Assembly: GCA_964106915.2 (NCBI GenBank)
Contig: OZ066919.1
Direction: 5' to 3' (one strand)
Length of the DNA stretch: 64,000 bases
Source: Podarcis gaigeae
Lineage: Eukaryota
Of this stretch, positions 1 to 64,000 are shown in pieces (within the stretch, counting starts at the first letter, position 1; every line of letters starts with the position of its first letter). A model generated the notes under the pieces. That model made no database searches, was not told where the DNA came from, and saw only the letters and a list, made by a program, of their open reading frames with translations. A program made the translations under genes and the position numbers.

Positions 1-121
1 TTGGGAGGGAAAGCTCAACAACTTTTCTCCCCACAGCAAAAAAAGAGCTCAGCAACTTTGCCCAATAAAGCTCAACAACTTTTGTGTCTGGATTTTCACT
101 TTTTGAAAGTTGGCACCCCTA
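1..121. mobile_element. End of a DNA-transposon-like element with subterminal aagctcaacaacttt repeats
   Basis: Three (a/g)agctca(a/g)caacttt repeats ending in aagttggcaccccta, resembling a hAT-type terminus; truncated by the window edge. Confidence 0.35.
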
Positions 122-939
122 GGTTGGACCAATTGACCCATGATTCTATGATTCTATGATAGGGTGCCTGGATTCGAAGCCGGAGGATGCAGCTATCCCT
201 TTACATCTTTTGACACTTCTTTGCCTTTGGGGGCCAAAGGAGATAAAGCAGTTGCAGTATATCGGCCCTTCTCTCTCTCGGGCCCATTGCACAAGGGCTA
301 AACTCCAGGCATGTCACACAACAAGCGAGGGAGTTGGCAAGGACTGAGCAAGACAAGGTGTGGCTGCTTTATTTCCTCCCACTTCAGGAGATTCAGTTAC
401 TTAGGGACAGCTTTCAGACTATGCTGAAAGCAAAGGGGGAAATAAGCAGGATGTTAAGGAGTCAGGAAGTCAGGGCTTCGTGTTCTGCGTTTTGCTTAAC
501 ATCCCTCGCTATGATTAGCAGAAACACACACACACACACGGAAATATCCTTAGTTCACAAGGTCAATCTGTCTTGCCAAATTAGGGCTTCTTTGGCACAG
601 GGTTTTGTAAAGAGATTTAATTCTCTTTAAGCTCAGAGCATACATGGTTTGTGGCCATTTCCTGGAACCGTTAGCTTTCAATGAAGGCAGGGGTCTGCAA
701 CCTCTGTGGACCCAGGGAAATATTTATCGAGGGGGGGGGGGGACTAAGAAACTGTTGTGCGCACCACAAAATACCCATTTCACCAACAGGGAGAAAATGG
801 CAATGTTCAGAACGTTTTCCCCTCAACCCAAACCCAGGCAGAATGCTGATAAAAATAAGATACACAGGGTTGGTGGGTGGAATCAGACAACATCCTGCCA
901 AAACAAGCAACAAACAAGTCCACACCCAAAGCCATTAAA

Positions 940-1057
940 AAAAGGGGTGTGCAAGACAGAAGGATGGCCATCTGAGATGGATGCTTTGGCCTAGATTCCA
1001 GCATTGCAGGGGGCTGGACTAGATGATCCTTGGTACCCCTTCCAACTATGATTCTAT
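940..1057 (+). mobile_element. CR1 LINE 3' end fragment
   Basis: gcattgcagggggctggactagatgatcc...ccttccaactatgattctat, a typical CR1 3'UTR with ATTCTATG tail; a similar tail sits at 121-160. Confidence 0.7.
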
Positions 1058-3019
1058 AGGGCCTCAACAGATGCCATGGTCTGAGAGCGCCATGGTGCCC
1101 AGGGGCATATTTGGGACCCCAGATGTAGGAGTTGATGATCTCAGTTTGAAAAATCCCCCGCAGGATAACATTGCTGGCATTATTTACAATTTCTGGGACC
1201 ATGGGAGCTCATTAAACTTCAATCCCAGGGACCTGTAAACTAATCTCTCCCACTCTGAGTGGGAAAATCCCTACTGATTTCCATCTCTTCTACTTTAAGT
1301 CCCCTTCTTTTAAGTGCAGCCATTGTTCTGGTTACTTTAATCTTAGCAGGGATTTCCAGTGCAATGTTATATTACCAAATAAGGTTGGAATCTGCTTGTT
1401 TTGGCTACTCCAAACTACAGGAGATGTTGGAGATGACTGACTGAATCTCCAATCTAAATCTTTGTAAAGAGCAGGGGCAGGAGGACTGAAACAACAATGC
1501 TGGGAGAATTTTGTCGGGACCATTTTCCTGAAGAAAACCACCCCTCTGCAGCTGCTATTTGCCCTGTTAAGGGGCAGGTACAATACAAACATGAAAGTTT
1601 TCCTCCATTGCCATAGACGTGACCTAATCTTCCCATACATACTTTCCCCAGACTTTTAAAGGCAAAAGAGAAACACATCCATAGGGTTTCCTTTAGTTTG
1701 GCTCTCAGCTCAGCTCTCTGCCGGTTAATGAAGGTAAAGTCTGAGCTTAGATTTAGGGCATCACAGGTAGTATTTGCTAGCAATGGCTATGTCAAAAAAC
1801 TACAGAAGAAAATAATATAGATTGGCCTGCACAACTTGTGAGTCCACCAGCCCCAAGGCAGCCAACCATCCACATAACGTGGCCTTCTAGGTGCATGACA
1901 ACATCCCTTGTTTTTTGTTTGTTTGTTTTTCAATTCCCAACAGGCAGCAAAACAAGGTGGCTTCTAGATACCTTGGTGTGGGCCACCATCCATGGTTGGT
2001 CAGTTATACTTGGCTTGGTGAGGAGGAGCCATATAATTTGTGCAGACCTCTCAGAAGTCGTTGAAGAAAACTAGACGAATAGTCTCATATCCTGCAAGTG
2101 TCCCAGAAAAACTGGGACATCCCGTTTCCCACCCCCACGAGAGCATGGTGGCCATTTGGGGCACCATGATTTTGCCCCAAAACAGCTCTACTTTCAGGGC
2201 TGCAATCTCACTCCATGCCCCAAATGTGTGTTTTGGGGCATTGTGACAGCACACAGCACCCCCCAGAAAGCATGTTTTTTGGGCTCTGTGATCTTGTGTG
2301 GGTCACATGGGAGCACCAACGGGAAGACACGCAACCTGGTTTGGGGACTCAAAATGTTGGCGGGTATGCAGTCTGCCTGTCCTCTTCCTTGTCTCTCTTT
2401 CTTTGGCCAAAGTTGTTGAGCCAAAAAATCAACACTTTCAATATGGGCTGCCATAGGCCCAGATTTCCATGGACACTTTAGCCGCTATTTGATACTTTCA
2501 CACGGACGCCATTTCGACGGACGAATCCTGACTATGTATGGCAACTCTATCAGAATTATCAAAGCCAGAAAGATTATTGACCATGCCTTCTATTTCAGTT
2601 TGTATTTATTTTGCCCCACTGCTGGAGCAGCAGCCAATGTTTCATCCATAAGCACATGTCTGTTCAAAGTTCACAGAAGTTTCCTGTTCCCTCCTCTCCC
2701 CTGCAGCCAGCTCCTATCCTAAGGGTCAAGGGCCCCTCCTGGGCAATGTAGGGTGGGCTGCAAGAGGCTTCTGCAGGAGCAGAGAATCACCTAGTACTGG
2801 ATTGGGTGAAGACTGATTTGGGGGCAATTCCCTCTTTGCCCAGCAGCCCACTGCACCTTGTTTCACAGTATCCAGTAGACTACACTGAGAAGATTTCAAT
2901 GGGCTGCAAGAGGCAGGAGGGGAACAAAACGTTTCTTCCTTGAACTTCTTTAAATTAACTCATTTAAGGTTTCAAGCATGTGTCTCTTATAGCTCAAGCT
3001 CACTCATGCCTAGGCATAA

Positions 3020-3360
3020 AAGGTAAAGGGACTCCTGACCATTAGGTCCAGTCGTGGCCGACTCTGGGGTTGCGGCACTCTTCTCGCTTTATTGGCCGAG
3101 GGAGCCGGCGTACACACATTTCCAGCATGACTAAGCCGCTTCTGGCGAACCAGAGCAGCACACGGAAACGCCGTTTACCTTCCCGCCGGAACGGTACCTA
3201 TTTATCTACTTGCACTTTGACATGCTTTCGAACTGCTAGGTTGGCATAAGTAGGGACCGAGCAATGGGAGCTCAACCCATCATGGGGATTTGAACCACTG
3301 ACTTTCTGATCGGCAAGTCCTAGGCTCTGTGGTTTAACCCACAGCGCCACCCGCGTCCCT
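3020..3360 (-). mobile_element. Sauria SINE (Squam1)
   Basis: Reverse complement starts GGGACGCGGGTGGCGCTGTGGGTTAAACC and ends in an ACCTTT tail; TSD atgccta(g/a)gcata. Confidence 0.9.
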
Positions 3361-5939
3361 ATGCCTAAGCATAATACATAGTAAATAAGATATCGTGTTA
3401 CTTTAAAGACTAATGGCTGAATTAAGACCAAGTTAACTGAATCCATAGTGCAAATATCAATAGGTCATGTTAGTCGTGGCTTAATTTAAATCCCACTGAT
3501 TTAAATTAACTCAGTTTCAAAAATTTACTGTGGCCTAAACTTTCAAAGAGCAAAGCCGGTGCAGCAAATCTGTGGTCTTCCACCAGCAGCCATTGGTCCC
3601 AGCCAGCATGGCCAATGGTCATGGATGTATTGTGTGTGTGGCTTTGTGCGTTAAGATGTGCCTGTTGGTTTGTCTATTCTAAAAAAAGAACAGAGAAAGC
3701 AACCTCCAGAAAAATGCCAGAGAATAATGACTTCTCAATTTCAACGTAGCCAACCTGCTAGGCGGAATCTGCCTGAGGAACAGCACCATCTAGCTTCACT
3801 CCTTATAGATGTCAAGAAAAAGCCTCCATGGCTCAAAGATATTCCGATCACTTAGAACCGGTTCCTATGTAAAGGGAAGGGGTTATTTACTTTTTCCACG
3901 ACCCAAGATCGTCTAGAGAGCCCAAGGAGCTGACGGAAGGAACAAGGGCACAATCACGAGAGAACTCAGAAAAACGGGCAGGGAGCGGCAAAATGTGTTT
4001 ACCGCATTTTGAAGGAAGCAAATAATACAAACATTAGCGTAACTGGATTTTTAACAGAGGAGTGTTCAGGCAAAGGTGGGAATTCACTGCCTTTCTATGT
4101 CACGCCTTGTTTCGTGTGAAAACTAAAAATCAATTTGCAGATTATTTTTGCTTTCAGGCAGGGGTAAAATGAAAAATTCCACTTTGGGTGAAAGCCAAGC
4201 AGCTTGTGTCTCTCTAGCCCAACTCTATGGTGTAGAGCAGACACTCTGGCCTTATCGCATTGCCCCATAATGGGAAGGATTGGATTCTGCGATCCATTGC
4301 TGCCACTACGTGAATGCAATTCATTTCTCTCTAGGCCTGTCAATAAATGGCAGGAGTATCGGCCAGAAGCCGGGTTTAGGCAGCCTAGAATCGTAGGTTA
4401 TATATTAATGCATTATCTTCCATAAAATGAAGTATAAGCCTTCTGTGTATTAACAAAAGCATCTATGATTCACATGCTACCTGAGGTCTCTCCTGTACAA
4501 TGAATGTGTCACCAAAGGTTCCTTCTTTGCCTTTGCTCCATCTGCTTAACCTTACTTTTCTTTCTCATCATGTTCCTGTTGGTACTAAGTGAGCCCCAAA
4601 ACCTAGTAAACTCTTATTTCTGTTCACCGTCAGCCTTCTGATGTCACGGCGGGTCTTTGTTACCCTTTTGAATGAGTCAGAAGCCCACACACCAGGCTTC
4701 CTTCCTTTCATGTCATAAAAGTTCCTAGCAAGCCTCAGGCTACAGAACTTAGCTACGTGGAGAAAATGGGAAAACCAGATTCTATGCTGCATTTCTGAGG
4801 TCAATGGGCAACTTTGGGCAAGAGGACTGTAACGATTTTTGACATACACACTTTTGATCGTGCAGGATGCTTGAACAGTTCGCTGTACTGTTCAAATGAG
4901 GGGAGGAGGAAATAAACGACCCCGTACTTAATCTGCCACCTCAGAAATGATGTTGTGCTGCAGAAATGGTGCCTATTCTAAGACTGGGTGAATCTGTTCA
5001 TTTCAGTTTCTCCCCGTTTCTAATTTTTCTAGCCTGAAATTCAGTTCACCACATTTTCACACCAGTCTGATTTTTAAAAATGCAATTTAACAGCATTTGA
5101 GTTCAAAAAATTGCAAAGCAATTTCCCCCAATATAATGCATGTGATGGTACACGTTACCCAGTATATGCATTTTTGTAAATGGCTGGCGGGTGGACCTGA
5201 GTGAAGCCTGCTTCCCTCAGGTCCACTCCCCAAAACCATGTCCGCCATGGATTGGCTAGTTTGAATATCAGGTTTGGCAAAGGGCGTTAAGCGGCCATTT
5301 TGTACACATTACTTGTTTGGAGAACTGCAAAATCTGGAGAAGTGCAAATTTCAAAGAATGGCTGTGTCAGTTCACATATTCTGTGAGCCGCCCTGAGATC
5401 TTATGATGAAGGGCAGTATATAAATCTGATAAAATAGATTAATAAATAATTGTTCTGAAAGTGCAAATTAAGTAGATCTTCAAAGGCAAACTGAATAGAA
5501 TTCCTCCCCATCTGTCATGTGTTCATATCACCATATACATCATGTGACATATCAACACTACATAACTGGGTAAATGGAAAAGCATTGCAGTTGAGTGGAC
5601 ATTATGGTATTGGTTGCATATCATGATAAGCAGCAAATTGTGTTGAACCATGGTTATGAATGTGCCTCTCCCTGCTATGTGGGTCCCTGCGCAATTCAGA
5701 CAAGCTATACCATGGCTCGCCATGTCATCTGAACCCAAACCATAGTTCGTTTGTTTCAAACAAGTGATTGCCCATGAGCCATAATACAGAAATAAACCTT
5801 TCTGGCTTGCCACTTGTGGCTTGTTCGAAACAAACAAACATGTCTCCGTCTAGGTTCAGATGAGCTGAGAAGTCACAATTTGGCTTATCTGAGTCATATG
5901 CACACCACACATCTGAGACAGGGAGAAAAGCTGTTCAGC

Positions 5940-6246
5940 ACTCATCTTGCTTTCAGGCCGAAGGAGCTGGTGTTTATCCGCAGACAGCTTTCCGGATCAT
6001 GTGGCCAACATGACTAAACCACTTCTGGAACAACGAAACACCGTGACAGAAACCAGAGTGCACGGAAACACCTTTCCGTCGCAGCAGTACCTATTTATCT
6101 ACTTGCACTTTGACGTGCTTTCGAACTGCTAGGCTGGCAGGAGCTGGGACAGCAATGGGAGCTCACCCCATCACAGGGATTCAAACCGCTGACCATCTGA
6201 TTGGCAAGTCCAAGAAGCTCGTGGTTTAGACCACAGCACCACCTGT
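5940..6246 (-). mobile_element. Sauria SINE, partial
   Basis: cctatttatctacttgcactttgacgtgctttcgaactgctagg core. Confidence 0.85.
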
Positions 6247-7075
6247 GTTGGCAGGGGAGCAGTATGTTCACAATTAAACCATGGTTTAAGATAAACTGGA
6301 GTTTATAGTGACCTGGGAACCAAGCCATTGGATTCATGCAGACAAGTTATCACATAATGTTACCATCAACATGGGACAATGGAGCCGCAGTATCAGAAAA
6401 AATGGCTTCCCACTCTGGTTCCCATCACGGCTAGGGCCACCCCAAAATTCAACACACATCAGTTTCAATAGTTCCTGGAATGCCTGTGGATATTAGATAA
6501 AACTGGAAATGCATGATGTATAACTAGTTAACAGAGGATGAGAGCTGTCACGACTCTACTAAATATCGAGTTCTGAGCAGATGCTTGGTTGTTTACTGCC
6601 AACTTTGAAGTACGGTTACAGCTTGGCATTGAAAACGGGTGAAATTTTGCTTAGGTTTCCACTTGTTTGTTTCTTTTAAAGTGCACATTCTTTAAAAGCA
6701 GCCTCCAAGAAAAAGGATGGCATTTTATAGAATTATTTTTTTTAAGGCTCTCTATCTCTATTTACTTTGATTCCCAAATCCTTTTAGATGCTGCGCTGTG
6801 AAGAACAGGGACAGGAAAGGAAAACCTTTAGACGTACTGTACATTTCCCAAGGCAAGGCGAAGGATGCAGTGTTCCCCACTATTTCTGCATTTGGAGTTG
6901 CCTTCAGACAGTCAATGTTTTGCAGAAGGGATTCAGTTGCATACTGGAAATTTAGGTTTGCACAGTTGAAATGCTCTGGTGCAACAAATCAACTTCAGAA
7001 GAAGCAACACATTTCTTTTGCAGTTAGGAAAGTGACAGGGAAATATAGAATAAAAAATTATGGGCTAACCAATTA

Positions 7076-7294
7076 CAGTCATACCTTGGAAGTCAAACGG
7101 AATACGTTCTGGAAGTCCGTTTGACTTCCAAAACCAAGGCGCGGCTTCCTGCAGCCAATCGGAAGCCGTGGAACCCACATGGACGTTTGTGTTCCAAAGA
7201 ACGTTCACAAACTGGAACACTCACTTCCAGGTTTGCGGCATTCAGGAGCCAAAACGTTCAACTTCCAAGGCGTTCGGGATCCAAGGTATGACTG
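7076..7294. mobile_element. Tc1/mariner (Tigger-like) MITE
   Basis: TIR CAGTCATACCTTGG / CCAAGGTATGACTG with TA target duplication. Confidence 0.85.
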
Positions 7295-8472
7295 TAATGG
7301 GAAAGTGCAAAACTATCATACAAGCAAATCAAGATGCATAGCCATGGTCATGTAAATACCAACCCGAAACAAATCAGAATGATTGCTCTATATAGACTGC
7401 ACACTATCTAACCTCTGTGCAAGCTTTATGCAAGGAAATCTGGATGGATGCTCAAGAAAGTCACCTGGAGAAGCTTGGAAGCACCTCTTTCTGGTTTATG
7501 TCAAAGTAACAGGCTATTAAAAGGCAGCTAATCATGGATATAAACACCTTTAAATATAGGTGTTGCCTCACTTACATGGGGGTTACTTTGACCCCCATAA
7601 ATGAAATCGCGTAAAGTGGGGGGCACCCTCTGAAAAGCCTCTGAACGCCCATTTTCCCTTGCTCACGCTTTGTGCCTATCTACAGTTCCTCTTGTGCCGC
7701 TGCTTACTTCAGGGGAAAACTGCTCTTTAGTGCTCAATCAGCACAAACAGCAATTTGGGTTTCCTATGGATTGCCGTTTGTTCCAATTTATCACTAAAGA
7801 GTGGGTTTTCCCTGGGAAAGGAGCAGGACAATGGGAGAACTACTCACCCCCGTGCCTTGAAAGTGTGGATCAAGCAGAATATTTCTGAATATTTGTCTGT
7901 CCTACGCTCCACGCACCCTTAAAAAGCACCCAGAGATCCCAAGTCTCCAAATACTTTATTTGAGTGTCATGGTTTTCGAAATTGCTCTGAGATTAAGTTG
8001 GCAATTAGGTTGGAACGGCAATGCAGTAGAATGAAATGTATAAATTGCAAAATTAAGTGTTATCACTGCAATATTGCAACACAATACAAGACAGGGTTCT
8101 CCCAAGCCTTGAAGAATCTCTGCTTCTGGGCGAAAAAAAGGCAAACATTTTCAAAGGATAATATTCTTTTGAGCTATAGGGAATCTGACAACGGGGCAAC
8201 ATATCTCTGTGCCCTCAGTATGGCCAAATGACTGATACTGCTGTGTTGGGACAATAAATGTACAGCTCCATTTATTCAATGGACTCAAGGCCTGACTGCA
8301 GTTTCCACATAGAAGCGGATTGCTTATAGATGGAGACTTTTCATGACCAAGTATAATGAAATTTGGAACTCATTTATATAAAATAAAGTTGGTTGAGGGG
8401 GGAGGGGGAAAATGAGAGTTATATAAGTGCATTAGAAATAATAATACATCTATTTGGATAATATCAATATTA

Positions 8473-8822
8473 AAGGTAATGGTAAAGGGACCCCTAACAA
8501 TTAGTCGTGACCGACTCTGGGGTTGCAGCGCTCATCTCGCTTTATTGGCCAAGGAAGCCGGTGTACAGCTTCTGGGTCATGTGGCCAGCATGACTAAGCC
8601 GCTTCTGGTGAACCAGAGCAGCGCATGGAAACGCTGTTTACCTCCCTGCCAGAGCGTTACCTATTTATCTACTTGCACTTTGACGTGCTTTCGAACTGCT
8701 AGGTTGGCAGGAGCAGGGACCGAGCAACGGGAGCTCACCCCGTTGCGGGGATTCGAACCACTGACCTTCTGATCGGCAAGTCCTAGGCTCTGTGGTTTAA
8801 CCCACAGCGCCACCCGCTTCCC
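8473..8822 (-). mobile_element. Sauria SINE, full length
   Basis: Consensus match; perfect 14-bp TSD taatatcaatatta (8459-8472 / 8823-8836). Confidence 0.92.
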
Positions 8823-9416
8823 TAATATCAATATTAGGTAAGTATATATGGAATTCTAACTGTTATGGTGATATATTGTGCCCTAAAAACAAATAAAAAA
8901 TAATTACAAAAACAATATATTAAAAAGCATTTCGACCACTGCAGTATATCCTATAAGGGCTTTGCCTAATCGCAAAGTTGGACCCTCCTAAATCCTGCCC
9001 ACGGAAAGCACGGGAGCACAGCCTTGTACCCAGCGCATTAATTCTACCTTTTAGATCTGCTGCTGCAGCACAAGCCATGACACGTGTTCAGTACTAGCTC
9101 ACATTGTGCCCCCTTCGAGGCTTAACTTAGCAGCCTACCCACTGTCAGCTGTCATCAGCCTCTGCATTCTGGGGAGAGAGAGAGCAACATTCAAGCGGGC
9201 TGGAAAATTCCATATTAGGAAAGATGAAAGCTGCTTTTGTTCATAGGTAGAGCTGGTAAATCTGTACCTGTATAAATAGTTCTCCCTCGTTATTCAAGGA
9301 GATTGTTCACTGAGTCATAGGATGGGAGGGGCCAGATGGCCATCCCATCTTGGCTCAGTGCCGGGGAAAATGTTCTGTAGAAACCTGCATCAACGTATTC
9401 TATTAGGAGTAGGTAA

Positions 9417-10024
9417 GGGGATGCGGGTGGCACTGTGGTCTAAACCACTGAGCCTCTTGGGCTTGCCAATCAGAAGGTCGGTGGTTTGAATCCCTGTGAC
9501 AGGGTGAGCTCTCGCTGCTCTGTCCCTGCTCCTGCCAACCTAGCAGTTCGAAAGCACGTCAAAGTGCAAGTAGATAAATAGGTACCGCTGTGGCGGGAAG
9601 GTAAATGGTGTTTCCGTGCACTCTGGTTTCTGTCACGGTGTTCCGTTGCGCCAGAAGAGCCAGTGTGGTGTAGTGGTTAAGAGCAGTGGAGTCGTAATCT
9701 GGTGAACTGGGTTTGATTCCCCACTCCTCCACATGCAGCTGCGGGGTGACCTTGGGCCAGTCACACTTCTTTGAAGTCTCTCAGCCCCACTCACCTCACA
9801 GAGTGTTTGTTGTGGGGGACAAAGGGAAAGGAGAATGTTAGCAGCTTTGAGACTCCTTCGGGTAGTGATAAAGCGGGGTATCAAATCCAAACTCTTCTTC
9901 AGTCATGCTGGCCACATGACCCGGAAAGCTGTCTGTGGACAAACACTGGCTCCCTGAAAGGGAGATGAGCACCGCAACCCCATAGTCGCCTTTGACTGGA
10001 CTTAACCCTTTACATTTTTACCTT
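9417..10024 (+). mobile_element. Sauria SINE interrupted by a nested SINE
   Basis: 5' half 9417-9655, 3' half 9901-10024; TSD tatta(g/a)gagtagg(t/c)aa (9401-9416 / 10025-10040). Confidence 0.88.
9656..9900 (+). mobile_element. tRNA-derived SINE (Squam3-type) nested in a Sauria SINE
   Basis: agagccagtgtggtgtagtggttaagagc (A box) ... gggtttgattcccc (B box) ... gtgaccttgggccagtcac core ... (ttc)n tail. Confidence 0.8.
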
Positions 10025-10049
10025 TATTAAGAGTAGGCAATGCTGTGCT

Positions 10050-10145
10050 CTCCAGATGTTGTTGGACTACAACTCTCATTATCTTTGGCCTTTGGCCATG
10101 CTGGCTTGGGGCTGGTGGGAGCTGGAGTCCTGGAACATCTGGAGA
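10050..10145. mobile_element. URR1-like hAT MITE remnant (hairpin core ACTACAACTC...GGGAGCTGGAGT)
   Basis: ctccagatgtt...aacatctggag inverted repeat; related copies near 11710, 18790, 19470 and 34330. Confidence 0.6.
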
Positions 10146-11245
10146 ACATCATGTTAGCTACCACAACCAATGTAGACCAAGTTTGGTCAACGTTCATAGA
10201 CTCAGTCAGAAGCCACTCTGTTCTCTCTCTCCTGTGATCCAGGGACCAAGAGTGTATTGGCCACACAGCTCCATTCCTTCCAAGATCTCCACAAGAAAGC
10301 CAGCTAGCAGTAGGGGTTTCATCATTACTACAGCATAGACATATTTGTGCAAGCCTGGGACAGTGCATGCAAACATTACTGTTAACATTACAGCGGCCAT
10401 CCCCAACATGGTGGTTTCTCAATGGTTCGGACGCCCAACTCCCATCAGCCTTCACCAGCATGGTCAGGAATAGTGAGTACTGAAGTTTGGCAATGTTTTG
10501 GATCAACAGCTTCAGGATATGGCAGTGCTTTACTTTTCCTGCCCATTAAAAAATGGCTGCCGTTCCATAAAATTACTGAATTCAGGGACATCAGGGATGA
10601 GAAAAGAGTCCATTTTGATTTTTCTGTTTCTCATTTTTTCAATCTTGAGCTCAGTTCTCCACATTTCTTTTTAGTCTTTTACTGGGAAGTGTGAACGAGG
10701 GAAGCTTCACCTTTAAATGCAAATTAGACTGAACCCCCCACCCACCCAACTCCTAGGGTTGAGCCACCGCTCATGAGATTGGGAACCTTTACTTCCACTG
10801 ATGGGATCCTAGGAGAGGCCCTCCTCTTCTATGAACAGAACCTCTCTGTTCACTGTTGCCATTTCCTCACGCCCTAAGGGCACCTGTCACACATACACAA
10901 CCCCTTTCATGAGGTAGGTTAAGCTTGTAGGGGTGCGTTCAATGCTAGCCATCCACAGTCCACCCATTGAAGTTAATGGGCATGACTCACTTCAGTTCAT
11001 TCATTCCAGTTGGGTCTATCCTAAGTCGGATACAACCCATAACAGCTACTTGCCCACAGGTTGCCCAGTGAGCTGTTTGGTTGGAGAATTTAGGCCCTCA
11101 CAGCAGCTGCCTTAACTCCCCCCCTCTGTGCTCTCTGCCGTCGTTTCTCATCATGGGGAGTTCTCAACCCTAAAAAGGGGAGATATTTGCCCTAGCTCAC
11201 TTGCTTTGGTTAATTATGAACTTAGGGGCAGATTACTTCTGCCTT

Positions 11246-11606
11246 AGGGACGCAGGTGGCGCTGTGGGTTAAAGCCTCAGCGCCTAGGACTTGCCGATCG
11301 AAAGGTTGGCGGTTCGAATCCCTGCGGTGGGGTGCGCTCCCGCTGCTCGGTCCCAGCGCCTGCCAACCTAGCAGTTCGAAAGCACCTCCGGGTGCAAGTA
11401 GATAAATAGGGACCGCTTGCCAGCGGGAAGGTAAACGGCGTTTCCGTGTGCGGCTCTGGCTCGCCAGAGCAGCGATGTCACGCTGGCCACGTGACCCGGA
11501 AGTGTCTCCGGACAGCGCTGGCCCCTGGCCTCTTGAGTGAGATGGGCGCACAACCCCAGAGTCTGGCAAGACTGGCCCGTACGGGCAGGGGTACCTTTAC
11601 CTTTAC
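11246..11606 (+). mobile_element. Sauria SINE (young subfamily)
   Basis: gggacgcaggtggcgctgtgggttaaagcc ... ggggtacctttacctttac; perfect TSD ttacttctgcctt (11233-11245 / 11607-11619). Confidence 0.93.
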
Positions 11607-12203
11607 TTACTTCTGCCTTGGGTGTGCCCCCCAAAAAAGTCTACCGTTCGTAAACCAAGCAGAAAGACAGCACCAGCGTACTTGTAAAAAACATCCCCAA
11701 ATAATCATGGGAACTGTAGTTTGCCTCTCACAGAACTACATAGCCCAGCATCCTTAAGAAACCACAGTTCCCAGAAGTCTTTGGGGTGGGGGGTGTATCT
11801 GCTGCATTAATGCCCAAGATTCTCTAAGGAGTGGAGTCTTGTCTGCCTCTGGTGATAGGTTTTCAATGGCTCAAACGGAGAGTCTTTCCCTCTGTTTTCC
11901 GAAATCTTTCAGATAGATCCTTTGCACCTTATCTGTGGCCACCGTGCGCTCTTTATCCATCGGCTAAGGCAATCTCTCATTTACAAGCCAGTCTCCTCCT
12001 TTGGTAGTTTGTAAAAGCCAATAAGGAATACAAAACATTCAGGCGAAACAGTGAAGACATGGGGAGGCCAAAAATAGAGGTATATAATCAGATCTTTTCA
12101 TCCGCTTGACTGCACTGAGTTTTTTCTGAAAAGCTCTACAAAGTGTAAAAGAGATTTGATACAAATATATACATTTTAAAGCTTACAAGTGTCTGTGCAT
12201 TAT

Positions 12204-12209
12204 TTTATT
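12204..12209 (-). terminator. Candidate GPR88 polyadenylation signal AATAAA
   Basis: tttatt on plus about 1 kb past the GPR88 stop codon; use is unverified. Confidence 0.35.
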
Positions 12210-12769
12210 TTTTAAAAGCCTCTCCGTAGGGAGTGGAGTACCGTGCAGTTCAGTGAGTCATTTGGTGGGTGCTTCCGATGGCTGCTTATAATGGGATTGC
12301 CGCTCTTTGTGCATGCAGCCTCAGTTGTATCCTCCTCCCCGCCCCCGGCCATGCCCTGTTTAATCCAGACTTCCCATTTCGGGGGGGGGGGGGGAATCTA
12401 ATAAGGGAGTTCCAGACTGTTGCTATTTTCAGATGGGATTTCGTCCCGTCCAGGCAAATTCAGGTTGTACCATTAAAAATGGATATTGAGCAACTAAATC
12501 ACTTGCTCTCCCAAAGGGAACTTTTTTTGCCATGAGGAAAGTGGCACCAGAATGTTTGGCGTGACACTTGCCCAGCATGAGGTCACCTGACCTCACTGCA
12601 AACCAATCAGAATGGACGCTCAATAAATAGCTAGCATCATCTAACCTCCCTGTGGACTTTGTGCAAACGAATCAACGTAAATGATGGCTAAGCAGGTTAT
12701 CTGGAAGCAACCTCTGTAAAGGACAACATCCCCACCTGCTGACAACAGCCCACATGCGATACCTGAGTC

Positions 12770-13130
12770 CAGGGGTCGGCAACCTAAGTCCCATGGGTCA
12801 CAAGCGGCCCATGGGGGTCGTTTAATTGGCCCATGGACCCCCACCGCCCACTTGGGAACCCCTGCCACCTGCTTGGTCAGCTCCCGTGCGCCACGCTAAA
12901 CCGGCGCAGAGAAGAGCGGGGACTGCCTTCCACGACACCGGCCAGCTTCCCATTGGCTGCTGGAAGCTCCTGCAGCCAATGGGAAGCTGTGCACCCTTCC
13001 TCCGCACAGGAAGGAGTGCCGGAAATAGCATTTGAGGGTGCATGCACGCACGTGCACACACACTCCAGCCCACTGCGGCGTCTGTGGGACCGTGAAGCAG
13101 CCCAAGCCACAAAAACGTTGCTGACCACTG
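12770..13130. mobile_element. hAT (Charlie-type) MITE in the GPR88 3'UTR
   Basis: TIR CAGGGGTCGGCAAC / GTTGCTGACCACTG; perfect 8-bp TSD cctgagtc (12762-12769 / 13131-13138). Confidence 0.9.
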
Positions 13131-13195
13131 CCTGAGTCCAAGGCTAATGTCTCCCAACAACTTTTCACCTAAGAGCGTGCGAATTTTGGGGGGTG

Positions 13196-14314
13196 TCAGT
13201 GAAGCACTAAGCTGCCCAGACTTTCCACCTTGGTCCCCAGCTGCGATGGCTCCTGAGAGGGAAGAGACACTGTGGGGAGGGCAGTAGTGGCTGCTGCGGC
13301 GGCTACCGCCACCGCCGGGTTTTCCCCTCCAGGTAGCACTAAGCGGGCACAACGGCGGAACTCCTCGTTCTTCCACGTATAGAGCAGCGGGTTGAAGGCG
13401 GAGAGAGAGCAGAAGAGCAGCCAGCTGGCGATCTGCAGCCCCCGGGGCATGGGCCAGAAGAAAAAGCCCAGCAAGCTGACCCACACCAGAGGCTGCGTGG
13501 CCAGGAGGAACGCGAGACAGAGGAGCAAGACGGAGATGCTGCTGAGGCGCCGGGCCCGGCGGGGAGCCGCCGGAGCTGCTGGGAAGGGCAGCTGCTGGAG
13601 CAGGTGGAAGTTGAGGACGCTGACGCGCTTGACACTACCCCTCACCCTCCTGACAATCCCCATATAGCAGTAGAGCAGGAGGATTGTCTGGCTGAGGACA
13701 GCCAGGGCTACCAGAAGGCCCATGTAGTTCGAGCTCTTGGTACTGGTGCCATTTCGAGACTCCTGTCGGCTGGGTTGCCACATCTGCAGTCCTGGGGGGA
13801 CGGAGGCGAGGAGGAGGGCCAGCCCCCAGGACAAACTGATCATCCAGGCCGTGTGCTTCCTCTGGTAAACAGCCTGGTACGTGATGGGCGGCTTGGTGAT
13901 GAGGACATAGCGGTTGAGGGCCACCAGCAGGTGGGAGAGCAGTGAGACGATGAGCCCAAGGCCCACCAGCCCAGCACGGAGCAAGCGGTACCCTTCTGAC
14001 CGCACTGTCGGGGACCCGGAAGGGAGCAGTCCCTGCACCGCTTCTTGCGGCATCCAAAGGCCACAGACACTCAGGTCCGCAACGCAACCGTTGACAATGA
14101 AAGCGTTGCTGGTGGTGCGTAGTTTCCTGAAGGTGAAGACCAGGTAGATGACCATGATGTTGGATATGGTCCCGTAGATGGCTAGCAGCAAGTAGAAGAG
14201 AGACAAAGAGATCCTCGTCCCCAGGGAGTCTTCTTCACAAAGCAGCTGTTGCAAGGATCTAGAGCTCCAGGAGGAGGAGGAGGAGGAAGAAGAGGAGAAG
14301 GAGATATTGGGCAT
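13196..14314 (-). CDS. GPR88: G protein-coupled receptor 88 (orphan class A GPCR), single coding exon, 372 aa
   Basis: Translation matches recalled GPR88 motifs: LLCEEDS, RKLRTTSNAFIVNGCVADLSVCGLWMPQEAV, LVALNRY, VKRVSVLNFHLL, LATQPLVWVSL, NPLLYTWKNEEFRR. Seven hydrophobic segments. First ATG is at 14314 (the ORF-track start at 14347 is TTG). Lies next to CDC14A on the same strand, as in mammals. Confidence 0.97.
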   Translation of the reverse strand: MPNISFSSSSSSSSSWSSRSLQQLLCEEDSLGTRISLSLFYLLLAIYGTISNIMVIYLVFTFRKLRTTSNAFIVNGCVADLSVCGLWMPQEAVQGLLPSGSPTVRSEGYRLLRAGLVGLGLIVSLLSHLLVALNRYVLITKPPITYQAVYQRKHTAWMISLSWGLALLLASVPPGLQMWQPSRQESRNGTSTKSSNYMGLLVALAVLSQTILLLYCYMGIVRRVRGSVKRVSVLNFHLLQQLPFPAAPAAPRRARRLSSISVLLLCLAFLLATQPLVWVSLLGFFFWPMPRGLQIASWLLFCSLSAFNPLLYTWKNEEFRRCARLVLPGGENPAVAVAAAAATTALPTVSLPSQEPSQLGTKVESLGSLVLH

Positions 14315-16528
14315 TGTGTGGCACACAAATGAGGCTCTCCAGACCAACCCTCAGCACTGCTCGGTTCTGGAGAAGGCTAAGCTGAGCCAGGAAGAAATCC
14401 AGGAAAATCTCCTAGACCAGGCAGAACACAGCAGGAGCCAAAGCAGATAGTCAGAAAAGTACCAAACATACATGACGTCCCAGAATGTAGACGGTGATCT
14501 CCAAAACAGGCAAAGAGCAAGACTGGATCCCATGGAAAAACACCAACTTCTCAGATCGTGACAGGTCTCCAGAGTCAGTTGTTGGCAGAGGTGAAAGAAG
14601 GGATACGTGAGTCTTCTTCACCGTATTTCTACACAGAGGAGGCTGCAAGTATTCCAGATCACGAAAGAACAAGCTTGCCGATGGATCCAAGGCTGGTGTT
14701 TGCAAGCCAGGCAAGCAGAAGGAAGGCGAAATCCAGAGCTTGCCTCCAAATCTCCATGACTGCAGCAAAGTTAGATTCTCCTGGTCGAGTGCAGCCAGCA
14801 ACGAGTGCCCAAAGACAGGCAGGCGAGCGAGGAAGCAAGCAAGGCAGAAAAAAAAGAAACCTCAGCTGTGGAAATACCAGGAGTCCCAGCACCCTCTGGG
14901 CAATGGCCTCAAGAGTGGCAGCAGCTCATCTGAAGACCTGGAGCATCTTCTCTCGCTTTACAGCATGCACACTGTATTATCAGCCTGGGGAAATTCGGCG
15001 CTTCCCATCTTGATGAATTATTCAGCAGGTTTCAGGCTTGCGAGAGCAGGAGAGAGGGAGAGGGAGGGGAGGGGGAAAAGAAAAAGAAAGAACCAGCTTG
15101 CACTGAAAAGCCTGCAATTACAGAGACAGATCTCTCTCCCCCTGCCTCCATTGCCACCCACTGGAGTTCTCAAATCACACCCCTCTGGTCTCTTCCTGGA
15201 CCTCTCCTGTAGCACTGATTTTCAGGATAGAGAAGAAATTCCTTTGCTCACATCTACTTCCATTTCCTCCGACTCCCCTCCGTGAGGATGTGGTTGGTTT
15301 ATTTCCTCCTTTCCCCCTTTTTTTTAAAAATAAAAAAAATCTAATTTTAGATCAAATCTTTAGTTGCAATATGGGGAGGAAAAAACCACGCTCTTGCTTA
15401 AAACATTCTGCTCCTTGGCAACACAGTCTTCATCATATCACTGTGCCGATTCTCTAGTGTATTTTTGCCATAGGGTTCCCCCACCTCCGGAAACCTGTCC
15501 TTGTGAACGCAAAGCATCGTGGCAACGGAGCTGAGAAAGGTACAAAATAGGAGGGATGAAGTACATGGCTTTTCCTAAGAGAGGGAGGGGGCAGGTGCTG
15601 TCCTTATATTGAAAGCTGTCGATTAAAAAAGTGATCTCCCTGCCTGAAAATGCCCAAGGTGGGTGCACCAAAATGCCCCAATCCAACAAGGTGGAAGTTT
15701 CCCATGGGCTTGGTCTGGGGGGCGGGGGATGGACAGCTGCTCCCCCTCAGTCAAGTAAATAAATAAATAAAATACTTAACTAAAAGTAGGAATGATCACA
15801 ATATTTGAAAGCACTCACAGAGGTCACTTGGATGATGTCGTGGCGCATTCGAGAGATGCAACCGACAGAGCGATAGGCGTGGCTTCTGCAAACCAACAAA
15901 TCGCATCCCAGGTAGCTCAGCTTCTGGAAGCTTCTCATCGTTCCTGGCCGTCTCTCCTGAGAGTACGCCCCTGCGAGGCCTGTCTAGAAACGACTAGAAA
16001 TTCCCCACAGGCTATTTATACTGCGGAAAGCCCCCAGGCCCCAGTCAACGATGTTATTGTTATTATTTTTATTTAATTCCCTAGTTTTGAAACCACTGAA
16101 GATTTTGACAGATTTTTCCCCGAGAGCTTGAGGTCAACAGAAAGTCATTTAAAACAACTGTTGGGGAGACGGTTCATTCCGAATCTGCTAGACGGAGCCA
16201 GACGGAGCATGATGACAAGTGGGTGCCCCCCCCAACATAAATGCTGCTACGCCCAAGAAGTTGTCTACTAGGCTTGTAGCTGATGCGAATTCCAGACACC
16301 TTATACTTTCTGGATGTGTGTTTCAATGCACATGGGGAGATACATACCTATTCAGAGACTGTACGGAGGACAAAAAGGCGACTCGGGTCACATTTCAAAG
16401 CCAAATCGACCCAATCCGCAGTTTCTGAAATGCAGGCACCCCCCACTTACGCGCAGCTGACTTGTGGGCAACCGCACATGCATGCTTCGCCAGGAAATAA
16501 TTAAATAAATAGAACGGTACCAGGAAGT

Positions 16529-17209
16529 ACATCCAAAAAACGAAGACCATGGCCACTGGGCCCATCACCTCCTGGCAAATAGAAGGGGAAGAAATGGAGG
16601 CAGTGAGAGATTTTACTTTCTTGGGCTCCATGTTCACTGCAGATGGTGACAACAGTCACGAAATTAAAAGACGCCTGCTTCTTGGGAGGAAAGCAATGGC
16701 AAACCTAGACAGCATCTTAAAAAGCAGAGACCTCACCTTGCCAACAAAGGTCCGTATAGTTAAAGCTATGGTTTTCCCAGTAGTGATGTATGGAAGTTAG
16801 AGCTGGACCATAAAGAAGGCTGATCGCCGAAGAATTGATGCTTTTGAATTCTGGTGCTGCAGGAGACTCTTGAGAGTTCCATGGACTGCAAGAAGATCAA
16901 ACACATCCATTCTTAAGGAAATCAGCCCTGAGTGCTCACTGGAAGGACAGATCATGAAGCTGAGGCTCCAAGACTTTGGCCACCTCATGAGAAGAGAAGA
17001 CTCCCTGGAAAAGACCCTGATGTTGGGAAAGATGGAGGGCACAAGGAGAAGGGGACAACAGAGGACGAGATGGTTGGATAGTGTTCTCGAAGCTACCAGC
17101 ATGAGTTTGACCAAACTGCGGGAGGCAGTGGAAGACAGTAGTGACTGGCATGCTCTGGTCCATGGGGTCATGAAGAGTCAGACATGACTAAACGACTAAA
17201 CAACAACAA
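16529..17209 (+). mobile_element. Bov-B (RTE) LINE, 5'-truncated, RT C-terminal region
   Basis: Peptides EIKRRLLLGRKAMANLDSILKSRD...VKAMVFPVVMYG and RVPWTARRSN...GHLMRREDSLEKTLMLGK are in one frame with one premature TAG (16798-16800); (CAA)n tail; TSD accaggaagt. Confidence 0.95.
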
Positions 17210-18569
17210 ACCAGGAAGTGGAAGGAGAGCTCTGGAGATCTCCTCAGAGCCTGGAGAAGATGTCAGCGAGGGCAGATGAAGCCCCAAAGAGACCTGAGGT
17301 ACAGTGGGGCTTTGTTTAGGCTGCTCAGCTCCCCGTCTAGCAGCCGACACTCGGGGGAGCGAAGCAGTAGCTGCACAGATGCTTTACTGCGCATCATCCA
17401 GCCTCCAGCCGGCCCCAGAGCTTCGGCTCAAGTTGGAGAGGGAGCTGTGTGGAGAGAAAGCTGGACAGCAGGAAGAAACGGGTTTTTTGAGGCTTTTAAG
17501 AGGTTTTTTAGAGGGTGCTCCCCATTTTATGCGAGTTCACTTATGTGTATGGGCTCCCGGAATGTAACCCCCCACATAAATGGGGTGGGGGGAACGCCTA
17601 TAAAACGAAAACTGAAGCACAGCCATCCGCATTCATCCAAAATTATTAATAAATTATGCAGTTCTCCAACCAAGTACGGTTTACAAAAATCCATATGTGT
17701 AACGTAAAAAAATATGCATAAATATGAATATATTGGAGAAAATAACATTCAAAAATGCGTTCTTTTAGGAGGAATTGCTTGCAAAAATCTGGACTCTATA
17801 AGTCAAAGCTGCATACAAAAATGTGCCTATTGGGATAAATTGACAACAACCTGCGGAAGAATTTTCACGAGGATTGCAAATTGCTGCCGAAATGTGGAGA
17901 ATTGGATTTAAGATTTGAGAAGAATCGGGAACAGAGAGGGCTGAAATTGCTCTGTCTCTAATTCAGAGTTACCAACACTGATTTACAACTGGATTAAAAC
18001 CAAATCCTCTCTTCCCTCTCTCTCTCTTTCTTTTTTCTTTCTTTCTTTTTGGGTGGGGGGAGGCACAAATCATAATGCTGGTTCTTCATTGTGATGCTCC
18101 CATTATGTAAGGCCCTTCCAAGAGAGGCTCTTCTATAGCCACCTGCTGCTCTTTTGCTCCCAGGCAAAGAATATGTATCCATTTGACCAGACAGAACGTG
18201 AACCCACTGTTAAGGTTTTGTCAACTGATTTTTTTTTTTAATGCTGCTGTTCTGTTTTGTGCATATTTTACTGAGATTTTCTATTGCTCTTGTTTTTCCT
18301 TTTGCTATTCCCTTGTATGCCACTGTCATAAATAAACAAAATTATTTATTAAACTTAAAAAGACTGTACAGCAAATACAAACTTGCATCAATGGAAGGAC
18401 AGCATTTTGAAAGTAAATTATTCAATAAATTAACAAAATAGTGGATAAGAATGAAACATCCCAAGCAGCAGCATTCTAAAACCAAGGCATTTTCATTCAT
18501 TCATCTTCTCTTTATCTACTTACGGACAGATTTTGTGAACACTTCTGTATATTTTTGAGGACCGGTACA

Positions 18570-18630
<61 letters not shown>

Positions 18631-18672
18631 TTATACCCCGCCCACCTGGCTGGGTTTCCCCAATCACTCTGG
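18570..18672 (-). mobile_element. L2-type LINE 3' end with expanded (AAT)n tail
   Basis: (aat)~19 followed by cccgcccacctggctgggtttcccc, matching the 3' end of the 39920 copy. Confidence 0.7.
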
Positions 18673-19012
18673 GTTTCCTCAGCAATGCACATCACTTGCG
18701 AACTCTACATTTGACGTCTTGCAGCATATGCAAAGCTTTGCCTGTACACACCATACATTTAAAACACATTTAAAGCACCCACTCAAATCACTCTGGGAAC
18801 TGTAGTTCAACCCCCACCCCCAGGGCTATGATTCCCAGCACACTTAACAAACGGCAGTTCCCAGTATTTTTGGGGTGTGTGTGTGTGTGTGCTTTAAATA
18901 TATTATATCAATGCAGCCTATATGAAGATCACATAAAGTAAACTGAAGCGATAAAATCTAAAGGCAGCTAAGCAGGCCATACCAGTTCAGATAGCAGATG
19001 GGGACATACTCT

Positions 19013-19015
<3 letters not shown>

Positions 19016-19060
<45 letters not shown>

Positions 19061-19172
19061 TTTGTACCCCGTGCATCTGACTGGGTTGCACCAGCCACTA
19101 TGGGTGGCGTCCAGCATATACAAAAACATAATTAAACATGAAAAACTTCCCTACACAGGGCTACCTTCAGAT
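19016..19172 (-). mobile_element. L2-type LINE 3' end with (AAT)n tail
   Basis: (aat)n then catctgactgggttgcaccagccac...aaaaacttccctacacagggctaccttcagatg. Confidence 0.7.
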
Positions 19173-19968
19173 GCCTGTATGCTCCTGTGTGTTAAACAAG
19201 CAAACAAAATCCAAAATTGCAAAGTTAAAAACCTCTAGTACAACAGCAAGGTAGGTTTATCTCGCAGCCTTATCTCTACCAGAAAGCAGGTTGTTTTTGT
19301 TAGAATGTGATCCATCCCCATCTGCTGTAATTGCCCTACAAACAATCCTGTATCTGAGGGTAAGGGGGGGGGGCATCTAGCTGTAGATATTCCTTGGAGG
19401 AGAGGAAAAAACACTCCACACATGCTTAAAGAAGCACTTGCTCTGTATTACCTCACCTGTTTCAGGACAGGGATGGGGAAGTTGCGGCCTTCCACCTGTC
19501 GTTGGACTACAACTCCCATCATCCCTGACCTTTAAGCCATTCTGGCCGGGGCTGATGGGAGTTGGAGTCCAACAACATCTGGAGGAGCCAGAGTTTTGGT
19601 GTGCAAATATTGAAAATATGGCTTCAGACTATACCACTGGCTGTGACTGATGGCTGCTATCATCGGACGCCTCCGCCCATACACGATCAAAGCTAGACTT
19701 GGATATCAGCTGCAAATAATAGTAGTGTTGTCTGTCGAGCTAAATGCTCTAAAAGTGGAGAGGTTTCTTTGCTGTAAAAACAGCTGAAACATGTCAAAGG
19801 GGCTATGTAGCCTGTGAACATCTGCAACACCTCCTTGCATTTTTACAATTTCTGGTGTATAATAATTTAAAAAAAAAAAAATCAAGGGCGCATGCTTTGG
19901 CCATGCACCAGGAAGCCCAACGGTGCATGTTTGCTTCCAGATGCACAGATCCATCAAACAACTTAGCC

Positions 19969-20295
19969 CATGGGTAGGCAAACTAAGGCCCGGGGGCCGG
20001 ATCCGGCCCAATCGCCTTCTAAATCTGGCCCATGGATGGTCTGGGAACCAGCGTGCTTTTACATGAGTAGAATGTGTCCTTTTATTTAAAATGTATCTCT
20101 GGGTTATTTGTGGGGCCTGCCTGGTGTTTTTACATGAGTAGAATGTGTCCTTTTATTTAAAATGCATCTCTGGGTTATTTCTGGGGCACAGAAATTCGTT
20201 CATTTCCCCCCCCCCAAAAAAATATAGTCCGGCCCCCCCACAAGGTCTGAGGGACAGTGGACCAGCCCCCTGATGAAAAAGTTTGCTGACCCCGG
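19969..20295. mobile_element. hAT Charlie MITE (OposCharlie1/OC1-like)
   Basis: catgggtaggcaaactaaggcccggggg...ggtctgagggacagtggaccagccccctg..aaaaagtttgctgacccc; internal ~60-bp tandem duplication. Confidence 0.8.
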
Positions 20296-21008
20296 CGGCT
20301 TAGCCTTTATCCAACTGCAAAGACATGATTACAGCCTCCCACGCTGTATGCAGTTGCCATGCAAAAAGTGGGAACTGGCCCTGGGCGGGCAAAACCATTA
20401 CAAAGAAACGAAAGCTACTCAAATCATGGGAATGGCAATTTCTTGTGTGTCCCCCCCCCCCCCATGGCTTTTGGAGCTGAAAACCACCTCCTGATGCCCT
20501 CACACTGCACTGGAACGAGGAACATGGTTTGAACACGCCTCTCTAAGCTGCCTTGGAAAGATCAAGAGCCGCAATGAGTGCAAAAGCACAGCCGCCATTG
20601 AAACTGTGAAGTGCTAGCCTGGCAATGGCAGTCCAACGTGCTGCTCCCGCCACCTCCTCTTCTTCCGTAACTTCCCCTTCCCAAGATGCCAGCCTGCACT
20701 TAGAACGAAAGACAAAACCCCACAGAGCAATTCCTGTTCTCTGCATGTTAAAAAAAGAGAAGTGTTCCCTTTCTTAAGAGATCACTTTCAGAAAGGGTAA
20801 GAAATGCAGTTAGCAGTCACTGAAAGGCTGTGGCGCTGGGAACATCTCGTCTTAAATCCAGATGAGCAGCTGTCAGTCAGTGTGGACAATACTGAGATAT
20901 ATGCATCAGAGGTCCGACTCAGTAAGGTCATTTAGGCAGTGTGCAATCAAGTTTGTTTTTTTGGAGGGGGTGGTGGAAATGGCATGATTATAGTATTAAA
21001 TTTATATA

Positions 21009-21576
21009 CCGTATCTTTCGCTCTATGAGACGCACTTTTCCCCTCCTAAAAAGGGGAAATGTGTGTGTGTGTTATGGAGCGAATGCAGGCTGCGCAGCTT
21101 TCGCCGAAGCCTCCTGAGCGCAGTGGGAGCACTCCCGCTGTGCTCTGGAGGCTTTGTGTTGCTTTCACTGAAGCCAGGAGAGCAAGAGGATCGATCCCTC
21201 TTGCTCTCCTGTCTTCGCTTCGCTGGAGAGCCGCTGCGCAGCTTTCTCTCTCTGCGCAGCGCCCCTTCAGCGAAGCGGGAGGAGAAATGGAAGGGGCTCT
21301 GCTTCTCCTGCCACTTCGCTGAAGGGGTGCTGCGCAGAGAGGGGGAGCTGCACAGCGCTCCCTCAGCAAAGCAGGAGGGGAAACAGAGCCCCTTCCATTT
21401 CTCCTCCCGCTTTGCTGGAGAGGCGCTGAGCAGAGAGGGAGAGAACGTTTTTTTTCTTGTTCTCCTCCTCTAAAACTAGATGCATCTTATGATCGGGTGC
21501 CTCTTATATGCATCTTATATGGTTGAAAAATACGGTGTATCTTGTGTGGTGCGTCTTATATAGTCGAAAAATCTGG
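21009..21576. mobile_element. Tc2/pogo-like MITE (CCGTAT TIR) with GC-rich palindromic interior and duplicated right terminus
   Basis: TA|CCGTATCTTTCG ... AAAAATACGG (21535) and a second end CGAAAAATCTGG|TA (21576). Confidence 0.75.
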
Positions 21577-21611
21577 TACTGCCTTTTCTCTGAGGATCAC
21601 AGTGCGGTATA

Positions 21612-21853
21612 CAGTGGTACCTCAGGTTAAGTACTTAATTCGTTCTGGCGGTCCGTACTTAACCTGAAACTGTTCTTAACCTGAAGCACCACTTTAGCTA
21701 ATGGGGCCTCCCGCTGCTGCCACGCTGCCGGAGCACGATTTATGTTCTCATCCTGAAGCAAAGTTCTTAACCTGAAGCACTATTTCTGGGTTAGCGGAGT
21801 CTGTAACCTGAAGCGTATGTAACCTGAAGTGTATGTAACCTGAGGTACCACTG
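21612..21853. mobile_element. Tigger-like MITE
   Basis: TA|CAGTGGTACCTCAGGTTA ... TAACCTGAGGTACCACTG|TA. Confidence 0.9.
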
Positions 21854-21869
21854 TACAGCGTAAAAACAC

Positions 21870-22730
21870 TGTCATGTCACTCCAGCACATACTGCAGTTG
21901 TATGTACAGCCTCACATAGCTTAGCAGATTCAAGCGGAAATCACACCAAACAAGGGAGCAACCCAGCACCAGAGACTACAAGCTGTTGTTTCTCCTGCTT
22001 CTTGCTGGATATGCCACAAGGAATTTGTGATCCCTCTGTGTGCCATTTATGGCACCTATGCTGTCAGCTGGCCACATAGGGGAGAACTGCTAAACCCAGT
22101 GTTATGGTTGTAAGGGGGTTACTTGTGTGTAAATTGCCTTCGGTTTAGTTTGATTGCTTGCCCAACCATGCTTAGGCTCACAGCTCGCCCTCCGTGACCT
22201 GTTGGTCACTTGCAGAATCCGTCAGTGGGCGTTTCTTGAACCTCTTCCAGCATAAAAGCTGTTTGACGCCAAGTCTCCGCCTATGTTCCCTGCGCGGAAC
22301 TCGTCTGCGCAAGGGGAAGGCTGGGGCGTGCCAGCGCTCTCTCCACTAGTTTCTGGTGAAGGGTCTCGGAGCCCTGTCTCCAATTCCTCCATCTCCCTCT
22401 CTTCTCTACTGGTGTTACGCTGAATTCCTTCCCCCCTGCTGGTCCCCTCTCCGGCATCGCTCTGGAGCCCTGCCTCCGCCTCTCGCTCTGATGTCAGTTC
22501 CCTGACACCCAGAGATTGAAACGCCTAAATCTAGATGGTCCAACATGCAGCCCCACCCCCAAGGCTTTTTGGGGCAGCTCTCTGCAGCATTTGACACTGC
22601 CCCTAGCCCTCACGCTACCTTCCTCCTGGGAAGGCTTGGACAGGGTCTGAGTGTCTTCTGGCCTCCTTCCTCAAGACTGAATGAATTTGTTCCGAAAAGG
22701 TAATCCGAGAAGGATTGGCTGTTCATGAAA
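21870..22730 (-). mobile_element. Candidate solo LTR (Gypsy-like), degenerate
   Basis: Ends TGTCATG ... CATGAAA (near-inverted); purine-rich ORF-like half and a CCATAAAT TATA-like box on the minus strand; no clear TSD. Confidence 0.4.
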
Positions 22731-23294
22731 CGACTTGCAGTAAAACATCTACGGAAGGATCGACATTACAGAGACCTCTTTTCAGAAAAATTGCATCCTT
22801 TTATTAGATGCATGAATAGCGCTAAACTGCAAGAAAATGTCAGGCGAGAAATCATTTCAGTGGTATAAAATGTTTTACAGGGAAAGATAAAATGGGACTT
22901 TTCACTAGAAAATGTAAAGCAGATGCCTTTAGGAGAATATCTACACCCACACCCACACAGCTCAGTGTGTTGAGAAAGCAAAAAGGACCGAGCAGGAGCA
23001 GCAAAGAGGCTTCAAGCTGCTCTCTGGGTAGCCACATCATCGTGGTAAGGTAACCCATAATATGGCTTGCCATATACTGTCATGCGAACCGGGCTGCTAT
23101 GAGCAGACTGAAATGGCAAGGCATTGATGGGAATTCCATATAAACGTGCATATACACTACAAAAAAGTTGCTTTTGTTCTGATTTATGTCTGTTCCGCTT
23201 CAGTAGTAAAAAGTGGAAGTGGAAATGTGTGGAAACTTCTAACATTTCTTTATTAATTTCAGGCCAGATAGCTACTCCCCAGGCCTTGCTTATA

Positions 23295-23531
23295 CAGTGG
23301 TACCTCGGGTTAAGAACTTAATTCGTTCCGGAGGTCCGTTCTTAACCTGAAACTGTTCTTAACCTGAAGCACTACTTTAGCTAATGGGGCCTCCTGCTGC
23401 CGCCGCGCCGCCAGAGCACAATTTCTGTTCTCATCCTGAACAGGTACTATCCAAGGTACTATTTCTGGGTTAGCGGAGTCTGTAACCTGAAGCGTTGTAA
23501 CCTGAAGCGTCTGTAACCCGAGGTGCCACTG
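23295..23531. mobile_element. Tigger-like MITE (same family as 21612)
   Basis: TA|CAGTGGTACCTCGGGTTA ... TAACCCGAGGTGCCACTG|TA. Confidence 0.9.
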
Positions 23532-24019
23532 TACAGGGTTTTCCTATTCTCTATGAAGAAACACTCTCTACTTGCTCATGGTTAGCCTCCTGGTAGGTCT
23601 GCCAAACACCTTTCAGCTAACACAGCAAGGGGACACCTTTGTACATGATGCCGACATGTTTTTTTTTAGCACAACAAGATTGAGAGGATGGTTTAAAACA
23701 AATGCGAATGCTTTAGAAGAGATGTTGGCCATGGTTGGGAAGAAATAAGGCTGGCCTCAATTGCAAGACCAGGAACAGGAAGACTGTGAGGGGTCCCTAA
23801 GACAAGGTTGCCACCAGAACAAGAAAGACCAGCATTCAAGAAATGAGCAGCGAGAGGAGTGGGTAGCTGCAAGAGTGAAATAATCCACATTAACAGCTAC
23901 TGTGAAGGAAGGCTTGAATTTGAGGGACGGTGGTTTTAGATTCTAGGGGGTCCTCCAAATACATTTCACAAAACTGAAGTATTGGGTGCACCAGCACCTG
24001 ATTAAAACAAAGAAATTAA

Positions 24020-26232
24020 GTTGTGCATAATTTTTACTTTTATTATTAGCGTTTATTATTTCTACATTGCAAAAATAGTACATCTTTCTAGTAACTAAGC
24101 TAGTAACAAAATACATGTCAAACTTTATAGAGGTAGAATTACCTTAGAATCTGCCTATCGCTTACTCATATACAGTACATTTTATGTACATATGATAAAA
24201 AAATATTGAATTCAGTGATTAAACCAGCTTCAGTCAAGAAGAATTTATCCATCATAATTAGGACTATTTCCCTTCAAAATAATGATTTATTTTTTTAAAA
24301 AAACTCATCAGTAATTATCTCTCCTTGATATGACCAAAAAAATACATTCCTGGGGCGGTGTCCTGGTTTAGACAACAGTATCTTGGTTTAAATAAGAGAA
24401 GTGGAAAACTATAGTTACCAGCTTTGCAGCAAGCCAGGAAATTAAATCAACTTCAAACCTTGATTTAATATCCCAATTTCTTCTGAAGCTATTGCTCATA
24501 AATTTTCTGGTTTGGCTGAAATAGGAAATTATGGTTAGAGGTCTCTGGGTTTGATTGTTTGCCCTGTGAAGAGATGAGCGATGGGGCTGCATATGAATGC
24601 AAAGGTTTTGTTCTTATCTTGGCCAATTAAGCTGAGATGTGATTGTTTGAACATGACCAAGGAGTGCAGAGGTTTCTTCTTCACATAATATGAATTGTAA
24701 GTGAAATGAACGTTGCCATTTCACTTTCCCAATTATTGCACTCTGAGCGACACTGACAATACTGTAGACGGAAATATCAGAAGTGCAGTTATTTCAGAAC
24801 TAATTTTGAAGGGTTATGGTGAAGACCTACAATAGCATTGTTTGGAATAGTTCCGTGATTAAATTGAACTGGGAAAGAGACATGAGCGAAAAGCAACAGC
24901 ATTTACCGGTATAGTAAGTAGGACAGCATGAATGAACATGGAAGGAGTAAAACACAAAGAGGGGCATAGTTTTAACAGTGAATCTGCAATCCATAGTGGA
25001 AACATGCAACTCCTGCCTCCATGTCTAAATATGCAGCGACAAAATCTTTGCAACTATTACAACTTCAGACAGTACATGTCTTCCGTGCTATGCATAAACA
25101 CTTTGCTCACTATACACAGATGGATATTTCATCCTGGCTTTGCATTCTGATACAGTAGAGTTTCTGAAACTGAATTATACAGAAAAGGAAAATACAGAAA
25201 GGCAAGGCTCTAAAGAACAAAACGTCTTTGCAGAACAAATTACTGGGCTGAAAATGTTAACAAGGTAACATACTAATTATTTATTTAAAAATTACTTTCC
25301 CTTTCCATGGAAAAGACACTTCATTAAGGATGCTAGAACAGACCTGCTTCATAGGCATTCTATATCCCTTTGAAAAATGTCCATTTCAAACATTAGCATT
25401 TTCAAAGCCAAAGCAATGAGGCTGGTATTAACTTTCTTCCCACTATTAAAAATTATTTATAATACTGTAGCCACAGTGCATGAAAATAAAATCAGCAAGC
25501 AGCTCTGTTCTCAACGGCCAGGTTCAAGAGATATGAACAGGGGGCTTCCAAATAGGCACATAGATTTTTTAGTTGCCCTCTTCTGACACCTTGTTGCATG
25601 CTGCAGAAGCTGAAGGACCCTCTGAGATGCAGCAACCCACAAGGCTGAGGTGGGGGGGGGCTGCCACCCCATTCCCCTCCAGGTGTACACAGCAGTGGTT
25701 TTCACCCATTGCTTCCTCTGGGTGCTGGCTAATGTTTGAAATGTAAAGCAAGACATTTAAAAACACACACAGTTTTGAAAGGATTAAAAAAGTGAAGCTT
25801 AAATCAAAATATAGCCTATGTTTACACAATTTACTGTATAGATATTTATATACACACAAAATATTTTACTCAATATATATTTATATATATTTATATATAT
25901 ATATATATATACTTATATACACACGTTATAATAACACTGTTATCGAGAACCATAATTACAAATATATTGCTAAAATCCATTAGAAATATTCTCCGTTTTA
26001 AAATCTTGCATCTATACACAAAATTGTACTAGTCGTGAGTTTTAACTTCAGTGCGTTCGTAGTAGTCACTAACTGAAGTCTCTAGGTAATTCAGAGATTT
26101 TGGTGTCTTTAGCTCTAATCGTGTGTGAAGAGGTCTTGTCCCCTTGGGCTGGTTGTTTTCCCCACAACATTGCTCTTCTTGAAGAGAACCGAATTTTAAG
26201 AATTGTCCAGCTTTCACCGAAGCAACAAGGCT
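24020..26232 (-). other. CDC14A: CDC14A 3'UTR (~2.2 kb, inferred end)
   Basis: AT-rich stretch with no recognisable transposon after the stop codon, ending at tandem AATAAA hexamers (minus strand) at 24057-24052 and 24044-24039. Confidence 0.6.
24039..24057 (-). terminator. Tandem polyadenylation signals (AATAAA x2), probable CDC14A 3' end
   Basis: Plus-strand tttatt at 24039-24044 and 24052-24057. Confidence 0.55.
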
Positions 26233-26262
26233 TTAGTACTGAACATATTCAGACTGAAGGGA
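26233..26262 (-). CDS. CDC14A: CDC14A terminal coding exon (exon 16 equivalent): SLQSEYVQY*
   Basis: gcacag|TCC CTT CAG TCT GAA TAT GTT CAG TAC TAA; matches human SLQSEYVHY*. The 11 exons sum to 1402 nt (1 + 467 codons), in frame throughout. Confidence 0.95.
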   Translation of the reverse strand, partial: SLQSEYVQY

Positions 26263-26601
26263 CTGTGCAGGCAAGAAACAAAAACTAGCGTTAAGATTCA
26301 GTTAAGAGACACAGTGAGGTTCAATTAACAATCAACTTTTCCACATCAAACAAGCTTGTCATTATGATTATTTTTGTTCTAAAAACAAGACAAAAAACAC
26401 TGACTAGAGAGATCCAGGGCTGGCCAGGAAGCAAAGTTAATACACTTACACTATGAAAAATATAGTACAAATGGACATCTGGAAGAGTAAAAGGGAAGTG
26501 GTAAAATCAGGTTTCCCAAATGTCTGCTAGCTGAGGCACACCCCCATTTAAAATGGGAGGCACGCTCGGGCCTTTACAACCAGGCAAGTTTACATTTAGA
26601 G

Positions 26602-26726
26602 CAGTGTTTCCCAAACTTAGGTCTCCACCTGTTTTTGGACTACAAATCAGATCATCCCTAGTTAGTGGGACCAGTGGTCAGGGATGATGGGAATTGTAGT
26701 TCAGTATCCAAGTTTGTGAAACACTG
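26602..26726. mobile_element. hAT MITE (URR1-like core)
   Basis: TIR CAGTGTTTCCCAAACTT / AAGTTTGTGAAACACTG; TSD attt(a/g)gag. Confidence 0.85.
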
Positions 26727-28566
26727 ATTTGGAGTGTGAAAGAGGAAGAATTACCCGCCCTCAGAGGAATCTACTTCCTGGTGTTTCTCTGCAAGAGTCT
26801 CTTATCTGGCCTTTCCTCCTTTATATCACGAAGAAGGCGACCCCAGTAGAGAGACTCATGCAGACACACAAGGGACGTTCTTCCTTGAAGACGCAAATTT
26901 TGATGTGGTTTTGTATCAGCTGCAGCCATGCAGAGACAGCAAAAATTAACAGTAAGATTGGGCTGGAAAAGCACTTCAGCTAATAGGATCTTTTAAATAA
27001 GGACTCTTTTTCCTGTAATGTATAGTGTGTCCCACAAAAACCAACGGAACTACTATAGCATACTTCTTTTGTGTTATGGTAATTAAAGATGAATGTTAAA
27101 TTATGAGGAATAGAAATGTGTTGTTTTTCTTTTTTTTCTTTCTTTTTGGCAACTGACGAATCTTCAGAGACCCACTTTGTTCCACAGTACTCCACGTTTT
27201 CATTGTTGCTACCAATTAAGAATTCTTGCTGCCTTTTGCATTAAGTGCTTTAAAACAAAAGGCGCAGTCATAATCACCTCTAAAATTCATCTCCGTAAAG
27301 AAAGTGGCAAGATGAAATTGCAGTAATTTGTAGTTTAATCGCATTCACTTTAGCTTCAACAATGAAAGAACGCCCTTCAGGTTTTAACTTTGTTCAGGAA
27401 GTGAGTGTAGCATGGCTAACTTGTTTTGAAATAGCAGCACACTTTAAAGCACAATGAAACATTTTAGCTATACGTCTTAGAGAAGGGGAAGGAGCAGTAG
27501 GAAGTACAAATGAGAATCAACAGTGCTGCAAGCAGCAAAGATGGATGGGGGAGAAAGTTAGCAGAGTTAAGAGCAAGCCATAAAATTGCATTCCGTAGTT
27601 AGTGTATATTGCATGCCGGTATTTGTATTAACAAAGCCCTGTGGACTCTGAGAAGAGAAAGTGGATTTCAAAGGGCGACTTTTGAAACCCTGCTCATTCT
27701 TGCAACTGGCACAAGTATTATCCACGAGACTGCTCATCGTTTGTCCCAAACCTAAGCTCACTTACCTGGCAGTAAGCTCCAGTGAAGTCAATGGGACTTA
27801 CCTCCAGGTAAATATGTTAGAAGAAACCCTTCCAGCCACATGCCAGCTAAGACAGATAACACCGAAAAGACCTCGTTCAATTGCAGGAGTAACTTTACTA
27901 AGGCATCTAAGAAGGGAGAAAGCTGTACGCAAGCCCCCACAGGTTTATAATGGTCCAAAGGTCAGTGTAATAAAGTGTCAACTATTAGAACTGTCAACTA
28001 TCAATGCTCGCATCCTGCTGGTCTGCTATTTCTCCCATCATTGTGTTTACTTGTTTGAATAACATTTCCGGATTAAGTTAAAAACAAAAACCCTTACACA
28101 GTAGAATATGCTCCATGTTATCAGAACAAGCCCAGATTCTTCTCTCCATTTGGTTATGCATGTGTGCATGTACCTATATAAAGAGACATGCTCTCCATCG
28201 TTTAGAAGTAATCAAAGCTGCTGGTGGAAAGCTGTATCTATATTCACGGAAATGGCTGTTGGCAGGCTGCGTGCTGTACCCATGTAAATAACCATGTGAA
28301 GAAAATGTGCAGACACTGAATGTTTGAACCAGCCTTGACTTGTGCTGCGTATTCACAGCGCTGGAGCCAGTCTCTGCCCATTTGACAGAAGAAAAAGCGA
28401 ACATAACAATACACCCAATGTGTAAATTTCTAAATACGGCACAAGCAATGAAGAATTAAAATGTCAAAGTTTTGCTTTGTGGTCTCCGTAGTGGGGAAGA
28501 TTTTTCTATTTTGGAACTCAAAACGCCCATCTTGCCTTCCTTATCTTCTTTGTAGCAATAATAATA

Positions 28567-29918
28567 CAGTGGTGCCCTGCAAGACGAAGGCCTCGCAAGA
28601 CGAAAAACCCGCTAGACGAAAGGGTTTTCCGTTTTGGAGGCGCTTCGCAAAACGAATTTCCCTATGGGCTTGCTTCGCAAGAAGAAAGCCCATAGGGAAC
28701 TCTCCGGGGACCTCTTTTAAATGCTAGCGGTGGGGAGCAAAGCCTTCCCCCCCCCTCCGGCCTTCAGAAGATGTCCAGGAAGGCCGGCGGGGGCCGAAAG
28801 GCTTTGCTCCCCACCGCCAGCATTTTAAAAGCAGTCCGGGATAGCAGGGAAGCACTTCCCGCTATCCCGGATGGCTTTTGAAGGCAGGCGGCGGGGGGGG
28901 GGGAGCAAAGACTTTCGCCCCCCACCGGCCTTCAGAAGAGGTCCTGGACCTCTTCTGAAGGCGGGCGGGGGGCAAAAGTCTTTGCTCCCCCCTGCCTGCC
29001 TTCCGGGAGAGCGGAGAAACGCAGCGCTGCGTTTCTCCGCTCTCCCGGGAAGGCAGGCAGGGGGGACAAAGACTTTTGCCCCCTGCCCGCCTTCAGAAGA
29101 GGTCCAGGACCTCTTCTGAAGGCCGGTGGGGGGCGAAAGTCTTTGTCCCCCCTGCCTGCCTTCCCGGGGGCTTTTAAATCGCCCCGGGACAGCGGATAAT
29201 TCCTCCACTGTCCCGGGGCGATTTTAAAATGCTGGCGGGCAGCAGCGCTGCCGCCCGCCAGCATTTTAAGATCACCCCAGACAGCGGAGACTTCTCCGCT
29301 CCCGGGGCGATTTTAAAATGCTGGCGGGCGGCAGCGCTGCTGCCCGCGAAGCCTTCGCTGCCGCCCACCAGCATTTTAAAAACCCCGGGACAGCGGAGAA
29401 GTCTCCGCTGTCTGGGGTGATCTTAAAATGCTGGCGGGCGGCAGCGCTGCTGCCCGCGAAGCCTTCGCTGCCGCCCACCAGCATTTTAAAAACCCCGGGA
29501 CAGCGGAGAAGTCTCCGCTGTCTGGGGTGATCTTAAAATGCTGGCGGGCGGCAGCGCTGCTGCCCGCCAGCATTTTAAAATCGCCCCGGGAAGTCTCCGC
29601 TGTCCCAGGGGCTTTTAAAATGCTGGGGGACAGCAGCGAAGGCTTCGCTGCCGCCCGCCAGCATTTTAAGACCGCCCCGGGACAGCGGAGACCGCCCCGG
29701 GAAGCGGAGAAGACAGCAAAGACTTTCGCCCCCCACCGGCCTTCAGAAGAGGTCGGGGGACAGACTGTCCCCAGACCTGGTCTGAAGGTGGTTTCCATAG
29801 GAATGCATTAATTGATTTTTAATGCATTCCTATGGGAAACCGTGCTTTGCAAGACGAAAAACTCGCAAGACGAAAAGACTTGCGGAACGAATTAATTTCG
29901 TCTTGCGAGGCACCACTG
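28567..29918. mobile_element. 1.35-kb Tigger/Tc1-mariner-type non-autonomous element filled with GC-rich palindromic and tandem repeats
   Basis: TA|CAGTGGTGCCCTGCAAGACGAA ... TTCGTCTTGCGAGGCACCACTG|TA; a second copy begins at 63974. Confidence 0.9.
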
Positions 29919-29934
29919 TAATAAAAACTTTCTA

Positions 29935-30160
29935 TAGTGGAGCCTCGGGTTACATTGACTCCGGCTTATGTCACCCTTGGCTTGAGACCAGTGCAAACCC
30001 GGAAGTACCGGAACGGGTTACTTCCAGGTTCGTGCCGTTTGCACATGTGCAGAAGCGCTAAATCGTGCACATGCGCAGACGTGATGCTTTGGGTTGTGTT
30101 GTTTTTGGGTTGTGGCGGGGCCTCCAGAATGGATCCCCGCCGTAACCCAAGGTTCCACTG
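29935..30160. mobile_element. Tigger-like MITE
   Basis: TAGTGGAGCCTCGGGTTAC ... GTAACCCAAGGTTCCACTG|TA. Confidence 0.8.
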
Positions 30161-30711
30161 TATATGCTTTTGAGATTTTTCAGAGACTTTCATAAGGATG
30201 AGCTAAGCCAGCTTTTACTCAGATGAAGGGAGCAAAAAAGGACACAGACCCCAGGAGGACTCAATTTTTGGCCGTGTATTTGTTGCATCTACACTTTCCC
30301 CCCAAATTACTTTCCTATTTCCAAGTCTAAGTGACGTTGATTAGAAGTATAGCAAGGCACTTATGATTAAGATCAACGTTTTGACACAGTACATTTGTTT
30401 TTGACTTTCTTGCCAACAGGTGCAGGCCCTAAACTGCTTCTCTAATGTTATATTTTCCTAAAGTGTGTGCCATTCTGCTATCATGCCATCAAGCAGGCTG
30501 CTATGTACAGTCAGAACTAATCTAATCTTATGTATGCAGATCCTCCAATATGAAATGTAATCTACCTATTATAGCCTGCTGTGCAACCAAAGATACATTC
30601 CTGGCTATATAATCAATTTGCATTGAACAAGAGATGTTTCTGAGCAAGATAAATAAAAGCCAAGAGCTGTCATTAAATATTTCAAATGCAGTATGTATGT
30701 CCTACAGCCCA

Positions 30712-31068
30712 GAAAGGTAAAGGTACCCCTGCCCGTACGGGTCAGTCTTGACAGACTCTAGGGTTGTGCGCTCATCTCACTCTAGAGGCCAGGAGCCAGC
30801 GCTGTCTGCAGACACTTCCGGGTCACGTGGCCAGCGTGACAAGCTGCATCTGGCGAGCCAACACAGCACACGGAACGCCGTTTACCTTCCCGCTGGTAAG
30901 CGGTCCCTATTTATCTACTTGCACCCGGAGGTGCTTTCGAACTGCTAGGTTGGCAGGCGCTAGAACCGAACGACGGGAGCGCACCCCGCTGCGGGGATTC
31001 GAACCGCCGACCATGCGATCAGCAAGTCCTAGGCGCTGAGGTTTTACCCACAGCACCACCCGCATCCC
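30712..31068 (-). mobile_element. Sauria SINE (same subfamily as 11246)
   Basis: aaaggtaaaggtacccctgcccgtacggg tail; perfect TSD tgtcctacagccca (30698-30711 / 31069-31082). Confidence 0.93.
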
Positions 31069-31388
31069 TGTCCTACAGCCCAATTCCATATTAAATGCAT
31101 TCAGTATGGCCTGCAGCCCAATTCAAACCTATCTCTTTCCCCTCCCCATCCGATTCTTAACTTTCTTTTGTCTCAATCTGCACTTAGTGGCAGACAGAGA
31201 GTGGAGGATTAATGTACCTAACAGGGCTACCATGATTTTGAGTAGTCACAACTGTATTGTTTTTCAGTAACATGGCAGCTATAGAGACCCTACCAGATCT
31301 GCTTGCGCACCATTATTCATGGGAATCATACTGTAAGTGAACTGTGACAAACTAGTTGTCCGATCCATTTTTGTTACATTAAAGGATG

Positions 31389-31390
<2 letters not shown>

Positions 31391-31425
<35 letters not shown>
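31391..31425. repeat. (AT)n microsatellite
   Basis: ~17 AT units. Confidence 0.95.
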
Positions 31426-31429
<4 letters not shown>

Positions 31430-32780
31430 CCCTTCCACCTTTCTACCAAACTCAAACATTCAGGAGATTTAGCACAAGCCTCTGCTACAGAATAATATTC
31501 CAAAATGTAATTTAGAACACCTGCAACTTAAGGTAGCATATGCCAGGAAAAAAGCACTGAGAAATGGTCTGCTTCAGCCATGGTGCCTTCCTTTTATAAC
31601 ACCTTAAAACTGCTGACATTTTATGGTGTTTTATACAATGTTCTGATACAAGAAACTCAATTAAAAACAAATGCACTTTTTATATATATATAAAAAAGGC
31701 AACTGTCACAGACACTTCTTGCAATAAACTTCTGGGATTACAATATTATTTCCAAAGAGAGAAAAATTACAGGTTTTTTATCCCTAAGTGAAGCAAGATG
31801 CTGGATGCTCTCAAGAGCACCATCACAAATCTTCAGGAACAAATTAATATGAAGAAACCCAATTCTCAGTTCTGGGAAGCAGGTTTCCACACTAACCTCA
31901 AATGACCTTTATGACAGATAACTCATGCCAAAGTAGCTGAAGGTGCTGGTTTTGGCTTCAGATACTGCGGTATTCACTAATAGTCGCAATAATTCTGCAG
32001 CCTGATCCTAGGCACTGCTGTGCTGGACCATTAAACAGTATTCAAAGAAGTCAGGGGGGGTTTAAAGAAAGGGTTTTAAAAATAAAAATTGCAGCATGTA
32101 CAATTTGAGGTAGATCATGGAATGTAAAAGAAACATATATTGGCTTTTCTGTCTGGAACTTTCAAAAATATAATGAAAGTATGTCAAATACTATTCATTA
32201 ATAGTATGTACTTAAGTTAGCTGCACATTTCATTCACACATAGGAAAAAGGCACCATAAAGATGAAAAGTTTTAGAAGATATAAAAATAGGGAAGCTTGT
32301 TTTTAGGGCAAGTAAAAGACTTCCATTGTTTTAGTCCATTACATCGTTTTACAAATTGGGCCGATTCTTTTATAATGGTGAGAATGCTACACCCTATTTA
32401 ACTTTGTTTATGCTACCTTTAAATACATCTAATGACTCAGGAAGACCTCACACTGTCAGGTGAGCTTCAGGTTTCCAGCGTTTTACTATGAATGATTTGA
32501 AATGGATAAATTAATGCAAGAATGATAAGCTCATGGAAGATGTTAGAGAGTTAAAAGATCTGCTTTTTAGAGCAAACGTTGAAGAAGCAGAAGTAAAGAG
32601 CAGCTTATCGGTTCGGCTTAGAGGAAATGGCAAAGGTGAAAAGATCTGCATGTCCTAGGTAGGAAAAAAAGACCAGAAACTGAGATCTAGAATGGTTAGA
32701 AACCCTTTTGAGAGAGAGAGCTCAGGCTTAAGGGAGATTCTGTCAGGTTCCTGGAAGGGCTGCTTTGGCTGTGAACTTAC

Positions 32781-33105
32781 AGGAATTGAGCGACTCAGGT
32801 ATCTTGCTGGAGAAGCAGCGAGCCCCGTAAAGGATCTGTAGGTGCTGTACTCGTCTGTCAGGACGCTGGGAGAATTGGCATAGCTGTTGAGGTTGGTAGC
32901 GCTACTGCCGCTCCTGTTGTACATGTTGTTGTTCTGCTCATGGTAATTTCTGGCAGGCAGGTGCGCGCTGCCATTCAAGTGACTGCAGATTTGGTTTACA
33001 GAATAACCTGTCCTAGAGGACGATGATGTCAGTTTGCTCTCGGCATCATCTGAAGCGGCATACAGGTTCCCTAGAGAACTGGCTAGCCTGGAGTTTATGG
33101 AAATG
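32781..33105 (-). CDS. CDC14A: CDC14A exon 15 equivalent (325 nt): ISINSRLASSLGNL...ARYLSRSIP
   Basis: gttcag|C ... CCT|gtaagt; SINSRLASSLGNL, RNYHEQNNN and LSRSIP match. Confidence 0.95.
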
Positions 33106-33708
33106 CTGAACGGAAAACACATGCGGGGTAAAAACACACACACACACACAAAATGTACATAACGTGATGGTTAATGCAAGGCACATTTATAAAAGGTACT
33201 AAGGGGGAGGAAACAACGAAAGAACCATTGTCACAAAATTAAGTGATGGCGATACACAGCTTCATTCTTTCACGTAAGGCAAACGATGAAGCAACCATCA
33301 AAAAGGCCTGGAATTGTAAGTGAAGACCATCCCCAAAGCCATGCGTAAGAGATGACTATGGATATTTGGAATTTCCTAGGTCCTGGCTGATTCATTTGCT
33401 ATTTATCTATTTCTTGGTTCTATAAACAGCTGAAAAGTGCTGGGGGGGGGGAACTCTGTAGAAACCCCTGTATGTGGATATTTTAATAGAGGGCCCCTCT
33501 CAGCATCACAGCCACAGTTGCATTAGTACTCAAGGCCACTTGTTCAGACTATCAAACTAATTTACCACAATCAGCAGTCCAATCACAAAGACCAAGATGC
33601 AAATCTATGAAACTGAGATCCATTTCCCCCTCCAAAAAAACTTGATATTGCCCTTCCTTTATATCTCCCCACCCCGCAAAGGAAAAGATAGACTAGAGTA
33701 AGGCATAC

Positions 33709-33840
33709 CTTTTAAAATTTGGGCTTGAGGAGGAGTGAGAACTTCTGCTTATTCTCTTCACTGCAGGTGATGTAGCAGCAGCCACTTTGGAGGACTTCAA
33801 AGGAGATACAGATCCCTGAGAGATAGATGCCGTATTCAGT
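33709..33840 (-). CDS. CDC14A: CDC14A exon 14 equivalent (132 nt): LNTASISQGSVSPLKSSKVAAATSPAVKRISRSSHSSSSPNFK
   Basis: (ttc)n tttcag|A ... AG|gtatgc; QGS-LK-SK and KRI-R similarity; frame preserved. Confidence 0.9.
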
Positions 33841-34406
33841 CTGAAAGAAGAAGAAGAAGAAGAACAAAAGTATGTTTTAATCATTTAGACAGAAGCATCT
33901 CGCTTAAACTAACATTTTGAGAAACGCAAGCTTAATACTTAGGCTACCTATTGGTAGGACAGAAACCACTGGGGAAATCATTTGGGGATTTGGGATATAG
34001 TGACCCCAGTATATTGATAAGATGCAGATTATCTTCTCCCAGAGTTCCATCAAATCCCAGAGAGGCAGTGGAAACACCACTCTAGGCGTCTGAGGTTAGC
34101 GATGCTCAGCAAACAAACAAACTAGCCTGGTGAGATGGAACCACTCAAGACTGTTATATGGACCAATTCATGCAAAGTGCTGTGCCCTGAAGACTCAGGT
34201 CCCCAGTCTGGATGTACTCTTAGATGCTGTACAACTGTCAAGGAAACTGCTCACAGAGATAATTTGAATCATGAAGAGCCACCCAAGTGAATATATTACA
34301 ATGCATGGAGCAGGTTCAGAGCTGGGGCGGGAAACCTCTGGCACTCCAGATGTTGCTGCATTCCCAACTCCCAGCCCCCAGCCAGCATGGCCAGGGATAA
34401 GGGATA

Positions 34407-34645
34407 CAGTGGTACCTCAGGTTAAGTACTTAATTCGTTCCGGAGCTCTGATCTTAACCTGAAACTGTTCTTAACCTGAAGCACCGCTTTAGCTAATGGG
34501 GCCTCCTGCCGCTGCGCCGCCGCTGCACGATTTCTGTTCTCATCCTGAAGCAAAGTTCTTAACCCAAGGTAATATTTCTGGGTTAGCAGAGTCTGTAACC
34601 TGAAGCGTATGTAACCTGAAGTGTACGTAACCCGAGGTGCCACTG
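34407..34645. mobile_element. Tigger-like MITE nested in a URR1-like hAT remnant (~34320-34700)
   Basis: TA|CAGTGGTACCTCAGG...CCGAGGTGCCACTG|TA; flanks read cccaactcccagc...gggata and atgggaactgta. Confidence 0.85.
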
Positions 34646-35215
34646 TAATGGGAACTGTATTCCAATAATAAGTGGAGGGCCACAGATTAGCAAACCCTGC
34701 TTTAGAGATTTGGTTTCAATTACCACATCACTTCAAAGACTCACATTCAGAAGTCCACACTTATCTGTGTGGAAGAATGCATTTAAAGCCATTAAGCAGA
34801 TGAGTCAGGGCAGCTTTCTGAATACGCATTTTGCTCGCTGGAATGATGCTCAAAGTCACTTTCAGTGTGGGATAATTTTAAGAGAAGGAAAGGTTTATAT
34901 ACATATTTACTTGTGAATCAGACACAAGAATGGCTCAGCGACATTCCCAACATTTAACATACCCACGGCAGGCTCACAAGGAGAAGTAGGTATAAAATAT
35001 GTCCCACTGCAAAAGGCCGTTAACGGGAGCAAATTCCAACAACAGTTCTCTGAACATGAATTGTGATATAAGAAGCGGCTCTAACACACACAACTTACAG
35101 GGACAGTCACTTTTAAGTGAGAGGGCGAGGGGGAAACGGGACGTTTCAAGATCTGCCAAAAAGTCAGTGAAAATATAATCCAAATTGCTTCTCTGTGAAC
35201 TATGGAAATAAGTAC

Positions 35216-35263
35216 CTGAAAGGCTGGGACCTGGATCTGGAGTGCAGTTTCATATCCTCAAGC
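35216..35263 (-). CDS. CDC14A: CDC14A exon 13 equivalent (48 nt): LEDMKLHSRSRSQPF
   Basis: ttctag|G ... AG|gtactt; same size and phase as the human SDDTKGHPRAVSQPFR exon. Confidence 0.9.
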
Positions 35264-35359
35264 CTAGAAAATCAATGGCATTTTAAATCAAAAGTATTCC
35301 CACTATACAGCCAAACCTAAAATCCTTAAAATATATACAGTATAATAATCTAATTAAAG

Positions 35360-35498
35360 TCAAAACAAAAAAAAAATCCTTCCAGTAGCACCTTAAAGAC
35401 CAACTAAGTTAGTTCTTGGTATGAGCTTTCGTGTGCATGCACACTTCTTCAGATACACTGACTATGGCAGACCAACACGGCTACCTATCTGTAACTGG
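35360..35498. mobile_element. Short Penelope-like (PLE) insertion, internally inverted
   Basis: Contains gtagcaccttaaagaccaac, the hammerhead and cagaccaacacggctacctatctgtaac; 13-bp TSD aatctaattaaag (35347-35359 / 35499-35511). Confidence 0.8.
35419..35456 (-). ncRNA. Minimal type I hammerhead ribozyme motif, sense to the CDC14A pre-mRNA (intron 12)
   Basis: Minus strand reads GTAT-CTGAAGA-A-GTGTGC-AT-GCACAC-GAAA-GC-TC-ATAC; core identical to the 63335 copy. Confidence 0.78.
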
Positions 35499-36242
35499 AA
35501 TCTAATTAAAGAACCAACAAGAATACTACATATTGATGAAACAGGAGTTTACTAATATACAAAGTACCAGGCTGTTCACTACATTTCTCTCCCAATCCGG
35601 AAACTGATTCCCAAAAAGGAAAGGAAATGAAAAACATTTTACCCATGCTCAGGAAGATTGGGATCTTCTCCAATGTCCCTGAGGAGGGAGCTCAACAGGG
35701 CATGTGTCTGCACTAAGAAGGTCCTCAATCTCATGCTGTACCCTTCAGACAGTGACCACCCAAAGCAGGGCCTCCTTCAACAGTCTTAAGGCACAGAGAG
35801 CCACATTCAGAAGGAAGACACAGCCTTTCATGGACAAAGTCCGAGGGTCAGTCCCTGGCATCACAAGTAAAAACAAAAGGACCAGGTAGCAGGTGATTAG
35901 ACGCCTCTTCCTGAATCCTAGATAGATGATGCAGAGTAAGAATGTGGGTGGACCACATTCATACACGAAGTTACATTTCTTCAGGTAACTCAGAATCTGA
36001 CTTCTATGAAATATTTTAAGCCTCTTTTCCCATTAAAACTAACATCTTTAGACAAAGAGCTGTCCCCAGCCTCTTGCCCCACGTCCCGGGAAAGTTGTTG
36101 TCAAAGCCTAGATAGGCATCGTTGTCCAAAGTAACAGATCTTTTAGTGCTGGACCTGTGAAATTAGGTGTTTTAAAGTATTGGTGGAATACCACCTGCTA
36201 ATCTAGATAGCTCCCCGAACACGAGAACTGTGAATGGGTCAC

Positions 36243-36358
36243 CTAAGAGTTCCCGTTGTAGCTGAACGTGGCTGCCTCCGAAGTTTTAAGGCACGAAGTT
36301 TGTCCCCTTGCGTCATACCATTCTTGATTTCCTGCTCTGAAGTGTCTTCCAATTCATT
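36243..36358 (-). CDS. CDC14A: CDC14A exon 12 equivalent (116 nt): NELEDTSEQEIKNGMTQGDKLRALKLRRQPRSATTGTL
   Basis: ttccag|AAT ... AG|gtgacc; TQGDKLRALK motif. Confidence 0.95.
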
Positions 36359-36666
36359 CTGGAAAATAGGTACAGTTCAACAAAATTAATGAGATTCAAA
36401 AGAGGATTGTGTTTTTTTGTTTTACTTTACCTGGGGCCCAGCCCTTTGAAGGCAATATATCTTTCCTTCTTGTGCCATATTGTTTTGGGTCCATTATCAA
36501 CTACACAGATAACCCATGGGCTCAAGTTGCCATTTCCCACAAAGCCCTCTCAGGGTGCGCTTTCCACAACAGAGATATTTCACACATAAGCAGCTGAGTG
36601 CATCTTATCTAACAGGTTGGAATTTAAAAGTTGATGACCAGTCGTTCGAGAGGAAATACTCTAGCT

Positions 36667-36803
36667 CAGGCACAGGCAAACTCGGCTCTCCAGATGTTTT
36701 GGGACTACAATTCCCATCATCCCTGACCACTGTTCCTGTTTGCTAGGGATCATGGGAGTTGTAGTCCCCAAAATATCTGGAGGGCTGAGTTTGCCTTTGC
36801 CTG
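36667..36803. mobile_element. hAT MITE (URR1-like core)
   Basis: TIR CAGGCACAGGCAAACTC / GAGTTTGCCTTTGCCTG; perfect TSD ctctagct. Confidence 0.9.
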
Positions 36804-37814
36804 CTCTAGCTCAAATTATAAAAGCAAAGCTACACCTGCCCTCGGGTAACTTTGGAATTATCCTGTTCCAGGTTCTAAGATGGACAAAGGCCAAAAGCAC
36901 AATGTAGTGCCGTCACATCAGTTAACACAACCAAGGTTGGACATAGCGTTGCCACATCTGCGTTTTGCTTTCTCTCCATTCCAACATACCTTGCGTTGTT
37001 TGGGGGGGACGGGACCCATTAGCTTGCAATTAACCTGAATGCCAATCAATGTGCTAACACTGAAACACATTTGGACAATCGTTCCTGGCTTCATAAGTTG
37101 TAGTTCCCAAGCTGGGGCCAAGTGCTCTTCCACGCTGCCTTCACAATGAACATCTTGGCTTGTATTCCAGCTATGACTGAGCCTGGAAACTTGAACTTAC
37201 TGTCAGTGAGCAGACCAGGATATAATGTGAGAGCACTGAAAGTGGTATCTAATGTTTGTCATACTCAACAGGAGACCTGTTGAAATAGCTTGGGTCCATT
37301 AATCCCAATGAGCCTCCTCTGAGTAGAACTTTGTTGGCTGCAATCCTTAGCATATATATCATGGGGTAGCATAATAGCTAAGAGGCCTACTCCAGGAAGT
37401 AGTTTGCGGGGAAGACTGCTTGAACCCATGACACTTGTGCTGTTGGGGTCCCCAGGAAACTGTGTTGTCTCCCCCACTATTTAATTTCAATATGAGGGCA
37501 CCGGAGAGGTCAATTGGGGATTTACATTGATGATGTTCATCTATTCTAAGAACTTACTAGGTAGCCTTAGACATGCTCTCTCTCAGTCTTCTTGCCCACA
37601 CCTCCCCCGGTGTACTAAAGCAATAATAATACTGAACACTTTTTACAGGAGTAAAATATATGAAGTTATTTGAGAACCCGTGAAGTGTTCTGAACACACA
37701 AGAGTGAGATAGATGGATAAAAGACATATATCAAGCATTATTATATTTCAAAAACTACTCCATTGCAGCTTTTCTACTTGGGATATTAAGGAGATAATTC
37801 CAGTGAAATTTTAC

Positions 37815-37977
37815 CTCTACATATTTATCCAAATTACTTTCTATTTTATTAAAAGTCCCACTGATGGAAATGTCATCCAAGCCAGACAGAATTCTGCTCA
37901 TGCTGTCTTCATCTACTAATCTTGGTTTCTGTTTGGATCGGAAGAGGTCACCTTGGAGCCATAACATCGACTGCTTT
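37815..37977 (-). CDS. CDC14A: CDC14A exon 11 equivalent (163 nt): KQSMLWLQGDLFRSK...ILSGLDDISISG...DKYVE
   Basis: aaatag|A ... GAG|gtaaaa; includes the ILSGLDDISI segment corresponding to the CDC14A nuclear export signal. Confidence 0.95.
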
Positions 37978-39919
37978 CTATTTAACAGTGAAAAAAGGGC
38001 AAAATTAGTTCCAGCAAAATGCGTGTCAAAGTCACAGTATAAACAACTATTAATTTCTAAAAATATTTAAGTCTTCTTTGCAGAGTAGCCCCAGGGTAGG
38101 GTACAGTAAAATAGGACTTTCAACTTGGTTACACATACTGTAGCATTGGAAATCATTCATTATAGTATACATAACTTTATTTTAAATAATTTTATCTGGA
38201 AGTTTCTTTTGGGTGTTCTTGCTTCTTCAGACGTTTGATTGGGAAAGATTATCATAACCAGGAAAAAAAAATCAATTCTAATATACTGCATTACAAAATT
38301 GTGAAAATTTTATTTTATTGTGTCGTTAAAAGTTCATTTTAAATAACCTTTTAAATGTTTTCATGAAATGAACTGATGAAAATATAAATATGTTAAACTG
38401 ATGCACATATAAACAGGATGCATCTAAAAAAAGTAGTTACTTTGTGTGACCATTGCCTTTTCCTTCATTTATGAAAAATAATGTAGCTGGGTGTTGCTGT
38501 TTTTTTTTTTAACTTTGTTATGCTAAATGTTACTGATTTCCCCCACAAGCAATTCCCGCCCCCCCTGCAGTTTTGCTTAGTAGACAACTCTGGAAGTGAG
38601 CCAAAAGAAATAGCATTATCCACATACTTTGACTCAGAGAAAAGCTCCCACAGGGAGGTTACATAACTGGTGAATAGGTCAGGATTAGAAAGATGGGGTG
38701 GGGGGGGAGTTATTTCTGCTTAGAGTGAGGAAGTTGATATCCAGTATAATTAAGTGTGATCTGAGATTATACTGCTGATGATGAAAGCCATTAACTCTTG
38801 AAATAACATGCTGGGAATCTGTGTCACATATGAGCAAAGATTAAGAGGTGAAATATATGTTAGCCTTTCTTCTAATTATCGAGGAAGCTTTTGTTTCTCC
38901 TTTAGATTATCTTATTCATACATTATAAAGTGCACATGAACAACTGTTTACAATTATTTCCCAGCATTTATTTGTTAGGAGGCTAACTGTCCAGAAGTAA
39001 CGCTTGGAGTATTTTGGGTAGGACAACTGAAAAACACAATCTAAAAGAACAGAGACCTTTGCACAGTTCAAGTTCCTTTGCCCCCTGCTTCTGCAATGAC
39101 AGCCTTTTTACTCTAAATAGCACAGTTCTTACAGGGAAGGTTAGGACTCCAGTCTAGCAATTTGCATGTTCATTGATGAGCTTCGATATCAACACAGAGC
39201 TTCACGCGAGAAAAGGATTTTGTGTTCTTCTCAGATGTACAGGACACAATTGAAAAAAAAGAATGCAAGGAAGTTTTCTTGACACTAATGAGAAAACATG
39301 GGTTCTTCAACTGGACCTGAGCACTACTGTTCAGGCTTTCCTACTGAAAACTAAAATATGTTCTAGCCCGTTTCAAATGCTTTCTAGTGCTATTATTCTG
39401 TCTCACATAGGGATCCAGGGATTGCAAAGGTGAGAAAGTTATCACTACAAAAAGAACTGGGACTCAATGCATTTAACCTTTTAAATCCCAAAGTTAGGGG
39501 ATATGTGCCTTTTGGAACAGCCAGGAATACAGAACTCTCTGTGCCAAAAGCATTATTTTCTATAAACTACAAAACAATGGCAGTATGAATTAGGAGCATC
39601 GTTCACTGTTGTTTTATGATGTTTGTTCTAGATAGTTATTTTAAGCATTAAAAATTGAACTTTTTTTTTAATTAAAAAAAAACCTCTCTGAAAAGAGCCA
39701 AAATTCCAAACGTGAATCATCGCTTTGTGAGAAAGCAACTTTTGTTCATCTCTGGCATTTAAACTTGCGACCTTTAGCAAAGAGGATAAACTCTGAAACC
39801 TCCTTCTCAGCCGATTTGCCAATGTGCTCATGTGGTCGTTCTCGGATGTTAAAACGCCTACATTCTGTCTTGCTAATATCAATATGCCCTCAGCTTTCCT
39901 GGCTCTGCACCTTTCAGTA

Positions 39920-40323
39920 ACCAGTACTTTTCCGGGAACAATTCAAAGTGTTGGTGCTGACCTTTAAAGCCCTAAACAGCACTCGGTCCAGTATACCTGA
40001 AGGAGCGTCTCCACCCCCATCGTTCTGCCTGGACACTGAGGTCCAGCGCCGAGGGCCTTCTGGCAGTTCCCTCCCTGCAAGAAGCGAAGTTACAGGGAAC
40101 CAAGCAGAGGGCCTTCTCGGTAGTGGCGCCTGCCCTGTGGAACGTCCTCCCATCAGATGTCAAGGAGATAAAGAACAATCTGACTTTTAGAAGACACCTG
40201 AAGGCAGCCCTGTTTAGGGAAGTTTTTAATGTTTGATCTTTTATCGCATTTTTAATCTTCTGTTGGAAGCAGCCCAGAGTGGCTGGGGAAACCCAGCGAG
40301 ATGGGCGAAGTATTAATAATAAG

Positions 40324-40354
<31 letters not shown>

Positions 40355-40376
40355 AGTAGTAGTAGTAGTAGTAGTA
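39920..40376 (+). mobile_element. L2-type LINE 3' fragment with (GTT)n(GTA)n tail
   Basis: Encodes the FKVLVLTFKALN RT C-terminal motif, then a 3'UTR cccagagtggctggggaaacccag. Confidence 0.85.
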
Positions 40377-41592
40377 TAATCGGAGCTGGGATTAATCCTG
40401 TCAGATACCTGGATACCACATAACAATATCTAGCATATTCTGCTTAACTACTGTTGGGCTGTAAATAGTGACATATTTCCCAAGGGAAATGGCCATAAAA
40501 TTGCTGGTGGTGAACTTTTCTCAGCCAAAGGACTGCTTCATCCCCTCATGGGCAAACTTCTGGGGCTACATACCAGTGATATGTGGGGCCAGATGTAAAG
40601 ATGGGCAGAGCAATGGATGTGACTCTTTCCTTTTCTACAACAGGCTACATTCCAGCCATGTGAAAGTTGGAGGTTGACGCATACCTAGACTACCAAAGTC
40701 TCCTTCCTCCTTTCTGGGCAAGCAAGGGAAATTATCACAGTTGGAAGGACACTTTCCAGCCAGGCAAATGTACTGGGGGCAAGAGAAGAGTCCAGAGGGC
40801 CAAACTGAGAGGGTCAAGGAATAGCCACATTTGGCCTGGGGTTCCCCACCATCACATTAAGCTGCATCTTGCAAATGAGTGCCTATCTAATGTAGGGGCC
40901 CTATATATGCATGAGTCAAGAGAAGCAGATTCAAGACAAGCCTAAGATAATTGTCAATGATTCCATGAATGGGGCGGGCGGGCTGAAAAGTCCTCTCACT
41001 GCTAATCAGTTGTTGTAAAAAGGTTACACAGAATAGGAACGGGAGGCAACGCCATTACATCTTCCAATTGTGCTGTGTGCGCAAGTCAGGTGGAATGATA
41101 CCCCCTTCTTCACCCTCCATGTGCTGTTCTCCCAACCCCATGGCAGTTCTCCCAACCCCACAGATCCAATTTCAGGGGGCATATGGGGAGGGAGCCCCAC
41201 GGAGCAAGCAGAAGTTGTTGTGCAGGGTTCAGCTGATGGAGCTAGGTAGGTGAGTCCCACCTCTTATGTACGGGGCAACAGGGCAAGAGACTCGTCATAG
41301 AGGACAAGTTCAGATTGTTTCTCAACTTTAAGCTAGAGCGAGTGAGAAAGGGGCTTCAGGTGACTGCACCACCCCCAGAAATGCAACCTCATTGCCACTG
41401 ATACCACAGAGAAGGGTAAGGGGACATTCCATTTACATACAAATTAGTTTTCTTTGGAGAGTTAGAGACTGTGTAGCACCTATTTATTAAAAAGATGTGT
41501 AGATTACCCTTCGGAAAACAAAATGCAGCATGCAGCATTAAAACACGAATACAATTTTTGAAAAAATATAGCTCTGTGTTAACCTTTACCCT

Positions 41593-41899
41593 CCATTCTT
41601 AAGGAAATCAGCCCTGAGAGCTCACTGGAAGGACAGATCCTGAAGCTGAGGCTCCAATACTTTGGCCACCTCAGGAGAAGAGAAGACTCCCTGGAAAAGA
41701 CCCTGATGTTGGGAAAGATGGAGGGCACAAGGAGAAGGGGACGACAGAGGACGAGATGGTTGGACAGTGTTCTCGCAGCTACCAACATGAGTTTGACCAA
41801 ACTGCTGGAGGCAGTGGGAGACAGGAGTGCCTGGCGTGCTCTGGTCCATGGGGTCACGAAGAGTCGGACATGACTAAACGCCTAAACAACAATAACAAC
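41593..41899 (+). mobile_element. Bov-B LINE 3' fragment
   Basis: Near-identical to 16908-17209; perfect TSD aacctttaccct (41581-41592 / 41900-41911). Confidence 0.93.
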
Positions 41900-42372
41900 A
41901 ACCTTTACCCTTGGGCGATGCATTGCAGTGTGTGTGTGTGTGTGTGTGTTTTAGCATGTGTGGGTTTCATGAGTAATGTGACATGTATGTGTGAGTGATA
42001 AATACAACGATGGAGAATGTGTGGCATGGAATCAGAACCTTGAATTTTGCTGACACATTTCCCTGACCAATTTCCCTGACCAGCTACAATATTTAGCGCC
42101 ACTACAACATCATTACCAATTGCATCACCATCAGAACTGCGAATCCCATAAGGCAAATCAGATGGTCAATCTATCATCTTAAGTGGGTAGCCCTACTACT
42201 TCTTGTGGGTTTTCTTTTCTATGGGCACTACGGCTTGAGTGATTCCACAAAATATATTTTAGATCTTTCCTCCCTCTTCAAGAACACGTAGAAGAAAAGG
42301 GCCAGTATTCCACTTTGAAAGAAGTTATGTACATTCATGACAGAATTGCAAGTACATCCTGATACCTTAATC

Positions 42373-42525
42373 CATACAATTCGTATGAATTGTAGAGTTG
42401 GAAGGGACCATGAGGGTCATGTAGTCCAACCCCCTGCAATGCATGAATCTTTTGCCCAATGTGGGATTTGAACCCAAGACCCAAAGATTAAGAGTCTCAT
42501 GTTCTACCGACTGAGCTGTCTGCGG
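42373..42525 (-). mobile_element. tRNA-Lys(CTT)-headed SINE with CR1-derived 3' tail (Squam2 / tortoise Pol III-SINE type)
   Basis: Minus strand agctcagtcggtagaacatgagactcttaatct..gggttcaaatcccacattgggca joined to gcattgcagggggttggact..cccttccaactctac. Confidence 0.8.
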
Positions 42526-42860
42526 TTATCAACAAAGATATCACATTACAAATGCACACAAAATACTGACTCACTCTGCTCAGCCAAAAAGTCACGTAGG
42601 AGGATTAAACTACTTTACAACTTCTTAACCCGTGCACTGAAGCTACAATAGCCATCATACCCTGCGTAACACAATAAATCGGAGCTGTAATAAATTAGAG
42701 TATAGAGCAGGAATCGTTCTCGCAATTTCAGCCGAGAGAATTCTAAGAAAGTCACTGAATAATCTGGCATTCATGCAGCAGACTTGCTAAGCTCTACAGA
42801 GACAGGAAAACGTCTGGTGTGGAACAGCAAATTATATGATTAACAGAGGTGTCATACTTA

Positions 42861-43055
<195 letters not shown>

Positions 43056-44600
43056 TTAGGTACAGAACTACACGCGTTTAAGAATATCGACGAATTCCTC
43101 TAAATGTGTGATATTTCATAAAACTTGTTTCCTTGTACCATGTCCTAATGTTTTACAAAAGAACATTACTGATGTCTATTTTAAACACCAGGAATCCATC
43201 GTAGTACAAACATCCTGCTAGATCCCACAGAGCCCTGCTAATTCCTGTCTTAACCTCCACTGCCCTTTCTATTCCTGCTCTGGGTAAATCTACTGAACAA
43301 AGGTATACTGCTTTGCTGCACAAGTCAAACTGAAGGCGTATGCGAAAAGTGAAACTATATGTGATGTTTGTCACATGAAAAGGCATTACCTTGTCAAGGT
43401 CTCCCTTCCCTTTTAATGTGAAAGATCATTTATTTACATGGTGTGAAGATTTCGGGATATGGGAGTATTTCTGTCACACACCATTAGCTGCTCATAGCTG
43501 GAGGATGCCACAAGACAGGGTGACACTGAATCTGCATTTATTCTGCTACATTTCTGTTTCTCAGTGTAACTCCATCCTAAGTATTCTTTTTTAAAAAAAT
43601 TGGTTTATTAGAGTTGCTCTTTTCCCCACCCCACCCCAAACACGTTTAGTGCAAGATTTACTAGGATTTCAGCACCTAATGAAAAAACCACCAACACAGC
43701 TGATCTTCATCTCCTCAGCTAGCAGTTTATGATTTGCTGGGGATGCATTTTTATCCAGAATGTATTTTTTAGGGTTGTGAATTCAGGATCATGAGAGTCG
43801 CATAGGCACAAGCTGCAATGAAGAAGCCAAGGTAATCTTCAGCTAACAGAGCACCGCAACAATTGGTGTCCAATGCTGTTACCTCTCCGGGTTCTTTCAT
43901 TAGCTTAGTACATGGCTCCTGTGAAATGTCTTTTATTAGTTTTAACCCTGGTCAGCCTGAGACGGAAATAGTTTTGTTCTGGAAAAGTTTGTTCCCATTC
44001 AAAAGAAACACTGATATTTTCCCTTCAGAAGACAGTAGGGAGAATGAATCTCTAGGATGGTTGTGGGCCCAAGAACAGAAGCTGATTGGCTTTTTAAAAG
44101 AAAATGAACAAAAGCCAAAAAAGCACCTTGCCCTCTGCTTTCAGCTAATTAATAAGAAAGAAGGGGCACGGAGAGAGGAAATGCAACACTATACTTTTAC
44201 ACCCCTGCTTTCCAAATAAGAATCGTTTCATTTGAGCAGAGCACAGCACACCACAGACAAATGGGAAAATTTATCACTGCTATCCCAACAGCATAAGAAC
44301 AGTAATTTCTATGTCTACAAGATAATTTTTTTAAATATTGAAAAGACACGCTTCACTAAAAAGAGAGGCAACAGCATCACTCAGTGGAATAAAATAGGGT
44401 CTGCATTAAAAACAGCGGGAACCATTATGAAATTTCTGCTCAAAATCACAGCCGAAGCTTTTCATAATTTAGACTATTTTACCCAACACAGCATTTTTAA
44501 AATTAAGATCTGAGAATGCTATTTTCAAAGCTGATTATTTATTCCTCTTCGTGCCAGAATACAATACCACTGAATTGCTTTTCCTTTTGGAAGAACTCAC

Positions 44601-44831
44601 CTTTACAATGCACAGCTATGGCACCTTCTGCTTCCTCAGAGATGGTCAAGAACTGTTGCAATATACTGTCACTTGGCGTGCTTCCGTCTATGAAGAACAG
44701 GTCGTAGTGGTCAAACCCACCATCTGTGAAACGCTTTGCCTCATAAATCTTCTTGTTGAGTCTTATGACAGTTGTTATGTTGTGCTTCCTGAAATATGGG
44801 AAATAGGCTTCTGGTGCATGGAGAGGGTAGC
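44601..44831 (-). CDS. CDC14A: CDC14A exon 9 equivalent (231 nt): [14 protein letters not shown]...[10 protein letters not shown]...GAIAVHCK
   Basis: ttacag|GC ... AAAG|gtgagt; carries the general-acid loop (FIDGSTP) and the first half of the catalytic HCKAGLGR. Confidence 0.98.
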
Positions 44832-46953
44832 CTGTAACAGGAAGAGCGAAAACGCCTGGCTGTTTGTATACGACCTCCAAAAACTTCCTACTGGTACAGA
44901 CAACAACTACAACACCAGACTTTAAACACTTTTTGTTTAAAAACGAACATTACTAACGTAATCAACATAGTGTAAAAAGAAAGCAAACGTTACTAAGAAA
45001 ATCTGTGCAAGTATACAAAGTTGAGCGGCCTAAAATTGTAGTCAATAAACTTTCAGTCACGGAACCTTAGTTTGCACAACGCATTAAGCCAAATATAGCT
45101 TAGTGAGACTGTGCAAATGTTCACTGCTTTGGTCTTTCCTTGGAGATAGATATATGTAGATATAGATATAATCTGCTGTGTTGCCATAGTCAAGGTTGCC
45201 CTAGCATGTTGGTGTTATGCACTCTCACCTAACTATGAGGTGTAGCCATGAACAAATCTTGGTTTATAGCTCATGGTTGGTGTGGAGACAGCCACGAGTC
45301 TTTGCTCAGGTGTCATGCTAAGCCAAACCTTGGCTTATCTTCATGAAGCAGAAAATACCAAGGAGCAAAGCATCTGCAAGCTCATTCCTGGGAGCCTGCA
45401 CAGTATTGCTAAGCCTGTAACAGTGACATGTGAACAAGGAACAAACTAATGCTATTAGCTAACGTTGCAAGAAGCTGAACAACTAATAGGGTAGAAGAAG
45501 TATGAGTGGAAAACCCCCTTCTTCAATTAGATGTAGACCAGAATGCAGCATTCTTGCATCTTCCTCATCACCATGAAAATGACTTGATTAAAACAAGCAT
45601 TAACAAAAAACTCTCCAGGTATCTGTATATTAGAGTAGAACATTTACAGCTGTGGGGTACAACAACTAATGTATTTTCTATTTCTTCCCTCAGCTAACTC
45701 AGCAAGTCAACAACACACTGAAATATGCATGCTCTTCCTTTCTATGCTGCCCCCCACAGTTTCCTTTTTATATAGCTTTTGAAGATATGTGTTATAGTTC
45801 AGTAGCTACCAAACTGATAAGAGCTATGGCTCGTTTAAAGAAAGCAGAACAAATTTAAGGCTAGATACAAGAGTCTGAGATACAAGAATATCCTAGGGCA
45901 ATTCTTAATAGCAAGATGTTCCCTGTGCTTAAATCGGGCATCAAAAGGAAAATGATTTACAAAAAAAAAAAAAGAGAGAGAGAGAGAGCCCAACCACTTG
46001 AGTCTGGATTTTTGCTTTTTTTGCTTTTAGGAATAAAACATTCATTCTGAATAGGAGAATAGAAAACTAGCATATTGGTCTAAAAGAAGTGAGTATTATT
46101 TTAGCCACTACAGTATCTAAAACAGGGAATAATGCCACCTTATAGGTTTCACTCTAGATTAGAATCATAGGGTATGTATTCATGAAGTCCTCAGTCTGCA
46201 ATACTGTATGCCTGGACTCCACTGGCAGAGACCTCATAGGAAGGCAGATCATTCTGCCCCAGAATCTGCCTCATTGGCAATAAAGAATTCATATTTTATG
46301 TAGCATGTTCAAACATAACCTTAGGAATCCTTACAACTATCTAAGACCATTATCTATGTATTATAGATGCTGGGCTAGTCCCTCCAACCGTCCTGCCTTC
46401 ATTTTCAACTCTTATGTTTAATAGTCCTCATAGGCAGTGCCTATCTTCTCCCCAAATGTTAGCTTTGTAGGTCATTTGTAATTAAACTTGTAGTTCATGC
46501 AAACTGCCAGTTTTAAGAATGAAAGAAGGAAGGTTCGTTGTCTTCCCCACTTATAAGCTATTTTCATCTAACGATAATTATTTTTTTTTAAAAAAAAATG
46601 CAGACATGAAACAATGTTCATTTGGCCTCTATGGGTACTTCCAGACAAAAGCTCAATAGCACAAATGGGTCTCTGGAAACAGGTTGGGTTTTTAAAAAAC
46701 GTATTTGATCTTCCACAGAAAAGGTTAAATAAGGAGGGTCAATACTGATGCTAATGGCAGCATGTAGATGCTGTAAAAAGCTTGTGCACATGAGCTTACA
46801 TTAAACACCCATTTGGAAGCACCCTTGTAGCTTTTTAACACATCCACACAACTATTGTTTCCACTAATAGCATGGTGTTCTCCAAAGGGGTGCATACAAT
46901 GTTCCTGTGCATACAGCAAGGTCTCAATATCTACTTTTCACACATGTAGATCA

Positions 46954-47115
<162 letters not shown>

Positions 47116-48907
47116 CTAGTGGAAAACAAAAGCAGAGACTTAGAAAAATATTTATCTTCACAATAGTTTTTGAACAAGGTCCTCTTCTGCAAAGCTTTTG
47201 AAAAGTCATTTGTTGTCTGCTCATAAGAGAGAGTTGTATTGACATTGTACAGTTTACCTGCTTGCAATATCTACTTGGAAAGATTTGTCAGTTTGCTCAA
47301 ATTTTACCCAAAGCACTTCTTCCAGGACCAAAGAAGTGTCTCAATCTCTTTTCCTCCAGTTAAGAGCAGCAATGGAAGTCTGTGACATGATTAAGACTTT
47401 CAAAACTAATCTTTAAGGGAAGACAAACTGAGACCAATTAGCTTTGTTGTTTTTTAAAATGTGGTAAATACAAGCTTCTGGCCAACTATCACTTTCATGC
47501 TTCATCCTCTTATTATGCCAAGTGTGAAGCAGAGATGAAGCAGAGGTGCGTATCAGCTGAAGTCATCAGTAGGATGCAAATGGAGCAAGCATGTTGGATA
47601 CCATTCATCCCCAATAGCTTCCATTTTAAACCTAGATGTTGAGAGTACCACAATAATGTAGTAAAGCTACTTCATGTTCCTTTTTAAAGTGCACACTTAA
47701 TAAAATCTTAATTCTACAGGTATACTTGTAACAGAGACAGGGTTGGCTGTGGTAGTTCACTGCTGTGTATTTTGTCAAACACTCCTCTATTTTACATACA
47801 CACAAACAGAATTCCAAGGTCATCAATAGGCCTAGGCATATTTAATTGGGTGCAGACGGCAGATTTAAGGGAAGTGAATAAAAGGGTCCAGGATCCAAGG
47901 AACTGCATGTGGAACTAGGCTCATGAGCCCACTGTGGCTTTAAGACTTTCTTTTCTAGCAACTGCAAGCACCTATGCTGAAGAGCAAGTTATTTTTGAAA
48001 GAGAGGATGTCATAGGGCATGCGAGATTAAAAAGAATTCCAGAACTCAACTAGGTGTGTCCAAGCCCCCTCTTGTAAGGCCTTAAGCAGTTCTTTTGTTT
48101 TTGTTTTATTATGTATTTTTGTGTTCTCATTTTTTTTATTTTTCTGTTGTTAACTGCCCTGAGATCTTCGGCTGAAGAGCGGCATACACATTTTATAATT
48201 ATTATTATTAATTCTTTAGATCCTGGCCAGAGTGTCTGCTTAGATACAGCGTGAAGCTAAATCTCTGTGAGCGTTAAAAATAAGTGACACTGTCATTCTT
48301 AGCAATTTGTATTAAGTTGAGATGAAAAGGAGGCAGCAAATTTTAAATGAAAAAGATTATATAGAAAAGGTTCAAAATTCTTTTTTTTTTTTGAAGGACA
48401 AGAGGTGCTACTTCTGGAAGCTTCAGGTTTTTTTTTTTAAAAAAAACTTAACCCCAAAGTTAATTTTTAACAAGTAGTGCAAGCATTTCACAATGCGACC
48501 ATTGGTTAATCCACCTACCTACTCTTCCTGTTGGAAAAACTTGACCAGACATGTTCTAAATACACATTCTCAAGTACTCTCTTCAAACAACAATGTTTCA
48601 GACTTAGAACACATAAAATACTGGGCAAGGCAAATAGAAGTGACATTACTTGCCCAGTAAAATGATGCAGCAGTAAACTTGAGGCATGCAATAGCCATTA
48701 CTCAGACTCCACAAGCTAAGAACCAGGTAGACATAAATAGCATTTAACACTGGTCAATTACCCTAATAATACATTTCCCTCTTCGGACTAAGTGAACAAG
48801 AGAAATTGAGAGGAGAAGGAGTTCCCCCCTCACTTCTCTTATATTGAGAACTCATTTTTTTAAAGGATGGCATTTGCACAGTACCATGCAATACAGATCC
48901 TCTAATC

Positions 48908-49157
48908 CAGGGGTGGGCAACCTAAGGCCCGGGGGCCAGATGCGGCCCAATCGCCTTTTCCATCCAGCCTGCGGACGGTCTGGGAATCAGCGTGTTTTTA
49001 CATGAGTAGAATGTGTTCTTTTACTTAAAATGCATCTCTGGGTTATTTGTGGGGCTTGGAATTCGTTCACTGCCCCCCCCCCCAATATAGGCCGGCCCAG
49101 CACATGGTCTGAGGGATGGTGGACCAGCCCACGGCTGAAAAAGGTTGCTGACTCCTG
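48908..49157. mobile_element. hAT Charlie MITE (OC1-like)
   Basis: TIR CAGGGGTGGGCAACCT / AGGTTGCTGACTCCTG; TSD (c/t)tctaatc. Confidence 0.88.
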
Positions 49158-49408
49158 TTCTAATCTCATTATAAGTGGATCATGCCATGGCGCTCAGCAG
49201 CCTTTCACTTCTTTGTATTTGCTCTTTTACTGAAAAAGAAATGCATCAATAACTGGAAGGTAATTGGGAAAGAAAGCAGCAATGCACCAATTGTGCAGCA
49301 CCTACAATTTAGGAAAAACCCAAGCTTCGCCACAAAGCAGAACTACTTGTGCTTAATAAGTGCATGTTGAAACTCAGGCAAACTATTCAGTTCAGAAGAC
49401 GCACAAAC

Positions 49409-49471
49409 CTCATAATGCTCATACTCATCTGCATCAAATGTCTTGAAGTCAATAAATCCATGCTGTAAGGC
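49409..49471 (-). CDS. CDC14A: CDC14A exon 7 equivalent (63 nt): [21 protein letters not shown]
   Basis: ttctag|GCC ... GAG|gtttgt; phase 0-0; matches [21 protein letters not shown]. Confidence 0.96.
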
Positions 49472-49927
49472 CTAGAAAACAAAAAATGTCAAGTTCACAG
49501 GCAACCATCCAAAGGACATTTTGAACCATTTAAATCTGAATGAGCACCAAGCTGGTCAAATATATGGGACAAATGGAAGGCAGTTTTCATAGGATTTTTT
49601 CTTGGGGTTTTTTTAGGAGTCTCTCTTGTCCCCTCTATTACTTGCCTTAGCTATTGAACCTTTAAAATATAGCGATTAGGTTAAACAGATTTATCACCGG
49701 GGTTCAAATAGTAAAGCAAGAAATGAAAATATGTCTCTACGCATTTCATGCATCTCTAAGGACACTAATAGGAATAATCAATTGTCCCCATATTCCCAGT
49801 TTTGTTTAACTGTAATATACTATCTGGTTGTAAGACATACCATCCTATCCAAACGATCTGGAATTAATCTACACAAACTGTAGATAGTATTGTTAAAAAC
49901 ATTCTGTTCCTGATACTAATACTAATA

Positions 49928-50156
49928 CAGTGGTACCTCGGTTTAAGAACAGTCCTGTTAATTAACTATTTGGTTTACGAACTCCGCAAAACTGGAAGTA
50001 GTGTCCTGGTTTGCGAAATTTAACTCGGTCTAAGAACAGTGGAAGGGCACTGGCTGCGGGAAGCCTCATTAGGGAAGCGCATCTCGGTTTAAGAACAGTT
50101 CCGGTTTAAGAACGGACTTCCGGAACGTATTAAGTCCGTAAACCGCAGTACCACTG
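49928..50156. mobile_element. Tigger-like MITE
   Basis: TA|CAGTGGTACCTCGGTTTA ... TAAACCGCAGTACCACTG. Confidence 0.8.
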
Positions 50157-50409
50157 CACACAAATTAAATATCTAGCAATTTATTTTCAAAAGAACAAAC
50201 ACAAATCAAATAGTTCAGTAGGATCATCAGATATTATTAAAAAGAATCAATGAAAGATTTAAATTGCTGGATTATTATTCCTATATGCTGGTTGGTAAGA
50301 GATTTGATAAAAATAGATCTATTACTATCTATATCTATATCTATCTATATCTCTATTTTTACAATTAACCATTAGGGCATGATTGAGCTATTTTACAAAA
50401 TTCATCTTT

Positions 50410-50850
50410 AATAATAATAGTAATTATAGTAATAGTAGTAGTAGTAATAATAATAATAATTTCTACCCCATCCATCTGGCTAGGTTTCCCCAGCCACTCT
50501 GGGCAGCTTCCAACAAAAGATTAAAAATACATTAAAACACCAGTCATAAAAAACTTCCCTAAACTGGGTTGCGTTCAGATGTATTCTAAAAGTCAGATAG
50601 TTGTTTATTTCCTTGACATCTGATAGGAGGGCGTTCCACAGGGCGGGCGCCACTACCAAGAAAACCCTCTGCCTGGTTCCCTGTAACCTCACTTCTCACA
50701 ATGAAGGAACTGCCAGAAGGCCCCTGGCGCTGGACCTCAGTGTCCGGGCAGAACAATGGGGGTGGAAACGCTCCTTTAGGTATACTGGGCTGAGGCCGCT
50801 TAGGGCTTTAAAGGTCAACACCAACACTTTGAATTGTGCTCGGAAACGTG
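50410..50850 (-). mobile_element. L2-type LINE 3' fragment
   Basis: Reverse complement of the 39920 copy, with an (AAT/AGT)n tail. Confidence 0.85.
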
Positions 50851-51543
50851 CGGGGTACATATGGTATGGTAAATATACAAGACCTGCTTACAAAATATTA
50901 TTTAGATCTAAATGATGTGGAGAAGCAGCATTACCAGATATTAATTTTTATCATTATACTTTTAAAAAGGCAAGGATAAGGCTGTTGGTTTCTGTTGGAT
51001 AACATCAGAAGCACAGAGCAGGATGTGCTGAAAATGCATTTTAGTTAATTTATTCTGGCTTCCGAAAATCAAAAACATTGAGCCCTATCCTGGGAGAGAC
51101 AGCTGAAAGTACGCTGAATGTGTGGTATATATTAAAAGCAATCCTAACTCCCAGTCAAGAGAGCACTGGAGTTGAATGGAGTTGTGGAGCCACCACTGTA
51201 TATAAAGCCTTGCCGCTCATGTCATCCCGAGCAGTGGTGGTTGTGATGTGGCAGTTATTTTACCTAAAAAGGATAACAGTTCTGATATAACCTGCCCCGT
51301 CCTCCCGATATTGACTTGCTGGGGAGTTAATGGGAGAGAAGGAAGGAAGGAAGCAAAAACCTGAGGCACAGGTGCTGCTACACAGTCACGTGTATGAATG
51401 CCACATCTAATGTCAAGGGTGGGTTAATACGGGAGCTGGTGATATAGCAGGGCTAGCTGATATAGCAGTTTTGTCACTTTGTCCAATGAGGGACTCCACT
51501 ATAGGTCACTACAAAATTCTGCTAAAACTAAATAGTGCACCTG

Positions 51544-51822
51544 TCAGCAGTTCAGAGCTCTAGCTGCTTGAAAGAACACCAGTGCAAGTAGATAAATAGA
51601 TACCACTGTGGTGGGAAGGTAAATGGTGTTTCCATGCGCTCTGGTTTCCGTCATGGTGTTCCATTGAGCCAGAAGCTGCTTAGTAATGCTGGCCACATGA
51701 CCCGGAAAGCTGTCTGTGGACAAATGCCAGCTCCCTCGGCCTGAAGCAAGATGAGCGCCACACCCCATAGTCGCCTTTGACTGGACTTAAACCATCCAGG
51801 GATCCTTTACCCTTTACCTTTT
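51544..51822 (+). mobile_element. Sauria SINE, 5'-truncated, ~56 nt from the exon-6 donor
   Basis: gtgcaagtagataaata...gatgagcgccacacccc...tttacctttaccttt. Confidence 0.85.
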
Positions 51823-51878
51823 CACCTGCATGTGCCTAAGGATATGATTTCTCTTTCAAATGCATTTTGTGACGTTAC

Positions 51879-51945
51879 CTTTTTTATTCCTTGTAGACAA
51901 TCCAGAATAGTTAGATTATATGTACTGTTCCCAAATGAGGCATCC
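51879..51945 (-). CDS. CDC14A: CDC14A coding exon (human exon 6 equivalent, 67 nt): [22 protein letters not shown]
   Basis: Acceptor ttatag|G, donor AAG|gtaacg; peptide matches CDC14[23 protein letters not shown]. Confidence 0.96.
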
Positions 51946-52239
51946 CTATAAAAAGAGAAATATCAGCATATTCCAGATAAATACAAAAACATCTACCTAT
52001 CATACCCCATTTTAGTAAATGGCTATATTTTAAATTTCTGAAATTTGACCCTCAACATGAAGGTTACACATGAAAATGCTTCTACACACAATTCTCCTCA
52101 ATTTATTGATGGTACGTTCATCTAAAATGTTTATAGGATGAACTCAAATAGAAAGTATTATTAATTATTAGCTACACGTATACTTTGTATACCATGTATA
52201 CAAGGAAGCATACATGTTTCTCCTGCCTCGCATTCAACT

Positions 52240-52385
52240 TTACCGTAACAACAACCCTATGAGGTAGGCCAGCCTGAGAGAGCGAGACTGGCCGAAGTTC
52301 ATCCAGTGAGCTTCATAGCAGAGTGGGGATATGAACCTTCGTCCCCTGGCCTCAGTCCAGCACCTTAGTCATTGCACTTCTGGCT
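52240..52385 (-). mobile_element. Old tRNA-derived (MIR/Squam3-like) SINE
   Basis: acaacaaccctatgaggtagg...gactggccgaag..cagtgagcttcatagcagagtgggga..tgaacc. Confidence 0.6.
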
Positions 52386-53647
52386 ACTTAAATATAATTC
52401 ACACGTCTGGAATTAGTCCTACAGACACATTTCAAGTGTATTTTGTGACGTTACCTTAGTCCTACAGACACATTTCAAGTGTATTTTACTGCTACTATTT
52501 TAAATCACAGTTCCCTCCAGAGACTGAATGGAACATGGCGCAAAAGAAAGCTGAAGGAAGAAGAAGAGAAGGTAAATGATGCTCCCTCAAACCAGCTTTT
52601 CAGACTATTAGACTATTATATTCACCATATGTTCCTGGATTAAGAAATAGGTTTTGTTTGTTTGTTCATTTCGTAAGAGTCTATGAAGCCTTACACATAT
52701 ATGAGATTACTCAAAATTGGGACTATACATAGCACACAGGACTAGTATTTTAAATTAGAATTACTTAAGATGATAGTTCTCCACTTCACTATGTATACTT
52801 CACCACTCCTCAGCATTTAAAATACTCATGCAAAAAAAAGGGAGTATAACACCGATGACAAAAATGGAGCTTAAAAATAATTTGAAACAATATCTTCCTA
52901 AATGTTTGGCAATTCTACTTAAAATGGATACTCCACAGACTCTGCTTGGACTATTTCCCCCTCGTTTAAATAGATATTAATCAATCTAGGGTGGCCATCG
53001 CAACTGGGAAATTAGAACTACAATGTAGATAGCAATTTTGGCTGTGCTTCACTGGATCAGCACAAATAGCTGGAAGAATAATTCACTTTCAACTCTAATT
53101 TCAATACTCTGCAGTTTTCCATTATAAGTATTCTTAGATATGTCTGAATGTGCACCCACACCCCTGACCTCCAAGAGGGCTATTTGCATCTTCTCCCTGA
53201 CACACATATATTACTAACTGCTACAAAAGAAGAAGCGATAGGAACCGAGTTAAAGAGAAACCTTGCCCGTGCACTGCAGAATAATCTTTCATCCATTGAC
53301 GATACTATTTAATGAGGTTTTTGTAATACTGTATTTAGAATATGTATGGAATTTATCTGGAAAGTCTATTCACACAAGCAGCAGAAGCAAGACTTTTGCT
53401 AATGCACCATATGTTGGCTACTGAAACTTAGTCTGTACATAATGCTTGCCTGAAACGTTTGCATGGGAAAAGTCAAACTGACGACATGACCTCCTGAGCT
53501 TTGAGAATCAAAATCTAAATATAGATTCCTGTTTAATCATTCATCATTCAGTGACACTTTACTGTGTTTTGGACAGTCTACCCAGGGCTAGTTAAAGAAA
53601 AAAAAAGGCTAGATACTTGCTAAGAAACCAGTATTAGTCTCAAAGCC

Positions 53648-53690
<43 letters not shown>
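53648..53690. repeat. (TAT)n microsatellite
   Basis: ~14 units. Confidence 0.95.
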
Positions 53691-53693
<3 letters not shown>

Positions 53694-53882
53694 GTACAAA
53701 GAACCTAACATTTTCTAAGACAGGGATGGTCTGTAAAAGATAATCTAACAGATAAAATAACAAATGGAAAAAAAGGATGGTGAGGGAAAGGAAGGCAAGT
53801 ATTGGAGCAACTGCTTATTCACTCCAATGAAATTAACAGGCCTTAAGTTAGATATGGACATTGATTTCAATAGGCCTACTCT

Positions 53883-54230
53883 CAGGGCCGGATTTAGGTT
53901 TGATGAGGCCCTGAGCTACTGAAGGTAATGGGGCCCTTTATATGTCCAGCTGTCCTTTGTCAACAACAAATTGTCGCTGTTTTTTTGTGTTGAATATATG
54001 CTATATGGTAATTTAAGGACCTAATAGGTATCTAAAGCCATTTGCACATAACAAAATAGGAAGCTACACAACACAAAACACTGTTGCTGTATGTAGGTTT
54101 TATTTGTTTTTTTATCTTATATTTTGGAAACGTACATCCAGGTTTTTTTCCTTTCATTTTTTTGGGGAGCCCCCAAGAGAGTGGGGCCCTAAGCTATAGC
54201 TTGCTTAGCTTATACGTAAATCTGGCACTG
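53883..54230. mobile_element. hAT non-autonomous element
   Basis: TIR CAGGGCCGGATTTA / TAAATCTGGCACTG; 8-bp TSD (c/t)ctactct. Confidence 0.88.
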
Positions 54231-55058
54231 TCTACTCTGAGTAAATGTTAGTTGAATGCAACTCGGGGGCTGTCTTCCAGAGTGACTGTGGGTGCCTTAG
54301 CTGGTGGCAGAGGCCAAAGTATGCCTCACTTTGGTTTAGCAGTCTTAAGGCAATTGGCAGCTAAAGGAGTGTGTTTGTTCTTTGTGAAGTGGGGGGGGGG
54401 ATAAGGAAATTCCCTGCAACACATTCTCTGGCCGATGAACAGGCTTATGTTTTCCCCTTTAGTTGCCATAATACAGCTAAGGCAAGCAATGCTAAAAGCA
54501 TTAAGAAGTATTTTAACCACACTAGCTAATGGAGGATGTTGTAAAGGTAGCTTCAAGGGAACCTGAATTTGCAATAGGCAATGATTGGATGTTTAATGCA
54601 AAATCTGAATGCCAGATGTGTAAGGAATCCCAGATGTGTGAAAGCAGGCTGCAATTACTCTCAAAAAGGAAAAGCATAACATGCACATTCTCTGATGCAC
54701 TCCGCAAGGCCGACGTAAAAAGCGTTACTTGATTAATCACGAGTTTTAATCAGATCTGCTTATGAATAATACAACTCTCTCGGGGGGGGGGGGGGAATGG
54801 CTGTGTTCAGACAATTGTGTACCAGCTTCTTAAGCTGCTATATAAAGGACTCTAACAACCATCAAGTCAGCTGTCTTGGCAGGAAATGCCCTGTCCTGGA
54901 CATGGTCAACTGATCTGCTCCTGGAGCTGATGGGATTTGGAGGCAAAGGGTGCTTCCAGGAATGGTCCGCGCTTTATCAAGGGCAAGACTGTCAGAACCA
55001 CCAGTAACATCAGCGAGAGGTTGATGCCATTATAGACAACCAGATTAATTTATAATTA

Positions 55059-55480
55059 CCGTATTTTTCGCCCTATAGGACGCACCGTCCCATAAGGCGC
55101 ACCTAGTTTTTTTGGGGGGGAAATAAAGGGGGGGGGAATTATTTCCCCCCCAGGCGTGGGGCTGGGGCGGGGGAGGCCCGAGCTTCCCCCGACCCCAGCC
55201 CCCAAACAGGCAGCACTGGCTCCCGCTGCTTGTGGAGAGGTCCGCAAAGCCTTCAGCATGCAGGCTTCAGCTTGCAGGCAACTCTCCGCAAGCAGCAGGA
55301 GCGCCCCCGCTGCTTGCGGAGAGGTCCGCGAAGCCTGGAGAGCGAGAGGGGTCGGTGTGCACCGACCCCTCTCGCTCTCCAGGCTTCAGCGAAAGCCTGC
55401 ATTCGCCCCATAGGACGCACACACATTTCCCCTTCATTTTTGGAGGGGGAAAAGTGTGTCCTATTGGGCGAAAAATACGG
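55059..55480. mobile_element. Tc2/pogo-like MITE (CCGTATTTTTCG TIR)
   Basis: TA|CCGTATTTTTCGCCCTATAGG ... CCTATTGGGCGAAAAATACGG|TA. Confidence 0.9.
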
Positions 55481-56707
55481 TATTATTATTCACACTAAGG
55501 CCTTTATACAATAAAGCCACAAAGCAACTTGATAATCATTTGTCAATTGTACCGAAACCATTTCTTGAAAGTATGCCCTTCTATTAATCAATTGATTTTT
55601 TTAAAAGATACAATTTCTTTTTTACTAAACATGGCCGCTCTAGGGCCAAAGCTGAGCCTTTTCGAGTACCAGCTTCCAGATCTGCAACAATATTGACCTT
55701 GAAATAAAACTCTGGATAGGTAATTTGTGTTTTAAACTGTTTTTGTAGTTTATTGCTGGTTTTAATATTTTGATTTGTTTGATATTCTTGCTGTTAATTG
55801 TTAGTAAATTTATCTTTTTTAAACCGCTTTGAGGATTTTTACATTTAAGAGGTGTATAAAGTTTATTCAGTGTGAACCATAAGCTTGAATACCCCTCATA
55901 TCACATTTTAACACAAGTGTGTGCAAAAGAGAATACCTTCTATATTTTTTTCATATGATAATTTCTACTGGAATGTAATAAACCCAAGTGTTTAAAAGGC
56001 TTCAGCTGCTGCTGTTTGATCACTATCATGTTTTGCTCTTCTGCTTAATTGCGTGGTCCACTCAGTTCAACATCCTGAGGACCTGTCAGCTTTCACTGAA
56101 AAAAGCAAATTTCTGGGGCTTACAACTGCAAAGACAGGCAATGGCTGGAGAAATATCACACACCAACGGATAGGGTAAGAACAAACAGTCTCCTGTTTTC
56201 TATGAGTAAGGGTGGGAAACAGACCTGTGTGTATTTTCAAGGTTTAAAACCCAGCAGAATCCAGCTTCTCTTGGCATATGATGTATCATCCTTGGTGCTG
56301 AATTTCAGCTTTAGAGAACAGTATATACCCAGGCAGACTGGTATATTATGGCAACAGTGCTCCCATAAGCACAAGCCCTGACTCTGTGCAAGGTGCAACT
56401 AAGATTGCTGCAGATTCTGTGCCTAGGTAGCGGAAAGTGAAGTGGAAAAGGGCAATTTTCTTCCTGAAAGCTGTTTTTTCTAAAAACCTCGTACCACCTT
56501 TACACTTTCTTTCAGCCGTTCCATTCCCACTTGCATGTAAATACTGGCTTTATCCCTCTGTGTACAATAAGCCCTTTATTCACGATGTCTGATTACAAGG
56601 CACCTAATACTGCTGCCCAGATACCAAGTCCGTGTTTTATATTGTAGTGAGAGATCTTATCCTTTGTGGGTAAATCCTTATTCCTACTGACAAATTATGC
56701 TCCTGAA

Positions 56708-56887
56708 AAAATTGCTTCCAGTAGCACCTTAAAGACCAACTAAGTTAGTTCTTGGTATGAGCTTTCGTGTGCATGCACACAAAAGCTCATTCCAAGAACT
56801 AACTTAGTTGGTCTTTAAGGTGCTACTGGAAGCAATTTTTTTTGTTTTGACTATGGCAGACCAACACGGCTACCTATCTGTAACTGG
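56708..56887. mobile_element. Short Penelope-like insertion forming a long hairpin (hammerhead core incomplete)
   Basis: Same family sequence; inverted repeat centred on gtgtgcatgcacac; TSD tatgctcctgaa (56696-56707 / 56891-56902). Confidence 0.8.
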
Positions 56888-57803
56888 AACTATGCTCCTG
56901 AAGAAAGACTGAACATATATTCAAGATTTCAGACACTACAAACCTATAAGCCGGGGGTAGAGAACTTCAGGCCTGCAGGAGGGGGCGACACACACAAATG
57001 TGGCCTCCCGGGGCTCTCTCCAGCCCCCAGGACTTTCTCTAGGTCTCATCCACCAATGGCCTGACTTCACATCTTCTTCCTTCCTTCTTTTTGCCTGGCT
57101 AGAATGGGACATTTAACCCCGAAAACAACTTCTGCTTGCCTTAAAGAATAGAGTGAGGTGTGGGTGTGGGTGTGTGTAAAAACTAGTCTACTTTAGGTAA
57201 AGATAATATTTACATTTACTGCTCCTCCCATTTTTGTCTCTGCTCCATCCACCATTGGCATGCAGCCTTGGAAAAAAGGTTCCCCAGCACTGCTATAAGC
57301 TATCATTCACTTGCTACGTAGAGTCATACCTCAGATTGAAGTTGCTTCAGGTTGAGCGTTTTTGGGTCGCGCTCCGCGGTGACCTGGAAGTAACGCAACA
57401 CGTTACTTCCGGATTTTGCTGCTCGCGCATGCACAGACGCTCAAAATGACGGCATGCGCAGAAGTGGCACATCGCAAAGCTCTGGATGTGAACGAGGCTC
57501 TGGAACAGATCCCGTTTGCATCCAGAGGTACCTATGTATTTATTTTTCCAGCAACTGGTATTTGGAAGCATACTGTCTCCAAGCACGGAGGCAAAGCGTA
57601 GCCATTGTGGTTAGCAGCTACTGATAGCCTTCTCCTCCGTCAATTTATCTCGCCGTCTTTTAAACCCATCCCAGTTGGTAGCCAAAACTGCCTCTTGTGG
57701 GAGCAAATTCCATAGTTGATGGGCTGTGTGAAAAAAGCGCTTTCTTTCATCTGTCCCCAATCTTCCAACACTCTGCTTCATTGGATGACCCCAAGTTCTG
57801 GCG

Positions 57804-58732
57804 CATGGGTAGGAAACTAAGGCCGGGGGGGGGGGCGGATCCGGCCCAATCGCCTTCTAAACCCAGCCCATGGATGGTCCAGGAATCAGTGCTTTTTACA
57901 TGAGTAGAATGTGTCCTTTTATTTAAAATGCACCCCTAGGTTATTTGTGGGGCCTGCCTGGTGTTTTTACATGAGTAGAATGTGTGCTTTTATTTAAAAT
58001 GCATTTCTGGGCTATTTGTGGGGCAGAGGAATTTGTCGTCCCCCCAAAAATATATATATATATACCGTATTTTTCGTCCCATAGGGCGCTCCATCCCATA
58101 GGACGCACCTAGTTTTTTTTTTGGGGGGGGAAATAAAGGAAAAAGTTTTTCCCTTTATTCCCCCCCCCCCCCAAATCAGGTCGGGGAAACCGAACCAGGT
58201 CGAGGAACAGCGGGATGGCGGCGCTGCACCTCCTTGCTGTCCCCCGAGCTTGTGGGGCTGGCCGATGTCTGTCCGGCGGGTGGGGCGCTCTGCTTCAGGG
58301 CGCCCCTCGCGCCGGGCAGCAGGCTGCTATCCGCAGCATGGGGAGTCCTGCGGGGAAGTCCCGCAGGGCTGCCTAGGCTGCGGATGTGTTCCAAAGCGCT
58401 GGGCGCTCTGCTTTCAGCGCGCCCGGTGCTCCAGGAAGCAGGCTGCTATCCGCAGCCTAGACAGCCCTGTGGGAACTCCCGCAGGGCTGCCTAGGCTGCG
58501 GATGTGTTCCTGAAGCCTGGAGAGTGAGAGGGGTCGGTGCGCACCGACCCCTCTCACTCTCCAAGCTTCAGCAAAAGCCTGCATTCGCCCCATAGGATGC
58601 ACCCAGATTTCCCCTTCATTTTTGGAGGGGAAAAAGTGCGTCCTATAGGGCGAAAAATACGGTAGTCCAGCCGCCCACAAGGTCTGAGGGACAGTGGACC
58701 GGCCCCCTGCTGAAAAAGTTTGCTGACCCCCA
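57804..58732. mobile_element. OC1-like hAT MITE carrying a nested MITE
   Basis: Same ends as the 19969 copy; TSD ttct(g/a)gcg. Confidence 0.85.
58065..58662. mobile_element. Tc2/pogo-like MITE nested in the OC1-like MITE
   Basis: TA|CCGTATTTTTCG ... CGAAAAATACGG|TA inserted into a (TA)n run. Confidence 0.9.
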
Positions 58733-60859
58733 TTCTAGCGTTAAGAGAAAAAGGGAAAAACTTTTCTCTATCTGCTTTCTCCATCTCATGTGTAATTTTA
58801 CACCCTTCTGTTGTGTCACTATTTCTTGCCTTTTCTCAAAAGTAAGTAATGAACATCTGGGGAGAAAATAAATAAAAGTTATGCAGGAAGGTCCTGTTTA
58901 GGTAAAATTATCTTTATAGGAGTCAGTGTCGCCCCCCCCCCCAGGGGTGTGTGACACTATGGGAGGAATTTTAGCAACTCTATCAAGAAGCTGGATGGTC
59001 CTGATTTTTAAACATTGAAAGAGCCACATAACACCATAAAAAAACCAAGTGAAGACTTTGGAATTACAGAGGTAGTCTCGTTGTTTCTAGAAGCTTTCCT
59101 ATCAAAAATTTACCTGCCAATACTAATGCAATGGTTTTTCGAAAGGAAGCTTTCAGAAAGACTTGTCTTTATTTTCCTTTGCATAGGAATCCAGCAAGTT
59201 CAGGCAAGCCCAGAAAGTCTTTGCCATATACTATTAACAAAGCTGTGGCAACACCATATATCCCTTCCACAGCAGCAACTGTCACTATAGACTACCCTTG
59301 CAAACAAATGCTTTCACGTGCCAAACATTCTCTAAAGCTGTACACCATTTGTGTATAGCAATCTTTTAAAGTATGTCCTTTACTAAACTCTTGCAGTGGA
59401 GTCAGCCTTAAATATTCGCCGTCCTACTTTTGAAAAAAATGCACCTACCAATGCCAAGTTTCAAGTTAACTGTCATTTCTCTCATGTATGAAATGAGTGT
59501 CTACAAAGAGAGCTACAAAACTTACCAGCACATATATTTTTTATCCAGGAACCACAGGGTAAAGTGTCAGTCCCTATAAAACCAATGGCCGTACCCTAGA
59601 TCTGTGGTTTACAAACTGTGGGCCGCCAGTGGTTTGTGAGCTTTATTCAGGTAGCCAACAGTGTGTCTGGATTTGTGGATGCACATCCAATGCACTGAAT
59701 ATTGATTGTTAATTGCATTCTCACTGTGTCTTTTATTTCTTAGGTTGTATTGTATTTACAATTCAAATTCAGCAAGCAGAGAAACCATTAAGTGGTTCAC
59801 TAAGACCCCAAATGGTGGTGGTGGTGGTGGTGGGTTTGGAATAAAATAAAAATAAAGTTATGGCATTTCACCAAACATTTAAGAAAACAATTGAGTGTAT
59901 TCGACTAAGTTTTACTCAGGGAAATTAATGAACGTTACAAAATTAGATCCATTAATTTCAATGGGTCTACTCTGAGTAAAGTTTAGTTCAATGTGCATAA
60001 CTGCTTTAGGTTGGTGCTAAGACAAGCTCTACCAGAAACCGCCAGTCCAGCCAGCTTCTCTATGTGGAATTGGAAGTGGGGGCCATCTTGTCCTTTGCTT
60101 TAGGCAGCAAACTGCACTGGGTTAGCCATGGATAGCGTAGAAATAACATTCTAGATATACTTTAGCATGATGAAGCAATGCTCCCTTGCCTGCTGTTAAA
60201 GTTGACCAGACTGGTGGGTACCAGGGACTTCCCAGTGGTTGGTCCCATACCTGTGAACTCTGTGGGTCCCCTCTTGTGGCCTTTAAAGAGATTCAAAAAT
60301 TTCTGTATGCCACCAAGCTTTTTATTGACAATTATATCTGTCGCTCTTTCTATTCAAATGCCCCTCGTCGTATTGTTACGATATTCCATTGTTGTGTTGT
60401 TTTTGACATTTTAATTGTAAACTACCATGTGAGAGTTTGCCTTAAAGAGGCAGAGCGGAAATAACTAAAATCAAGAGTTTTCTGAATGAGTGGAAGTGAC
60501 TGCCTTTGGAAGACATCCATGGTTTCCAATTGGGACAGGAAGGCCAGCTGCGTGTACACCTATTTCCCGATACAGCTTGGTCCTTGTCAATGTTTACTCA
60601 GCTGTTGTACCCTGGGCTGGCCACAGGTGATTGTATCTGGCACCATTGGAATGCAAAGAGGCAGAGACAAGGGAGCACTGGGGAGATTCGGCTGAATCTC
60701 CCCTTATTGCAGTCCACTGGCGGTCTCAGTCACTTGCATAGAAAGCAATTCACTTGTGGCAGACTCTCCTCAGTGGTTTGTATTGCCTAATGAAGGGGCA
60801 AAGGCTAAGCAGAAAAACTGGAGGTATGCACTTCCATATATGAAAACTCTATAAAACAA

Positions 60860-60957
60860 GTTACAGATAGGTAGCCGTGTTGGTCTGCCATAGTCAAAAC
60901 AAAAAAAAATTCCTTCCAGTAGCACCTTAAAGACCAACTAAGTTGGTCTTTAAGGTG
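60860..60957. mobile_element. Short Penelope-like insertion with fold-back end
   Basis: gttacagataggtagccgtgttggtctg...agcaccttaaagaccaactaagttggtctttaaggtg; TSD ctctataaaacaa (60847-60859 / 60958-60970). Confidence 0.78.
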
Positions 60958-63222
60958 CTCTATAAAACAAAATATTGAGCATTATAAAATGGGTACCGCT
61001 GCCTATTGTGAAAGAATGCAGTCATATTTCACTGCAACAGATCCTTTGGGAAGCTAGAAGGTCTGGCACTGATAAAGCGATTTGACTAAAAACCTAACGT
61101 TAAGTGCCCTCAATGCAATATTAATCCCTTCAGCCAGCATTAACTTCTCCCCTGTCTTTCCACCATACACAGAGGTTGGAACCTGGCTGTGTGGTATATA
61201 TGACCTAGCTGAATACTGATATTTCAGCAGTCTTTTGCCTCTACAGTCCTAACATGAAATGATGTTTGAATTTCTAAGCAGATTAAGATTTTCCAGGTCA
61301 TTGAGCTAAATGAAACCAGATCTATTTGAATGAAAACTAATACTACATATTTCAAGAGACTCGATCGTGCAATGATTGTGTCCTGGTGCCTAGGAGGTGC
61401 AGAAAACAGACCTGAGAGTAGGTCTTCTCAGTAGCAGCATCTGGATTGTAGAATTTGTTATCTCAAGATACCCAGCAATCTGATTCACTTTAGATAATCA
61501 GGTATTAGGTCTAGATAGCCTCCTAGAATTGGTTCTCATTTTTGATTATTGATTCTAGGCCCAGGAGAACTTTATGATTGTTTGGTTATTTCAGTATTGG
61601 CTTTGTTTTTAATTATATGATTTATAAGCTTCTCTTAATGCTCCTTGAAGCACAAGAGGCACGCATGTTGCCTTATAAACAAAATCACAAGAACTCTCCA
61701 CATTAAATAGATATCACAATGTAAAAATCTCCTAAAAGTGTCTTATAATCTTGGATTATAGGAACTTCTTGGATCACTAGACTGAGAAATCCTGGAATCC
61801 AGTCATTTAAACTGAGAATCTTTACAAATGAAGAAAAGCATTTTTGTTGTTCCGGAACAAACAACAAGCTGATTTGGATCATGGAAATATGTATCTTTTT
61901 CTGTTCTTCCATTCATACCTTTCAACTAGATTCAGACATGCATTTCTCTTGAAACCATACCTAGGTAGGGAAAACTGGGTATTCCTGCAGGGGAACACAA
62001 TGAAGAGACTGTGCATGTTTGAGCCGCGCTTCCAGTCCCTTCTCAGGTACATTTCAGAGGGGAAAACAAGCAGTTTGTGTCAAACGCTTTACAATTGGCA
62101 CTGGGAGGCCTATAATGAATAAGCAGGCTCCAGGAGAAAAGTAACCAAGCAGCACAAGTCAATTCTGCTCTCAACTAAAAAAACAAGTAAATAACTAAAC
62201 AGTGTATGTGTTAGAACTACCATGTTCCATGCACTGACCCCACCAAGTGAGCATACACAGTAGCTATGTAGGCTTCAAAATAGCATTGCTATCATTGATA
62301 AGTTGCCCTTGCTTTAAATATTTGATGCCTACAGCTCAGAATACATTCCTGGCAGCTATCTAAACTCCAGGTATTACAAATAGCTCTGTGCTGAGAAAGC
62401 TTTGATGCTTGGCACCCAGCCAGCTTCTTTAAGCTGCTAATTCAGCAGCAATTTTGCCCTAATGAAAATGACTGTCAGGAAATGCCAGCCTTATGTACCT
62501 ATCCTTGAACTCTTTCCTACATTTTCAGGCAGAAGGTAGAAAGTCATTCTGATAATGACAAAGGAATGGCTTCTGTCACTATCTACCTAACGGTCAAACT
62601 TAATTCACTGGCATCTGTGACTCACATCTGTCTCAATAAGGCTCCAAGGCTGTGGCAGACACATCAAGCCCATGCTGGACCTACATTTTCTATTTAACTA
62701 GATCTGCCAAACACTAACTCTCTAGGTTTTGCGGTGAAGTGCAAATCAGTTCCTCAGAAGTTACAAGCCCATAATACAAGCCTGGAGACACGGCCTCTTA
62801 AATCTGGTTGAAAAGAAGACATGCATATTTAATATGCAGAAATGTACCAAATGACACACTAAAGAACACAAAAGCGAAAGTTTAGTTAATTTTTATCAAT
62901 GAAGCCAAAACCATTCAAGTAGTATTAATCATTGAATTTATTTGTCATTTTCTACCAGAAAAGTCTCAAAGTGAGTTACAACAATAGCATTCATGCAACC
63001 ACAAATATGTATGATGTGTAAAATCAACAATACACTAAAACCAATGATCCACAATCACCAAAACCAAGCAAAAATGCCCTTCCCTCACACAACACAAGGA
63101 TTCCAACTGAGATAGCCACAAGAACCCCAACAATATTAGGATCCAAATGCCTGGGAGGATTAAAAAAACAAAACAACAGCACATTTTAACCTGGTGCCCC
63201 AAATCTGTCAACATTTGTGCTA

Positions 63223-63428
63223 CAGATAGGTAGCCGTGTTGGTCTGCCATAGTCAAAACAAAAAAATTCCTTCCAGTAGCACCTTAAAGACCAACTAAGT
63301 TAGTTCTTGGTATGAGCTTTTGTGTGCATGCACAGGTATCTGAAGAAGTGTGCATGCACACGAAAGCTCATACCAAGAACTAACTTAGTTGGTCTTTAAG
63401 GTGCTACTGGAAGGAATTTTTTTGTTTT
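63223..63428. mobile_element. Short Penelope-like insertion with ~80-bp inverted arms containing a hammerhead
   Basis: Arms ~63255-63334 and ~63349-63428; TSD aacat(t/a)tgtgcta (63210-63222 / 63429-63441). Confidence 0.82.
63335..63374 (+). ncRNA. Minimal type I hammerhead ribozyme motif (Penelope-associated)
   Basis: GGTAT-CTGAAGA-A-GTGTGC-AT-GCACAC-GAAA-GC-TC-ATACC: stem I GGTAT/ATACC, core CUGANGA and GAAA, stem II GTGTGC/GCACAC, palindromic AGCU in place of helix III, UC cleavage site at 63369. Confidence 0.8.
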
Positions 63429-63973
63429 AACATATGTGCTAGCAGAGCTTCCACAAATATAGGGCTGCCACCCCAAAGGTCTGTGCTGGCAATCTTCCAG
63501 AGACTTGTTATTGGGAGGTGGTAAGGTGGTGTGTGGGAGAAAGAATGCAGGAGGGAGCCAGGAAAAAAATAATAGTGCATGTACAGCTCTTTGGACCTTT
63601 GGTGGGTAGCAAGCAAAAGGAACAAAAAGCAGTCAGAAAAACAGGTCCAAAAATGAAGCAAGAGAAATGTAGACTAAGGGGAGTATCGTGGTGCCCGAAA
63701 GAAGCTACACAACATCATCCATGTAGCATGGTAATATAAATGCTAGGCAGCGACTGCAACACAATATGCCAGCCTCAAACACCTATTTAGAAGCTTTGAA
63801 GCTAATCTGTTTAATTTGTAACTACAGCTGGCATAATGTAATGGCTAAGAGGCTGAGCAATGAATCAGGAAGAGCCTGGGTTGACTCTTACCTCTGTCAC
63901 AAACTCACTAGGAGGCTGCAGGCAAACCTTACTGTCTTTTAGGCTCCCCCTGCAATGTGGGGGATAACAAATA

Positions 63974-64000
63974 CAGTGGTGCCTCGCAAGACGAAATTAA
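63974..64000. mobile_element. Start of a second copy of the 28567-type Tigger-like element
   Basis: TA|CAGTGGTGCCTCGCAAGACGAAATTAA, the exact reverse complement of 29892-29918. Confidence 0.85.

Follow-up and report, generated by a model that had tools for sequence, protein, structure and literature searches.

The window, i.e. the whole 64,000-nt stretch of Podarcis gaigeae DNA that was analysed, carries on its minus strand the CDC14A gene of this lacertid lizard. The product of one exon matched CDC14A in the PDB with an E-value of 4e-40 and the CDC14A proteins of Podarcis and Zootoca at 97-99%, and protein P0003, mapped over the window and the next 100 kb, gave 16 coding exons. The features found in and next to intron 12 are the following.

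35216-35263, minus strand: CDC14A coding exon 13, 48 nt (P0003 mapping, AG/GT borders, joint from exon 12 in related species)
35264-36242, minus strand: CDC14A intron 12, 979 nt (exon mapping and spliced contigs), with an insertion 83 nt above the 3' splice site
35347-35359: left copy of a 13-bp target-site duplication (direct repeat; empty-site contigs)
35358-35461, minus strand (CDC14A sense): short arm of the pLTR of a Penelope-like element (Neptune-type), reaching from ~5 nt ahead of helix I to ~+97
35419-35456, minus strand (CDC14A sense): core of a minimal type I hammerhead (descriptor scan, exact genomic copies, folding)
35460-35498, plus strand: Penelope tail of ~38 nt (+94 to +131), inverted relative to the arm, 100% identical over 38 nt to a long natural copy
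35499-35511: right copy of the 13-bp target-site duplication (direct repeat; empty-site contigs)

Contigs from the presumed-RNA runs of two related species join position 36242 to 35262 over a 979-nt CT..AC intron. Together with the exon mapping, they confirm the gene, the exon numbering, the sense orientation and the distance of ~155 nt to exon 13 that had been given in the initial annotation; exon 13 lies 155 nt from the end of the core and 159 nt from the predicted cut. The acceptor of this exon is the poorest in pyrimidines of the 11 in the window (11/18 positions). In the same runs, contigs cover most of intron 12 at a depth of 15-18, compared with 218-265 for the spliced joints, and may represent retained intron, pre-mRNA or DNA. 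Two other elements were detected along the window: a tRNA-like fragment in CDC14A intron 10 (42461-42517, minus strand, 30.5 bits for a gathering score of 29), which is probably a tRNA pseudogene or a SINE head, and, downstream of CDC14A, an intronless frame of a rhodopsin-family GPCR (13199-14350, minus strand, 7tm_1, E 1.5e-24), which is probably GPR88 by synteny.

In RNA order on the minus strand (35419-35456), the core reads GUAU for helix I, CUGAAGA, an extra A, helix II, GAAA, GC, UC, the cut and AUAC. It is thus made of a 4-bp helix I, a 5-bp helix II preceded by the extra A, and a loop-less helix III of sequence AGCU. This sequence, with all its catalytic bases, was recovered base by base as first described, and the cut predicted from the descriptor scan, directly after 35423 as the last base ahead of it, agrees with the position proposed earlier. 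Helix II had been drawn as 6 bp with a 2-nt loop and had to be revised, as folding gives 5 bp and a 4-nt loop; it is a perfect 14-nt palindrome (35431-35444). Among the characters that define minimal hammerheads (min-HHR), the CUGANGA, GAAA and UH core and helices I and II were found by the descriptor scan (helix II probability 0.65-0.98), and the extra base after position 9, the G10.1-C11.1 pair and the palindromic loop-less helix III were read from the sequence. The class initially assigned, a minimal hammerhead of Penelope type that needs a partner and whose helix III, AGCU, has no loop, is upheld by these sequence criteria. Searches with the Rfam hammerhead models, which had been suggested as a check, gave no match at gathering score, nor any at E<=10 in 35200-35700.

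The CTGANGA heptamer taken alone occurs in the window at chance level (37 seen, 34.8 expected). The full hammerhead descriptor has two matches in the 64 kb on both strands, both of them within the same repeat family; the second, which the initial annotation did not include, is an intact core at 63336-63373 on the plus strand, antisense to CDC14A. An exact pattern search with the 38-mer core returned 4,509 + 4,512 = 9,021 copies in the 1.51-Gb genome (~6 per Mb) and none for the reversed control. Since both descriptor matches lie in the repeat and the genomic copies number 9,021 against 0 for the control, the motif in intron 12 is considered as not due to chance, yet as part of a repeat.

The hammerhead sits in a 139-bp insertion flanked by the 13-bp target-site duplication (TSD), a direct repeat whose copies are 152 nt apart. 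The insertion consists of two pieces in opposite orientation, an arm of ~100 nt with the hammerhead (minus strand) and the tail of ~38 nt (plus strand), which share 2-5 bases at their junction (read directly). The arm is 95% identical over 104 nt to a long natural copy and 95-98% identical to the pLTR found behind GIY-YIG frames. A twin of this layout, with an arm, an inverted tail and a 14-bp TSD, was met at one of the sampled loci (L087, block 45206-45330).

Presence of the insertion was compared over 34900-36400 in eight sequencing runs, six from six other related species and two from Podarcis gaigeae. The site is empty in all six relatives, in which contigs skip exactly 152 nt and leave 13 letters that fit either side, one of the six contigs having just 34 letters on its short side. 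Both Podarcis gaigeae runs read into the insertion from either side, with 0-3 differences, and no empty-site joint was listed for them; one of the two may come from the sample used for the assembly. The insertion therefore probably arose after the lineage had separated from the closest of the six tested relatives, and is no conserved regulator. Intronic ribozymes regarded as conserved are kept at the orthologous site in relatives, and here this site was empty in 6/6.

The parent element was searched for from the copies themselves. Among the first 30 exact-core loci, two have the end of a reading frame upstream, one of which scores as GIY-YIG. A genome search with this GIY-YIG end gave at least 150 matches at 99-100% identity (150 of 5,441 candidates were scored). 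In the GIY-YIG loci that were fetched, the arm follows the frame in 12/12 cases, and the exact core lies 181-185 nt past the stop in 10/12. RVT_1 and GIY-YIG domains were both detected in the three long frames tested (725-813 aa), and a CxxxxCxxC linker is present in the four long frames inspected for it. A CX2-5CxxC linker between the reverse transcriptase (RT) and the endonuclease (EN) marks Neptune and Nematis elements (PMC8557442), and by the linker motif alone the family would be classed as a Neptune-type Penelope-like element. The parent has a single frame with RT and C-terminal GIY-YIG, tied to the same pLTR arm, as expected for an EN+ Penelope; its hammerhead-bearing pLTR, inverted truncated copies, tail of 30-40 bp and TSD belong to the same set of characters. 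A TSD of 11-16 bp was recognized in 9 of the 11 short loci examined.

Four long copies were inspected and none is clearly a complete tandem: the copy at L053 has a partial arm upstream, and the others looked 5'-truncated. This partial arm (L053, 6372-6450) is 84% identical and precedes the 813-aa frame in the same orientation, lacks CUGAAGA and has the G12A change; it may represent an insertion of its own or an older pLTR lying upstream. Non-LTR retrozymes are composed of head-to-tail hammerhead units (definition taken from the preprint 10.64898/2026.07.22.740005), and the intron 12 site shows a single arm with a TSD. Among the sampled loci, two arms in direct orientation occur in 1 of 12 (L067), the remainder being single or inverted. 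The at least 150 near-identical endonuclease ends and the open frames of up to 813 aa suggest an active family, and family sequence was found in the presumed-RNA runs of related species. A literature search of main texts returned no report on this lacertid family, and nothing linking CDC14A to a ribozyme.

Including that of intron 12, the window contains four insertions of this Penelope family. The three others are as follows.

56706-56889, both strands: second insertion, in CDC14A intron 5, with two 68-nt inverted arms and a tail, without CUGAAGA
60859-60959, minus strand: third insertion, tail and 3' part only, without hammerhead
63221-63431, both strands: fourth insertion, inverted arms, with the intact core 63336-63373 on the plus strand

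In the second insertion the inversion (56706-56841) turns at the helix II palindrome; the minus arm bears a hammerhead half-site and the plus arm has G12A. In the fourth, the minus arm lacks CUGAAGA and has G12A. The intact core of the fourth insertion is predicted to fold back on itself, with a probability of 0 for helices I and II; being antisense to CDC14A and predicted to be self-paired, it was rejected as a partner of the intron 12 hammerhead.

The initial annotation had proposed that the intron 12 core may be cleaved conditionally and co-transcriptionally near exon 13, with the intron 5 half-site or other transcripts of the family as partner, a model in which CDC14A splicing or output would be altered. 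The half-site is indeed present at 56754-56780, 21.3 kb upstream of the intron 12 core. It forms one arm of an inverted repeat (68 bp, 97% identity) that had gone unmentioned, and the predicted fold encloses it in this 68-bp hairpin, 10 of 12 bases having a probability of being unpaired of at most 0.003. Neither CUGAAGA nor the 5' helix I strand is present in it, and it therefore could act only as a substrate in a dimer, whose cut would fall in intron 5; this role follows from the dimer geometry, in which each hammerhead core cuts the opposite strand (PMC4209133). On these grounds (68-bp hairpin, 21.3 kb, no CUGAAGA) the half-site was rejected as a cis partner. What can be said for the proposal is that an intact sense core lies 159 nt from a short exon with the pyrimidine-poorest acceptor (11/18), and that fast intronic ribozymes can abort splicing, a fast HDV ribozyme having blocked it (as cited in PMC2995048). 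Against it stand the distance, the predicted hairpin and the catalytic incompleteness of the half-site, the absence of the insertion from 6/6 relatives, and the number of comparable sites: if 30-50% of the genome is assumed to be intronic, an estimated 1,350-2,250 identical cores lie in sense orientation in introns, and the CDC14A site is therefore not special. Conditional cleavage beside exon 13 with the intron 5 partner is thus unsupported, and an effect of cleavage on CDC14A splicing or output is considered highly improbable.

Helix III having no loop, the intron 12 hammerhead requires a partner. The behaviour of one and two copies was approached by folding. Helix I is predicted with a probability of 0.64-0.73 in the bare core, against 0.004-0.028 with 20-150 nt of intron flank. 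The predicted energy of the active dimer is -11.1 kcal/mol, that of two monomers -13.6 and that of the helix II palindrome duplex -28.0, which would favour pairing of two copies in the inactive 14-bp palindrome duplex rather than the active dimer. Such nearest-neighbour energies take no account of Mg2+, tertiary contacts or proteins, and they forbid the loop-less helix III by construction; as a long natural copy also scores low for helix I (0-0.32), they are taken as indicative only. Published assays point in the same direction. A min-HHR showed no cleavage as a monomer and low cleavage as dimers (PMC4209133), and a review describes min-HHR rates as very low even in the dimer form (PMC6765202). 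The hammerhead of the anole element PAc cleaves only with its own protein, uncut RNA being the main insertion template, and no RNA-seq reads ended at the cut (PMC11167929). Splicing of introns cut by a hammerhead stayed largely intact and similar in efficiency, unlike with the fast HDV ribozyme (as cited in PMC2995048).

For the ends of genomic copies, a blind sample of 16 blocks of 50 kb (L057-L136, 800 kb), chosen regardless of content, was used, which contained 18 arms at 12 loci, and one piece made of tail only. The sample is small, two arms of the same inverted insertion cannot be counted as independent, and the ends given by BLAST are uncertain by a few bases. Within these limits, 14 of the 18 arms start no more than ~5 nt from the first helix I base, one starts far upstream, and none (0/18) starts near the cut site. 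As arms start at the 5' edge of the ribozyme and none at the cut, the template RNAs that were copied were likely uncut. The 3' ends form two clusters, one at +88 to +101 and one at +128 to +132. The first 30 loci (L001-L030, a set biased toward the core) contain 31 copies with the exact core, of which 14 retain at most 6 nt of upstream pLTR and 13 retain over 40 nt.

In the long copies, a TATA-like box is found at -33, followed by an Inr-like TCAGT whose A lies at -3. From these motifs and the copy ends, we infer that transcription would start by the 5' edge of helix I. A similar TATA/Inr-like pair is described in rotifer pLTRs (PMC3846280); the Penelope promoter of D. virilis is TATA-less and internal (PMC2377424). 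Splicing was also considered as the origin of the clustered 5' ends, since a pyrimidine-rich CAG is found immediately 5' of helix I in the long pLTR, and in the D. virilis element an intron ends just before helix I (PMC4209133). Short copies read by eye showed no common upstream exon, and this explanation is disfavoured.

Sequence decay was followed within the core. Among the changes listed, G12A is the only one in the core that reaches at least 10%, with 12-16% of depth in four runs; it is present in 2 of the 5 window arms that cover G12, and C11.1U in 3 of the 18 sampled arms. The CpG across C11.1-G12 (window 35430-35431) appears to be the most mutated site of the core, with inactivation thus built into the sequence, and G12A fits CpG decay. 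The catalytic bases are intact in the intron 12 core and in 10 of the 11 sampled arms that span the core, a point against the reading of a silent passenger; it fits the youth of the copies and would also be compatible with activity.

Taken together, we consider, with a probability of about 0.87, that the end of a Neptune-type Penelope-like element was recently inserted into intron 12, as a 139-bp segment with a 13-bp TSD, and that the hammerhead is likely a passenger that would rarely cut the pre-mRNA of CDC14A and for which no effect on splicing is predicted. The GIY-YIG endonuclease of the element would nick both strands 13 nt apart, and the reverse transcriptase would start at two internal sites, one on each side of the tail. 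Of the two cDNAs, one would comprise the ~38-nt tail only; the other, begun at ~+97, would reach the 5' end of an uncut RNA, a short way ahead of helix I, and the two would then join head to head via a few shared bases. Within the element, the ribozyme would act in the processing of tandem transcripts, either dimerised or aided by the element's protein; the lone intronic copy would be left without a helix III, a partner or a contiguous tail. Nothing points to a host function, the insertion being absent in 6/6 relatives and its core being one of 9,021 identical ones. A young insertion can still have an effect.

An alternative is a slow and occasional cut in trans by element RNA or by another core-bearing pre-mRNA, possibly helped by the element's protein in germ cells, with splicing unchanged. 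The thousands of identical full cores in the genome, the apparently active family (at least 150 near-identical endonuclease ends and frames up to 813 aa), its sequence in the presumed-RNA runs of relatives and the protein-assisted cleavage known for PAc (PMC11167929) all speak for it. It has to be set against the predicted preference of the copies for the inactive 14-bp palindrome duplex, the 0/18 sampled arms that start at the cut site, and the tail, where RT starts in PAc, which is inverted and detached in the intron 12 insertion; we regard it as unlikely. A broader version, in which expressed Penelope RNA or protein trans-activates an estimated one to two thousand identical sense intronic hammerheads, that of CDC14A intron 12 included, is judged quite improbable. 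If true, it would couple transposon activity to the conditional cutting of many pre-mRNAs, and a strand bias against intact intronic cores would be expected.

A splicing effect independent of catalysis was considered for a TAG located 86 nt ahead of the true acceptor, above which the insertion brings a U-tract. A U10 tract is indeed brought near that AG, and its use would add 86 nt and shift the frame. The pyrimidine count is, however, 13/18 with or without the insertion, and differs further out by 20 versus 18 of 28. An insertion-made cryptic acceptor was rejected on this unchanged count, and hardly any credence is given to it.

The preferred reading, that of a recent and mostly silent passenger, gives the single locus little weight: it is a species-specific transposon scrap, useful at most as a presence/absence marker among lacertids. 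By its sequence definition the core is a min-HHR, in an insertion with the structural marks of EN+ Penelopes, a kind already known. The family as a whole offers more. The ~9,000 intact cores, together with the many G12A cores as a built-in control, permit a test of host cost by comparison of sense and antisense intronic counts; in Xenopus, 42-44% of retrozyme copies are intronic and these are depleted after size normalisation (preprint 10.64898/2026.07.22.740005). The copy ends at the 5' edge of the ribozyme, in a small sample, form a genomic record that fits the uncut-template result obtained in vitro.

Amniotes have intronic ribozymes, among them the hammerheads HH9/RECK and HH10, that occur in single copy and are conserved between species. 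The lizard core resembles these ribozymes (hammerheads and the HDV-like CPEB3; PMC6765202) as a self-cleaving motif, here a predicted one, in sense orientation in an intron; it differs from them by its 9,021 copies and by a site that is empty in six relatives. Its closest counterparts are the min-HHR of Penelope-like elements (PMC4209133), with which it shares the type I architecture, the 4-bp helix I, the extra base between positions 9 and 10.1, the G10.1-C11.1 pair, the palindromic 15.2-16.2 without loop 3, and thousands of scattered single copies. The same paper mentions reptiles (turtle, snakes). The 14-nt palindrome of helix II, which gives 5 bp, contrasts with the 7-8 bp of the Schistosoma min-HHR, and the near identity of the lizard copies indicates a young burst, as in D. 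virilis (both PMC4209133). With Neptune EN+ elements (PMC8557442) the parent shares RT, the CX2-5CxxC linker and, at the C terminus, GIY-YIG, and the family shares 5' truncation, inverted truncated copies, a tail of 30-40 bp at one end and a pLTR hammerhead; the intron 12 insertion differs in having no coding sequence and consists of just an arm and an inverted tail. In the PAc element (Poseidon_Ac) of Anolis carolinensis (PMC11167929), the two RT starts observed in vitro, which bound the tail, match the two clusters of 3' ends of the lizard copies, and the uncut template matches the absence of lizard copies starting at the cut. PAc differs from the lizard family in belonging to the Poseidon clade and in having its start codon inside the hammerhead (PMC11167929).
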